Below are positions 1 through 64,000 of a DNA stretch of 64,000 nt, in pieces. Within the stretch, counting starts at the first letter, position 1, and each line of letters begins with the position of its first letter. Location of the stretch: positions 3,534,001 to 3,598,000 of the forward strand of contig OX337229.1 of the NCBI GenBank assembly GCA_946965045.2. The letters are read 5' to 3'. The notes below the pieces were generated by a model. That model was not told the origin of the DNA, did not search any database, and saw only the letters and a list, made by a program, of their open reading frames with translations. Made by a program: the position numbers and the translations under genes. Origin of the DNA: Epithemia pelagica (lineage: Eukaryota > Protista > Bacillariophyta).

Positions 1-2621
1 GTGGTAGCCCATCGCACCGTAGGGCTGCCCTCCATAGGCACCCGCATGCTGCTGAGGATTATATTGATTCTGGTATTGGTTGGCATTGTTGTGGTGGTTT
101 CCACGACCACGGTAGCCTCCGCTGTTCTTCTGATAACCACTTGAGCCTTGATGGGAACCACCTTGATCATCATAATGAGGGCCAGCACCATAACCACCGC
201 TATGGCCCATCGAAGGAGGATATCCAAATCCTCCCTGTACGGCACCTCCAAATTGTGCGCCATATCCGTAATTGTATCCAATTTGACCTTGATACTGTCC
301 CATATGCGGCTGTTGTCCATAAAACAGCGCAGGACTGTAGGGCATGCCTGGCATACCGGGAGGCAATCCAGGTGTCGGCGTGGGAGCACTGTTATTCGAC
401 GAGTTTGGCGCGTTCGTGTTGGAAGGTGCACTGCCTGAGGACGTCGGTTGTTGCTGTTGCGTTGTCGGAGCAGCTCCATAGAGACTCTGGTGTTGTGGTT
501 GCTGAGGCTGAGTCGGGGCCAGAGGAACTCCCATTGGTGGCTTGGGAGGAAGGGGCGTTCCTAGAGCCGGTGCACTGGGCATGCCTCCAATAAAGGCGGC
601 ACCCGTACCTGCCGGAGCTCCGGCATAGTTGTACATACCCATCGAACCAGTGCCACTTGTGCCAGCGGGCTGCGGGTACGTAGGCTGCTGAGTCGGTGCA
701 GACGGTTCCGAATTGGTAGAAGAGACGGGGTCATTGCCTTCCGGTGGAGCAACGGACTGAGATGGTTGCGTCGGCAATGCTCCTGGTGCTTGTTCGGAGA
801 CGGCTTGTTGCGCAGCGTTAAGAGATGCTTCTTCTAGCTTGTTTTCAAGTTCATGTACCAACACTGCGTCGGCTGGAATGGGGCGCATTCCTCCTCCAAT
901 GGAGAGTCCAGGAGGTGGTCTTGCTGGTGAGGGGGCAGTTGCAGTTGCGGGAGGAGGCGCTGGAGTTTCTTTCGGAGCCGTCTGGGACACATTGTTCGTG
1001 CTGCTACTCGCTGTCGTAGCGTCCATACTGGCAGCTTCGGCGTCGACGCCAAATGTCCCGAATCCAAAATCGATATTTTTATCATCTCCATCGGTCTCCC
1101 AATGTCCCATGTTCAACACGCTCGGAGGGGGAGCCCGAGGTTGTGGTTTGGGCTCAACGCTTGTGGGAGCTTGCGACTGGGGAGGAGCAGACGCCGTGGC
1201 TTGAGATTCGACAACCGGAGCCCCGATTGGTTGTGTGTGCATGGGTGAGGGGGGAACGGCCGCGTCGGTAGGGACAACATCTTCGTTCCCCGTTTGCGTG
1301 GATGCGGCTGGAGCGGCCCCCCACACAGAGCCTTCTAGCTTTTGCCCTGAAGACGCGGATTCCTCTTGCTCTACAGGAGCCTGTTGAGGAACTTGCGTGG
1401 AACTTGAAGGTGGCAATACATCCTCCACCGCTTCTGGTTCCAAGTCGGGTTCTGTTTCCGGTGGTACATGCAGCAAGGGAGCTGCCATGGGAGGAGGCGC
1501 TGGTGCAGGAGGAGCACTGCGTTTTACAGGTGCCGGCGCAATGGCTGCTGGTGGCTTTGGCTGTTCAGCTCGAATCAAATGGGCTGACCCCTTGGTGGCC
1601 CACACATTTCCAGCGGGCGCAGGTCTTGAGACTGGTTTCGGAACGGGTGGTTGGACTGCCGTAGTAGTAGGAGGAGCAATCGGATCCGGTTCGTGTTTTT
1701 CTGGCACTGACGAGACAGGAGCGTCCGTCTTAATTTCATCGGCAATATCTGGGGAAGTTGCCGTCGCGGTCGCCGTCGTCGGGGTTGTTGCTTGCTGCTG
1801 TTTGGCCCAGGCCCCTTGAGGAACTCTCACATTGGCTGGAATTCCTCCGGGCGGCGGAGGATGAGACTCCAAATCATTCAAGGTTTCCTCGTTGGAGGCA
1901 TCGGTCGCCGGATTGTTGACCGGAGGACCCTTTTCGCGATGCTGTTGCGAACGTCCACGGCCACCCCGTCCGGAAGCGCTTCGTCCTCGACCGCCACGGC
2001 CGCCTTCACGAAAGCCACCTCTGCCACGGCCTCCTCCTTCTCGACCACTACTGCTACTACCTCTGCCTCTTCCTTCTCCGCCTCTACCACGGCCTCCTCC
2101 TCTGTTGTACGAATAGGTTTCTTTTTTCTTGCTGTGTTTTTTGTTCACGTCTTCCCATTGTTCTTCCGCAGGAGCTCCTTCGCCCTGATCCCACCATTCC
2201 GCTATTTTCTCACGAATTCGTTCTTCGTCACCCTTGAGTTCCTTTACGAGACCATCCAGGTCGCCTAATTTATGGCTCGGACAAACCTCACGTAACTGTT
2301 TTCAACCCCAGAACACAATGCAGAAACAAACAAGTGAGTCTCTCTCTTTCTAGCACAAAAAATGACAAGTGGATCCTTTCAATCCTCAACTTGATTTCTT
2401 CTCATTCAAAGGAAAGGGTGGGAACGAACAGGCCATTTTCGGTGGCCAGTAGGGAACGGATCCTCCAAAGGAACTCCATTGATTGGATTCGATGCCCACG
2501 GTGTCCAAGGCGGTTGGTCCACGGTCAGGTGCCACCAAAGACAACCACTTACACTATCGGTCAAAGCAGCGTAGCCTTTACTGCCTTTGCCATTCTTGGT
2601 GCTTCCATTGGAGGCTGTCAT
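1..2621 (-). CDS. UBAP2/UBAP2L(Lingerer)-like protein: short UBA/CUE-like helical domain, RGG box, long Pro/Ala-rich IDR, FGxF motif, Gly/Tyr/Gln-rich tail; 3' end lies outside the window
   Basis: Exon 1 2621-2553 (MTASNGSTKNGKGSKGYAALTDS), GTAAGT...CAG intron 2552-2296, exon 2 runs open from 2295 to the window edge (LREVCPSHKLGDLDGLVKELKGDEERIREKIAEWWD...RGGRGRGGEGRG...NIDFGFGTFG...NQYNPQQHAGAYGGQPYGAMGYH). It is missing from the ORF track because no stop codon lies in the window. Family call is inferred from architecture. Confidence 0.7.
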
Positions 2622-3846
2622 GGTGACTCCTACAAACTACTACTAGTACCAAGTATAGTTAGTTCTTGTGTCGAGAGGCGGTCGTGCAGGTTCCCAAAGG
2701 GGTGAGAGAGCACAGTGTTTTGGGTGGGTGTGGGTGTTTCTATGGATATCTCTGATCTCTGTGCTTCTCGTTGTTGTGCCGTGTGGTGTGTGGAATGAAC
2801 GAGGAATGAGATGTCCAGATGTCTCCCGTGCGGACAGGAGCGAACCCGGACGCATGACAGGCTTATGTGCGACCGAAAGCTCGCGAATGAGACGCCCCCC
2901 TCTTGGCGAACGGCATCAGCGGGACTGTAGGATTCTGCAACGAATTACGGAGGTCTCGATGTGATGCCAGACATGAATATTGGATGCGGACCATAGAAAG
3001 AAGTGTCTCTCCTAAATTGCACGAAGATAAAAAGGAAACGGCACGAGGCGATTGAAGGACTGCCGTTGAGTGCTCTTGTCGGAGACGAATGTATTCAAGT
3101 ACGCTGGATAACTTGAAACCTGTCTCGACTGTTTAGAACTGTTTCGCATTCCCAAAAAGTAGGTCGAGACATGTAACAAGCCATGAGAAATGTACTTGAA
3201 TGCTCCAGCTACATGGTGTGACAAAAAACAATAGTATTGTTGGTCATACAGTTGTTTGTCATTGAATGGACAACATGAATGCTTCCATCTGATTGGGGAA
3301 GTAGGACGAAGCTAGTGTCGCAATGATGTTGTGTTTGGGTGGCATGAATCGAAGAAGGAAGACCCGAGACCGAGACAGAAGATCCGAAATTCGCATCCCT
3401 CTCACAGCTCACAGAACGAACTCTCGTCATTTTCGCGGACCGAAAACGTTGCGAAATCGTGCTGCCGAATTTGTGGGTCGCCGCCATGCGTTCTGGATCC
3501 GTTGGCAATAATGCATTCATTGGATAGAAAAAGCCGAGGATTGTACTGGTTTTGAGCGTAGGCATAAGTAAAGCAAGAGTCGAGGGTTTTTGATATTCTA
3601 TTGCCCAGGGAGCCAGAATGGCCACGCTGGCTCGTGACAATTATTTTATTTTCCTAGGCAAAACCTCGGTTCAACGGTCGAAACAGATAGGGCGCAGCGC
3701 GCAGAGAGCAACCATAGAGAGTAAAAGTGAAAACCAAGAGACGAACGAAGTTGTTTGTGGCATCACAAACTCTTTCTTTGGCGTAGGTCCAGTGACAACC
3801 AATCCTTTGTGTCCTTGCAAGACAAATCAATGTTTTACAAGTTATA

Positions 3847-5419
3847 ATGACAAACCAATCTAATCCGACACCAGCTCCAGAAGCCCTGTCGGGAGATGTG
3901 TCAAGCAATGCCAAACCATCACACGCTGACTCGCAAACAAACTATGTCGCCATGGAAGTTGCTCAAGTGCCTCCCGTCGCTGACTGCGATGAGGATGAGG
4001 ACGAAAACCAGTCGGTGGCGGAATCGATTGTCAGCTCGGTCTTGACGGCCGACGGAATTCATGATTTCCCTGGTTTTCTGTGTGTCTGTCTAGTGATTTT
4101 GTTGGGCGACATGGGACGTGGTGTCATGTTTCCCAGCATGTGGCCGTTGGTCGAGAGTTTGGGAGGGAGCAAAGTCACTTTGGGTTACGCTGTGGCCGCG
4201 TTTTCGTTCGGGAGGGTACTCGTTAATCCCCTCTTCGGAAGCATGTCACATTCTCTTGGGTACTCGAAAACATTGTTTATCGCAAGTTCCATTCTATTGC
4301 TTGGAACGTTGCTTTACGGACAAGTTCAAAATGTAGGAAGACCTCAGTTCTTGATTGTTGCGCAAACATGCCTTGGGATTGGATCGGGTACATTGGGCGT
4401 AACGAGAGCTTTTGTGGCCGATGTCACGGCAAAACGAAATCGAACAACCTACATGGCCTGGATTACGGCAGTGCAATACGGAGGCTTCACGGTCACTCCT
4501 TTCATTGGAGCCTTTTTTATATACATTTTGGGTCAATCGGATTATCAGTTTGGTCTTGTTCGGCTGAACCGATACACAGCGCCAGCGTATTTCATGGCAT
4601 TCATGGCGGCTTGCACCCTTGTCGTGCTCTCCCTCTTTTTCCGCGATCGGCAACGAATCAGTCTGCAAAAAGATGCACCAAAGTCTGCCAAACAAGTGCA
4701 ACGAGAAGATTATGCCAATGCTATGACGTTTGTTGGCTTGTCGGTCTTTGATTGTTGTATTTTGGGATGCTTTCTACTAAATGTATCGACCAAGGGAAGC
4801 ATTGCCGCCTTTGAAACCATGGGAATTGCGATTGCCCAGCACCACTTTGGCATGACAAGTAGTCTGGCAGGAATCATTGTTTCCTTATGCGGTGCCGTCG
4901 GCGTGTACTCCCTCTTGTGTATGGGCATACTGGGTCAATATTTCTCGGATATTCAACTCATATCGGGTGGTATGGCCGTTATGATCGCTGGAATCGCGGT
5001 CCTGATACCCATCCAAGATGCGGAAACGAATCCTGGATGGCAATATGTTATTGCCATTTTCCTCATTTACGGAATCGGCTACCCCATTGGCCATACTGCC
5101 GTTATTGGACTTTTCTCAAAGAGTACGTGCATGACAAATGACGAGACCTGTAGCACACGAATGCATTGGTACAAGGCATCTCTCACGCCACTGCTTCTTT
5201 GTTTGATATGCAGTTGTTGGTCGCCGACCTCAAGGCGTTCTGCTGGGGTGGTTTGCCTCAGCCGGTTCTCTGGCTAGAATGTTCTTTCCTGTCATGTCTG
5301 GTTACATTAGTAGCTACGCTGGCGTCGACAAGCTTTTCATTGTGCTGTGCTTTGTATTGGTCCTGTCCATTTTCTTTGTATACCTTGCCCGGAATACTCT
5401 TACCTTCCTTTCCACTTAG
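3847..5419 (+). CDS. Major facilitator superfamily transporter (MFSD8-like)
   Basis: Exons 3847-5122 and 5214-5419 (GTACGT...GCAG intron). Spliced product 493 aa with many hydrophobic helices, GTLGVTRAFVAD and the spliced C-terminus KIVGRRPQGVLLGWFASAGSLARMFFP typical of MFSD8-like proteins. Confidence 0.88.
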
Positions 5420-5801
5420 AAGCTGTTACCATTACTATTAGTTGTTCATTTCTTCATAGAGGCTGCCTCGATCGATTGATTCTACCAATGCGCCACTTCC
5501 ACCTCAAGTCAAAACAGGTGAGACCATTGTGTAACGTCATGTAGACGGCTTTTAGTTATTAGTGATAGGCTACAGCCATGCTTCCGTAATACATCTACCT
5601 AGACTGTTTCGACTTTCGACCAATGCGGCATGGTCGAGCGGCAATGTTTAAGATCCGGTGATGAGTTCATGTGGAGCAAAAGCAACTGGCAGAATATGTT
5701 CGACTATTCAATTAAATGGACGCTTCTATATACATATGTTTCATCGCGAGATATCAAACCCCCGAGATATCCAAGGCTAGCCTGCCTCAATGCCTGTCAT
5801 T

Positions 5802-6263
5802 TTAATTGCTGCTGGCAGCGTGGGTCATGATCAATTCTGGTAAACTGTGTCCCGTTCCCATTTGCGTGCCAAAAAGAGCCAGCGCAAGGCAGATAGAGGC
5901 ACGGCCAATTTGCAACTCCACATCCAAGAATTCTTGGGAAGGACGTCGGTCATTGGACGAGTATTGGTGATGGGCCGGTAACTCCCACTTCTTGGGTTCG
6001 CTGGTCGAGTCTGTTTGGGGCAAGGTTTGTGATCTCAGTGAATCCGACGCTTGTTCCTGCAAACCGGTGGTCGTTCCCGTCATCAACGAAGCCGTTGATA
6101 TTGGCACACCATCATCTTCCCGAAGCGAGTCCACAATGTAATCCAATCTGGTACTTTTCATGGACGTTCTCCGCAAGGATGCCTCTTGAGAATGCACTCC
6201 GACCGAAAATGCTTCGGCATTGGCAACAAAGAGAGCAATGGTCAATGCAATGGTTTTCATCAT
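5802..6263 (-). CDS. Small plastid-targeted protein with one degenerate LHC/HLIP-like helix
   Basis: MMKTIALTIALFVANAEA-FSV is a signal peptide plus ASAFAP-type motif. The C-terminal VELQIGRASICLALALFGTQMGTGHSLPELI resembles the E-x-x-N-G-R-x-A-M...TG helix of HLIP/OHP/SEP proteins. Confidence 0.6.
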   Translation of the reverse strand: MMKTIALTIALFVANAEAFSVGVHSQEASLRRTSMKSTRLDYIVDSLREDDGVPISTASLMTGTTTGLQEQASDSLRSQTLPQTDSTSEPKKWELPAHHQYSSNDRRPSQEFLDVELQIGRASICLALALFGTQMGTGHSLPELIMTHAASSN

Positions 6264-6798
6264 TCTAGTCTCAGTGGCGCGCAATATCTTCTAATGACCA
6301 GAAGAATGATTTTCTTTGTTTTATGGCTTCTGCTCTGCAGATGTCAGGGTCAGGTGTCACAATCTACGATCGAAAGTGGTTGTTTCGACGACGGATCAAT
6401 TCTGTTCCGAATGTGCGTAGAGAATGCACGAGAAGACTTTGGGAAACCTGTGCGGGCAGCATCTGCGACGTTGTTCCCTTCGGACTTTACGATTCGAGCA
6501 GTCCCAATCCTCACGACACAATGACTCCATGGTGGGAAATTGAGTACCGTATGGCTGGAGTGTATGTCCTGTGGAGGGTTGACATCAGCTTGGCCACGAA
6601 ACATCCAACCAGCTCAGTTTCAATCTTCAGCGTGCGTATGTGGATTGGCTGCGTGGAACAATAAGTGCGATCAATTGGATCGCGGCTATGGATGCGGCGG
6701 ACAGGCGAAAAAGATCGCGATCCCATTCCATGGAAGCGGCAACTACAAACTACAACTGTACACATCATAGTTAGTCGACAGGCAACCCCCATGACACC

Positions 6799-9432
6799 AT
6801 GATGTTCTTCGGTTCATTCCTCGTCCTTCAAAGTTCATTGCTGGTAGCTGTCCGAAGCTTTCAGGTGTACACCAATCCAACTTCACGGTTCGTTTCCACT
6901 TCGTCAGCCACTCGATTGGCCCGTGTCCACCGATTGGCTTCCAGCAGTAACAGCGATGACGACAGTAGTGACAAAACGACGGATACTGCCAAGGATACAC
7001 CAGAGACGCGTGAAAAGTCATTGCAGAGCAATGGTTTCTTTCCTTCTTTTCTTTCTCGTTTGACGAGACCTCTCGGAACTGCGGAGACTGAAAATGAGAA
7101 TAAAAATGGGTCGACAGGCGCAGCTACCAGTACAACGGCGACGAGCACATCGCAATCTGCATCCAGTCCTCCTCCCGCGAGGGAAGCTTTGTCACCATTG
7201 GAACAAGCCAAGCAGCTCAAGGCACAAGCAGATAGGGCTCGTTTGGAAGCTGAGCGTATGGACGCGGAGCTAACCCTCGAAAAAATTGCTCGGTTGGAAA
7301 GAGAGCTTGCTCATGCTAAAGCAAAGGGCAGTGAATCTGTCGAAGATCTGCAAAATCAGATGGATGCTTTGAATGGTAAACTTAGCGGAGAGACAAACCG
7401 CACATCTGCTCCAAAGAAAACCACCACATCGTCGTCGCCGAGTCCAAGCGGTTCTCTTCCTAACGACAAATCCACCACTGAAACGTCAAATGGGATCTAT
7501 ATGAGCAATCTCCCTGCGGCGGTGGAGGAATTTGATCAGGAGTTTTTTGATGAAACTCTGTCAATGTTGGAAGAGACTCCCGATTTTTTGAAAAAGATTG
7601 TGTGCGCTCAACTTGGTTTCAAGTATGCGGACGATGGAAGCTGGAACGCAACAGAAGTTGCGCTACGTATGGACGAAATCAGACGGTTTGACTTTTCCTT
7701 TGCCGAATCGGAACGGCCCAAGTTCACGCAAACTCAAATTGACGAAATGAAACAACGGTTGAAATCGAACTGGTTGACTTCCGAAGATGCCTATGTCGCG
7801 GATCCACGCTTGCAGATGGCTTCGAGTGGCAATGAAACGGAGCTTGCTCTAATGTGCCTGGAATATGAATATTTTAACGAGAAGTACATGGACAACGAAC
7901 AACTAATGTCTTCCGTCCTTGGCGATAGTCAGGTCATTGCCGAGCTTTCAAGTGCCATTGAACAAGTTTCTTTTGATGGCTTGACTGAAGCATTGTTCCC
8001 TCCTTGTACACGCAAAGAAGACCAAATGCCGACATTGGCACAAGCGGAGAGAGTCGCCAAAGATATACTACCAAAAGTGCAATTCACATCTACTTCGAAA
8101 CCCCTGGAAGTTCCAGGGGGTTTCGTTATAAGAGGCGATTCCAGAGCCAGTGATGGCAATGCCCTTATTGACGAAATTGATCAACAGTTGGAAAAGTCGT
8201 CCCTCAAAGGGAAAGTAACTTTGTGCTATTTGAGTGATTTCACTCTTGGTCTTAATGTGAATGGTGCCAGTGTGAGTGATATTGATGACGCCATCAGCTT
8301 CGACGACGTTGGTGGAATCATCTATGTCGGCGGTCCTGATTTGACCCGTGAATCGCGCAAGGTCCTTCTCAGTGCAACAACAGCTCTGGGAGTGGGCACT
8401 TGTTGGTACCTCTCCTTGTACCCCTTTCTTCTCAACCCCTCGATTGCCAAACAAGTCGATGAACAGTTGTCGCTGGTGGAAGCCAATATGCCTGCTGATC
8501 TTAGTTGGCTGACAGATCTCTCCTTTCCTTTATTTGCAACCTTTGTTGGACTGCAGTTGTTCCATGAGATTGGTCACAGGGTCGCTGCATCATTTACGGG
8601 TGTAAGTGTGAGGACGTGTTTTTTCTTTTTGTCAATTCATCCTGTAGCTCTCATCACGCTCCCATCCCATCCCATCCTTATTCAGATTAAACCGACTTTC
8701 CCAACCTTTGTGCCCTCGATTATAACCGGAGTGACGAGTATAACGACCAGTTTCAAGGAACCGCCCAAAAACCTACAAGCCATGTTTGATTTCTCAATCG
8801 CAGGGCCACTTTTCGGAATGCTTGGATCTGTTGTAGCAATCTTTATCGGGTGCCAGCTTTCAACTTCTGCAGATCCAACGAACTTTCCTGCTTTGCCAAT
8901 AGAAATTTTGATGCAAAGTTCTCTTGGGGGTGGAGTGATAGAATCTGTTCTTGGACCCGGGGTGTTGAACGTACCTGATGCTGCACGAGGTAGCCAAGCT
9001 ATCGCTGCAATGACAATTCGACTCCATCCTGTTGCTGTTGCGGGATATCTCAGCTTGGTCGTCAATGCTTTGAGCATGCTTCCAATCGGAAGTAAGTTTA
9101 TGTGACCCCGTTTAGCTTCTATTGTCTACTCGTCCTGTCCCCGCTAACTCGTTGCCCCTTTGACAATAGCAACTGACGGCGGACGGATTGCCATGGCGCT
9201 GTTTGGACGCCAAGTCAAGTTGTCTATCGGAGGTCTTGCATTGTTTGTTATGTTGTTTCTAGGTGTCCAGGGCTCCGATTTACTGCTCTTTTATTTTGCC
9301 TTTTGCGTGGCTTTTCAAAAGGGAAATGAAATACCTTGTCGAAACGAGGTTGACACAATCGACTTTTCAAGGGTTTTGTTGGCAACGGGCAGTTACTTCC
9401 TTGCCCTCCTTGCGCTTATACCAATCCAATAG
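6799..9432 (+). CDS. EGY1-like site-2 (M50) intramembrane metalloprotease, probably plastid-targeted
   Basis: Exons 6799-8601, 8686-9091, 9170-9432 (823 aa). HEIGH zinc motif, spliced LPIGTTDGGR motif, N-terminal signal peptide (…VRS-FQV) and a coiled-coil region. Confidence 0.88.
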
Positions 9433-9627
9433 TAGTATAAGCAATGATGATATTACTCTTAGATCATCTTTTCTTCACTTTTAAGTTAGTACAATATCGG
9501 GTCAATAAGATTCAAAGTACATCAAGCGGCAATCGTTATCACGTAGAGGCTTAGTGTTTCTGTGGCTGGGCATAGCGAAACAGGATTGGTCTGAAAACGA
9601 TGAGCCGATTGGTAATCTAGTCATGTT

Positions 9628-11218
9628 TCAAGAGGTCGCTCCGCTATTGATCAAATGAGGTCGAAAATGATCCAGATACCTCCGAACCATTTCCTCTTGA
9701 ATCAAATGATCGTCTCTGGCTGCATCTGGATGGAAGCAAAGGTCTTCGATCCAAAGAGAAGCATTCTCAGATATATGGCGTGCTTGCTCATCATTCTCAA
9801 GCACCCATTTCATTTTTTCTTCCACATCGGTTGCATCTTCATTAAGTGGAATGTAATGGACCCATGGAACAAGAAGTTCTCTAGTAAACACGCGCAAAAG
9901 CATAGGTTGAGACTAGAGAAGAGCATAAAGGCACAAGCTCTTGACGTCAAACACGTACTCCATGGCCCACGACGTGAATTTTGGTGGCGGCATGAGCACA
10001 ACAGACTGTGACAGCAAAGCCCACTTGAGACCACTTGCAACGTCTGCGTACGAACAAGAATTGAGAAATGATATTGAGACAGGATGCCTAAACTGGTGAA
10101 AACTTACCGTTTCCATCAAGCATTATAACTGCTTTATACTCCATCATCTCCGAGAGCGAGATCTTTTCACCCACAAGTGGTACACCATTCAGGATATTTG
10201 GAATACGTTTCCGTGTAGAAGTGAGACGCGCATCTATCAGGGAACTGTTGTAATGACGAAATACCAAACGACAGCGTCGCCACTGCAAACAGTTTTCTTC
10301 GTCCGATGTTTCTTTGCTGTAACTGTGTAATGACCCAGTTAGCTCACCACGAAAGACTGCCAAAGGCTTCTTGAAATCCCAGGGAGTATCCGAAGATTCA
10401 ACTAGAACAAGTGAATTATAGTGTCGTGCCACGGAAAGCTTCCAGACAATCGGTTGCATGTGTTCTTCGACACCATCACTGCTCGGAAGCGCCTTTCTAC
10501 CTCCCGAAATGCATTCGGAAGCCGTCGCGAGTTTGATCTCTTCTCTCGTTGTCGATAGCCGAAACTTCTTGAAATGAGGAATATTCAGAAATCCATAAAC
10601 ATGGGAATGTTGTAGGTCTCCAAACTGCACCAGCAACGGGCCAACAGGCTGATCAGTACGCTCGGTGAGTACGTCGAGAAAAGCTGGTATCAGAGAATCC
10701 AGGACATCGAGACAGTAACGTCTCATGTTCTTTAAAACAAGTGCTTTCTTTTTCAATTGAAAAAGCGTTTTATTCTCCTGTTCGCCGTGCGTTGTTTTAG
10801 GGACATTGCCAATCTTGGCGCATTCACGCAGACTATCAATGTTGGCGTGAAATACCCTATCAGCTTCAATTGTACTCAGAATTTCGATCGTCGCATTTCC
10901 GACAGAAGGTGCCCTGACCATGAAAGATGAGTTTTCCTCCATGTGTTCAAAGTATACGGCGGCGTCAATGCTCTTGGGGCAGGGAAGAGAGTACCAGTTA
11001 CCCATGTAAAGCCGCAGTCGCTCCTCAACAGAAGGAAAGCGGTTTTCTCGAGTCGACCCAGTTTCAACCGGAAGGAGTGGATCGGCAAACACAAAGGGCA
11101 GGACGAATGGCAGAAATGTCCGGAAACAACATCGAACACTTTTCATCATTCTTTGTGGTATGAACAAGGAAAGAAATGATGGATCAGGATCCGGGAAGAG
11201 GCATTCAAAGCTCGGCAA
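9628..11218 (-). CDS. Glycosyltransferase family 90 (CAP10/POGLUT-like)
   Basis: Exons 11218-10108, 10043-9959, 9880-9628. KPLAVFRG, spliced YKAVIMLDGNDVASGLKWAL and WAMEELLVPWVHYIP are GT90 signatures. The true start may be ATG 11149 (MMKSV…, hydrophobic leader). Confidence 0.85.
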
Positions 11219-11582
11219 AGACTCGATGTGTCGATGAAATTATGAATTATGACACACGGAAAACGGATGGATTTGTGAGGGCTGTGGTGATGGATGGAGC
11301 TCTTCGCGCCGGGTCGGTGGCGCGTTCGTCTATTTAAAAGGATTCAGCTTAAGTAATAATATGCCGATACCATTTAAATATTACTCGTACTTTATGTCCC
11401 ACAGTAGTAAATGGGAATGTAGTGCTTGCGCCGAATGCATACGCAGGGGGAGATGGAAAACTTTTTCACATCAGTCAAGTGCCACAATCTGGGGTTGAAA
11501 TAACCATCGAAAAGATCTGATTATTATGAAGAGATGGTGCAAATAATGTAGATATTTCTTATCTATACAGCTACAGTTCCTT

Positions 11583-14489
<2,907 letters not shown>

Positions 14490-15242
14490 GGTGGTATCGA
14501 AACGTTCGACGATCTGGTCGACTTTCTTTGTGATCTCGATGATGAGATTTGTCGTGCGTCTTGATTGAACTGCCGCGTGGAAGACACTTCACATCTTGCC
14601 CTCACTTCAATAACCCACCAACCCACAAAGCCCCCTTTGACGTCATTCCGAGAAAAATAATGAGGGTGGGCCTGCGCGTCTCGAAACATCGACCGGCGCT
14701 CGCACGCTTGATGGGTGCTAATTCCTAATTCGTCTCATTTTTTAAAAATTTTCTCTGGGTCGAATCGAACAAATAGAATGAGAATTCTACAGATCAAGAG
14801 ATGGACAATACATACTTATCCCTATCCGTAGCAAAATGAACTAGTTCACCGGTGATTCATCACAATCGACGAATCTAAAAGAGAAGATCAATCTCGCACC
14901 ACTTCATCAAAGAAAAGAATTTCACAGTCAACGAGAAGCCTCCTGTCATACTGGGTAGGATTCCCGCTTCTGATGAACATGTCAATATGATGCCACCATG
15001 GAAGGATCACTAACCAACGAGATCCAAACGTGACTTTGACCGCTCTAGTATCCAAAACCGAAAATGCGTCTATTTTCGCATAAGGATCCTTGAATGATTG
15101 TCAAAATCATCAGAGGATGTAGCTTTTTAATTGCCACCCTGAAGAAATGCAGGCGGGAACTTTGGCACGGAGACAATGGGTCTGATTTGTCGACAGGTCT
15201 GACGGAAGATGCGAGACAGTGATTCCATGGTACTCGTCCTTT

Positions 15243-17051
15243 TCACCCCGATACCTCTTCTTTTTCTTCAAAAGCATTGGATCCCAAGACTTCCACATGC
15301 AAGAAGGCACAGGCACGGCCCCGTTGACAGCCATTTTCATCCATGTGAAACGCAAAGCAGTGCTGTGAGTGTTTTGTCTTCCATTTATTCATGGCTTCGT
15401 TGTGCGGAAGGGCCTTGAGAGTAGTCAGTATCGCACAGGTCGGAAGTTCTGCGCCAATGTGCAGATAATGCATTAGATCTGATTTTCCTTCTCGTTTTGC
15501 CTTTCTCATCATTCGAGCTTCGTAGGCCTTGCGTTTTCCTTCTTCCTGTCTCTTTCGGTCTAGCGCGTCCTTCTCTTTTTGTGCCTTTGCTTTATCAAAC
15601 ACAAACAACTCAGGTTTCTCTTGATACAGTCGAATCTTTTGAATGATTGAGAGTAGTTCGTCAATTGAATTGGCCGAAATGCATTCTTCCATTAACTGGT
15701 ACTGATCTAACAGTGCCTTTAGAATACGTCTCGTATGAAAGATCACCGAACGCATTTTCACTGGATAAAGAGTAGCAAGTAGCAGATACTCACGGGCAAG
15801 AACAAGTTTATCCGCTGATTTTGACTTCAGCATGTCCAACAATTCCATTGAATGTGTGGAGGAGTCTCCAGATTCTGAGCTGGCAAAGCTCAACAATTGA
15901 CGGACTGAATGCTCCACTTTTAACTTCTTTTCAAGGTAGTGTTTGCCATTTTCGTCCAACCGTGTGGCATCGTTTCGCACCAATTTGTTCTCTATTGTCA
16001 TTAGCTTTTGGATCTTTTTATCCAACTTGCGTTTCTTCTTTTCCGACATGGTACTTTTTCCAGAGTTTCCCTCCTCATCTTGCTGGTGAAGTCTTGGTAG
16101 GAACAATGCAGGATTGTCCAAAATCCCTTCTGCACTCATGAGGCCATCGGCTTGCGTGAGTTCTAAATTGCGCTTGACATCGCTGTACGTGATTGTATTT
16201 CCATTCGCAATAATCGGTATGTCACGGACAGCCTTTTTGATGGCAAGTACCTGGTCCAATAGCGCCGGTCCATCTCGTGCACCCGGACCTTTCCGTTCCC
16301 AGGATGCACGATAACGAGCGTGAATGGCGATTAAACTGGCTCCCGCATTGCGGAGTCCTTCGCAGAGCTGAATGGTTTCAGGGAGGGTGTTGAGGAGTCG
16401 GATTTTGCAAAAAATGGGAATTTGAACGGCGCGTGCTCCCGATCGTACAATCGAACAAACCAAGTCGCGATCCTTTTCTTCCAACAGGTACGAACCAAAG
16501 TGACCAATGTACGCTGTTCGCTGGGGACATCCAAGGTTCAAGTCAATGGCATCACAAAAAGGTTCCGCCAATCGAGCCGCGGCAGCGAAATCGTCTGGAT
16601 GGTTGGCTGCAAAATGACAGACCAAGGGTCGGTCTTCCGGGCATGTTTGAAATTCCTCCTGGCGATAGGTGGCACTGGTGGCAAATTTTTGTGCCGACAT
16701 CATGGGTGTATACGCCAACTGGGTTCCATATCGTCGACAGAGTAAACGAAAGGCCAACTCGCTGGCTCCCACCATGGGTGCCAAAATATAACGGTGGGGA
16801 AAAGTCACTTCTTTACGATGTGACAGTGATGACGCAACAAGGTTGCTCCCTAAAGAAGACTTCTCCTTCTCAAACTGTGGTGTGAGAGATGGCGTGTCTA
16901 CGGAGGATTCGCCTAGATCTTTGGCGGTACCTTTGCTGGTATTCTTGGTGGTGCGTATCTTCTTGCATTTTTGGATTGATCGGTTTTCAAAGTCATTCTT
17001 TGGGATCTTTTTTCTCTTTTTCTGTATGTTCATGGGCGGTTTATCCCTCAT
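15243..17051 (-). CDS. DUS1: tRNA-dihydrouridine synthase, DUS1-like, with C-terminal CCCH zinc finger
   Basis: Single ORF of 602 aa with ILAPMVG, AYTPM, IDLNLGCPQ, CKIRLL, IAIHAR and IANGN motifs. C-terminal C-x9-C-x5-C-x3-H (CFAFHMDENGCQRGRACAFLH). Confidence 0.88.
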   Translation of the reverse strand: MRDKPPMNIQKKRKKIPKNDFENRSIQKCKKIRTTKNTSKGTAKDLGESSVDTPSLTPQFEKEKSSLGSNLVASSLSHRKEVTFPHRYILAPMVGASELAFRLLCRRYGTQLAYTPMMSAQKFATSATYRQEEFQTCPEDRPLVCHFAANHPDDFAAAARLAEPFCDAIDLNLGCPQRTAYIGHFGSYLLEEKDRDLVCSIVRSGARAVQIPIFCKIRLLNTLPETIQLCEGLRNAGASLIAIHARYRASWERKGPGARDGPALLDQVLAIKKAVRDIPIIANGNTITYSDVKRNLELTQADGLMSAEGILDNPALFLPRLHQQDEEGNSGKSTMSEKKKRKLDKKIQKLMTIENKLVRNDATRLDENGKHYLEKKLKVEHSVRQLLSFASSESGDSSTHSMELLDMLKSKSADKLVLAREYLLLATLYPVKMRSVIFHTRRILKALLDQYQLMEECISANSIDELLSIIQKIRLYQEKPELFVFDKAKAQKEKDALDRKRQEEGKRKAYEARMMRKAKREGKSDLMHYLHIGAELPTCAILTTLKALPHNEAMNKWKTKHSQHCFAFHMDENGCQRGRACAFLHVEVLGSNAFEEKEEVSG

Positions 17052-17195
17052 TTCTCTTGTTCTCGTCCGAAGCCGTTCATTCCATCACATTACTCAATCT
17101 TCCGAGACGACTCTGTAGACACTGGACAGGAGGGAGAGCGCGAAATGCGACCGTCTTTGTGATCAAAGCTCAGTCGCGCACAGAAATCCTGGCTT

Positions 17196-18395
17196 TTGGC
17201 TTTCCCTTCCAGTTCGCAAACGCGTGATCACATGGATCTTTATGGGCATCATCCATCCTGTCTCCTGTCATCATCTCGATACAACGACGACGAGAAGAAG
17301 AAACTCTACCATTGTATGATGTTATTTGCTCGGTCCATGTACGAACAGCGGAAAGATGGCGTAGCACGTCTGGTCTCCAGTCCATGGTTTATTCGATGTG
17401 TCTGTGGGGTGGCAATGGTCGCATTTTTCACCTTGTCCTCCGTTTCGTCGCCGCGGAACAATGGAGGGGACAATCTTCGTGGAGGAGACGACAGCGACTC
17501 CGATCAGGACGAAGACTTGCACATGCTTTTTCAAGGTCCGGTGGGAGAGAATCGATGTTTTGAAGATGACTTTAGCGACCGATCGGATTTGGACAAACTC
17601 GCTACGGAAGAAACAATCGAGACGAACCTCCAAGCCTCCTCTGAATGCCCATGTCCGGATCCACTTGTTCCGGCACAGAGGCCCAACGAACCAGCATGGA
17701 ACAAACATCACCTTCTCATGACCACAGAAGTGAAGCAACAAAAGGAATTGGATGTCTTACTGATTGGGGACTCCTTGACAGAACGATGGAGGGGAACGAG
17801 CCGATACGGACAGCGTACGTTTACCGAGGATTACCGTGGGGTTTTCCAAACCTATTTTAATCGAACGGCAGGAGGCAGTGTCAATGGTTGTGCCGTTGGA
17901 TCTTCAGGGGATATTACGACTGAGACATTGTGGCACTTGAAAAATGGATTCTTGTCACCTACCCCACCAAAACTCTTTTTCGTGTTGATTGGTACCAACG
18001 ATATCGGCCGATCCAAGTGTTCCAAGAAATCAGTCTTGGTTGGAATTCTAAACGTTGCGCAATATTTGCACAAGGTACATCCCGATGTACCCATTTTGTT
18101 TCATGGCTTGTTGCCCCGCTCCGATGATGAAGACGAATCCTCCGTCACGGCCTTGGGAGTGTATTGGAAGAAAATTATGTGGATCAATCGAGAATTGAAC
18201 AGATTCGCCAAGCTACACAAAAACTGGTATTTTATGGACAGTGCTTCCTTATTCCTAAGACGAGACGAGGGTTCAGGTAATTTGGAACTACGCAGTGATC
18301 TTTTCCCGGATGGGTTGCACCCCAACGTGGAGGGCTACAAAATCTGGGCACCACAAATTGTCAAGAATGTCGTAAAGATTCTCGAAAAGCAATAG
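17196..18395 (+). CDS. SGNH/GDSL hydrolase (PAF-AH Ib-like), type II membrane protein
   Basis: LIGDSLTE (block I), GSSGD, LIGTND (block III), PDGLHPN (block V), plus one N-terminal hydrophobic segment. The start codon is uncertain (several Mets). Confidence 0.85.
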   Translation: MAFPSSSQTRDHMDLYGHHPSCLLSSSRYNDDEKKKLYHCMMLFARSMYEQRKDGVARLVSSPWFIRCVCGVAMVAFFTLSSVSSPRNNGGDNLRGGDDSDSDQDEDLHMLFQGPVGENRCFEDDFSDRSDLDKLATEETIETNLQASSECPCPDPLVPAQRPNEPAWNKHHLLMTTEVKQQKELDVLLIGDSLTERWRGTSRYGQRTFTEDYRGVFQTYFNRTAGGSVNGCAVGSSGDITTETLWHLKNGFLSPTPPKLFFVLIGTNDIGRSKCSKKSVLVGILNVAQYLHKVHPDVPILFHGLLPRSDDEDESSVTALGVYWKKIMWINRELNRFAKLHKNWYFMDSASLFLRRDEGSGNLELRSDLFPDGLHPNVEGYKIWAPQIVKNVVKILEKQ

Positions 18396-18671
18396 CACCA
18401 TCACTGGCAAAACCGGCTTAAGGACTTTTTGAGTTCGCACTCTTTCAGATTTCAGAATAAGTACCATAGCAAAAGATTGTTTGACATACTAGAATTATCG
18501 CTCAAGGCCCATGCTAGGTGCTGTCAATGGATCGTTGTCGTTTCAATGCAACGAAGGTAGACATGCATGAAAGCGCTTCCACAAGAGGAAGAACAGGGAT
18601 GAATCCAGCGAAGCATTGACGGATCTCAAATCTCAAAGCAAAATATTTTGGTTGCCATGTCCATGATGCCT

Positions 18672-21600
18672 TCATCTCCGGCGTCTCCGAAAACTTGGTT
18701 TGCGACCTTCTTCAGAAGCTGGTTGTCGATTGTCTTCAGGGCGATTATCTTGTCGCTGACGCTTGCTTCTTCCACCGTTGTCATCCAATGTGATTTCTCC
18801 GGGGTCCACCGGGGATGGAGAGCGACTTCGTTTGGACCCCCTGCTTGGTTCAGGAGCAGACGCTTTCTGCCAACGGCCCTCCAAGCCCCTTGAAGCCGCT
18901 GCTGAAGTTGTGCTTGTTGTCCTCGTGTCTTCAGAAGTTTGGCCTCGACGTGTAGTCTGGCCTGTCCCTGCTGACGATGAAGGTTCATTGCGCGACGTCA
19001 CAGTTGCCCGATCTCGTGAGGACCTGGAGTCGTCGCGCGTCGATCCGCCATGACGGTGGGAAGCTTCTCGTTCCTTCGGTTGGGTCTGATGCAAAGATTT
19101 GGAATCCGACACGGCTCCTGCGCCGCCTCCTCGGTTGCTTGTTCGACTATCTTCATGGCCTTGACTACGATGTGGCGCACGACGATCGCGGCCCCAGCTT
19201 TCTTTGTCTCCAATTTCCTCTGTGATCTTTTCCGAATCCAGTTTGAGTTGTGCCATTTGTTGTTCCGCCTTTTTTTGACGGACCGCCGCGGCAGCCTTTT
19301 CTTTTGACAGTCGCGCTTCAACAGCTTCCGCACTTTCCTCTTTCCACACGCCTTCGTCACGGGCTTTGATGAGCTGTGTGCTGTATGCTTGGGCAGAGGC
19401 ACGCAAATCCGCAAAGGGAAAGCTTTCGTCTTGCATGGGCTGTAAATCCTTCAGAAGCTTGTTTGCTAAGCGTGGTCGAGTTGGGAAGGAACCAACCATG
19501 CGAGTCAAGACTATGAGTGCGTTGCGCGCATGCATGTACTCCTTCGAACGAAGACAACCCAAAGCCGTCATACCAATGGAATGGTGCCACTTATTGTACA
19601 TTTCGATGAAACGCTTGAAGGAGACAGGAACGACTTCTTCCTTGATACCTTCGTCCCTACATACCATCCTGGATACCGTCTTTCCGCCGAGTCCATTATT
19701 GAACTCATCTTCATCATAACGCCATTTGCTTACTGTCATCCATATTTCATTCAACAGAATTGCGACATTTGAGGCTTCTCCTTCGGTAAGCCCAAAAAGT
19801 GATTTCGAAGATGAGACAATCAAGACATCCAGAAGATGCATGGTACTTAAGCCTGGAACCTCAAGACTATGAAGCAACAGAATGAAACGAGCACAGTAAA
19901 GGGCATCATCGGGACCTTTCATACACCGCGGATAGATACATGTACAGAAGAAGAGTGATGCTTCTTGCTGTATATTTTTCTCAGGAACAAAGAAGTGCTT
20001 CGCGTTTGATGCTATTTCGTCTCTGCACGAAGCAACGTTTGCCTTCTGTTCAGTTAGGTCGGTTTTCAGTTTCGTAGCTGTGGCCCTCACACGGGCCAAC
20101 TCGGATGCCTCGTCAGGTTCAGAAGTAGGTCTTGACTGCGAGTTTCCCTGAGATGTGGAGCTTTGTCGACTGAGGCGTTCTTCCTCCTTTGCCAAGCGAT
20201 CAATCTCTGCCTTGTAAATGTCTTCAGGACAATACACGTCATACATTGTATACGTGTAGAAAGTTTCAAAAAGAGATTGTGTGACATGGCTGGTGCGTGT
20301 CTCCGAGGGCATTGCATTTGATGATTCTTTCGATGATTTCGCCGTCGCTAGTTGTTCTGAAGAATTGCCGTCGCTACCTGCCCCACCTGATCCAACAATT
20401 CTTATCAATGGTCGCGCTAGCATCCACGCTGAAGCAACATCAAGCTCATACTCCTCACGAAGAGCACCAAAAGAAGGCAGAGACTTCGCAAAACTGGAAA
20501 TATTGTTCTTTGTCTTTTCTGAGTCAGGCGCCACGTTATCGGGAGATGGATCGGTAAGAAAACCGAGCAGCATCGCTGTCGTTACCTGGCAAGTGTCAAC
20601 CAAATTTCCAATCAACTTAACCGGGGTGTTGTCTTTCAATTTGGGTTCAAAGACGATTTGAAACGGCAGTTGAGAGAGAAGGATGAGCAGCTTCACACCA
20701 ACGTTATCTTTCAGAAGAATTCGTCTCACTGAAGCAGAAGCATTCTTGTTGAACCGTTCAAAAACCCCAAAAGACATGGTCTCTCTCTTCAAGAGCGTGG
20801 ACCCAGCTCTTCCATCAAGCTGAGTCGATGACAAGCTCGCTGCGGGTGCGTAATCGGCAAACGACCAGCCCCCTGCCTCCTTGAGCAACATTCGCAAAAC
20901 CCCAAGTTCCATCACATGTCCTGTACTGACTCGCTCCATCAAATAAGACATGATCCCTCCCATTTCAAGAAACGGGAAGTGCTTGTACAACGCACCAATG
21001 AAGGATTCAAGTGACTGCAGCCACTGGGACACATTCACTCCATCGTCTTTCAGTCTGCTCCTGTTCACACCACCACCACCTGTTCCATCCAATCGGCTCA
21101 AGATACAGAAAGCCAGCACATCCAAGGACAATGGAGTGACGAACCGAAGCGCATCAACCATGACCTGAACAAGGTTGTCATAGGATTCGATCTGACCGAG
21201 AATTGTTGAGAAAACAACAAGTGGGTGACTGTGGCATACTTTGGCGATAGCTCGACACGAATCACGAATTGTGTCTTTGGAGAGTCGCTTCAGGGCATGT
21301 CGTGCGTCTTTACCCGCCAGAATTTCCCCTTGAATCTCCCACAGAGGCTTCATGCTTAGAATTGCGTTGCGCTCTAAACCTGTTCCTCTCCAAGACGAGT
21401 ACAACATGTATCGGGTTTGGTAAGGCAAATGTTGTAAAATCTTCCAAACTTCCATAGATACGGCTGGTGTATGTTTAAACAACCCAATCGATGGCAAAAG
21501 AAACTTTCGCAAGAAGTTGATACATTCTTCCGATGGTTTTTCGTTTTCGAGAGCTGCTGCAAGAAGACGACAAAGTTTGCAGAACAAGGAAGGGCAAAGG

Positions 21601-22925
21601 GCAGAGCAACCAGATTCACGAGTATACTCAAGCTTGTGGACAGAAAAGGAGAGAATCTTCGATAGGCTCGGCGATATATCGCCGTCTTTTCCGACATCTG
21701 GTTCTGGTACAGGCTCTCTTGCCCACAAAGTACCTAGTCGATTGCCAACGTATGGCGTGAGACATCCCTCCACCTCATCGCAGATGGAGCATCCAATGCT
21801 CTCAGGAAACAGACAGCACAGCATTGACCAATATGGCTTGAACAATGATTCAATTGTGTTGAATTGATTCAACTTCAGGAGCAACAAAATCAAGTGAGTT
21901 GTTGGATGGTTGGCGACAGGGGAAATATCCACCGACTTAGTTTTCTCTTCAGACGGCTTGGATGACGAGCCGAGTCTTACTCGCCCCATCGACCTGACGG
22001 TTTCACGTTCTTGTTTTCTGACCGCGTCGTATGTAGATTCTAATACAGTAACCCACTCAGGTAAGCACGTCAGGAATTCCGATAAGTTGAGAACATTGTG
22101 ACGGACCAGAAATGCGGTGTAGCACAAGACTCGGTTTCCATCTTTTGCCGAACTGAACTTGAACGCTAGAAGAGCGGGAAGTTTGTCGAGGGCCATGCCA
22201 CTGATCAGGTGAAGTAATTTAGTCAATCGAGATGTGACTCCCTTTGGAACCTCCACAGTATAAGTTGCACCAGTGCTTTTGATGATGTTTGAGGCTTCCA
22301 ACTCACGGTCGAGAATATCGAGAAGTATGTCGAGGCATCTGTTAGGATCAAGAGAAAATGATGCTATTAAGCGCATAATCATTTCACTGCCTTTTTCGAC
22401 GACAGAAGATGGGGTCGATTCATCTAAAAGTAACACGACGGTATGTAGAAACTTCGCGAAGCCCTCCGACTCTTCCACGGCCAGATTAAATTTATGCTGT
22501 CGATAAAACTGTTGTGTGTTTGTCAAGCGGATTTTTTTCTGCAGCTCTGGTACACTCGTAGTAACACCAACCATTTTAAGTAAAGTGATGTCAAGAATCT
22601 CAAGAAGTGGGTCATGAAGAGAAGGAATATGATGGACCAGCTCTTTGAGGAGATCAATAAGCGGCTCCTGATACGAACCGTCCAAAGGTTCAGCCATTGA
22701 TGTCTCAAGCCATACAACATCCAGGAGAATATTTAATATGGCAGAATTTTCTTTCAACAAGTCCTTGATTTCCAAGAGGCGATCTTTTGACGCAACCTGC
22801 ATTGCCGTGGATGATGAAGAAACGACCGCCTTCACAAGAACATGAAGATATTCCCTTGCTCTTATCCATATGCCGTCTGTACAAGCAGACCTCAGGTCCT
22901 CGATCAAGGGTAAAGTCGTTGACAT
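18672..22925 (-). CDS. THOC2: THO complex subunit 2
   Basis: ~1,417-aa ORF with FYRQHKFNLAVEESEGFAKF, FSLDPNRCLDILLD, HSHPLVVFSTILGQIESYDNL, YPRCMKGPDDALYCARF and EYMHARNALIVLTRM, then an Arg/Ser-rich tail. First ATG is at 22925. Confidence 0.93.
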   Translation of the reverse strand: MSTTLPLIEDLRSACTDGIWIRAREYLHVLVKAVVSSSSTAMQVASKDRLLEIKDLLKENSAILNILLDVVWLETSMAEPLDGSYQEPLIDLLKELVHHIPSLHDPLLEILDITLLKMVGVTTSVPELQKKIRLTNTQQFYRQHKFNLAVEESEGFAKFLHTVVLLLDESTPSSVVEKGSEMIMRLIASFSLDPNRCLDILLDILDRELEASNIIKSTGATYTVEVPKGVTSRLTKLLHLISGMALDKLPALLAFKFSSAKDGNRVLCYTAFLVRHNVLNLSEFLTCLPEWVTVLESTYDAVRKQERETVRSMGRVRLGSSSKPSEEKTKSVDISPVANHPTTHLILLLLKLNQFNTIESLFKPYWSMLCCLFPESIGCSICDEVEGCLTPYVGNRLGTLWAREPVPEPDVGKDGDISPSLSKILSFSVHKLEYTRESGCSALCPSLFCKLCRLLAAALENEKPSEECINFLRKFLLPSIGLFKHTPAVSMEVWKILQHLPYQTRYMLYSSWRGTGLERNAILSMKPLWEIQGEILAGKDARHALKRLSKDTIRDSCRAIAKVCHSHPLVVFSTILGQIESYDNLVQVMVDALRFVTPLSLDVLAFCILSRLDGTGGGGVNRSRLKDDGVNVSQWLQSLESFIGALYKHFPFLEMGGIMSYLMERVSTGHVMELGVLRMLLKEAGGWSFADYAPAASLSSTQLDGRAGSTLLKRETMSFGVFERFNKNASASVRRILLKDNVGVKLLILLSQLPFQIVFEPKLKDNTPVKLIGNLVDTCQVTTAMLLGFLTDPSPDNVAPDSEKTKNNISSFAKSLPSFGALREEYELDVASAWMLARPLIRIVGSGGAGSDGNSSEQLATAKSSKESSNAMPSETRTSHVTQSLFETFYTYTMYDVYCPEDIYKAEIDRLAKEEERLSRQSSTSQGNSQSRPTSEPDEASELARVRATATKLKTDLTEQKANVASCRDEIASNAKHFFVPEKNIQQEASLFFCTCIYPRCMKGPDDALYCARFILLLHSLEVPGLSTMHLLDVLIVSSSKSLFGLTEGEASNVAILLNEIWMTVSKWRYDEDEFNNGLGGKTVSRMVCRDEGIKEEVVPVSFKRFIEMYNKWHHSIGMTALGCLRSKEYMHARNALIVLTRMVGSFPTRPRLANKLLKDLQPMQDESFPFADLRASAQAYSTQLIKARDEGVWKEESAEAVEARLSKEKAAAAVRQKKAEQQMAQLKLDSEKITEEIGDKESWGRDRRAPHRSQGHEDSRTSNRGGGAGAVSDSKSLHQTQPKEREASHRHGGSTRDDSRSSRDRATVTSRNEPSSSAGTGQTTRRGQTSEDTRTTSTTSAAASRGLEGRWQKASAPEPSRGSKRSRSPSPVDPGEITLDDNGGRSKRQRQDNRPEDNRQPASEEGRKPSFRRRRR

Positions 22926-23107
22926 CGTCAATTGCCCACGTACCCTTTAGAAGGACGACCTTTCCTTTCGACGATGGTCTTGTGTCCTCTTAGTGTTAGC
23001 TGTTGAATACTTTAGGTAAGGTTAGCTACCCGATTAGGAGTAAGAATAACGAATAAGGGGTACTACAAGTACCCCCAGCCTCCAGAAGGAGTACAAGCTG
23101 CTTGTAA

Positions 23108-23823
23108 GGCGCATCGGGGTGGTAAAATAAATTCGAGGCAAAAATCAAGATTCGAGTTTCGAGGTTGGTCTAATAGGTTATGAATAGGTTATGTGTACCC
23201 TCGAATCTTGACCTCGACTTTTGACCGAGGCGCACTTTTAAAAATTTTTGGGCCAAAGTGCGCTCCGACCAAAAATCGAGGTCAAGATTCGAGGGTGCTC
23301 TTCTGTCGTACGTTTTCTCACAACTCCAAACTCCAAACATCATCCTCATCTCTTCTTGCTGTTGTCTTTGTCGAAATGCAAACTAGTTTGGGACCGTGTG
23401 CAAAGGCTGACAATACCAACAGACAAACTAGTATTTAGGGTATGTATGAAGCCCCACCCCAGTTGTTGTTGACTCTCCCCTTTCTCGTCGTATCACTTTA
23501 GTGTAGTAACTGCTAGACAACACCATGGACACTTCTCCGTCATTGTCCGAACCTCTTCTTGTTGCTCTTGTCGCAGAGATGTTGCTCTTGTCGCAGAGAG
23601 TAGTGCGTACAGAATGGTTTGTGTCTTTTCCAATCTCGTTCTCGATTCTCGCACGTCGAGCACAGGAAACAGGCGAAACGCGACCTCGAAACTCGAAACT
23701 CGAAATTAATCTTTTACCACCGTGAAAGATCCTAGGTTAAGAATTCGAGGCCCGTAGAAGACCCCACCTCGAAACTCGAATCTTGATTTTTGCCTCGATT
23801 TTTTTTTACCACCCCGATGCGCC
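23108..23823. mobile_element. Non-autonomous PIF/Harbinger-type MITE (Tourist-like), 716 bp
   Basis: 58-bp terminal inverted repeats at 23108-23165 and 23766-23823 (GGCGCATCGGGGTGGTAAAA…TCAAGATTCGAGTTTCGAGGT, 2 mismatches), flanked by TAA at 23105-23107 and 23824-23826. No coding capacity. A 3-bp TAA/TTA duplication is the established PIF/Harbinger signature. Confidence 0.88.
23197..23296. repeat. Internal 42-bp inverted repeat (hairpin) within the MITE
   Basis: Arm 23197-23238 pairs with arm 23255-23296 (37/42 matches, 16-nt loop). Both arms carry the TIR 12-mer TCAAGATTCGAG. Confidence 0.85.
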
Positions 23824-24055
23824 TAACTGTAACCTGTAACCTCCAATACTCCAGAAAACGACTGGGACTAGAGGTAGTGGTATTACTGAACTTAGGTACA
23901 TCTTTTACTCCTCTCTAGCTAGAGCTATCAAGGAGGATCTTGTGGACACCCTTCTGACAGGGATGCCAGTTGTACTCACAATTATAAAGGTAGACAAAAA
24001 ATGATAGATGGGGTGACATACCTCAACCTCTGGCATTGTCCACTAAGAACAATGC

Positions 24056-25766
24056 TTAGTGGTGCATGCAGTTGGCGTAGAATGTTGTCGTAGCTGGCCA
24101 GTCGCTGAACATACCGAGAATGCCAACTTCCGTATCCAGTGCATAAAGGAAGGTGTAAATGTCTCCGTCATTATCGACAGCATCGTATACACTTTGGTAA
24201 TACCATCCACCAGGCTTTTCGTCAACGGCCAGCGTTGTGGAACGTTCTAGAGTCCAGGTGATGATGTCGAAGTCATACTTGAGAGCATACTCAGCATAGT
24301 CGGAAGCCACCATCTTGTCATTCATGTCAGTATCAAGGAGCATCCCTTTATATACGAACGAAACGAAACAAGGAACAGGTGAGATGTTGATCTGTTGGCA
24401 GGCCGCGTTGATATCAGGTAGTAAATCGTATCACTTACACATAGGAGGCGCAAGAATCTTGACGCCGGCACTCTTAATTTCGCTGACATGAGCACTGAAT
24501 TCAGCCATCGAGAAATCGTATGCATCGTAGTTTCCTTCAAGTGCGACGGCCTGATGAAAGCCGGTATTTTCGACCCAGTAAATGGCATCTGACCACATAA
24601 AACTTTGAGGCCAGACTTTGTTTGGATGGACGCCGTACATGATATATTCATCAATCATTTGCTGGGCATAATCCGTTTGGGTGTAGTCTCCTTCAAAGGG
24701 CATTTTGACTTGGGGAGATTTCAACTCCGGAGCGAACTTCACATTGTATTCAAGCATAAGCTCGATACTTTCAGCATGGGTGGGTACTTTGGGACAGTTC
24801 GTACTGTAAAGATCAGTACGCCAGTTGGCTGTACCACCAATGTACTCTTCCACAGTTTCAGCGCCCGATACGCGGGCGTCCATCTTGGCACACATCCTCT
24901 TGATTTCTTCCAAAGTGAAATCGGAAGCACAGCAACGGGGTGCCACTCCGGGCGCAAACGGCGTGGTGCACTTGGCGTTGAGTTCTGGGATAGTGACGAC
25001 ATTCGTCGTAGTATGCAAGTCACATTGCGCATGACGACAGATCAACTGCCTATCTTTGGTAAAAGTAACATCACACTCAACGATGCCTGCACCTTGAACG
25101 ATGGCAGCGGCGTACGACTCGATCTGTAACAGACAAGAACGATGATTTACCTTCTGTGAGATTGTCGAGTCAAGCAACGCATCAAGGGGTCACTTTTATG
25201 TATCTTCTTACCGTGTGTTCAGGAAACTGAAGACAAGCGCCACGATGGCCGATACTGTAGTCGCTAACCTCGTAGTATTTGGTTTCCTTCGCGCAAGCAG
25301 AGAGCTTGTCTTTGAGATACCCTTCATTCATTTGGTCGACAAGCCAAAACGGACGTGGTCCCAGTTGAACAGAGTATGGTGTTGAAGGATCTTCATAGTC
25401 GTTGCCTTTACCCTTGCCCTTGCCTTTTCCTTTACCCTTGGGATAGTAAGCTTTCTTGTACCTGTTCTTGCCATAGTCGTCGTACTTCTTCTTTTGTTTC
25501 TTACCCAGAGCGCGCTGCTTATCGATTTTCGACAGACGAAAGCGAAGACGATAGAACCTTTGAGATAGGTACCAGTTGACGCACAAGCAGCTCCGATCGT
25601 CAACATTATTCTTACCTCCTTGTCCATAGGACTGATGGTGGCTTGAGACGCTCCGAGAAGAGCGGCGAGAACTGTTAGTGCATACAACACCATGATGACT
25701 TCCACTATATCCTGCTTTCACTATCTGACAAGACGACAAAAATGAGAGAACGAGTGTTGGAATCAT
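24056..25766 (-). CDS. Secreted glycerophosphodiester phosphodiesterase (GDPD)
   Basis: Exons 25766-25212, 25123-24439, 24345-24056 (509 aa). [15 protein letters not shown]|[33 protein letters not shown] and IITWTLER are GDPD motifs. The start and exact exon-1 structure are less certain. Confidence 0.85.
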
Positions 25767-26527
25767 CGGTGCCAACGAACGTAAAAGATCTCGTGCTCGA
25801 CCAAAATGGGGGATTTGGGGATGCAGATGACGGTGGACAAGATTCACTCCGGGAATTTGTGTGATGTGGTTTCCGTTCAGTAGATCCATACCAAAGATAC
25901 ACTGAACAGATGTAGATTCTAAAGCATATCAATGGACACGCGTGCTTTCTTTCGAGTGATCTCGACACTTGCCATCCAAAATCGCACATATTGTTTGCAA
26001 AAATTATCCAACCGCCAATCAGAGGGCTAAAAGGCAGACTTCCCTGTTGATCGACAAAGATTCACGGCAGATTCCTGGACAGATGAACAAAGGACAACTA
26101 CAGCCAATAGAAATCATTCAAAGCGCGCGCGCACGTCCACACAACAGGTTCTGGATTACGGGAGTATACGAGTTACAAGTACGCATGTTCGCGAGTATTC
26201 TGGTAGATATTTTTTCTATAATGGGTTCACTTTCTTCATAATATGAGTACTCGTACTCGTACTCGTCGTACACATAAGCCTTACTAGTGCGAATTGCGAA
26301 TTACGAATCTGTTATTTCTCAAGTTGCTCGACTGACGACAAGTAATTGTGGCGACTTAAGTACGACTGAATCGATGAGCTTATTCGTCAGTCCTGCGTCC
26401 GGGATTGGGTAGATTTATGTGACCATGGGCCTCTACTTAGCATTGACTTGTTCTCCTTTCCACGATTTCCTACCTTCAGTATCATAGAGAGAAAATATTA
26501 TGCTATTCTAGTTCTATCATTCCTGCC

Positions 26528-28255
26528 TTACAACCAGTCTGATCTGTCTGACCTTGATCGAGGCACAGATTTTTCATATGCACGAAGAAGTGGCCGAGAA
26601 TCGGAAACCTGAGATCCATCTTCCCAAACCTTCCACAGCTGATTTGTACTTGATTCCTTCATGGTCTCCATGGTCGAAAGAGGTGATGCTGCCGAAAGAG
26701 GATCCAGGGCTCTTCGAGACTGACCACCACCACCACAAGCTTTGCGACAATTAAGGAGAGACACGAGTTTTGTCACACCTTTTGGTTCTTTGGGCTCAGC
26801 GGGGGCCTTTTCAGCAGATTTACGACGGACATTAGCTTGGGAACCGGAGGGCGGTAACTTTTTGGTTCCGCCCTTAAGGAGAGGTGGTTCCCTTGGAGGT
26901 GAACCTTTAATTGGAAGGGATGAATGAGGAGAGCTTTGTAGGAGAGACTTTCGGGTATTCCCCTCTGGAGGCAAAGGCTTGGGGGCATGTTTGGAAGATT
27001 TTTGCGACGAGGGATGGCTCAAGGCTTGTGATTTTGCCGCCTTTTCCACAGGATACTTGGCTAAGCGCATTCGAACAACTTCGTGTCCCGCATTAAAGCC
27101 GGAAGTGTCATGGGGAGTCACATGGACTGCAGCAAACGGGTCCTCCGCTTCATCGTGAGACCCTGAAGCAAATGAGGTTCCAACCTGAGAGTCACTTAGT
27201 TGACTGGCAACGTCGTCAGGGGCATCTCCAGCGAGAACGTCCACTCGAAACGAAGACTCAAAAGGAGGCGAGAAACTTAAGAACTGATGGGCATGGTGAT
27301 GGCGCAAGATGCCTCCAGGCACATAGCTTCTTGTCTGGGCTTCCCTGCTGAGCACAAGGATTGTTTCATCTGGTTTCCGAGTGGGTGTCAGTTTGGCCTT
27401 GTCGGCCTCGTTGTGACCTAGCTGTGAAATTATGTGTAGTTGCTGTAAATGTTGAACCGCTTTGCTTGCGTAGCTAACGGTTGCCTTTGCCGGCATTGCC
27501 CATGGTTTCGCAACCCACAATTCCATCGGTTGAACATCATACTTTGCAACATCTAAAATGTGGATCAGTTGGTGAAATGTATTGTTGCGTGTTTGAAACA
27601 AACCATCGTAATCCTGTCTCCATCGATTCGAAAGCGCCAGCTGTACAGCATGCAAAACGTCTCGTACCGAGTCCGAAACCATGTCAATCCATAATTGCAT
27701 GAGCTCGTAGGTTTTCCGTCCAGGGTCCATCAGGAGAATAACAATGGGCTGTCGTTCGTGATGTCTGGAAGAATCACCCGTGTCAACACTGTTATCGCAA
27801 TGAGGAACAACTTCGACCAGTCCCTGTGGGCCGACCAGGAGCTTTTCTTTGAAGACTCCAACACTATCGTTGCAATCGGGTGGCGGTTGGGGGTGTGATG
27901 GCTCTCTCGACGACAAAATTTTTGCGAGTCGCCAGGGTCTTTGGTACGATGTGGCGCTTTGGTCGGACTGGTACACGCTGGGCTCTGACCCATTGCCTCG
28001 AGGAACCGTTGTTCCATTCAGATAGGATCCACTGAGGTCCGAAAGCTCACGCGTTAGAACCGATGCTGCACCTAAGGTCACGCTAGTAGGAGTTGCGGCG
28101 GAAGAGTCGCCACTGCCATGCGATTGGTTGTCCGAAACCAGCCATCTTTTGGGCGTCGTTCTCGGTGGCCGCCTCTTCTCTTTCTTGAGGGTCTTGCCTT
28201 CCACGGCTGGACCGCCCATCCCTGGTCGATGCTTATGCTTAGGTGGTGGAGCCAT
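26528..28255 (-). CDS. Hypothetical protein, mostly low-complexity, with one compact ~110-aa folded-looking domain
   Basis: 575-codon open frame from ATG 28255. Central segment IVILLMDPGRKTYELMQLWID…VRDVLHAVQ…ELWVAKP has an alternating strand/helix pattern. No family recognised. Confidence 0.7.
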   Translation of the reverse strand: MAPPPKHKHRPGMGGPAVEGKTLKKEKRRPPRTTPKRWLVSDNQSHGSGDSSAATPTSVTLGAASVLTRELSDLSGSYLNGTTVPRGNGSEPSVYQSDQSATSYQRPWRLAKILSSREPSHPQPPPDCNDSVGVFKEKLLVGPQGLVEVVPHCDNSVDTGDSSRHHERQPIVILLMDPGRKTYELMQLWIDMVSDSVRDVLHAVQLALSNRWRQDYDGLFQTRNNTFHQLIHILDVAKYDVQPMELWVAKPWAMPAKATVSYASKAVQHLQQLHIISQLGHNEADKAKLTPTRKPDETILVLSREAQTRSYVPGGILRHHHAHQFLSFSPPFESSFRVDVLAGDAPDDVASQLSDSQVGTSFASGSHDEAEDPFAAVHVTPHDTSGFNAGHEVVRMRLAKYPVEKAAKSQALSHPSSQKSSKHAPKPLPPEGNTRKSLLQSSPHSSLPIKGSPPREPPLLKGGTKKLPPSGSQANVRRKSAEKAPAEPKEPKGVTKLVSLLNCRKACGGGGQSRRALDPLSAASPLSTMETMKESSTNQLWKVWEDGSQVSDSRPLLRAYEKSVPRSRSDRSDWL

Positions 28256-28891
28256 GACAGCAAATTGATTCGGTACCAAGTAGATTAGAAGAAAGACAAA
28301 GGATAGAAACAACAAAGGCCGTCCTCATTCACAAACAACAGTCCTGTAAAAGAAAAGGATGCCAACTACCATTAGCATGTGCGCAAACAGAAATGATTAG
28401 TGTGCTCGGAGAGAGAAAATTCCCGAGCATGGCACCTTTCCCGCCGAAATATTTAGATATGCCCTTTTGGGGGTCATGCCAATACGCTTTACAGGGGCTC
28501 CGTGAAACCTATCAAAAACTAACTTTTTTCCGTTCAGATTTACGAAGCTGAATTTCCATCGCAACGGGAATGACTGCAATTGAGAAGGTGAATTCGACTA
28601 AAAGCTAAAACGGGACATTTTTTTCTCTTTCTCGGATTGGGAATTATGTCGGAGTACGCGAACCCCAGTAGCAAAAATTTTGTGCACCGTGGTCCCGGGC
28701 TTGTGTAGGAATCCCTACACAACAGATAAGGTTCAACGAAATGGACATAAACATTACTCAGCCTCTCTAAGTAATCGATTTGTGCCCGCTCCCAGGACCA
28801 GACCAATTATTTCAACTTCCATGTGTGTGGCTGTGCATGCGCGACGATTTTCCGATCATGTGTACACATACAATTGCCCCATCAAGGTTAC

Positions 28892-31800
28892 TTAATGGTT
28901 CGGCTTGGGTCGATTGGCTGCAGGTTCAAAGCTGTATCCACGGGCTCGGTCGTTGGTGGGCTCGTGTTGTGGTGTTTGTGGCTGTGATGGATGATGTTGT
29001 TGGAATTCTTCGTACCCACGTTTTCGTCCTTGATGTGGTCCTCGTTCATGCCTTGGGTAGTCGTTTTGTTGTTGATCAAATTCCTCCCACTTAGATTGTT
29101 GCTCTTTGCCTCGACGAGGCGGATGAGGGGGTCCACGGTTGCTATCACCGTAATGATTGCGATCGTTTTGACCAGATGGACCATAGTAGTCATTCCCGCG
29201 GTTTCGTGAGGGTTGGTTGCCCTGTTGGGGTCCACTTGCGGGCCCATAATGGTCCTCTTGGGAACTGCGCCTTCTCTGGAAACCACCACCGTCTGACTCC
29301 TGTCTAGGGCCATGTCCATGGTTAAACGAATTGTAGCGATCGCCACCATCATCGTTCTGCCAGCCCTGACGTCCTCTCTTGTCCTCATTCCCGCGATCGT
29401 TTCCACCCCACCAGCTCGACGACTCGTATTGCCTGTCCCCGCCGCCTCCGCCGCCACCGCGGTTTCGAGCCATATCTTCTCGTCGTCCTCGTCCTTCTCC
29501 TCCGTAGCCACCACGATGGCCACGACGATATCCTTCCCGATCACGTTCACGGTACTCTCCACGAGGCAAGCGCTCCAACAGATCCTTCTCCGCGGCGGCA
29601 GTCTCATCCGCATTCTGCCGCTGAAATTCCATTCTGTACTCAGGAGATGTGTGTTCTGTCTCAATTCGGGTGAATGGTGGACCTCCCGACCCTGGTGTTG
29701 TTGGTTTGAACCGAGAACGGATCTTTTGCGGGACATCCGGAACCTGATTCGCAGTAGTTTCCCTCTCCTCTGAAATTCGCAACCAAAATGTTAGCACGCA
29801 AGAATCAAGTTCGACGGTCTCCAGATCTTCCCATTCACCACAAACTTACTCCATTGCGTATATCCATCCAAATCAAAATGAATCTCTCCGTTGCATGCAT
29901 GAGCTTGCTCCACCAGAGCCGTCTTGTCCACTCGCACACGACCTGCATTGTCTTCAGGCATCTCCGTGATATTCATGAAGCGAAGCATAGCTTGAACACG
30001 CTTTTTCATTCCATCGTTTCCTTGACGACGACCTCGTGTTCTAGTCTTCCCGTAACCAGTTACAATGCTAATGGTATGGATTGGCTCAAGCTTGGCCGTA
30101 TCTTTTAGAAACGGAGTCAGGCATTCTTCAAACCACCACGATAGAGCAATCTCACCTCCACCCAATGACAGAAAATGAAGGTCTAGCTCGAACCATTGTT
30201 TACCGAGCCGTGAAACCTGGGCATAGAATCCCTTCTCAATTCCCTCACGAAACAGATCTCGACCTAGCTCAATCTGCGATGCTACTGCGTCCAAAACAGC
30301 ATTGTACGTCACAACATCCTTCCGCACTCCTTGCTTCTCCATTTCTGCAAACAGCGCATGCCCTTGCTCCCACATATTACAACGCGCACATGCGGAAATA
30401 ACGGAATTGTAAATGTGTACATTTGGCGCAACCCCTTCCAAACGCATACGATCCATCAACTGGAAACTAATGTCAGGGCGACAGCATTTCTCCATGCATG
30501 ACATGGCAGCACCAAAGATAATGACATTCTTCTCAATTCCCATCTCTGTCATTTCATCCAGATACTCAAGGCACTGACGATACTGCAAGCCTGAAATTGA
30601 AATAATCAAAGTGAGAGGCTGTTGACACAAAAGCGGAAGCTTTCCTTCTAAACCCGTACCTTTGTCACATGCACTGATGGCACTTCCATATGACACAACC
30701 GTAATTGGAAGGTTCTTCATTTTCATTTCCTCGAACAGACCAAGAGCTCGCTCCCACTGCATGCCCTTCTCGAGCGCAGTCATTGTGGCATTGTACGTGA
30801 TAATACTCGGTTGTCCTCCACAGGACTGAATTTCTCGGAACAAGCGTAGAGCAATTTCCCATTGTTGGCCCTTTGCAACTGCCGAAATGGCAGCTGAATA
30901 GGCAACAACATTCCCCGTGAATCCTGCCAGTTTCATATCTTCCAGGATCTTGAGTGCTAACTTCCATTGGCCACCTTTCTCTGCGGCACTGATCAAAGCT
31001 GAATAGCTAACAACGGAGGGCTCAATACCGAACCTTTTCATTCGTTGAAATACTTCACAGGCCCGTGTGGGTACCATACCTTTTTCACAGGCGCTAATTG
31101 CCGCGTTGTAAGCAATTGTACTACGAGCGCTCCCTTCTCGCTCCATACGATCCAGCAAATCAATTGCAACACGCCACTGTCCTGTCTTCTCGCAGGCAGA
31201 TATAGCACTTGAGTAAGTAATTTCATTTTTCTCAATGCCCCGTTCGTCCATTTCTTGTAGAAGATCCAACGCTGCTCGCAGATTTTTATCTTTCTCCGTG
31301 ACTGAAATCATTGCGTTGTAGTGGAACACGTTCTTCACCAGTCCTGCCTTGTCCATGAACCTCCAGCATGTTTGAGCCAAACGGATCAGTCGCCTTCGTG
31401 CTGCCGCCGCGATAAGAGCCGCTGAGCGCAAAACAAGATAAGAAACAACATGAAAGTGAGACAAACATTCTTCCACCGATTTAAAATCCATAACGTTGAT
31501 ACATGGTTTACTGTGACGACGTACTCATGGCCTAAAGAAGGTAAAAGGAAGATTGTGAGTGAGCATCGGAAACACACGGTACCGGGAATCGTTAATCACC
31601 AGTGCAAACCTACTTTTCCCGACTGGAAAGCTTCTGGATAGTTTTTCAAGGCATCCGCAAGGGAAGCTTCCACGTTGGCACGAGGATTAGAATTCCGTTC
31701 AATCCATTCGGTGACATTAAATCCTTGTAGAATAAACGGTTGATCGGACTTGCGCATACTGTCAGGCAACTGTTCGTGTCGTCTCCAGTCCTTGGTATGG

Positions 31801-32521
31801 CGTCCGGATCCACCGCCTCGCGGTCCTTGTTGATGCTGCAACAAAAAGACTTCTTCTCGTTCGCGCATCGCGGCGCGTTCCTTGTACCCTCGCTTGAAAT
31901 GGTCGAGGGATTGAGGTGCGTTGTTAGCGCGTGGTTTGTGCCCCGGGAAATACGCAGCCCCTCGATCCAAATTGGTCCGGCCACCCTTGCTCCGTCCATC
32001 GTCCTCCGTTCGACCGCCTTCCATGTAGGCATTTCCCTGGGGAGCCTCGTTTCGTGGGACAGGAGGATCATTCATTTCTTCCTTCACTTTGGCAGTGCGG
32101 TCATGGTCATTTTCGGAAGGATGATCGTGATTGTGGTTATTGTTTGTGGTATCCTCACCGGATGCTTCGGGTTGTTGTTGTGATGCTTGAAGAGCTTCTT
32201 CGTTTTGTTCGCTGAGGAAAGGTGGACGTAGATTGAAGAAATGCGTGTGAGTTTTTGGGATTGAACGCCATTGCGTCGATTCATGAGTTGTTCTGTGGAC
32301 TGCGGATTGAGTGTGACGGAACTCGCACTAAAAATAAAAAAGAGAGTTGTTGAATGCTCGACATTTTTGAACGATCGTTGCTGTGTCAAAACTTGGTTTT
32401 TCATGGAACGATGCGAAACATGGAAATGCTTTGTAGATTATATAATATTCGCATTTTGAAAAAAGAAAATGGATGCAGATGAACAAAACAACTGACACCA
32501 AACTATAGCTCACCTGCTCAT
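28892..32521 (-). CDS. PPR-Smr protein (about 11 PPR motifs, Smr domain, RGG-rich C-terminal IDR)
   Basis: Six-exon model 32521-32514, 32211-31614, 31531-31525, 31421-30660, 30590-29850, 29769-28892 (997 aa, all GT-AG, frame-consistent). PPRs include VFHYNAMIS, ITYSSAISACEK, VVSYSALISAAEK. Smr motifs ELDLHFLS and IVTGYGK. Confidence 0.85.
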
Positions 32522-33076
32522 GGTTGTTTGATTGTTGAAGGGGACAAAGGTAATCCAGACAGCTTCAATGTTCCTTTGCCAGGACAATCAACAAACAACC
32601 CTGGGTTCAGTCCAAGGAACGTCTTCGTGGCTGAGAGAAACCTCAATGACACAAAAAAGATGTGCATGGGGGCAGGGAAGCTTTTCGGTTTGTCTGCTTG
32701 TGGTGTTATTCCCCAGCGAGGTTGGCTTTGAGCGTGAAATTTCTTGTATCCAACGAAACTATTACATTGGACACACACCCGCTGGGAGATACTTGTGGTG
32801 TGTTCAATTTCCCACCACTACCAAGTGTTGGTAACTCAAAGGGTGTCGTAGTTGCGTCTTAGGTCTCATGTGATCTACATCCTGGGGTGTGTGAGTGGCT
32901 CGCGAAGACACCCCCCCAACCCGGTTCTTCTCCTACGTACTACGTACGGCTTGACGGACGCCATGTGGCACTGCGAACGACGAGTGACGAGCGGACGGGC
33001 TTTGTCATTGCTCAAAACAAAATTCCCACCCCTTCTTCTCATTCGTTCGTTGCTAGCCCTTGCTGATTCCGGCACC

Positions 33077-36000
33077 ATGGCACCGAGTAGTCCTTCGACT
33101 ACCGTGTCAATTGACGCCACCAAGTTTTGCAAGAATCCAACAGAGTGCGATTCCAAACGGATTGCGGGAATTGGGCTGTATCAAGCCAAGCTAGCAACGC
33201 CCATCCCGATTGGAAAGCGTCGATACAATGTTCGCCTGTACAATATCATCTTTGTTTTGGGATATGTAGTGCTTGGATTCCAGGTTCTTTCCACTATAGG
33301 GGAACCATATCGGCGTTTCCTCGAAAAAGCGGATCGAGAAGGCTTCCAAGGTTTGTACTTTTTACGGTCATGTTGATGGCTATTTCCATCAAACGCTCAC
33401 GTATTCCTATTTCATTGTTTGAACATAGTTATGGAGGGTTCAACCAAGCTACGTGCCGAAATTGAGCACTCTTTTCGAGACATTAATGATCCGAATCGCC
33501 GGACACAGAAAATCGGCTGGTATGATTGGATGGACATGGACATAGAAGAACTCGCGCAAGAAAAGAAACGTGACAAGGAGCGCAACGTGCTTGACAGTCT
33601 TCCAAAACACATGAGGGTCCCAAACAAGTTTGCCCCGGCATTCTGGCCATCCCTCTTGACCGGAATCTGGACCACTCTTCATGCGCTCATCATTTTGTTG
33701 CAGGTGTGGTCTGTAACCTTTCGTGTAGGTATCAACTTCACGGAAGTCAATCCACAACACGTGAACTTGCCTGACAATCTCTTTTCGGAAGATGGATTTG
33801 CGTCTCACTCAACAAAAGGTGATGAAACGTCACCAGCCGATGAAATGTCGGGTAGTAAGGATGATCAGCCTGCATCCTTTCCAACTCCGCCTTCGTTAGA
33901 CCCAGTTCCATCCCATTTGCCAACACATGCTCGTATCATTCCAGCCAACGGTAGTCGGCATGTTCTTGTGCCCCTTCAATATGTACACATGTTGGGAATG
34001 GTTGTTGAGTATCATCGACGTATTTATGTTTTTGAATCCGTCGATGGCGGTGATCCTTTGTTTAGCAAAATAAGATGTCGAACCGACCTGCCTCCGACAT
34101 TTTTGAAAACCTGGCATGGTCATGAGATCGACACCTACCGACAAGCGCAAGTCCGATACGGTCCCAATATCTTTTCTGTGCGACAACCAACGTTCATTGA
34201 TCTCTACAAAGCGCAACTTCTGAATCCCTTGACTGTTTTCCAAATCTTTTGCGTGTTGCTTTGGGCAATCGATGACTACTTGATCTACTCGTTCTTTTCT
34301 CTTTTTATGGTGCTCGTCTTTGAGGCAACCGTCGTCTTCCAGCGGCTCAAGTCTCTTCAGGCTCTTCGGAGTATGGGCAACCCAAGTCGCTCGATTGCTG
34401 TGTACAGAAATAACCAGTGGGTTTGGACAGACACGACACACCTGGTTCCTGGAGATATTTGTTCTTTGATGCGTGTGAAGCCTCACTACAAAAAAGACAA
34501 GGAAGGAGCGGACCAAAAGAAAGAGGGCAATAACGGCCCACCCTCGGCACTCGCTGCGGCACGAAAAAAGATGGGTGGCCGGGAGATTGAGGACGAAGGT
34601 GGTGATATTGTTCCTGCAGATCTCTTGTTACTTCGTGGATCTACGGTCGTGAATGAGGCCTCCCTGACCGGAGAGTCTGTACCCCAGATGAAAGAAGGAC
34701 TAGCGATGCCGGAAGAGACACTGGCCATGAAAACCAAGCACAAAATGAACGTGGTATACGCTGGGACGAAAATGCTTCAATGTCGAGGAGTTGCCGAGGA
34801 TGGAGAATCGAAGGAAGAATCCGCTGGGGATCCTACTTCGTCATCTAGTATCCCTGCCCCACCCGATGGCGGTTGTGTGTCGCTGGTACTTCGGACTGGA
34901 TTTGCGTCCGCGCAAGGGAAACTGGTTCGGATGATTGAGGGGTCTCAGGAAAAGGTCAAAGGTCATGAGCGTGAAACAGGATTGCTTCTTGCCCTGCTGT
35001 GCCTGTTCGCAATTGCCAGTTCATCGTATGTTTTGTACCATGGTGCTCAAGATGATCGACGAAGCAAGTACGAGCTTCTCCTCCATTGCATTCTTATTGT
35101 CACCTCTGTCATTCGTCCAGAACTACCAATGCAAATGGCACTGGCTGTGAACAACTCGCTCATGACGCTGATGAAGCTACATGTCTTCTGTACGGAGCCG
35201 TATCGTGTTCCGATGGCCGGGAAACTTGACCAATGTCTGTTTGATAAGACGGGGACATTGACGACCGATGAACTGGTTGCAGTTGGAGTCGTAGTTCCAA
35301 GTAAGGTGAAAAAGGACATGAAAGGCCAAGATCTACAGGCCCTCCTTGCCCCAATGCGTGACATTCACAACAGTATGGCTGCTTTCGTGATAGCCGGATG
35401 TCATTCCCTCGTTATGATCGACGACGAGACAACCGGAGATCCGCTTGAGCTTGCGGCGCTGACGGCAATGCAATGGAAAATGTCAGATAAGTTTAGCATG
35501 CCTGCGGCGCCGAATAAAACAATATCTTTCGAGGGCGGCATGGCAGTGGACCAAATTCAAATTTTGCTCAGACATCATTTCTCATCAAAGTTGCAACGTA
35601 TGACCTGTATAGTATCAGCTGGGTCCAAAAGAGTCATTGTTTCGAAAGGATCCTCAGAAGCGATCGGTCGACTTTTGGAGAATAAACCTGATGGCTATGA
35701 TGAAATGGCGAGGAGACTTGCTAAAGAAGGTTATCGTGTAATATCCTTGGCGTACAAGACCATTGCTAAGGGCGACGAGGAATTGGCGACATCCACCTGG
35801 ACCAGAAATGAATGTGAGGCCAACTTAAAGTTTGCTGGGTTCATTGCGTTCACGTGCATGGTTCGAAAAGACACAGCCGCTGTTCTCGCAAAACTCAAAG
35901 AAGGAGGGATGGGAGTCTCTATGGTTACCGGTGACGCCCTTTTGACGGCAATCCATGTCGCGAAAGAAGTGGCCATTTGTGAACCCGTTGGCGACGTAGC

Positions 36001-38043
36001 AACAGCGGATGAATTGTCTGAAACCAACGCTGAGCTCAAAAACCTACTCAAGACAAAGCGACAAAACATAGGGACCCATAAACCCATCGCTCATCTCGAG
36101 GTTGATGATAAGAGTCGTATTTACTGGTGCAGCTACGAGGATGAGAGTAAAGTCGAAGACTATGTTCCTCAGCATGTTCCAGAGCTTTCCAAGAAGTACG
36201 ATCTGGCAACAACTGGCAAGTCGTTGGCTGCTGCTCTTTCATATGACGACGAAACACGAAAAGTCCTTGGATACATCAAAGTGTTTGCACGAATGACACC
36301 TGATGCGAAAGAAACTGTAATTGAGTGTCTCCATTCAATTGATACACTGTGCCTCATGTGTGGAGACGGGGCCAACGATGTAGGTGCGTTGAAACAAGCA
36401 GACGTCGGTGTAGCCCTATTGTCAGGTTTCGGCAACGTTAACGTCGACAAGGCTGCTAAAGATGACGAAGACAATAAAGATGACGATCCCTCAATCCGAG
36501 CAATAATGAGCCAGGACCACTTAGATGAAATTCGATCATTGCCTCCCAAAGTGATTAAAATGAAGATTCGACAGCTTGGTGTAGACCCTGACAAATATCC
36601 CGATCTCATGGAGAAAGAAGACCTGGTGCAGTTGTACCAGATCAAAGCACGAGAGGTTGCTGTTAAACGTCACGACCAGAAAAACAAGAAGGCAAAAGCG
36701 AACATGACGGCAGCAGAATTGGCAGAAGAGCGGAAACGCGAGGCTGCAGAGAAACAAAGACGCCTGTTTGAGAGGGTTGCGGAGTTAGAGGCTCAGGGAG
36801 TACAATGGGCGACTTTCAAGGCTATGCAAGAATTTTACCGTGAGGAAACAGCTGCAGCAAAGACGAAGAAGGCCGGCTTTATGAAGGCCAAAGGGATCGA
36901 AGGCTCGGCGGCGTCCCTGGCAGCTCACTTTGAGGATATGGAATCAGGCGAACTGCCGATGGTGAAGTTGGGTGATGCAAGCATTGCTGCTCCATTCACC
37001 AGTAAAATGCCCAGTATCCGGAGTTGCGTAGACATAGTTCGCCAGGGACGATGTACGTTGGTTTCCAGTATTCAAATGTATCAAATCATGGCATTGCAAT
37101 GCTTGATCAGTTCATACTCTTTGTCCGTTCTATACTTGGATGGTGTCAAATACGGCGACTCACAGATGACTGCATTGGGCCTTTTGGGATCGGTGTCTTT
37201 CATGTCTGTGTCTCGTATGAAACCCCTTGAGAAGCTTTCCAAAGTCAGACCTTTGACATCAATTTTTCATCCTACACTTTTTGCTAGTTTACTGTTGCAG
37301 TTTGCAATTCACTTGGCAACCATGCTACTTGCAGTTTTCTCGGCGAAGAAGTACATTCCAGATGATTATGATGTGGACCTTGATGGAGCATTCAAGCCCG
37401 GTATATTGAACACAGTTGTCTTTCTGGTCAGCAGTGTTCAACAGGTGACTGTGTTTGTTGTCAATCTCCAAGGGCCACCTTTCATGACAGGTGTTCTTGA
37501 AAATACCCCATTGTACGTACTGACTACTGACCCGATTGGAACACTCCTTGCCTTACGCCTCTCTCATTTCTCTGTTTGTCTAATGAAAGACTTTGGAGTT
37601 TGATAGCCACATTCATGCTTACTTTCATGTTTGCTAGCGAAACCGTTCCGGGATTAAACCGCTATTTTCAGCTGGTTTCATTCCCAAACGACGAGTTCAG
37701 GGACTATGTACTTACTATATTGACGGTGAACTTGATTGCGTGCTTTATGGTGGATCGTCTAATGAAATTCCTATTTTCACCGAAGATCCTTTTCGCAAGC
37801 TTTGAAGGAACAACAAGCAAGGATGTTTTCAAGCTTATGCGCTCGTTTGTATTCGTTGGAGTGCTTATGTACACTTTTGTGGGAAATAGTGAAGGATGGG
37901 ATGAATTATTGGCTCTGGAGCAGAATATAACAGCCAATATCACGGAAACGAGTGAAGTCAACGAACCATGCGTTGGTGCCGCTTGTGATGCTTCCAACAA
38001 GACCTTCCATCCTGTGATAGACGGGATTCAAGATGAATTTTAG
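33077..38043 (+). CDS. ATP13A1: P5A-type ATPase (Spf1/ATP13A1-like ER transmembrane-helix dislocase)
   Basis: Exons 33077-33350, 33429-37512, 37590-38043 (1,603 aa). LTGESVPQMKE, RPELPMQMALAVN, FDKTGTLT, MVTGD, MCGDGANDVGALKQA and KLGDASIAAPFTSK. Confidence 0.93.
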
Positions 38044-38341
38044 AATGTGTAATAAGTTGAATCATCGGATCCGATGGAGTCATCCCCACCGTGGATCTCT
38101 TCTTCTTGAATTTTTCTTAGACCACGTTTGCAGGAACGCCATGGTCGGTTGACTTTATACTAGATTTGTACCTCTTGCTAGAGGAGTAGCTTGAGAGAAA
38201 GCTAGGCTCCTAGCGTTTTCACCTATCATGTCTTGGTCGCAGATATTATAGCCGACCTCAACACGGGGAATACAATAGGCTGCGCAACACCAACACGGCT
38301 GTTACGTTCGCGTACGTCTGCACCGACAACAGCAACGCATC

Positions 38342-39035
38342 ATGACCATGAGCCAGACCACCGTAGTTTCCCGTCGCCTTGTGCGGACAATGGCACACCG
38401 AGCCCAAGTTGATTGGTATGATATTGTCTACTTTTTGATGTGGGGAAGGAGAATCTGGTGCACATGATTCGTTGTACCGTTGAATCAGACACCGTTTGAA
38501 GATTAAGCCCATCCCATATTTGTTGTTGGCTTTTTATTTCGTGCTTACGTTTTGATTTTCTTGTTACAGGTCAAAGCCCTATTGGACAAGCAGTCCCCAA
38601 GCTACGACATATTTCAATTCGTACAAGTCCTGGGTTGCTATGGCTGACTCCGAGGCACAAAAGTACTCTAGTCCTCCACCTTCAATTGATTTTGCAGCTG
38701 CCAAAACGAAGATCAAGGACACTGAACTCGTTGATTTGCTTGAATCTTTTTACAACTCAAATAAGCCTGCTCCTGAGACCTTCGAATGGCCCGAAGACGA
38801 CAAACAGCACACTGAGAACCACTTGGCCTTTATGCGTGACCAAGCTGCTTTTGATGCCGAGGCTCTTCCTGTCCTAGAAAAGGAGGTTGAATACCTGAAG
38901 GAAACTCGAACTACGGAGGAAACGACTGTATACGATATGTATCTTAAGTATCCCTCGCTCCACGAAGAGATCGAGGACGAAATTGAAGAGCGTGAGTGGT
39001 TCAAGGACACTGGGTTGGAGTCATCTTCGAAATAA
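38342..39035 (+). CDS. ATP5PD: Mitochondrial ATP synthase subunit d
   Basis: Exons 38342-38415 and 38570-39035 (179 aa). Arg-rich presequence, spliced VDW, PPSIDFAAAKTKIKDTELVDLLESFY and YPSLHEEIEDEIEEREW. Confidence 0.82.
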
Positions 39036-39350
39036 AACACGTAGAGCTTGATCCTTAGTCCCATAAGATCATTGAAATAGATCGATTGTCAGTTTTCTGG
39101 AATGTCTATTCTCTTCAGTTCAGGGCATCGATGAAACAATCAGATAGTTTTATTATGAAACGGCATGTACTCCGCACCTAGGAGTACTTCTTGGTAGAAT
39201 AGTAGCGCCTCATTAGTACGGCTAGTGTTGGTAGTTTTCATTTGTTGGAGAATCCATTTCACACTATCATGTCATTGGTTATTGGTTTATGCTGAGGTTG
39301 AGAGTTGAGAGAACTGCATTGACCTCTCGCCATCTCCTCCGGTTTTAACA

Positions 39351-39803
39351 ATGAATGGCATGGAGACGGGGGAAAGCGAAAATTACCGTACTCGCAAGCT
39401 TGGCAATGATGGAAATGACGAAAATTCGCACAAAGATGCCTTCAAGCGATTACGTCAAACAACAAGCAGGACATCTGAGTCAAATGGAATCCCAGCTCCT
39501 GCTAGTCCAGTCGACCATTCTTACAACTTGCCTTTAGGCTGTACCCAGTCTCCTGACGAGGTTTTAACTCAAGTAAGTAGTCGATTTTCCCTCTAGCGAT
39601 GGATGTGCTTCGCAGGTCACAGAATGAAGTCCTCAGACAACTTTTCCTTGGCATTGCCGCAGATGATTGTTCAAAGTGGAGCCAAGTCGTATTCAGAAGT
39701 TGTAGATTTCTCTAGGTCAGCGGGAATTCCAGTCTCACGAATGCTGCGTTTGGATCTAATGAGACAATTGCCGCAATCAACGAATGATATGGATACAAGC
39801 TAA
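39351..39803 (+). CDS. Candidate small hypothetical protein (120 aa, two exons)
   Basis: ORF 39351-39572, GTAAGT donor at 39573, GCAG acceptor at 39662 (90-nt intron), in-frame exon 39663-39803. No recognisable family. Confidence 0.4.
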
Positions 39804-40082
39804 AGACCAGCACTCGCTTACTCCCTCTCCCATACCATACCGTGAAGGAAACCATCTCAAATCCAGTTCTAGGTTGATGATTGCAATGATGACTTGAATG
39901 GTAGTTTCATCGTGCTATTCACTATTCATAGGAGTACCTTACTGCTAGGAGTAGGCTCCCCTACCTTATTTCGGTCCCGTAGACATAGATAGGGTTTATT
40001 CGTACAATAGTTCGTAGGGCGTACGCAGAAATCCGGCGGGAAGCGGCGCGCTCCCGCTTGGGCGCCATGAGAATGAGACGAC

Positions 40083-41742
40083 TTGCGAGAAAAAGAGGCG
40101 CGCTCGCTTCGAGCCATGTTTTTGGATCCAACACATGACAACAATCGAGATCCAGCCATCATTGGAGTGGTTGAACGAACAACGAGTTGCCGAAAGAGAG
40201 GATTCGATAAGAGATTTGACGAAATCAGAATGGTTGACACAGAGACCAAGGTCCATCTAAATGATGGTGACAGCGATGCCCCAATGGCAAAGAATCAAGT
40301 GTCGGAAACGACAAGCAAGACACCATCCGCGGACAATACCGTGCTGTTCAGTCCTCAGTTGTTGCAGATGTATTACTCTCGACTGTTCCCATACTCTTTC
40401 ATGCACTCTTGGCTTAGCTATGGATCCAAGGATACTTCATTGTTCTCTCGTCGTGAATTCTCCTTCACGTTGGATGTCAACGGCGAGGAGGTCTATATGC
40501 GATACCAGTCTTTCTCCAGTGCCGATGAGCTACAGCAACGCATTCTCAATCGCCGACCCACCAAGATTGATATTGGAGCTGTCTTTTCCGCTGATCCAAG
40601 CCAGAAGAACACGCTCTCAGAGTCTCGCTTTCAGCCGGTACAAAGAGAGTTTGTTCTGGATGTGGATTTAACAGATTACGATGACATTCGAAAGTGCGGA
40701 TGTACAGGTGCCATGATTTGCCCTAAATGCTGGACATTTATGCAAATGGCCGTCAAGGTCATGGACGAAGGGCTTCGCAAAGATTTCGGTTTCTCTCACG
40801 TTGCATGGTTTTACTCTGGACGTCGTGGTGTTCACGCTTGGGTCTGTGATGAGTCGGCAAGGTTGCTTTCAGACGAAGGACGGAGCGCCGTCGCAACCTA
40901 TTTTGAGGTAATGTGTCAGGGCATTCTAGAAAGGACCAGCATGAGAATCTCGTCATTGCTCACATCTGCCTTGCTCTTAATTATAGGTCGACTTGGGATC
41001 CGATCGGAACAAGGATGTTCGCTTACCCTATCCTTTGCACCCGATGCTCCGACGCGCGTTTGTCATGTTGGAGCCATTGTTCGTCAAGCATGTGCTTCCG
41101 GTGAGCGGTCATGGTCTGTTGGCATCAGCAAGTCAATGGGACACGTTACTCGATAGTTTGCCGGAAGGAGCTGAACTCGTGAGAGACACCCTGAAGCAAG
41201 AATGGAGCTCGGAAAACGGAAGAACACCTGCTGAAAAGTGGTCGGACCTCAAGCGTCATATTGAGATTTTCTCGGGCCGCAAGTCAGGCAACCGCAAGTC
41301 GGCGAAAAGGGTCTTAACCCCCAAACAGCAAGTACGATTGGAGTGTTGGCCATATGAAGTCGTCTTTCGCCATACGTACCCTCGGCTTGATATCAATGTC
41401 TCCAAGAAGCGCAATCACTTGCTCAAGTCTCCCTTCTGTGTGCATCCCAAAACAGGCCGTGTCTGTGTTCCTGTTCAAGCCAAGGAAATTGATGCATTTG
41501 ATCCATTCTCGGTCCCTACTCTTCCTCAATTGATGACGGAACTTGATGACTACGACCGTCAAAACCCCTTGGACGCGAACGATGACAAGAAGAAACAGAA
41601 AACCTCCAACTGGGAAAAAACAAGCTTGAAGTCTTACTATGAACCTTTTGTAAGAGAATTCCTCGAACCTATGCAACGAGAGATTCGTCGAAAAGAACGA
41701 AATGCTTCGGAAGAAGAAGCAGCATTAATCGGGGATTTCTAG
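40083..41742 (+). CDS. PRIM1: DNA primase small (catalytic) subunit
   Basis: Exons 40083-40907 and 40987-41742. RREFSFTL, KIDIGAVF, REFVLDVDLTDYDDIR, YSGRRGVHAWV, YPRLDINVS and HLLKSPFCVHPKTGRVCVP. The start Met is uncertain. Confidence 0.95.
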
Positions 41743-42048
41743 CAAGAAATTGTAAATCTAGGAGTAATGGTATTGCTTGACTACGCTTACACTTTTATTT
41801 TTGCTCAATGACCTCTTTAGATTCTAGAATCAATCCAGGAAGCAACTCCTATTATGAGTCAGGCCGTTGCTGCAGTCTAGAGTGGCGTGGTGTACAAAAA
41901 GGGCTAGCTCGAGTAGTTTTCCGAAGCATCTTAGTCGCATAAAATTATATACAATAAGGTCTGGGATAAACAGGTTGAACCAAAGATCCCCTACCAAGAC
42001 AACTACCGAAGGCCCTCAATTCAAGCAGATAAGCCACTCAACATGACC

Positions 42049-42781
42049 ATGAAAGTTGCCGCTGTTCTCGCCGCTTTGGTTGCTTCGGCTTCCGCCTTCT
42101 CCCCCGCCCACCAAGGCGCCCGCACCCAAACCGCTTTGAACGCGGAGGAAATGTCCAAGGCCCTTCCATTCATGAAGCGCCCTCCTCTTGTGAGTTTTTA
42201 CAATAGTGTGTTGGTTCGGAAGCAATGTGTCGAATGTTTAGCTCTCATCGCTTCCTGTTTGATTGCGACAGCTTGATGGATCAATGGCGGGTGACCTTGG
42301 ATTTGATCCACTTGGCCTTTCAGAGATCAATGGTGTGGGAATAGACCTCTACTGGCTTCGCGAGGCCGAAATTAAGCATTGCCGTGTTGCCATGATGGCT
42401 GCTCTTGGCAACATCTGGGTTGAGGCTTATGGCCCCGCCCCTGGATGCGAAATGGCTGATGCCAAAAACCAGATGGATGCTTTCTGGCAACTTTGGGGTG
42501 CTCATCCTCAGTACATTGTTGCTGGTTTCATCTTTATTGCTTTTGCTGAGTTTTTCTCTGGAATTGCCGCTACATCTGGACGGGAAAGTGGAATGCGTGC
42601 CCCTGGTGACTTCAAACTCAATCCTTTCGGATACGCTGATGATGAACCCCGATTGATGAAGTTCAAAGAACAGGAGATTGCCAACGGTCGCTTGGCCATG
42701 TTCGCTGCTGCCGGTCAAATCATGCAAGGCATGACAACTGGCGACGGTGCCCTTGAAAACTTGGCTTCTGTTTTCAACTAA
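42049..42781 (+). CDS. Lhcr: Fucoxanthin-chlorophyll a/c light-harvesting protein, Lhcr-type
   Basis: Exons 42049-42189 and 42272-42781. ASA-FSP targeting motif, MSKALPF…LDGSMAGDLGFDPLG, WLREAEIKHCRVAM and EIANGRLAM. Confidence 0.92.
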
Positions 42782-42913
42782 TTGAATAGCATGCTGTCGA
42801 TTTTTTGGCCTCTCCGATCGCACAAGACTATCTCTGTAGTCACATTGCTACAATTAATACAGACTAGAGATCGAGTTTCCACGATGCGTTATCAAGTCAT
42901 TGATGCATCAAAC

Positions 42914-44038
42914 TTAAACAGGCTCCCCGCGTTTATCTCCATTCCATTCGTAGAAGCCTTTCCCTGACTTTCTGCCAAGATCACCAGCAGTAACTTTTTC
43001 TTCCAGACATGTGGGAATAACGAACGCTGGCTCGTTTGGGTATTTTTCGACCCATCCTTGGACGATGAAAAGACACGTGTCCAATCCAATGTAATCAGCC
43101 AAGTGGAGCGGGCCCATAGGATGTCCTGCACCCAGCTGCATCGAGACATCAATATCATAAACCGAAGCATCTTGCCGGTCGACCATTAGCATTGCCTGCA
43201 TGAGACTCGGTACAAGAAGCCTATTGACAATAAACCCAGGTGTGTCGCCGCAGGAAACGGGGACTTTTCCAATCTCACGAACCCAATTGTAAGCTCGGTT
43301 GAACGCACTCTCGTCAGTTTGATCTGTTTTGATAACCTCCACAAGTTTCATTATCTGATGATCCCTCAGAAGACGTAAGCATTGTTCCAGTCAAAATTCC
43401 GAATGACTAAATGAGTATCACGTACCTGAACAGGATTAAAGAAGTGGACTCCCACAAAATTTTCTGGCCTTCCACTAAACGCGGCCATTTCAGTAATTGA
43501 CAAACTTGAAGTGTTGGAGGCAAACACTGTTTCTGATTTGCAGATTGAACCAAGCTCTCGGTATATTTTTTCCTTCAGGTCCAGGTTCTCTATGACGGCT
43601 TCAACAGTAAAATCAACATTTCGAAGTTCAGTCAAATCAGTGGTGAAGTTGATCGTTCCAAGGAGATGATCCGCTGCCTCTTGAGTGATTTTTTCTTTCG
43701 AAACAAGCTTAGAAACCGATTTTTCAATTCTCTCTTTGCCTTTGTCGAGAAATTTCTGTTCTGGTTCGTAGGCCACCACTTTCGAATGGATTCCAGAAGC
43801 AGCTGACTGAAAGAAAAAGAAATGTAAGTTTTCACACAAACCAAGAGGGCGGCAGCTAATACTAATATCGATACATAATCCGTACAACTTGACAGATGCC
43901 ATGGCCCATCAAGCCTAAGCCCACGACACCGATGGTATCGAATCCTGACGATGCCGACGTGAACGACCTCTGCTGCAGAAGACAGCTGGAGGACCGTCTC
44001 AAGCAGGAAGTCAGTTGTCCCAGCCTATTCGCGATCAT
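42914..44038 (-). CDS. HADH: Mitochondrial 3-hydroxyacyl-CoA dehydrogenase (short-chain / 3-hydroxybutyryl-CoA type)
   Basis: Exons 44038-43886, 43806-43426, 43354-42914 (324 aa). Presequence, VVGLGLMGHG Rossmann motif, VEAVIENL, FASNTSSL, GVHFFNPVQ, PGFIVNRLL and GHPMGP. Confidence 0.94.
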
Positions 44039-44436
44039 TATCTCACGTAAAGTGAATATTGAATATGCTCTGTCTTTTTTAAGCAGAGCTCTGCTTTTAT
44101 TTGGGTTTGGGATGCTTCGACAGTTTTTCCGTCAGAGACATCATGCGATGGATGATAGAGATGTCTTCGATCTTTGACTGTCGTTAATCTTACATGCGAC
44201 CGAAACGATTCTTACGCGACCTATATGCGTGCCTGCCATGGCGGGCGTGCTTCTGGAGCGATAAAGTGATGCTACCCCTCCCCCCCCACATTCCGTCCAG
44301 TAACTACTCCTACTCCTACTTACTCCTCGGTGTAGGAGTACCTCTAGTACCCTAGCATTTGCACCTATGCCTGGAAATCTAAAGACTCCTGTCATAGTCA
44401 TATCGTAATGTCACCTCAATGAGCATTGCTACTCCT

Positions 44437-45858
44437 CTAGGCGTAAGTTGATTTTACTTTCTTCACAAACTTTGCTAGGCGTGACATCACTTCATCCACT
44501 CCTTCTTGCTCTTTCGCGCTCATCCATAGGAGGCGGCTGTGAGGCATTGCATTCTTCAATTTTGCCTCGAGTTCACTGCGCGACACTTTCACCTCCAGTC
44601 CCTTCTCCCATTCAATGGTGGACCTTCCTTCAAAAGCATCCACCTTGTTCACGACCACCACCTGTGGGATCTTCGCCAGATGACCCGATCCATATTTGAC
44701 GATTTCGCGATTTAGCATTTGATAGTCGGCAATTGGATCAATTGATGTTGCATCGACAAGATGAAGAATGACATGGCAACGCTCTACATGACGAAGGAAT
44801 GTGTGGCCCAATCCAACCCCCTGTGCCGCCCCTGCTATCAGTCCAGGTACATCACAGAGAACAAGACTTTCGAATGCACCAGAGTCACTCGGATCCATTT
44901 CATAACTAGCAGGCGTCCAAACACCGAGATTTGGGATGAGTGTTGTGAAAGGATAGTTCGCAATTTTGGGTTTCGCTCGAGTCACGGAAGCAAGAAAAGT
45001 GGATTTCCCAGCATTTGGGACACCAACCACAGCCACATCCGCTACAATCTTCAATGTTAGCTTCAAAAGCTTGCGCTCTCCTCCAATTGGTGATGACCGT
45101 AATCTCCTGAGTCCTCGACTCTTGCCTTGGATTGCTGAACCTTCTCCGCCTTCCCCACCGCGCGCAACAATCAACGCGTCATTCTCTTCCGATACGATCC
45201 CCATATCTACTAACTTATCGTTAGAAATCTCAGAGTCTGCATCACCGCTTTCTACGACTTGCTTCACTACCGTTCCCGGAGGAACACGGATAGTGGTATC
45301 TTTGCCATAACGACCATTTTTTGTTTGACGCGCGCCATCGGCTCCATTCTCAGCTCGAAAACTCTTTGGTCTGTTGCGGAATGATTTCCATGACGATGAA
45401 GACACCCCTCCACCAAAGGAGTTTGGCTTCCATGAATTTGTGAGGCCCGCGAGTGTATTCAGCGATGGATCTAGTAGCAATATGACATCTCCGCCCTTGC
45501 CGCCATTTCCACCATCGGGAGGACCGTTCTGCCCCGTCACTCCAACTTTCTTATATGTACTAGCTCCTTGTCCTCCACTACCGGCGCGAACGTAGATGAA
45601 AGCTTCGTCGAAGAAGGAGTATTCGTTTACGCTTCCTGAAATGTCACCAGAGATGCGGTTGTCCTCATCAGCTTCGTTGATAAGTGGCGCATTTGGGGAG
45701 AAATAGGTTGTGTTGTCGGCACGCGAAGCTTCTTCAGCTTGGCATTGGTACCAATTTGTCTTGAAGGTGCTTCTGGGCTTGAGTAGTGACACAAATGCGT
45801 CGGCAGAGAAAGGTTTTGTCAGAACACAGAGGATTGAAAATGGCAAGAACAATAACAT
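44437..45858 (-). CDS. obg: Obg/CgtA GTPase, plastid-targeted
   Basis: Signal peptide with ADA-FVS, Gly-rich Obg fold (AGSGGQG, PDGGNGGKGGDV, VPPGT), GVPNAGKST, YPFTT, DVPG, GLGHTFLRHVER and NKVD. Confidence 0.93.
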   Translation of the reverse strand: MLLFLPFSILCVLTKPFSADAFVSLLKPRSTFKTNWYQCQAEEASRADNTTYFSPNAPLINEADEDNRISGDISGSVNEYSFFDEAFIYVRAGSGGQGASTYKKVGVTGQNGPPDGGNGGKGGDVILLLDPSLNTLAGLTNSWKPNSFGGGVSSSSWKSFRNRPKSFRAENGADGARQTKNGRYGKDTTIRVPPGTVVKQVVESGDADSEISNDKLVDMGIVSEENDALIVARGGEGGEGSAIQGKSRGLRRLRSSPIGGERKLLKLTLKIVADVAVVGVPNAGKSTFLASVTRAKPKIANYPFTTLIPNLGVWTPASYEMDPSDSGAFESLVLCDVPGLIAGAAQGVGLGHTFLRHVERCHVILHLVDATSIDPIADYQMLNREIVKYGSGHLAKIPQVVVVNKVDAFEGRSTIEWEKGLEVKVSRSELEAKLKNAMPHSRLLWMSAKEQEGVDEVMSRLAKFVKKVKSTYA

Positions 45859-46249
45859 CCCCCTTCACTTTCCAAAGATCCAAAGTGTCATCGTGATTGA
45901 TGCCCAGATCCCGAAATATGCCGAAGTCAATCCCTAACGTGATTGGTGGAAGCCACGCTCGAGAGTGTTTCATTAAAAACGAGCTACCATAGCTACTACC
46001 TCCCCAGAACCAGAGGGGATTGCTACGAGGCATTGGGGAATTAAGAATTATGCGTATGTGCCATTGATGGACGAGGGAAAAAGGTCAGGCAGTTGCTGTA
46101 GTGTAACTTGATCCAATGTGGCTTTGTATGCAGGATGCAAAATGCAATGACGATTCATGATAAAGATTGTTTTGGATTGACTTTTGCAGTCTTCATTTTT
46201 CTTTTTGAAGAATAAGTAGCGCACAATGAAATGGATCTTGTCCTCGACA

Positions 46250-49200
46250 CTACTCGTCCTTCGTCCGATTAACTTTCATGGCATATGCTTCAGTTGTGGT
46301 CTTGGTAAGCCTTTCAAAGACATCTGGACTACTGTGACCATTGTAGGGACTTGAACCCAAAACTTCTTCAAGTAGGGCGTCAACTGAAGTCATTCTAGGC
46401 ACTTGGTGGTGTTGCTGTTGCTGTTGTTCTTCGTCTTCGTCCGGACCTCCATTTTGTCGTATTGAGAAGGCAAAGGTGGTTTGAGTGCTCAATCTCTCAA
46501 ACACGTTATCTTCTCCATGCTCGGCTCCCCTTTGTCTGTCCCGACCCGAAATTCTCACGTTTTCTTCTCTACGTGCGGAGAAAGACCCACTCACTTTTCG
46601 AGACGATCGATGTTCAGGACTTGCAATTCTAGTCAGTGCTGCTTTTGTTTCGCCCGCCCGGTTGAAAGATGTTCCCCTGGCAACTGGTCGGTTCCTTGAT
46701 GCGGAAGCGTGTCTTTCTTTCCCCTTAGATCTTTCATCAATATCAGTCTCTCGTCCAAAGCTTCCAAACGTCGCTCTTCCACGCGGAGACGTATCGTCAA
46801 AACTGTGCCGATCTTCTTTTTCCCCCGAGAAAGATTCAGATAGTCCTGGAATTACATTCCTTCCTTTGGATCTTGTCTTGTTCCGAAGCCGCGCCTGCTT
46901 CTGCGTTCCGGTATAATTTTCAGGATCGGCCAATCGTTCAAACACAGGGACATCATGTTTATCGTCTAACCTCAGTGAACTTCGGAGAGATGGCGGAACT
47001 TTCCCTTCCGCGATCAAAGCAAGGTCTTCCATGATTTCATTTGCCCAGTCAGGTTCAATCGAATGAGTATCTTCCGGGTCGCTGTCGTCCAGATCAATAG
47101 CATCTTTAACTGCTGATGGCAAAGGAGTCGCTTTGTGCAGCGAATGAGAACTGCTAGCTTTTGCTCGTCCATCATCGCCACCACCGCCGTCGTGCATAGC
47201 ACTGTCTACTGCAGCAATAACCCTGGTAAGATCGACTCCTCGAACAGATAACTTTGATAGCATAGACCTGATCTTAGACATGTCAGCGTATGCTCTTTGC
47301 AACTCTGCTTCCAGAGCTTTGGTTTCTTCTCGCGATTTTTGTAGGGATTCCACAGAGTATTCTAGTTCTGTTCGGTACGTTTTTGCCGACACAGCGTCAG
47401 TCTCCCTATCATCCAGTTGCTTCTCCAGCAGTGATATTCTTTCATTCGCCAGGACAAGTAATGTTTCGTCGAATCCACCGTTACTGGTATGTCGAGATGC
47501 TGACGACTCTACAGGGGTCTCTTCCGATGGGAATTCCGCATCTTCTTTCACAAGCTCCATCAGTGACAGGATCTGATTTTGCTGGTTTTGTGACATCTCG
47601 GCAACTTGTACACGCTGTTCATCGACGTACGATCGAAGTGCCAAATCTTTCGCCTCCAAATCATTCGTGGTAGATTGTAATCGCTCGTCAAGAGAACAAG
47701 CAGTTCGGGCCAAAGCACCTACTCGGCGGCGTTCTCTGACAACCATTCCAAAAAGAACCTTTGCAAGTGACCTGTGAGCCACCTCAGGAGGAGCGGCTAT
47801 TGGAAGGAGAGAAGAAGGTCAGTAACGATCTCTATGCCAAAATGCATGGAGGTTTTTTCACCAACATACCTTTACACACGCGCTCAAATTGTGCATCGAA
47901 GAGGAAAGATTCTTTGTTGTCAGGTCGCACATTGTCCCTTGATGATTCTTCGGTGGAACCCTCCTTCTCCAAACGCTTTGCAAGATTTCGGATCCTATCC
48001 TCTTTGTATTTGAGCTGAAGTTCGATGTTTTCCACATCTTCGGAAGATTCAGTTTTTGCAACTTCATTCCGCTCAAGAGTCAATTGGAAGTGCTGCTCCC
48101 ACTCCTCGGCCAGCTTATTCACAAGCGCCTCTTTTCTTGCAACTTTGGATACCTTTTCATCGAAAAGGTCACGGAGGGCATTCGTATCAATGGTGTGTTT
48201 ACCCTTGTCACGCTGTCCAACTAATACAGGATCGAGACCAGCTTTTGCCATAACGCCACGTTTTACAGAGGCCACGCGCAGCTTCTTTTCTGTGTCTTTG
48301 TATTTCTGTCGCAGAGCTCCGAGTTCTTCAAGTCTTGCTTTGGCAACTCTATTTGCCTTGTCAGCCTCGATTTCTTTCATGGATGTCAGACGTTTATACT
48401 TGCTAAGTTCTCGTTCCTTCTGCATAGCCTCTTTCTGGAGTCGCTTGATATGATTTGCGTGATCCTTCCTTTCTGAGGCCAATTGCTTTTGCATGTCGAC
48501 TTTGCGTCGCTTCATTTCCTCAACGTCTCGGGTTAATCGGTCGAGTTCCAAAGCATTACGTGATGAGACAGTTGTGAGGTTTCTCAACTCCACCGACTTC
48601 TTTTTGAGGGTGGCGATATGAGCTTCCTTTTGACGTAGTTTCTCCTTCAATTCTTGGCTCTTAATACCACCAGATTTTACTTTTTGGGCCTCATGAAGTT
48701 TCCTAACAAGAGCCTCTCGTTCTTCCTCTTTCTCGTTTAACGACTGTTCCATTTCTTTTAACTTGGTCTCATAAAACTCTCTCATTTGCTATTACGTAGT
48801 ACCAGGATGAGAACAATGTCATCTTAACAAGTACCATCATCATAATTGGAACAGCAAGGCTTACCTCGTATCGTTCCTGACTAGTCTTTAGTTGACCAAT
48901 CAGTTCTTCTTTTGCCGCAATACTCTTTGCCAAATCCATTAAATCATGATGAATATCTCGATGCCTTGGAGACGAAGGCATTGCAGGGGACGACGCATCT
49001 TGCTGTGTAGGACTGACTGCACTATCATCGTCATTCTCTTCGCCGTCATTCCCTTCCACGTCTTTGGCGTATTTTTTGGTCCAGCTCTTGACTGCCGCTT
49101 GCTCGGCATCTTCTTCAGCCTGGATCCGAACCAAGGCACTCTCTTCATCGTCATCATCTCCGTTCTGCATGGTTTCGGCAGCATTCTCTTGCAGGCGCTC

Positions 49201-51345
49201 CAATCGGCTTCGATCTTCCTGTAAGGAGTGTTGTACTTGATCCATCCAGGACTGTTCATCTTGCATCATGGCGCGCTGAGAACGCTCCACCGCCAAGGCT
49301 TTTTTCAGTTCTCCAATTTCGCGTTCATACTCCACCATCTTCTGCATCGTCCGGTCCATGATGACCGAGTTGGTATCGGTCGAGGAGGCACGGTCTCCCT
49401 CTGAGGAGAGGACGTGCTGCATGGTACTTTGTGCCTTTTGCCAATACAAACCCTCTTCCGCAGAGTCTTTGGGAATAGGCGATTCGGGGGTAGGAAGCAC
49501 TTGATGCTGTTGTTGTTGTTGTTGCAATTGGTTTGTTGTTGTAGGCGTCGGCCTTCCCCCAGACGCTGTCGATGTAGATTCATCGTCGGGTGGTCGCACC
49601 CCGGCAATTACAGCTTCGAGAGATTCACCACTGATAAAAGATTGCAGTTGTTCTTTGGCATAGAGCGTTCCATTTTTTGAACTGGCCGATGTTCTCGTTC
49701 CCTGATCCGACGAAGCTGTGGCGACATTGGAAAGAAATAAGGCTTGTTGTGCAAGTTTGACAATGTGTTGCTGCAACGTAAGAATATACTGCGAAGTGGG
49801 ATCCAGATTGATGGTGGCCTTGTTTTGAATTTGTTTGGCTCGGTTGGCATAGCGCAAACAATTGTTGGATTCCTCTAAATTATCGGCGGATGGGGAGACA
49901 CAGGCAATCATGAGCGTTTTGTGATTTCCACCCAAACTGCCTCGTAGCAGTCGAGTCAGTTTCGAATCGCGATAAGGAACAAAAGGTTTATTGGTTTTGG
50001 AAGAGGATGCCAAAGCCGCAATGACATTTCCCAACACAAGCAATCCCTTGTTGATTTCAATCCCTTCTTTGAGGCGTTGTCCAACCGCTTGTGTCCGCTT
50101 GGCTCGTTCACTTCCGGCCAAATCCACAAAATGAAATTTGGACCGTCGAACGACATTGGTTCCACTGGCACTGGTCGAACCGGCCGACGAGGATTTCCAT
50201 TCTTGTTCGACAATAATGGTAAAGAGCGCATGCGATCGCGAACTGGTGGCATTCATGGCGGTTGACGCCGTGACACGTCGCAATCGTCCCGTTTGTAGCA
50301 TTTGCAAGGCTTCTTCGGCAGAGTAGACTTGAGGTTGCTGCACACCCAATACTTCGGGTTCCTCCGTAGCCACAGCATCGCGAATTTTGAGTGTATTGCT
50401 CGAGGAAGCGCCATTGCCAGTGCCATCTTCCCGCAATCGAAACAAATCTCGAATATCTTCTCCGTAAATCTCCAAGAATTGTACCTGTACTTTCCAACCA
50501 TCACAGGGTCGATCTTGCGCTTTGTACTTGGTGCTACTGCTACTACTTCCATGGTCCGCATCATTCACGGTAGATTGAGGAGGATTTTCTTTATTAGCAT
50601 CGCCGGTTGTGGAATTTTGCAAGTTTCGTTTGTTGTTGTTGGACGGGTCCGTTTGTTGTTGTTGGAGGGCATCAAAGAGTGCATAAATCGTTCGGGGCAA
50701 AACACCTTGTGTATCTCCCGTGACATGGTTTCCCAAAATCGTGTGAGTTTTGCCCGACCCCGTTTGGCCGTAGGCGAGAATGGTTGCATTGTATCCTTCC
50801 AAACAGGCATTAAGGAGGGGGACGACCGAGTGTTGATAGAGTTGGGCTTGGGTGGTGGCTGTCCCATAGACACAATCAAATGTGTAGGTGACTCCGGAAC
50901 GACGTTCTCCGACTCGAACACTCGTCGCCACGTCTGTGACCGTTGATCCTGGAGCGGCCGGAGGAGGCTCATCCAAGATCGTCAAACACGGATCTTGACG
51001 TTCCAGTGGCAAGAGGGGACGTATTCGAATGGCCACCTTGACACAATCGGACGAGGACGACGAGGAAGAACGCGGGGTTTGTTGCTGCTTGCTGCGATTG
51101 GAAGTCGACGAGAGAATGGAATCGGACCTTCGTGTTGCGTTCGGTGTTCCGGTTGTCGCCGCCGCCAAGGACTGTGATGATCCTCGTTCGTCTCGGGGGG
51201 ACGCCGCCGCAGTCGAGGGATCCATCCAAGTTGTTGTGGTCGCAGTGGGAGGAATTGTTTCTGGAGTAGTGTCGTTTGTCATGGGCAATGATGGACTGTC
51301 CTCATGGCTTTCCGTAGCTGCTGCAGTAGATTGTGGATCTTGCAT
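46250..51345 (-). CDS. Kinesin-4 family motor (KIF4/KIF21/KIF27-like) with long coiled coil
   Basis: Exons 51345-48865, 48788-47870, 47796-46250 (1,648 aa). GYNATILAYGQTGSGKTHT, NATSSRSHA, FVDLAGSER, GLLVLGNVIAAL, PYRDSKLTRLL and TLMIACVSP. Confidence 0.92.
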
Positions 51346-51967
51346 CTTGTGTGTGTGTGTTTGTTTCGACGATGCAGATGGGAGGAATGGAATTTCTGCA
51401 AACTAAACTGTTCCGTCCGGTGCGGTCATGGCGCGTTATGTAGAGTTGCGCGTTGGAAAAAAAGTCGTGGAACGACACCATGCAGACATCACCCATCTCG
51501 TCCCCCTCTTTTTCTTTTGGGGATGAGAGATGAGAGAGTGGAAAGCGCCCCCACCCCCACAAAACATAAGTGCCACTTAGACGCGACGCAAAGGCTTTTG
51601 AAAGCGTCTCCATGCTTTGTGCGGCCTGATGATGACGATTGTTCACGGCACTCGTCAGATCAGCACGGCTGGCCCTTCCCTTCATTCGAGATCTCTCTGG
51701 CATGTCTCTCTGCAGTCTGCTGGGCATTGTCTGCTTGAGATGATATTATGAAACCCATCGAGATTCTCGTCGACATCCATCCGTTATCCGTTTGTCGTGT
51801 CGTCGGAGTCAAAGACAGATTACATTATTTCATGTTCCATTGATACAACAGTGGTAGACTATCAGGGATCGTTTGAGACAAGACACACGGAGGAGCCGAA
51901 TTTTCGTGGGTCGCCACCACCAACCATACCGTTTGCTTGCTTCGTGCAAAAGCATCCGTGCAACACA

Positions 51968-54230
51968 ATGAATCACCATCCTCCATCCTTTCACAGTGGC
52001 AGCCATTCCGAACCTGCTGCAGGATCGACCCACACCGGCACCACGGACACGACCAAAGGCTCTCCTGCCGCAGCTGCTTCGACCATGTCGGTGGAAGAAG
52101 AATTGGAAAATGAAGCCGCCATGAGTTCGTTGGACCACGCCTTGTTGGAATCCATCTTTTACAATGAAATGATGTTATTGGATGATCCCAACGACGATAC
52201 GGCCTCGCTCATTTCGAGCAGTTTGTTATCCACGTTATCGGCCGATGGATCGGTGCGAGAACCTCTCGCGTTGCTGTCACGACAACAACAACAACATGCG
52301 GCGGCTGGAAAAGAAGCTCCTCCGAATGGCATCACGGTACTTGATCGGAAACCACAGGCTCTTCCATTGACGACGACGACGACAACAACAACAACAGGAT
52401 ACCCTGCCACTGCACAGTCCTATCCTCCGTCCTTCACTCCCCAACAACAACAACAACAACCTCCGGCAACGAATGGCATGGCCTCCACATCCTCCACGAC
52501 AAGCATGCCAGTCCAAGCTTCGGTTCACCACTCGCTGACCCAACAACAACACGTGACGGCCCCTGGAATGAATCCTCATTCACAACCGGCAGCAGCAGCA
52601 CCGTCGACCGTCGTTCCGACCACTGGCTTGACTGCAACCACGGCCTCCCCGTATGCACCTCCTGGTACAACGATGTTGCCGGGTGTGGTTCCCACGGCGA
52701 CGGCGACAGGGTTTCCCCTTCCGAATCCATTGGCGACAACGGGAGAAGGCGCTACTGCCAGTCTGCCTCAACCCACCGATGCGCCATCCGATGCCAGTGT
52801 CACTTCCTTGGAGGGAGAAAAACGACAAAAACTAGTCTCCCAGTTTGCCTCTTTGGCCTCCCGATTGGGCATTGCTTTGCCGCAACCGGTCGTTCATTCC
52901 TTGGGTGGCAAGGCATCCGTTCGTGGTACGACCCTTACCGCCAACCCGACCTTGTATCCCACCACCACAACAACAACGACGACCACAACAACCGTGCCAC
53001 CTCCGGCATTGGCCACTTCGACAGTGCAACATGGTACCACGCTCGTTGGAGCAGCAGGAGAACCACCAGCTCCTGGCTCCTATGCCGCGCCGTCCATGAC
53101 GAACCCACCGGTGATGCTCCCGACGGCCGAGGGTGCGGCACCAACGGCGGCATCCCTACAAAATGGTACTACTACTCAACTGCCACCGGACAACAATAGT
53201 GCGAACAACATTGTCGTGGTGGCGACACCCGAAGTTCAACAATTGGCTCAAGCGGCTGATGCTGCCGTAGCCTCGGTTGTGGGCAAACGAGTCGCATCCG
53301 AAACGGATTTGGAAGTCCTGGATTCCCAACCACAACCACCACCCCAATCCTTGGCATCCTCCTCCTCCTCCAACAAACAGGCACCCTACAGTCGCCGTCG
53401 CAAAAAGCCACGATTGCAAGATTGCGAATCGAAATTGGCGGAATTGCAAGCGGAAAATGATATGCTCAAACGACATTTGGCCAATCTGTCCTCGCAGTCG
53501 CATGCCCTCGACCAAGAACGATTGATTCAAGAACAACGAATGCGGATCATGCTGGAACAAGGCGGTTCGGAGGACGAGTTGGACAATGCCGTCAAACACT
53601 TTTCCGATATGTATAGTGATTACGGTCGACGGAGACATCAAGAATTGAGTTTCCATTTGGATCAATTGACCCGTTTGGCCAATCCAACCAACTTTACCAA
53701 ATTGGGATTGTGGACCATGGGACAACAAAACAAGAACAGTCGGAATTCCATTGCAGGGATTTTGCAAAAGGAATTGGGAATTTCGGTACAACAGGGCAAG
53801 AAAATCTTGGAACAGCGAAAACGGATTCAACATGTGTGCAGTAATCTCAAGGAGGTACGTTGTTTGGTGTATTCATGTCCAATCAAACAGCCCATTTGTA
53901 TGATAAATTGTACCTTGCCTTTCTCGACTCACATATGCTTGGAAATTCTCATTTCTCGATGATATGGTTTGGTGTGTTCGTCACTGCTGATTGCTTTTGA
54001 TGTAGTGTCTTGGCTTGTTGGTAAACCTTAAGAAATTATGCAAACAAAAGACTCAAATCTTTCATGATCGCATGAATAAATGTCGAGAGATTCTTGATCC
54101 GCGACAAGTTGTGAAGCTCATTCTTTGGATCAATGAGAACACAGAAGTATTGGAAAATGTTTGTCCAGGATGGGGATCGGAACACATTCACGCGAAACCC
54201 ACGTCAAAGTCTTCTTCGATCAAGGGATAA
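51968..54230 (+). CDS. bZIP transcription factor with long Q/T/P-rich N-terminus and C-terminal helical domain
   Basis: Exons 51968-53854 and 54006-54230 (703 aa). SRRRKK followed by the heptad LQDCESKLAELQAENDMLKRHLANL. C-terminal domain ends ILDPRQVVKLILWI. Confidence 0.78.
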
Positions 54231-54591
54231 CAAAAGAAACAGGACGCAATTCTATCGTACCTCGCCCATGACAACTAGAATTTGACCCCAATTTCATGCG
54301 AGTATCAAAGCAATCTGCATTTCGATCGCCAATTGTGAGTCACTCGTGGGCTACAATAGATGATCTTGGAAAGGAGGCTCTGTGATTGTCCAATTTGCGC
54401 TCTGTCAATGCATTCACATCGGCACGACCGGAACTCCCGTCATTTCAGGATCTGTCATTGCGCCCTATGGGCAAACTGAGACCTAGTGGGCAAATAAGTG
54501 TTTCTATAGTTGCGCCCATTTTCGATATGCGAGGATTTATTAACAAAACGATAGCTAAGTACACAGCGCAATTAAATGAACCAGATAATAT

Positions 54592-57500
54592 CTACTTCTT
54601 TGGAATCTTGGATAGGTCAAAGTCATTTCCACTTCCATACCGCCAGGCGTCCATCTGTCGGTTCAAGTCATACTTGCTTCGTGGCCTTTTCAGCGCCGTA
54701 TTGCCGACCGGCCTCAACCAAGGACTCACAAAGTTGTCAAGGGCACTGTACGCGCCCATCATGCCAACGTGGCCCATCCAGTCAACCAACGTTGGAAGAC
54801 CTACCCATGCCACAATTTGAGGCATGAACGTAGGATCGGCGACAAAACTTCTCGCCAAACTTCCAACCAACCCATCGAAACGCACCACGTCCTGAAGGAA
54901 CGGTTTGATCGTCCGGGGTCCCATATCGTTCATGACTTCAAAATTTGTCGCAAGAAGTCGGTTGACGAAACGTTTGTCCACGAACGGTTGTCTTACTCTA
55001 ATTGACATTGCCTGATAAAAAAGCAAAAAAGCTCGGTAAGATTAACACTGTTTATGAAAAGCTCGATCCTTGGAAATCTTACCTTCTGAAACATCCACGT
55101 TGCACTGAGATTTGGAGTGTAGGGATTGATTTTAGCCAGGTCTTGCTTCGTAAGTAGGTCATATTCTAGAGCCTCTGTAACTGCCGTTGTGATACGGCCA
55201 AGGTGTCTCGTGAGAGCTCCAAATCCACCAAAACTCAACGGGCTCTGGATCCCGGAGGCATCACCTACAGCAAGAATACGGTTGAACTCGGGCTGTAACG
55301 GTGACTCCCGATAAGTGGGAAAGTAGGCAAAGAGGACACGTTTGACATCGAGATCCAGCTCTGGGTTCTTGATGGATGGTTGGTATTGCGGCAACAACCG
55401 CCAATAGTCCTCCAAAATCGACTCCAATGTCGGGCGTCTTTGGTGTGCATCCATGTAGGTAAACATATAAGTGGTTTTGGTGTCGCTTGTTCCTGGTTGT
55501 TTCCCATTACGTCCAATTCCTACAGGGAACGCCTCCCAGAAATACTGCATTCGTCCTCCCTGACGGCCTTTGTCTTGAATTGGCGTGTTCGTGTAGATAA
55601 TATCACCATTCAGATTTGTTTCAGGCTCATATCCAGACGCGCAAGTGCCGACGACTGCGCAGATACCGTCCGGCTTCTTCCCATAACGCTGCTGTCGAGT
55701 AATGGGGGAGTTGTTGCCCATGGCGTCGATTATCAGCCGAGCAGTCACAGGTTCTTGATACGCACCAAAATCAAGAGCAGCTCCAATTTCTTTGACTGCG
55801 CAGACTCCTTGAAGACGAGTTTCTTCTACGATCACACCCCCGAGCGATTGAAATCGTTGGGACACACGCTCAATCAATATCTTTGGGGAGACACCAAGGT
55901 TCAAGACTCCTTCCGTGAAACATTCATATCCTACTCCGTTCTCAAGATAGCCGCCCTTTACTTCGACCTCCTTATTCTTGAACCCAGAACGACAACCAGG
56001 GAAATCAGTTTGAATAGCATCATCGATGTCTTCTTGACTTAGAACTCCAAGACTCTTCAGATGGAAAAGCTCGTCCATACTTATATTCCACTCTTGTTCG
56101 CGTCCTCGGAGCTTACCAGCCTCAACAACGCAAACGTTGTGACCTTCAAGCTGCAAGGCGGTAGCAAAGAAGATTCCAAGAGTTCCACCGCATACAGCGA
56201 TGTCGAAATCCAATGCTCGGTCTCTTTGACTCAGTAGTTTGGCAAAGCATTGGGGGTTGCCCTGTCCTCCGTCTTCAGTAACGAACGGCTCGGGAGGGAC
56301 ATCATTCACACCTGGCATATACTCTTTCAATCTAGCCCAACTTGCCTCCGCCCGCTGGAAGGCTTCCCATGATGAAGCGCCTCCTGCTCCCGTGGCTTGG
56401 TTCTCAGTAACGATCGACCTCATGATTCGTTCTGTCATTCCGGTCGTATCAATGTCCGGAGCAAGCCGCTCACCTGTCATTTCTCTATCGAGTGGAACGC
56501 CGCCCGTTAGAGCCAACCGTAAGTGTTTCTTAAGCAGACCACCATAACTACGAGAGTCACTGTCTGCTCTACCGTCGCCGGACTGCTTGATATTCTCCAT
56601 GAATGAGTCAAAACGACCCGATACGGATCCCATCCCGGTCTTGGGTGATTTGTTGTTGAACTTCCCTCCACCTCTCCCTGATTTTGTCTCTTCCGTCGAT
56701 TTGACATAGTCCAGGTATTGGTCGTTAGGACCATTACCAGTATCTATGCGACCACGCGTCTCGCCGTTGGTCGTGGAAGACGCCGATCCATCCGCAACGG
56801 ACCACGGACTGGATGTCTTGTCGACTGTGGAAGATTCAGATGAATACGCTGTCTGTGTCTCGTCCAACTCATTTTCAGCGATTCCCGTGGGCTTAGATGA
56901 AGTCCAGGAAAATGACCATTGGCGTTCTTGCCCCTCTTGTTGAGTTTTCTGGGGCTCCGGTTCTGGGACCGACTCGGGTGTGTTAACTCCGGTTGTTCCT
57001 GAGGCAGCTCTCGCTGAGGTCCAGGCGTACGACCACTGAGATTGTTGCGTTTCCTGACCACCATTCACCGATGCCGGGTCCCCTGAAACTCCACGACTCG
57101 GATCATAATCTTCCTGTGGTCCTCGTTGAGATCCAAAGAATCCTGGTGCTGATGCGACATTGGCATTTTCGTTGGTTTGGCTTGGAGTCTCACCATTAGT
57201 CGGTGAAGGCCAACCATCACCGCTTGGTGATGCTTGTGAGACCTCATTACCCCAGGAGGAATAAGGTGACGGTTCAGAAGAGGTTTGCTTTTCAGTGACT
57301 TTTCCATCGCCGTTGACCCCATTGATTTCAGCAGGTGTTGCTCCGTTCATAGCAGATGACAATTGCTGTCCAGTCGAGGGAAAATCAGGAAAAAATGAAG
57401 ACTGATCATCCTGCACTTCTGATCCGGTAGTTGTGCCCCAAGGGGACGGAAATGACGATGGACCTCCGGACGCATTTGCGTCCGCTGACTCGCTTTCCAC

Positions 57501-60161
57501 TGATCCTGGTGGCGACCAAGACGAGGGTGCTGATTGTGCACCATTTGGTTCTTGGTAGTCGGTGGAAGCACCAGAGCCCCATGAAGCAGTAAACTCTGAT
57601 TCGGCATTGTCTGTATCTTGAGCCTCACTGGGGGGCGTCCATGCCGAGAAAGGTGAAGTCGAAGATTGTGCCCCTTGCTGCTCCTGGGGTTCCTCAGTCT
57701 GATCATTCGATGGTGACCACGGAGAAAACGACGATTCTGTGTCATCCTGAGATGAACTAGCAGATGATGGACTTGAGTCGTACGAAAAGGATGGAGTGGA
57801 ACTGTCCTCTTCTTCGGCAGGTGCAGCCGGTGTCCAGGAGGAAAATGGAGACGACGACGCTGCTGCTGGCTCTGAGTCAGATTTCGCTGGCGACCAAGGT
57901 GAAAATGAAGACTTGGTATCCTCGGTCGTTTCGGAAGCCGCTGGTGGACTAGAGTCATACGAAAAACTTGGAGTGGAATTGTCCTCTTCTTCGGCAGGGG
58001 CCGCCGGAGGTGTCCACGAGGAAAATGGAGAAGACGTCGCTGCTGGCTCTGAATCTGACTGCGACGGCGACCATGGCGAGAACGAGGATTGACTTTCCTC
58101 TGTTGATTCTGAAGCCGTTTGTGGACTGGAGTCATACGAAAAGGATGGAGTGGAACTGTCTTCTTCTTCGGCAGGGGCCGCCGGAGGTGTCCACGAGGAA
58201 AATGGAGACGATGAAGCTGCTGCTGGCTCCGAGTCCGATTTCGACGGAGACCAAGGTGAAAATGAAGACTTGGTATCCTCGGTTGTTTCCGAAGCCGCTG
58301 GTGGACTTGAGTCGTACGAAAAGGATGGAGTGGAATTGTCCTCTTCTTCGGCAGGTGCCGCCGGTGGTGTCCACGAGGAAAATGGAGACGACGTCGCTGC
58401 CGGCTCCGAGTCCGATTTCGATGGTGACCAAGGTGAAAAGGATGATTGAGTCTCCTCTGACGATTCCAAAGCCGCTGGGGGACTGGAGTCGTACGAAAAG
58501 GATGGAGTGGAACTGTCCTCTTCTTCGGCAGGTGCCGCCGGTGGTGTCCAGGATGAAAATGGAGACGACGCAGCGGCTGTTGGCTCCGAGTCCGATTTCG
58601 ACGGAGACCAAGGTGAAAATGAAGACTTGGTATCCTCGGTTGTTTCCGAAGCCGCTGGTGGACTTGAATCGTACGAAAAGGATGGAGTGGAATTGTCCTC
58701 TTCTTCGGCAGGTGCCGCCGGAGGGGTCCACGCAGAAAACGGTGACGATGCTTCTGCGGCTGGCTCCGAATCCGATTTCGATGGAGACCAAGGTGAAAAG
58801 GATGATTTAGCCTCCTCTGACGATTCCGAAGCCGCGGGAGGACCGGAGTCATAGGAAAAGGATGGAGTGGAATTGTCCTCTTCTTCGGCAGGTGCCGCCG
58901 GTGGTGTCCACGCAGAAAACGGTGACGACGCTGCTGCGGCTGGCTCCGAGTCCGATTTCGATGGAGACCAAGGTGAAAAGGATGATTTAGTCTCTTCTTC
59001 TGCGGAAGCTGCTGGTGGACCTGCATCGTACGAGAAGGTGGGCTGGGCAGTGGTGGTGTCTTCACCTTGAGAATCCGTCTCTACGGACGGACCAGAATCG
59101 TAAGAAAAGGAGGAGGATGCATCGGGAGTGCTTTCACTGTCATCTGCTCCGGCGCTTGAGGGGGACCAAGGAGAAAATGGTGATGCTGGCTGCTCTTCCT
59201 CATCGCTAGAAGATTTGGAGGGTGACCATGGCGAGAAGGATGATTTGGTGTCCTCCGACGAGGAACTACCCGTAGGCGGACCTGTATCATACGAGAAGCT
59301 TGGAGTGGCCGTGTCCTCCTCCTCAGAAGCTGCAGGAGGTGTCCACGCAGAAAATGGAGACGACGTCGCAGCAGTTTCTTTGCTGTCATCTCCAGAGGAT
59401 TTGGATGGTGACCACGGAGAGAAGGATGACTTTTCTTCTTCCTTGGAGTCACTCGCTCCAGGAGGTCCTGGTTCATACGAAAAGGCAGGAGCACTTGCCA
59501 GTGGATTGGAATTGCTGGAATCATCCTCTTCTGACGAGGAAGGAGGCGACCACGCTGAGAATGGTGAGCTCGTCGCCGCTGTCGTTTCCTCTTGTTTCGA
59601 TTCCTGTGAATCATCGTTGGAAGCGGTGGCTTGGGAGGGTGACCAAGGAGAGAAGGGAGATTGGGTGCCTTGCGAGCTATCGCTACCACCAGACTTGGAA
59701 GGAGACCATGGCGAGAAGGATGATTTCCCTGAATCGGATCCGCCGGACGGTGGACCTGGCTCGTACGAAAACGTTGACTGGGAAGCCTCGCTGTCCGTGC
59801 TTGCTTCGGGCGACCCGTCTCCACTGCTTCCATTAATGTCCCCATTGGCACCACTGCTATCCTGCTCCGAGTCAGTGGTACTGCCACCGGAAGGTGACCA
59901 CGGTGAGAATGGGTTTCCACCGCCACCGCCACCACCTCCTCCACCGCCACCAGGCGACCATGCTTTCTTGACCTGTGACGAGCCACCCGCCGGTGGAATG
60001 GACGAACTTAGCACGAGACCTTCTTTGTGCCTGTTGTTGTCTTCCACTGGGCGACTTTTTGATCGAGAACTAAACGATTGGAAAAAGCCTCCAAATCCAG
60101 TGACCCTCGTCGGACTCGACGACAAGACCGCCAAAACGAGAGTGGGAAGCAAAATCCTCAT
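54592..60161 (-). CDS. cruP: Plastid-targeted CruP-like (lycopene-cyclase-paralogue) FAD oxidoreductase with giant N-terminal W[S/T]P-repeat IDR
   Basis: Exons 60161-55083 and 55011-54592 (1,832 aa). Signal peptide …RVTG-FGGFF. C-terminal ~600 aa has DIAVCGGTLGIF, GREQEWNIS, IIDAMGNNSPI, YFWEAFP, TYMFTY, GDASGIQSPLSFGGFG and WRYGSG, as I recall from the plant At2g32640/CruP family. Confidence 0.85.
57735..58988 (-). repeat. Coding tandem array: 7 units of ~180 nt (59-60 aa)
   Basis: Unit KSSFSPWSPSKSDSEPAAAASSPFSAWTPPAAPAEEEDNSTPSFSYDSGPPAASESSEEA repeated 7 times, read directly from the translation. Confidence 0.95.
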
Positions 60162-61033
60162 GATGATGACCCTCTTTTCTTTCCAATGTCGATCTCAGGA
60201 CCACCGACGTGATTCCGTGCCTGAGAAAATGTTGCCGTCCACAGCTACCACAACTTGGTTCCACTTTCCTATTAGTTGTCTGGATGCCAACAATGAATTC
60301 ACGGTGTCAATTATTTCAGACTCTTCGGTTCTTTTGCAATGGATGGATCAAAACATATCACGCAATAACGACGCTTCGAACTTCGAATCGAGAGTTGAAA
60401 GTTGAGACCTCGTCGGTGTGTCTTTGATGTGTACGTCAGTTGGTTTTCTTCGGTGACATGAATTTGACCAATGAAAGGTCTTTGACGAGAAGTTCGGTGC
60501 AATGACGTCAAGCGTTCATCTATATGGGTAGCTATGGAACCGAAGTCCGAAATGTAGATGGAGTAGTAACATTCTTAGGTGTAGGGATAAAAGGATAAAA
60601 GCGACCTATCATTCCTTTTAAGCGACTCAAATGCTGTCAGAGGTATGACGAGAGAGGACGAGACGTTGAAGTGGATGCCATTTGCCATTGGGTCCTATTC
60701 TGATAGCAACGTGTCTTGGAACTGTGTCAAAAATGATGGGGGTCGTTGCCATCATATTATCTATTTCTCTCAAAGTAAGGACGTAGAAGACGTAATTTAG
60801 GACTTTATGCTGGTAGAGTTACGACCCTACCATAACACCGTCGTCTTGTCCGTATTCTTGCCAATTTTATCGACTGGGAGTACACTTGTGTATGAGAGAG
60901 AAATTGGGGAGGAGCAACTAAGTAAGTAGCATGACTATTGAGTTACACTCGATCCAACGTGTTTTGGCGTCACGATGGAAAGATGACAGGAGAGAGATTT
61001 TAATGTGTGCAAAAGTGGAAGGGCGGAATCGAG

Positions 61034-61846
61034 CTATGACGACTCTTTTCTTTCCTTCTTGGTGGTCGCCGGGGGCGCTTTTCCAGCAGCCGCCTTCTTG
61101 TCACTAGCCCCTCGTGTGAAGGAGACATAGGCCGTCCAGAAAAATGAGACCATGTGTCGGAAGGGCATTCGAATGTGGGTAGGAAGGGCAAACTGGACAC
61201 AATCACTCGGTCCCCATAGTCGTACCATTGCTGTCAAATCATCTTTCGAATTTTTCATGTATTTCATGACACCGTCTCGAGCCCAGTCTAGTGGATTCCA
61301 GCTTGTTCCGGTAATAAACTCCTTGACTGTGTAGTAGGATGGGAAGTACAAAATGGGCAAATGCACAAAAATGTCAAACAGGACCATTTTACCCGCATCC
61401 AGAATCCCCGCTGTATCTTTAAGTTTCTCTGCTAGCGACAACTTTCCAAATCGGTCCATTGTTGGAAACCACTGCCGATACTTGTTTACCATGAGCCAAT
61501 ATTGGAAGCCACCCAAATAAGTCGCACCAAAGACAATGAAAATCGCATTTCGCTTCCAATCAATTTCTTTGAGACTCTTTCCTTCTGCGACAACTTGCAC
61601 CACTAAATCGGCCGCTTGCGTCTTTCCTGTAGCAACTAAGAGTTGAAAGATGAAGGGCTGCTCTTTCGGAAATGCCATCAACTTGGACATGAAATCCCCG
61701 GATGACGCTGCCTTGCTCGTCCGTGGTGCGGCATCCGCAACGGCTGTGGCTTTTTGGTTGGCCACTGATCTGTGTAGCAACCGACGACTCCGCGCTACAG
61801 CAGAACAAGAGAGCGCCGCCATATGCCGTTGAGACCCTAACATCAT
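61034..61846 (-). CDS. Mpv17/PMP22 family membrane protein
   Basis: ATGKTQAADLVVQ, IDWKRNAIFIVFG, FDIFVHLPILYFPSYY and LWGPSDCVQFALP…FRHMVSFFWTAYVS match the Mpv17/PMP22 layout. The start is uncertain (possible upstream exon). Confidence 0.75.
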   Translation of the reverse strand: MMLGSQRHMAALSCSAVARSRRLLHRSVANQKATAVADAAPRTSKAASSGDFMSKLMAFPKEQPFIFQLLVATGKTQAADLVVQVVAEGKSLKEIDWKRNAIFIVFGATYLGGFQYWLMVNKYRQWFPTMDRFGKLSLAEKLKDTAGILDAGKMVLFDIFVHLPILYFPSYYTVKEFITGTSWNPLDWARDGVMKYMKNSKDDLTAMVRLWGPSDCVQFALPTHIRMPFRHMVSFFWTAYVSFTRGASDKKAAAGKAPPATTKKERKESS

Positions 61847-62931
61847 TGTCGTCGCCACTGTGATGTGTCTCTGATAGACAAAAAGCACCTATCAAGCACA
61901 CGACAAACGCTCACTCTAAATTCTGTGATTATCCATTGCCCCGTACGGCGCAACAGGCAACAAGACGAAGCAGAGAAGACCGGTCAGAAATGGGTGCGTG
62001 GAAGAGCATGAGAGGAGGATGCGTTGACGTCAGCCTCAAGATCTTGAAGTGAGGCAATCTGAATTGACGACTTTGACACATGGTTGACGTCATGTCGAAC
62101 AGGAGCTTTTTTGCATCTTGTACGTGCCACGTCACTTTCATTCCAATTCTCATCGATTGAGCGTTTTAATTGAAACAAATCATCAAAATGATATTGGAAT
62201 ACCGCACGCTTAGTATTGAGTTGTTTATGGTGTCCCTTTTTGTTTCTCTCTCAAGAACAAGATGGGCGGATATGGGAGACTGAACCATGCAGTAGACGAA
62301 GAAACCAACAAAGCCGACACATTCCAAAGATCCAATGAAAAGCCAGCACCATTAGGCACGCAGACACTCAACGTACAACTTTGGAGGAGAGGGTGTGTCG
62401 GTTTCTCACAAGCTTGTTTTGCATTACTGGTAGCCATGGGTAGACAATAGACAACTGGAAACACATGGATTCGTAGAAAGAAACAAGAAAGCTTGGCTCC
62501 TCGAACGAAACCTCGGTTTGCCATGGTCCATGGTCCATGGTGTCCATAGTCCATAGCGTTTAGGTCATTTTTTATTTTTTGTCATGCTAGACGATCTGCC
62601 GTTTCCGTAGTATTATGAAGACAAAAGAAGGATAAGGGATTGGTAGCTCTGCATACAGGGTGGCACACATCAGAAAGAAGGAGGGTGACACGGAATGTAC
62701 TAAGGAAAGATGGTTTAGTCGTCGTGGGACACCAACGACGGCACAGACACACACTTGATCCCGGAATGGAACGTATGACGACAAAGTTTGTCACCCAGTC
62801 ATGGCCATGGCGTTCTCAACGCTAGGAACGGGATAAGAACAAATGGTTACCGGCAGAGCGGTCGTTTTCATTATTAGCATGGCTCCTCTCCAGACATGAC
62901 GGTGAAACCAGCTAAAGCAAGTTACATATCA

Positions 62932-64000
62932 TCACTTCCAGACCACTAGCAGTCCCTTTTTCAGAGTCTTGTCATTGCTAAATGCTGCTATCATGTTGCG
63001 ATTGGGATGGCTCACCAGGCACGTGATTTCGGCCTTGGTCGTCATGGTCGTCGCGTCGGTCTTGTTGGCCTCCTTGCTCATACTTTGCCTGCCAAAGTCG
63101 TCTATCGAACCGACAACCGTTCCCTTTCCGACATCAAAGACCGACAAGGTTCCATCCTCTCGCACAAGAAACAAATATCGATTCGACGGGCTTGTCGAAG
63201 CCGCACAGAATACGCTCTTGCTAGAAGTCGTATCCTCAAACACTTGCAGGACAACGCCCGAGGAATTGACCAAGACTGCCTTTCCAGATCGGGCCACCAG
63301 AACCATTGATTGGGACGGTGTATGGAGCGGCAACACACAAGCAATTGCGGCACGTGTATCCACCGTCGAAACGTCAGTCATGACCAACGAAACTCCCACT
63401 TTTGTTTCTGGTCCAGGTTGTTGAAGAATGACTAGGCATTCCGCCGAACTTGCATCAAAGACGCGGACTTTGCCATCGACGGATCCAGTGATGACTCTCA
63501 AGCCTGCGGAAGGGTGGATCGAATAGAAGCACGTGTTGACATAGGAATTGTGACCTGTGAATTCCTTGAGCATTTTCGACGTACGTAAACCGAATTCTCG
63601 ACATTTCGAGTCTTGACCGGCCGTCAAGATATGACTACCGTTGGGGGAGAATTGGACATTGGAAACGGCTGCCGAGTGGCACTTGAGGATACAGAGGCAA
63701 CGTCCTGTGTCGATTCGCCATATATTCACCTGGCCGGTCAAGTCGCCCGAGGCGAGCAACGCTCCGTCATTCGACACTGCCAAAGCTGTCACAGCAACGT
63801 CGTGACCCAGCAGTTCATCGTTTTTCTGGTAGGGGAGATCGTGACGCAGCTGGTTGAAATTTTGCGAGGCATCCCAAATCTCAATGAGTCCATCGGACGA
63901 ACCCGTAACCAGACCGGAGCCATCTGGCAAAAATGCGGCAGCTTCACACCAAGCTTTCTTTCCAAATTTGATGGTTGCGAAAGGCTTGGAAGGGATCGAC
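62932..64000 (-). CDS. SMU1: WD40-repeat splicing factor SMU1-like (5' part outside the window)
   Basis: IKFGKKAWCEAAAFLPDGSGLVTGSSDGLIEIW, LRHDLPYQKND and KMLKEFTGHNSYVN parallel the SMU1 WD40 region. The frame is open to the window edge. Confidence 0.85.
   Translation of the reverse strand, partial: SIPSKPFATIKFGKKAWCEAAAFLPDGSGLVTGSSDGLIEIWDASQNFNQLRHDLPYQKNDELLGHDVAVTALAVSNDGALLASGDLTGQVNIWRIDTGRCLCILKCHSAAVSNVQFSPNGSHILTAGQDSKCREFGLRTSKMLKEFTGHNSYVNTCFYSIHPSAGLRVITGSVDGKVRVFDASSAECLVILQQPGPETKVGVSLVMTDVSTVDTRAAIACVLPLHTPSQSMVLVARSGKAVLVNSSGVVLQVFEDTTSSKSVFCAASTSPSNRYLFLVREDGTLSVFDVGKGTVVGSIDDFGRQSMSKEANKTDATTMTTKAEITCLVSHPNRNMIAAFSNDKTLKKGLLVVWK

What the first reader, a model, noticed from the sequence alone, without database searches (positions are those of the whole stretch)
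56560..60161. CruP-like plastid enzyme fused to an ~1,150-aa arm of W[S/T]P 'sticker' motifs: candidate pyrenoid/condensate-tethered redox enzyme
Seen: a Phe+1 plastid-targeting leader, then an extremely Ser/Pro/Ala/Glu-rich disordered region. It contains about 26 W[S/T]P motifs (KKAWSPGG, FSPWSP, FSAWTP, FSSWTP) interleaved with about a dozen FSY[D/E] motifs, in the same reading frame as a complete CruP-like FAD domain. Established: plant and cyanobacterial CruP homologues are roughly single-domain proteins, and CruP has been linked to ROS protection under stress rather than firmly to lycopene cyclisation. The Phaeodactylum pyrenoid linker PYCO1 uses repeated KWSP stickers separated by disordered spacers to condense Rubisco. 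Inference: regularly spaced aromatic stickers in an IDR could tether this enzyme to the pyrenoid or another stromal condensate, coupling a photoprotective redox activity to the CO2-concentrating compartment. Caveat: this arm is acidic and mostly lacks the Lys of KWSP, so its partner may not be Rubisco.
Basis: partly seen in the sequence, partly recalled or inferred. Interest (0 to 1): 0.85.

Follow-up and report, generated by a model that had tools for sequence, protein, structure and literature searches.

The report
Diatom CruP enzyme with tryptophan-sticker arm
A diatom gene joins a conserved chloroplast flavoenzyme (CruP type) to a roughly 1,200-residue disordered arm with 26 selected Trp-Ser/Thr-Pro motifs; these match the contact core of the only known diatom Rubisco-linker sticker, so the enzyme is a credible but untested pyrenoid-tethered protein.

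Summary
One minus-strand gene (54592-60161, two exons, 1,832 aa) encodes four parts:
- a signal peptide with Phe at +1;
- a ~1,200-aa Ser/Pro/Ala/Glu-rich arm with 26 W[ST]P and 12 FSY[DE] motifs, built from 60-aa units with an aromatic motif about every 20 residues;
- a CruP-type FAD domain;
- a short C-terminal exon.

The fusion is real. The ORF is unbroken. A spliced transcript contig runs from the 3' end into the arm. The syntenic Epithemia clementina orthologue is annotated at 1,690 aa.

The stickers look selected. The two arms are unalignable and four-fold sites are near saturation. Yet the relative keeps 18 W[ST]P motifs, the same 58-60-aa unit and the same 20/40 spacing.

New here: many diatom CruP orthologues carry long variable arms. 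One unrelated lineage carries about 13 copies of the other PYCO1 sticker type, the large-subunit helix, including 'LAAEWASMN'.

W-S-P is the contact core of PYCO1's small-subunit sticker. The K/RGGS flanks are missing here, and the arm is acidic.

The pyrenoid tether is the best-supported mechanism (about 45%) but is unproven. Earlier scan notes report PYCO1-like sticker proteins elsewhere in this genome; I did not test them.

The parts
54592..60161 (-). Whole gene: two exons, 1,832 codons plus stop.
   Evidence: ORF list. Splice sites read from the sequence. Spliced contigs in runs X3 and X1.
60096..60161 (-). Signal peptide, residues 1-22 (MRILLPTLVLAVLSSSPTRVTG).
   Evidence: Hydropathy profile. 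Orthologues have a signal peptide followed by A/S/G-F.
59982..60095 (-). Phe23 at +1, then a Ser-rich stretch of net charge +2 that resembles a transit peptide (residues 23-60).
   Evidence: by inspection only. No ASAFind or SignalP run was possible.
59916..59972 (-). VKKAWSP followed by a 12-Gly run (residues 64-82). This is the one motif with PYCO1-like basic and Gly flanks. It is conserved as QVKKAWSPFGS in E. clementina.
   Evidence: Run X3 shows a 12-nt length variant in the Gly run.
58986..59912 (-). Older, diverged repeat units (residues 84-392). They keep FS.W[ST]P and FSY[DE] while the spacers differ. This stretch includes FSPWSPSGGS.
57735..58985 (-). Young tandem array (residues 393-809): seven units of 59-60 aa. 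Each unit has FSPWSPSKS, FS[AS]WTPP and FSYD about 20 residues apart.
   Evidence: TRF, unit alignment and codon counts.
56481..57734 (-). Non-repetitive tail of the arm (residues 810-1227). It holds the last three W[ST]P motifs, other Trp motifs (QWSYAWTS, QWSFSWTS) and QYLDYV at 56703-56717. The last ~110 residues are 43% identical to E. clementina.
55083..56480 (-). CruP-type FAD domain, the exon 1 part (residues 1228-1693). The dinucleotide-binding motif DIAVCGGTLG lies at 56175-56204.
   Evidence: Homologues, alignments, AF2 model and Foldseek.
55012..55082 (-). 71-nt intron with GT..AG ends.
   Evidence: Sequence. Skipped in a 2,806-nt contig of X3 and in an X1 metatranscriptome contig. 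Present in the DNA runs X2 and X4.
54592..55011 (-). Exon 2: the C-terminal 139 residues of the enzyme (AMSIRVRQPFVDKRFVNRLLATNFEVM...) and the stop codon.
   Evidence: It matches the C-termini of full-length orthologues such as P0026. ORF.

Best explanation
The gene makes one chloroplast-imported protein. It enters by a signal peptide with Phe at +1 and a short transit-like stretch.

Its C-terminal ~600 residues are a conserved, probably active CruP-type flavoenzyme. CruP is a cyanobacterium-derived relative of the CruA lycopene cyclase and of the green-algal de-epoxidase CVDE. It has been linked to protection against reactive oxygen rather than to cyclisation.

Its N-terminal ~1,200 residues are a disordered sticker-and-spacer arm. 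About 38 short aromatic motifs (26 F-S-x-W-[ST]-P and 12 F-S-Y-[DE]) sit roughly every 20 residues, separated by acidic Ser/Pro/Ala spacers. Selection keeps the motifs and their spacing while the spacers drift and the units amplify.

Most likely mechanism (inferred, not shown): the W-[ST]-P motifs act like the W-S-P core of PYCO1's small-subunit sticker. They would dock on Rubisco small subunits, or join the sticker oligomers of basic PYCO1-type linkers. That would concentrate the enzyme in or on the pyrenoid matrix as a highly multivalent client or co-scaffold.
For: One protein:
- Exon 1 is an unbroken 5,079-nt frame.
- One X3 contig of 2,806 nt lacks the intron and runs from 54500 to 57352, about residue 937 of the arm. 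All arm bins are covered in X3, and depth falls upstream of the ATG. The DNA runs X2 and X4 keep the intron.
- The syntenic E. clementina gene is annotated at 1,690 aa, and its upstream neighbour is 83% identical to the window's.
- An Entomoneis transcriptome holds a 1,263-aa orthologue with a 659-aa arm.

Enzyme:
- The best 80 prokaryotic hits kept are almost all cyanobacteria, at 39-48% identity.
- P0205 is named 'lycopene cyclase CruP' by IMG, and the plant homologue P0176 is 47% identical.
- All 32 invariant family columns are kept.
- The AF2 model has pLDDT 85. Foldseek matches flavin halogenases and geranylgeranyl reductases at E 1e-18 to 1e-15.

Selected stickers:
- In the young array, sticker codons differ 103 times synonymously and 10 times non-synonymously. 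Spacer codons differ 212 and 159 times.
- Against E. clementina, 68% of four-fold sites differ. The arm DNA gives no blastn hit, and arm protein identity is 25%.
- Even so, that arm has 18 W[ST]P against 0.85 expected. It has the same 58-60-aa unit and 21/37 spacing, against 20/40 here.

Rubisco link:
- In the PYCO1-Rubisco structure the contacts are W476, S477, P478 and S482 of KWSPRGGS (PMC10288592).
- The window has KKAWSPGGG and WSPSGGS.
- P0134-P0136, in a separate starred clade, carry 13 [DEN]W[AGV] motifs against 0.7 expected. These include DLANEWASSN, NLADEWAAVN and SLAAEWASMN. PYCO1's large-subunit helices are GNLASEWASMNT and GNLAAEWGSMNQ.
Against: - No KWSP occurs in the arm. 25 of the 26 motifs lack the preceding Lys and the R/Q-G-G-S tail, and 12 have Thr in place of Ser.
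- There is no GTGYNP motif and no large-subunit helix in this arm.
- The arm carries net charge -130, whereas PYCO1 behaves as a basic protein.
- The close relative P0002 (83% identical enzyme) has a 334-aa arm without W[ST]P. Most long-armed orthologues have few Trp residues. Arms therefore exist without these stickers.
- Part of the motif count comes from recent unit amplification, not from independent retention.
- The PYCO1 authors found no KWSPR/Q motif in other Phaeodactylum proteins.
- There are no localisation, binding or proteomic data. I found no paper linking CruP to pyrenoids.
- I could not check whether this species has a pyrenoid, or whether its RbcS keeps N105, N133 and G137.
Confidence: 0.45

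Rival explanations
1. The arm is a functional sticker-spacer region, but its partner is not Rubisco. The aromatic F-S-x-W and F-S-Y motifs could drive self-association or binding to another stromal body. Alternatively they could sit at the thylakoid or lipid interface. That would hold a membrane-substrate enzyme close to carotenoid-containing membranes.
For: The motif and its spacing are conserved, which shows function but not the partner. The flanks differ from KWSPRGGS. The arm is strongly acidic. The related enzyme CVDE acts on membrane carotenoids. In PYCO1 itself, aromatic motifs also drive homotypic condensation. A second short motif, xYL[DEG]xL, recurs in 25 of 81 diatom arms (35 copies against 0.12 expected) and has no known Rubisco role.
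Against: This does not explain why an independent lineage put near-exact PYCO1 large-subunit helices on the same enzyme. The arm has almost no aliphatic residues to support membrane insertion.
Confidence: 0.3
2. The arm is a largely neutral or generic disordered spacer. It could be a solubility or entropic bristle, or a by-product of repeat expansion. On this reading the many W[ST]P motifs simply reflect amplification of one seed unit in each species.
For: Arm length in orthologues varies from ~0 to 1,860 aa, with unrelated sequences. The central array is young, at 83-89% nucleotide identity. P0002 lacks the motifs. No relative of the arm was found in the protein or metagenome searches.
Against: The older, diverged units also keep the motif. 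Non-synonymous changes avoid sticker codons. A species at near-saturated synonymous distance keeps the motif, the unit length and the spacing.
Confidence: 0.17
3. The protein is not stromal. The signal peptide takes it into the secretory pathway, and the acidic Ser-rich, Trp/Tyr-bearing arm is a cell-wall (biosilica-type) or periplastidial region.
For: It has a signal peptide. From my own knowledge, acidic Ser-rich and aromatic repeats are reminiscent of diatom biosilica proteins.
Against: Phe lies at +1, and the orthologues carry classic A-F plastid motifs. The enzyme is of cyanobacterial origin and is conserved across diatoms, plants and cyanobacteria.
Confidence: 0.04
4. The arm and the enzyme are separate genes, or the long ORF is an artefact of repeat composition.
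For: An automatic ORF caller recorded only an 807-aa product, P0001. Other frames of the repeat also contain long ORFs. Short-read contigs break inside the repeats.
Against: P0001 starts at an internal GTG and reads through the intron, so it is a prokaryote-style call. A spliced contig bridges the enzyme and the arm. The syntenic orthologue is annotated full length.
Confidence: 0.04

Closest known systems
PYCO1 (Phatr3_J49957), the Rubisco linker of the Phaeodactylum tricornutum pyrenoid (PMC10288592)
   Same: Both are plastid-targeted, mostly disordered tandem-repeat proteins. Both have a Trp-Ser-Pro motif repeated many times and a second aromatic (Tyr) motif class. The unit length is similar: 60 aa here, about 80 aa in PYCO1. 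W, S and P are the residues that make the sticker-sticker and small-subunit contacts in the PYCO1 structure.
   Different: PYCO1 is a stand-alone scaffold with 6 KWSPRGGS motifs, 5 GTGYNP motifs and 2 large-subunit helices, and it behaves as a basic protein. This protein has 26 F-S-x-W-[ST]-P and 12 FSY[DE] motifs. It lacks the K/R-G-G-S flanks except in one copy. It has no large-subunit helix, a net charge of -130, and a ~600-aa enzyme at its end. I could not test sequence homology to PYCO1.
Rubisco-binding-motif proteins of Chlamydomonas (EPYC1, SAGA1/2 and others; Meyer et al. 2020, as cited in PMC13655443)
   Same: The logic is the same. A short linear motif is repeated in disordered regions and shared by a linker and by other proteins, and it targets folded domains to the pyrenoid.
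   Different: The motif, the Rubisco form (IB rather than ID) and the lineage are unrelated. No such shared-motif system has been described for diatoms.
CruP (Synechococcus PCC 7002 CruP; Arabidopsis At2g32640) and the chlorophycean de-epoxidase CVDE
   Same: The enzyme domain is homologous over its full length, at 39-48% identity to cyanobacterial and plant members. It keeps the family's invariant residues and has the FAD fold.
   Different: Known members are single-domain proteins of about 500-650 aa. This one has a 1,200-aa arm. I could not separate it from the CruA and CVDE paralogues, because no labelled reference sequences were available.
CruP orthologues P0134-P0136 from an unidentified diatom (JGI metagenome 3300050687)
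   Same: The same enzyme carries a 1,300-1,400-aa disordered N-terminal arm with repeated Trp motifs.
   Different: Their motif is the PYCO1 large-subunit helix type (LAxEWAxxN), not W[ST]P. They lie in a different diatom clade.

Membership tests
CruA/CruP family of lycopene-cyclase-like flavoproteins (CruP branch) | Full-length homology to cyanobacterial CruP. | tested here: met
   The 80 best prokaryotic loci are nearly all cyanobacteria, at 39-48% identity over residues ~10-466 of the domain. P0205 is named 'lycopene cyclase CruP' by IMG and matches at E 1.5e-76 and 40% identity.
CruA/CruP family of lycopene-cyclase-like flavoproteins (CruP branch) | Orthologues in plants and algae (CruP, unlike CruA, occurs in eukaryotic phototrophs). 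| tested here: met
   The plant protein P0176 (594 aa) is 47% identical. P0151 is named 'Lycopene beta/epsilon cyclase protein'. Green-algal hits are 39-46% identical. The Atlas neighbours are plant, CruA-type and cyanobacterial clusters.
CruA/CruP family of lycopene-cyclase-like flavoproteins (CruP branch) | N-terminal dinucleotide-binding motif and a PHBH-type FAD fold. | tested here: met
   D-[VI]-x-[VI]-[CL]-G-G-T-L-G is conserved, although the first Gly of GxGxxG is replaced. The AF2 model has pLDDT 85.4 and pTM 0.87. Foldseek matches flavin halogenases, geranylgeranyl reductases and UbiH/UbiI. The Pfam and NCBIfam models give only sub-threshold hits.
CruA/CruP family of lycopene-cyclase-like flavoproteins (CruP branch) | Placement with CruP rather than with the CruA or CVDE paralogues. 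| tested here: inconclusive
   The tree puts diatoms beside other algal, plant and cyanobacterial homologues. No labelled CruA or CVDE sequence was available to root it or to mark those branches.
CruA/CruP family of lycopene-cyclase-like flavoproteins (CruP branch) | Biochemical activity (carotenoid substrate, protection against reactive oxygen). | not testable with these tools
   The activity of CruP is itself disputed in the literature (PMC11857680).
PYCO1-type Rubisco linker / sticker proteins | Small-subunit sticker KWSP[RQ]GGS. | tested here: not met
   There are 0 KWSP motifs. The contact core W-[ST]-P is present 26 times. Only KKAWSPGGG (residue 66) and WSPSGGS (residue 88) resemble the flanks.
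PYCO1-type Rubisco linker / sticker proteins | Tyr sticker GTGYNP. | tested here: not met
   There are 0 GYNP motifs. A different Tyr motif, FSY[DE], occurs 12 times.
PYCO1-type Rubisco linker / sticker proteins | Large-subunit helix (A[AS]EW[GA]SMN). | tested here: not met
   No [DEN]W[AG][AST] motif occurs in this ORF. The motif is present on the arm of the same enzyme in P0134-P0136.
PYCO1-type Rubisco linker / sticker proteins | Disordered tandem repeats of about 60-80 aa in a plastid-targeted protein. | tested here: met
   The units are 60 aa. The arm is 86% S/P/A/E/T/D/G/Q/K and 1.8% aliphatic. A signal peptide and Phe at +1 are present.
PYCO1-type Rubisco linker / sticker proteins | Binding to form ID Rubisco and localisation to the pyrenoid. 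| not testable with these tools
   This needs protein biochemistry or tagging.
Diatom bipartite plastid presequence (ASAFAP type) | A signal peptide followed by an aromatic residue at +1, then a Ser/Thr-rich, non-acidic transit peptide. | tested here: met
   Judged by inspection only: a hydrophobic core, then VTG|F, then a 40-residue stretch of net charge +2 with 10 Ser/Thr. Orthologues show A-F. No predictor was available.

The most novel reading that the evidence does not exclude
In diatoms, PYCO1's two Rubisco stickers form a shared targeting code, and CruP has been recruited to the pyrenoid at least twice independently. One lineage used small-subunit-type W-[ST]-P arrays (this species and Epithemia clementina). 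Another used large-subunit-type LAxEWAxxN helices (P0134-P0136). That would make CruP the first diatom enzyme known to carry Rubisco-binding motifs. It would also point to a pyrenoid-associated role, in oxidative damage or carotenoid chemistry, for an enzyme whose function is unresolved. With 26-38 stickers, the arm could act as a linker or co-scaffold itself.
Probability: 0.4. Interest if true: 0.85.

Novelty: new variant of a known kind. Interest (0 to 1): 0.72.

Why it matters
Only one structural pyrenoid linker, PYCO1, is known in pennate diatoms. Its authors found its small-subunit sticker in no other Phaeodactylum protein.

A conserved enzyme with arrays of PYCO1-like stickers appears in two lineages, each using a different sticker type. 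This suggests that diatoms use a motif-based address system like the Rubisco-binding motif of Chlamydomonas.

It also gives a concrete, testable location for CruP, whose biochemical role has been open since 2007-2012. The arm supplies natural sticker variants (F-S-x-W-S/T-P with acidic spacers). These are useful for learning what the red-type Rubisco sticker needs, and for pyrenoid engineering.

Tried and rejected
- Arm against 5.8 billion proteins of 931-2,963 aa: no hit. HMMER's low-complexity handling may hide relatives.
- Three arm units against JGI metagenome contigs: 599 pattern matches, none confirmed.
- PDB sequence searches with the enzyme and with the P0135 arm: nothing meaningful.
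- Pfam and NCBIfam on the whole protein and on the domain: only sub-threshold DAO, geranylgeranyl-reductase and carotene-cyclase hits. Family assignment therefore rests on homologues, not on curated models.
- Literature: the Maresca 2007 and Bradbury 2012 papers are not held. 'CruP' with 'pyrenoid' or 'diatom' gave only reviews. The YLDSL-motif search returned noise. 'Epithemia' with 'pyrenoid' was uninformative.
- The T. pseudonana pyrenoid blueprint preprint mentions no FAD or lycopene-cyclase protein.
- The PYCO1 co-IP tables held in the supplement list no obvious CruP, but the Phaeodactylum orthologue's identifier is unknown to me.
- dN/dS against E. clementina could not be computed, because synonymous sites are saturated. 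I report the four-fold-site difference instead.
- The bacterial promoter/terminator scan is irrelevant to a eukaryote.
- Rejected: separate genes; the 807-aa database product as the true model; a frustule protein.

Full report
WHAT IS THERE

24 of the 26 Trp motifs are FS[PAS]W[ST]P. Residues 26-1000 are 28% Ser, 13.5% Pro, 10.5% Ala and 9% Glu, with net charge -123. Only 1.8% are aliphatic or Cys residues, so the arm has no hydrophobic core.

The raw ORF ends in intron read-through. A 71-nt GT..AG intron (55012-55082) joins it in phase to a 139-codon second exon ending at 54592. The protein is therefore 1,832 aa.

GENE MODEL AND EXPRESSION

I laid four public runs on 54500-60400, which is 5,901 letters and within the operators' limit.
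- Runs X2 and X4 have contigs up to 0.5 Mb and keep the intron, so I take them as DNA.
- Run X3 is from the same study and its longest contig is 19.6 kb. It has one 2,806-nt contig that skips exactly 55011-55081 and runs from 54500 to 57352, about residue 937 inside the arm.
- X3 contigs cover every bin of the arm. Depth drops upstream of the ATG (15.8 beyond 60213), whereas the DNA runs stay flat.
- A metatranscriptome, X1, also holds the spliced junction.

X3's library type is not on record. I infer that it is RNA from the splicing and the contig sizes. Contigs cannot prove a single molecule across the repeats.

The database product P0001 (807 aa) starts at an internal GTG and reads into the intron. 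It is a prokaryote-style ORF call, not evidence for a short gene.

THE ENZYME

The last ~600 residues have thousands of homologues.
- Typical diatom orthologues are 590-700 aa. They have a signal peptide, an A-F junction and a 40-70-aa leader.
- The 80 best hits among one genome per prokaryotic species are almost all cyanobacteria, at 39-48% identity and near full length.
- One such protein is named 'lycopene cyclase CruP' by IMG, and a plant homologue is 47% identical.
- Atlas neighbours are plant FAD-oxidoreductase/lycopene-cyclase clusters, CruA-type clusters and cyanobacterial clusters.
- All invariant columns of a 30-sequence alignment are kept.
- The AF2 model is confident (pLDDT 85, pTM 0.87). 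It resembles flavin-dependent halogenases, geranylgeranyl reductases and UbiH-type monooxygenases.

'CruP-like' is therefore supported. I could not separate the domain from the CruA and CVDE paralogues, because no labelled references were available. The literature held here describes CruP activity as unresolved (PMC11857680). It describes CVDE as a CruP homologue (PMC7539987).

THE ARM

The central array (residues 393-809) is seven units of 59-60 aa. TRF finds a 180-nt period, and a 357-nt higher-order unit at 89%.

Each unit reads SSFSPWSPSKS-DSEPAAA-SSPFS[AS]WTPPAAPAEEED-STPSFSYDSSPP-acidic tail. An F-S-(x)-aromatic motif therefore recurs about every 20 residues. Older units (residues 84-392) have different spacers but keep the motifs.

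Among the young units, sticker codons show 103 synonymous and 10 non-synonymous pairwise differences. Spacer codons show 212 and 159. The Fisher p-value is 1.5e-12, but the pairs are not independent.

COMPARATIVE TEST OF THE STICKERS

A length-matched search found long orthologues. The closest is Epithemia clementina P0121, 1,690 aa and 89% identical in the enzyme domain. Its locus is syntenic: the upstream Mpv17/PMP22-like gene is 83% identical.

Neutral divergence between the two species is near saturation. 68% of four-fold sites in conserved codons differ. The arm DNA gives no blastn hit. The arm proteins are 25% identical except for the last ~120 residues.

Yet the E. clementina arm (1,086 aa) has 18 W[ST]P motifs against 0.85 expected from shuffles. 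Most are G-F-P-T-[ST]-W-S-P-T. Its unit is 58 aa with 21/37 spacing, against 60 aa and 20/40 here. The first motif, QVKKAWSP, is shared.

The net charge is not conserved: -28 there against -130 here.

Motif, valency and spacing are thus kept while sequence and charge drift. This is the signature of selected stickers. Independent amplification of a motif-bearing seed unit contributes to the counts.

A somewhat more distant relative, P0002 (83% identical enzyme), has a 334-aa arm without W[ST]P. No relative of the arm was found elsewhere.

LONG ARMS ARE A FAMILY TRAIT

At least 30 diatom orthologues have arms of 340-1,860 aa. Examples are Mayamaea 1,677, Seminavis 1,864 and 506, Fistulifera about 560, and an Entomoneis transcript at 659. 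These arms are Ser-rich and usually acidic, but unrelated in sequence. Most have few Trp residues.

Entomoneis and Seminavis also have short paralogues.

A second short motif, x-Y-L-[DEG]-x-L, occurs 35 times in 25 of 81 arms against 0.12 expected. It often lies directly after the A-F junction, and sometimes appears as GTGYLGEL. The window has QYLDYV at residue 1149. I have no explanation for this motif.

THE LINK TO RUBISCO

PYCO1 binds the small subunit through KWSPRGGS. The described contacts are:
- W476, which contacts the neighbouring sticker;
- S477, which bonds to RbcS N133 and G137;
- P478, which packs against the neighbouring Trp;
- S482, which bonds to RbcS N105.

W476A abolishes binding (PMC10288592). 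The arm's W-[ST]-P is that core. Its flanks differ, except in KKAWSPGGG (residue 66) and WSPSGGS (residue 88).

PYCO1 also binds the large subunit through the helices GNLAAEWGSMNQ and GNLASEWASMNT.

A scan note on another gene of this genome drew my attention to that motif. I then found that the CruP orthologues P0134-P0136 have arms of 1,300-1,400 aa with 13 [DEN]W[AGV] motifs against 0.7 expected. These include DLANEWASSN, NLADEWAAVN, SLAAEWAPTN and SLAAEWASMN. They come from an unidentified diatom, on an 8.5-kb JGI contig with an unbroken ORF.

They sit in a different starred clade from the window. Their sister, P0015, has a short arm.

The same enzyme therefore carries each of PYCO1's two Rubisco-sticker types in two separate lineages.

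MECHANISM AND ODDS

Shown:
- one imported protein;
- a conserved flavoenzyme;
- a disordered multivalent arm with selected aromatic motifs.

Inferred: the motifs dock on Rubisco small subunits, or co-oligomerise with the W-S-P stickers of basic PYCO1-type linkers. An acidic arm would also favour co-condensation with a basic linker. This would concentrate CruP at the pyrenoid. I put this at about 45%.

Rivals:
- about 30% for a functional sticker arm with another partner (self-condensate or membrane surface);
- about 17% for a mostly generic spacer;
- under 10% together for a secretory location or a wrong gene model.

Points against the tether are listed in the Against line: missing flanks, acidity, absence in P0002, and no experimental data.

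NOVELTY

Sticker-spacer Rubisco binders are a known kind. A PYCO1-type sticker array fused to an enzyme is not described in the papers I could search. Neither is its recurrence on CruP.

Earlier notes of this scan report PYCO1-like proteins with both stickers in this genome (s1-248284, s1-225145), and giant arrays of the large-subunit helix (s1-248275, s1-230415). I did not test these notes. If they hold, the sticker system exists in this species.

Noticed in passing
P0134, P0135, P0136; L082:673-6669: CruP orthologues of an unidentified diatom (JGI metagenome 3300050687) have 1,300-1,400-aa arms with about 13 E/D-W-A motifs. These include SLAAEWASMN, DLANEWASSN and NLADEWAAVN, which are the PYCO1 large-subunit helix type.
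   Followed up: partly
window 56703-56717; arms of 25 of 81 diatom orthologues (e.g. P0121 residues 30 and 931, P0123 x4, P0131 x5): A short motif x-Y-L-[DEG]-x-L (SYLDSL, GYLDNL, GTGYLGEL) recurs in the arms, often directly after the A-F junction. There are 35 copies against 0.12 expected from shuffles. Its function is unknown. GTGY recalls PYCO1's GTGYNP sticker.
   Followed up: partly
P0003 vs P0122 (Entomoneis paludosa); P0022, P0145, P0149 (Seminavis robusta): Some raphid diatoms have both a short and one or two long-armed CruP paralogues. In the tree, the long-armed Entomoneis copy is sister to the window's clade.
   Followed up: partly
window 59916-59951 and 55016-55050: Length variants appear between runs: a 12-nt deletion in the poly-Gly codon run (X3), and 2-nt insertions inside the intron (X2, X4). 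These are likely alleles.
   Followed up: no
window 61034-61888 (-) and L081:4281-5093: The upstream neighbour is an Mpv17/PMP22-like protein (sub-threshold Pfam hit). It is 83% identical to the neighbour in Epithemia clementina and in the same order, so the window comes from a close relative of that species.
   Followed up: partly
window 57347-59065 (-), 57968-58810 (+), 59128-60405 (+): The repeat DNA is open in several other frames on both strands (ORFs of 280-572 aa). I take this as a by-product of the biased repeat composition, not as extra genes.
   Followed up: no
window 62932-63930 (-): A WD40 beta-propeller ORF (Pfam WD40, E 6e-32). It runs toward the window's end and is probably part of a larger gene.
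   Followed up: no
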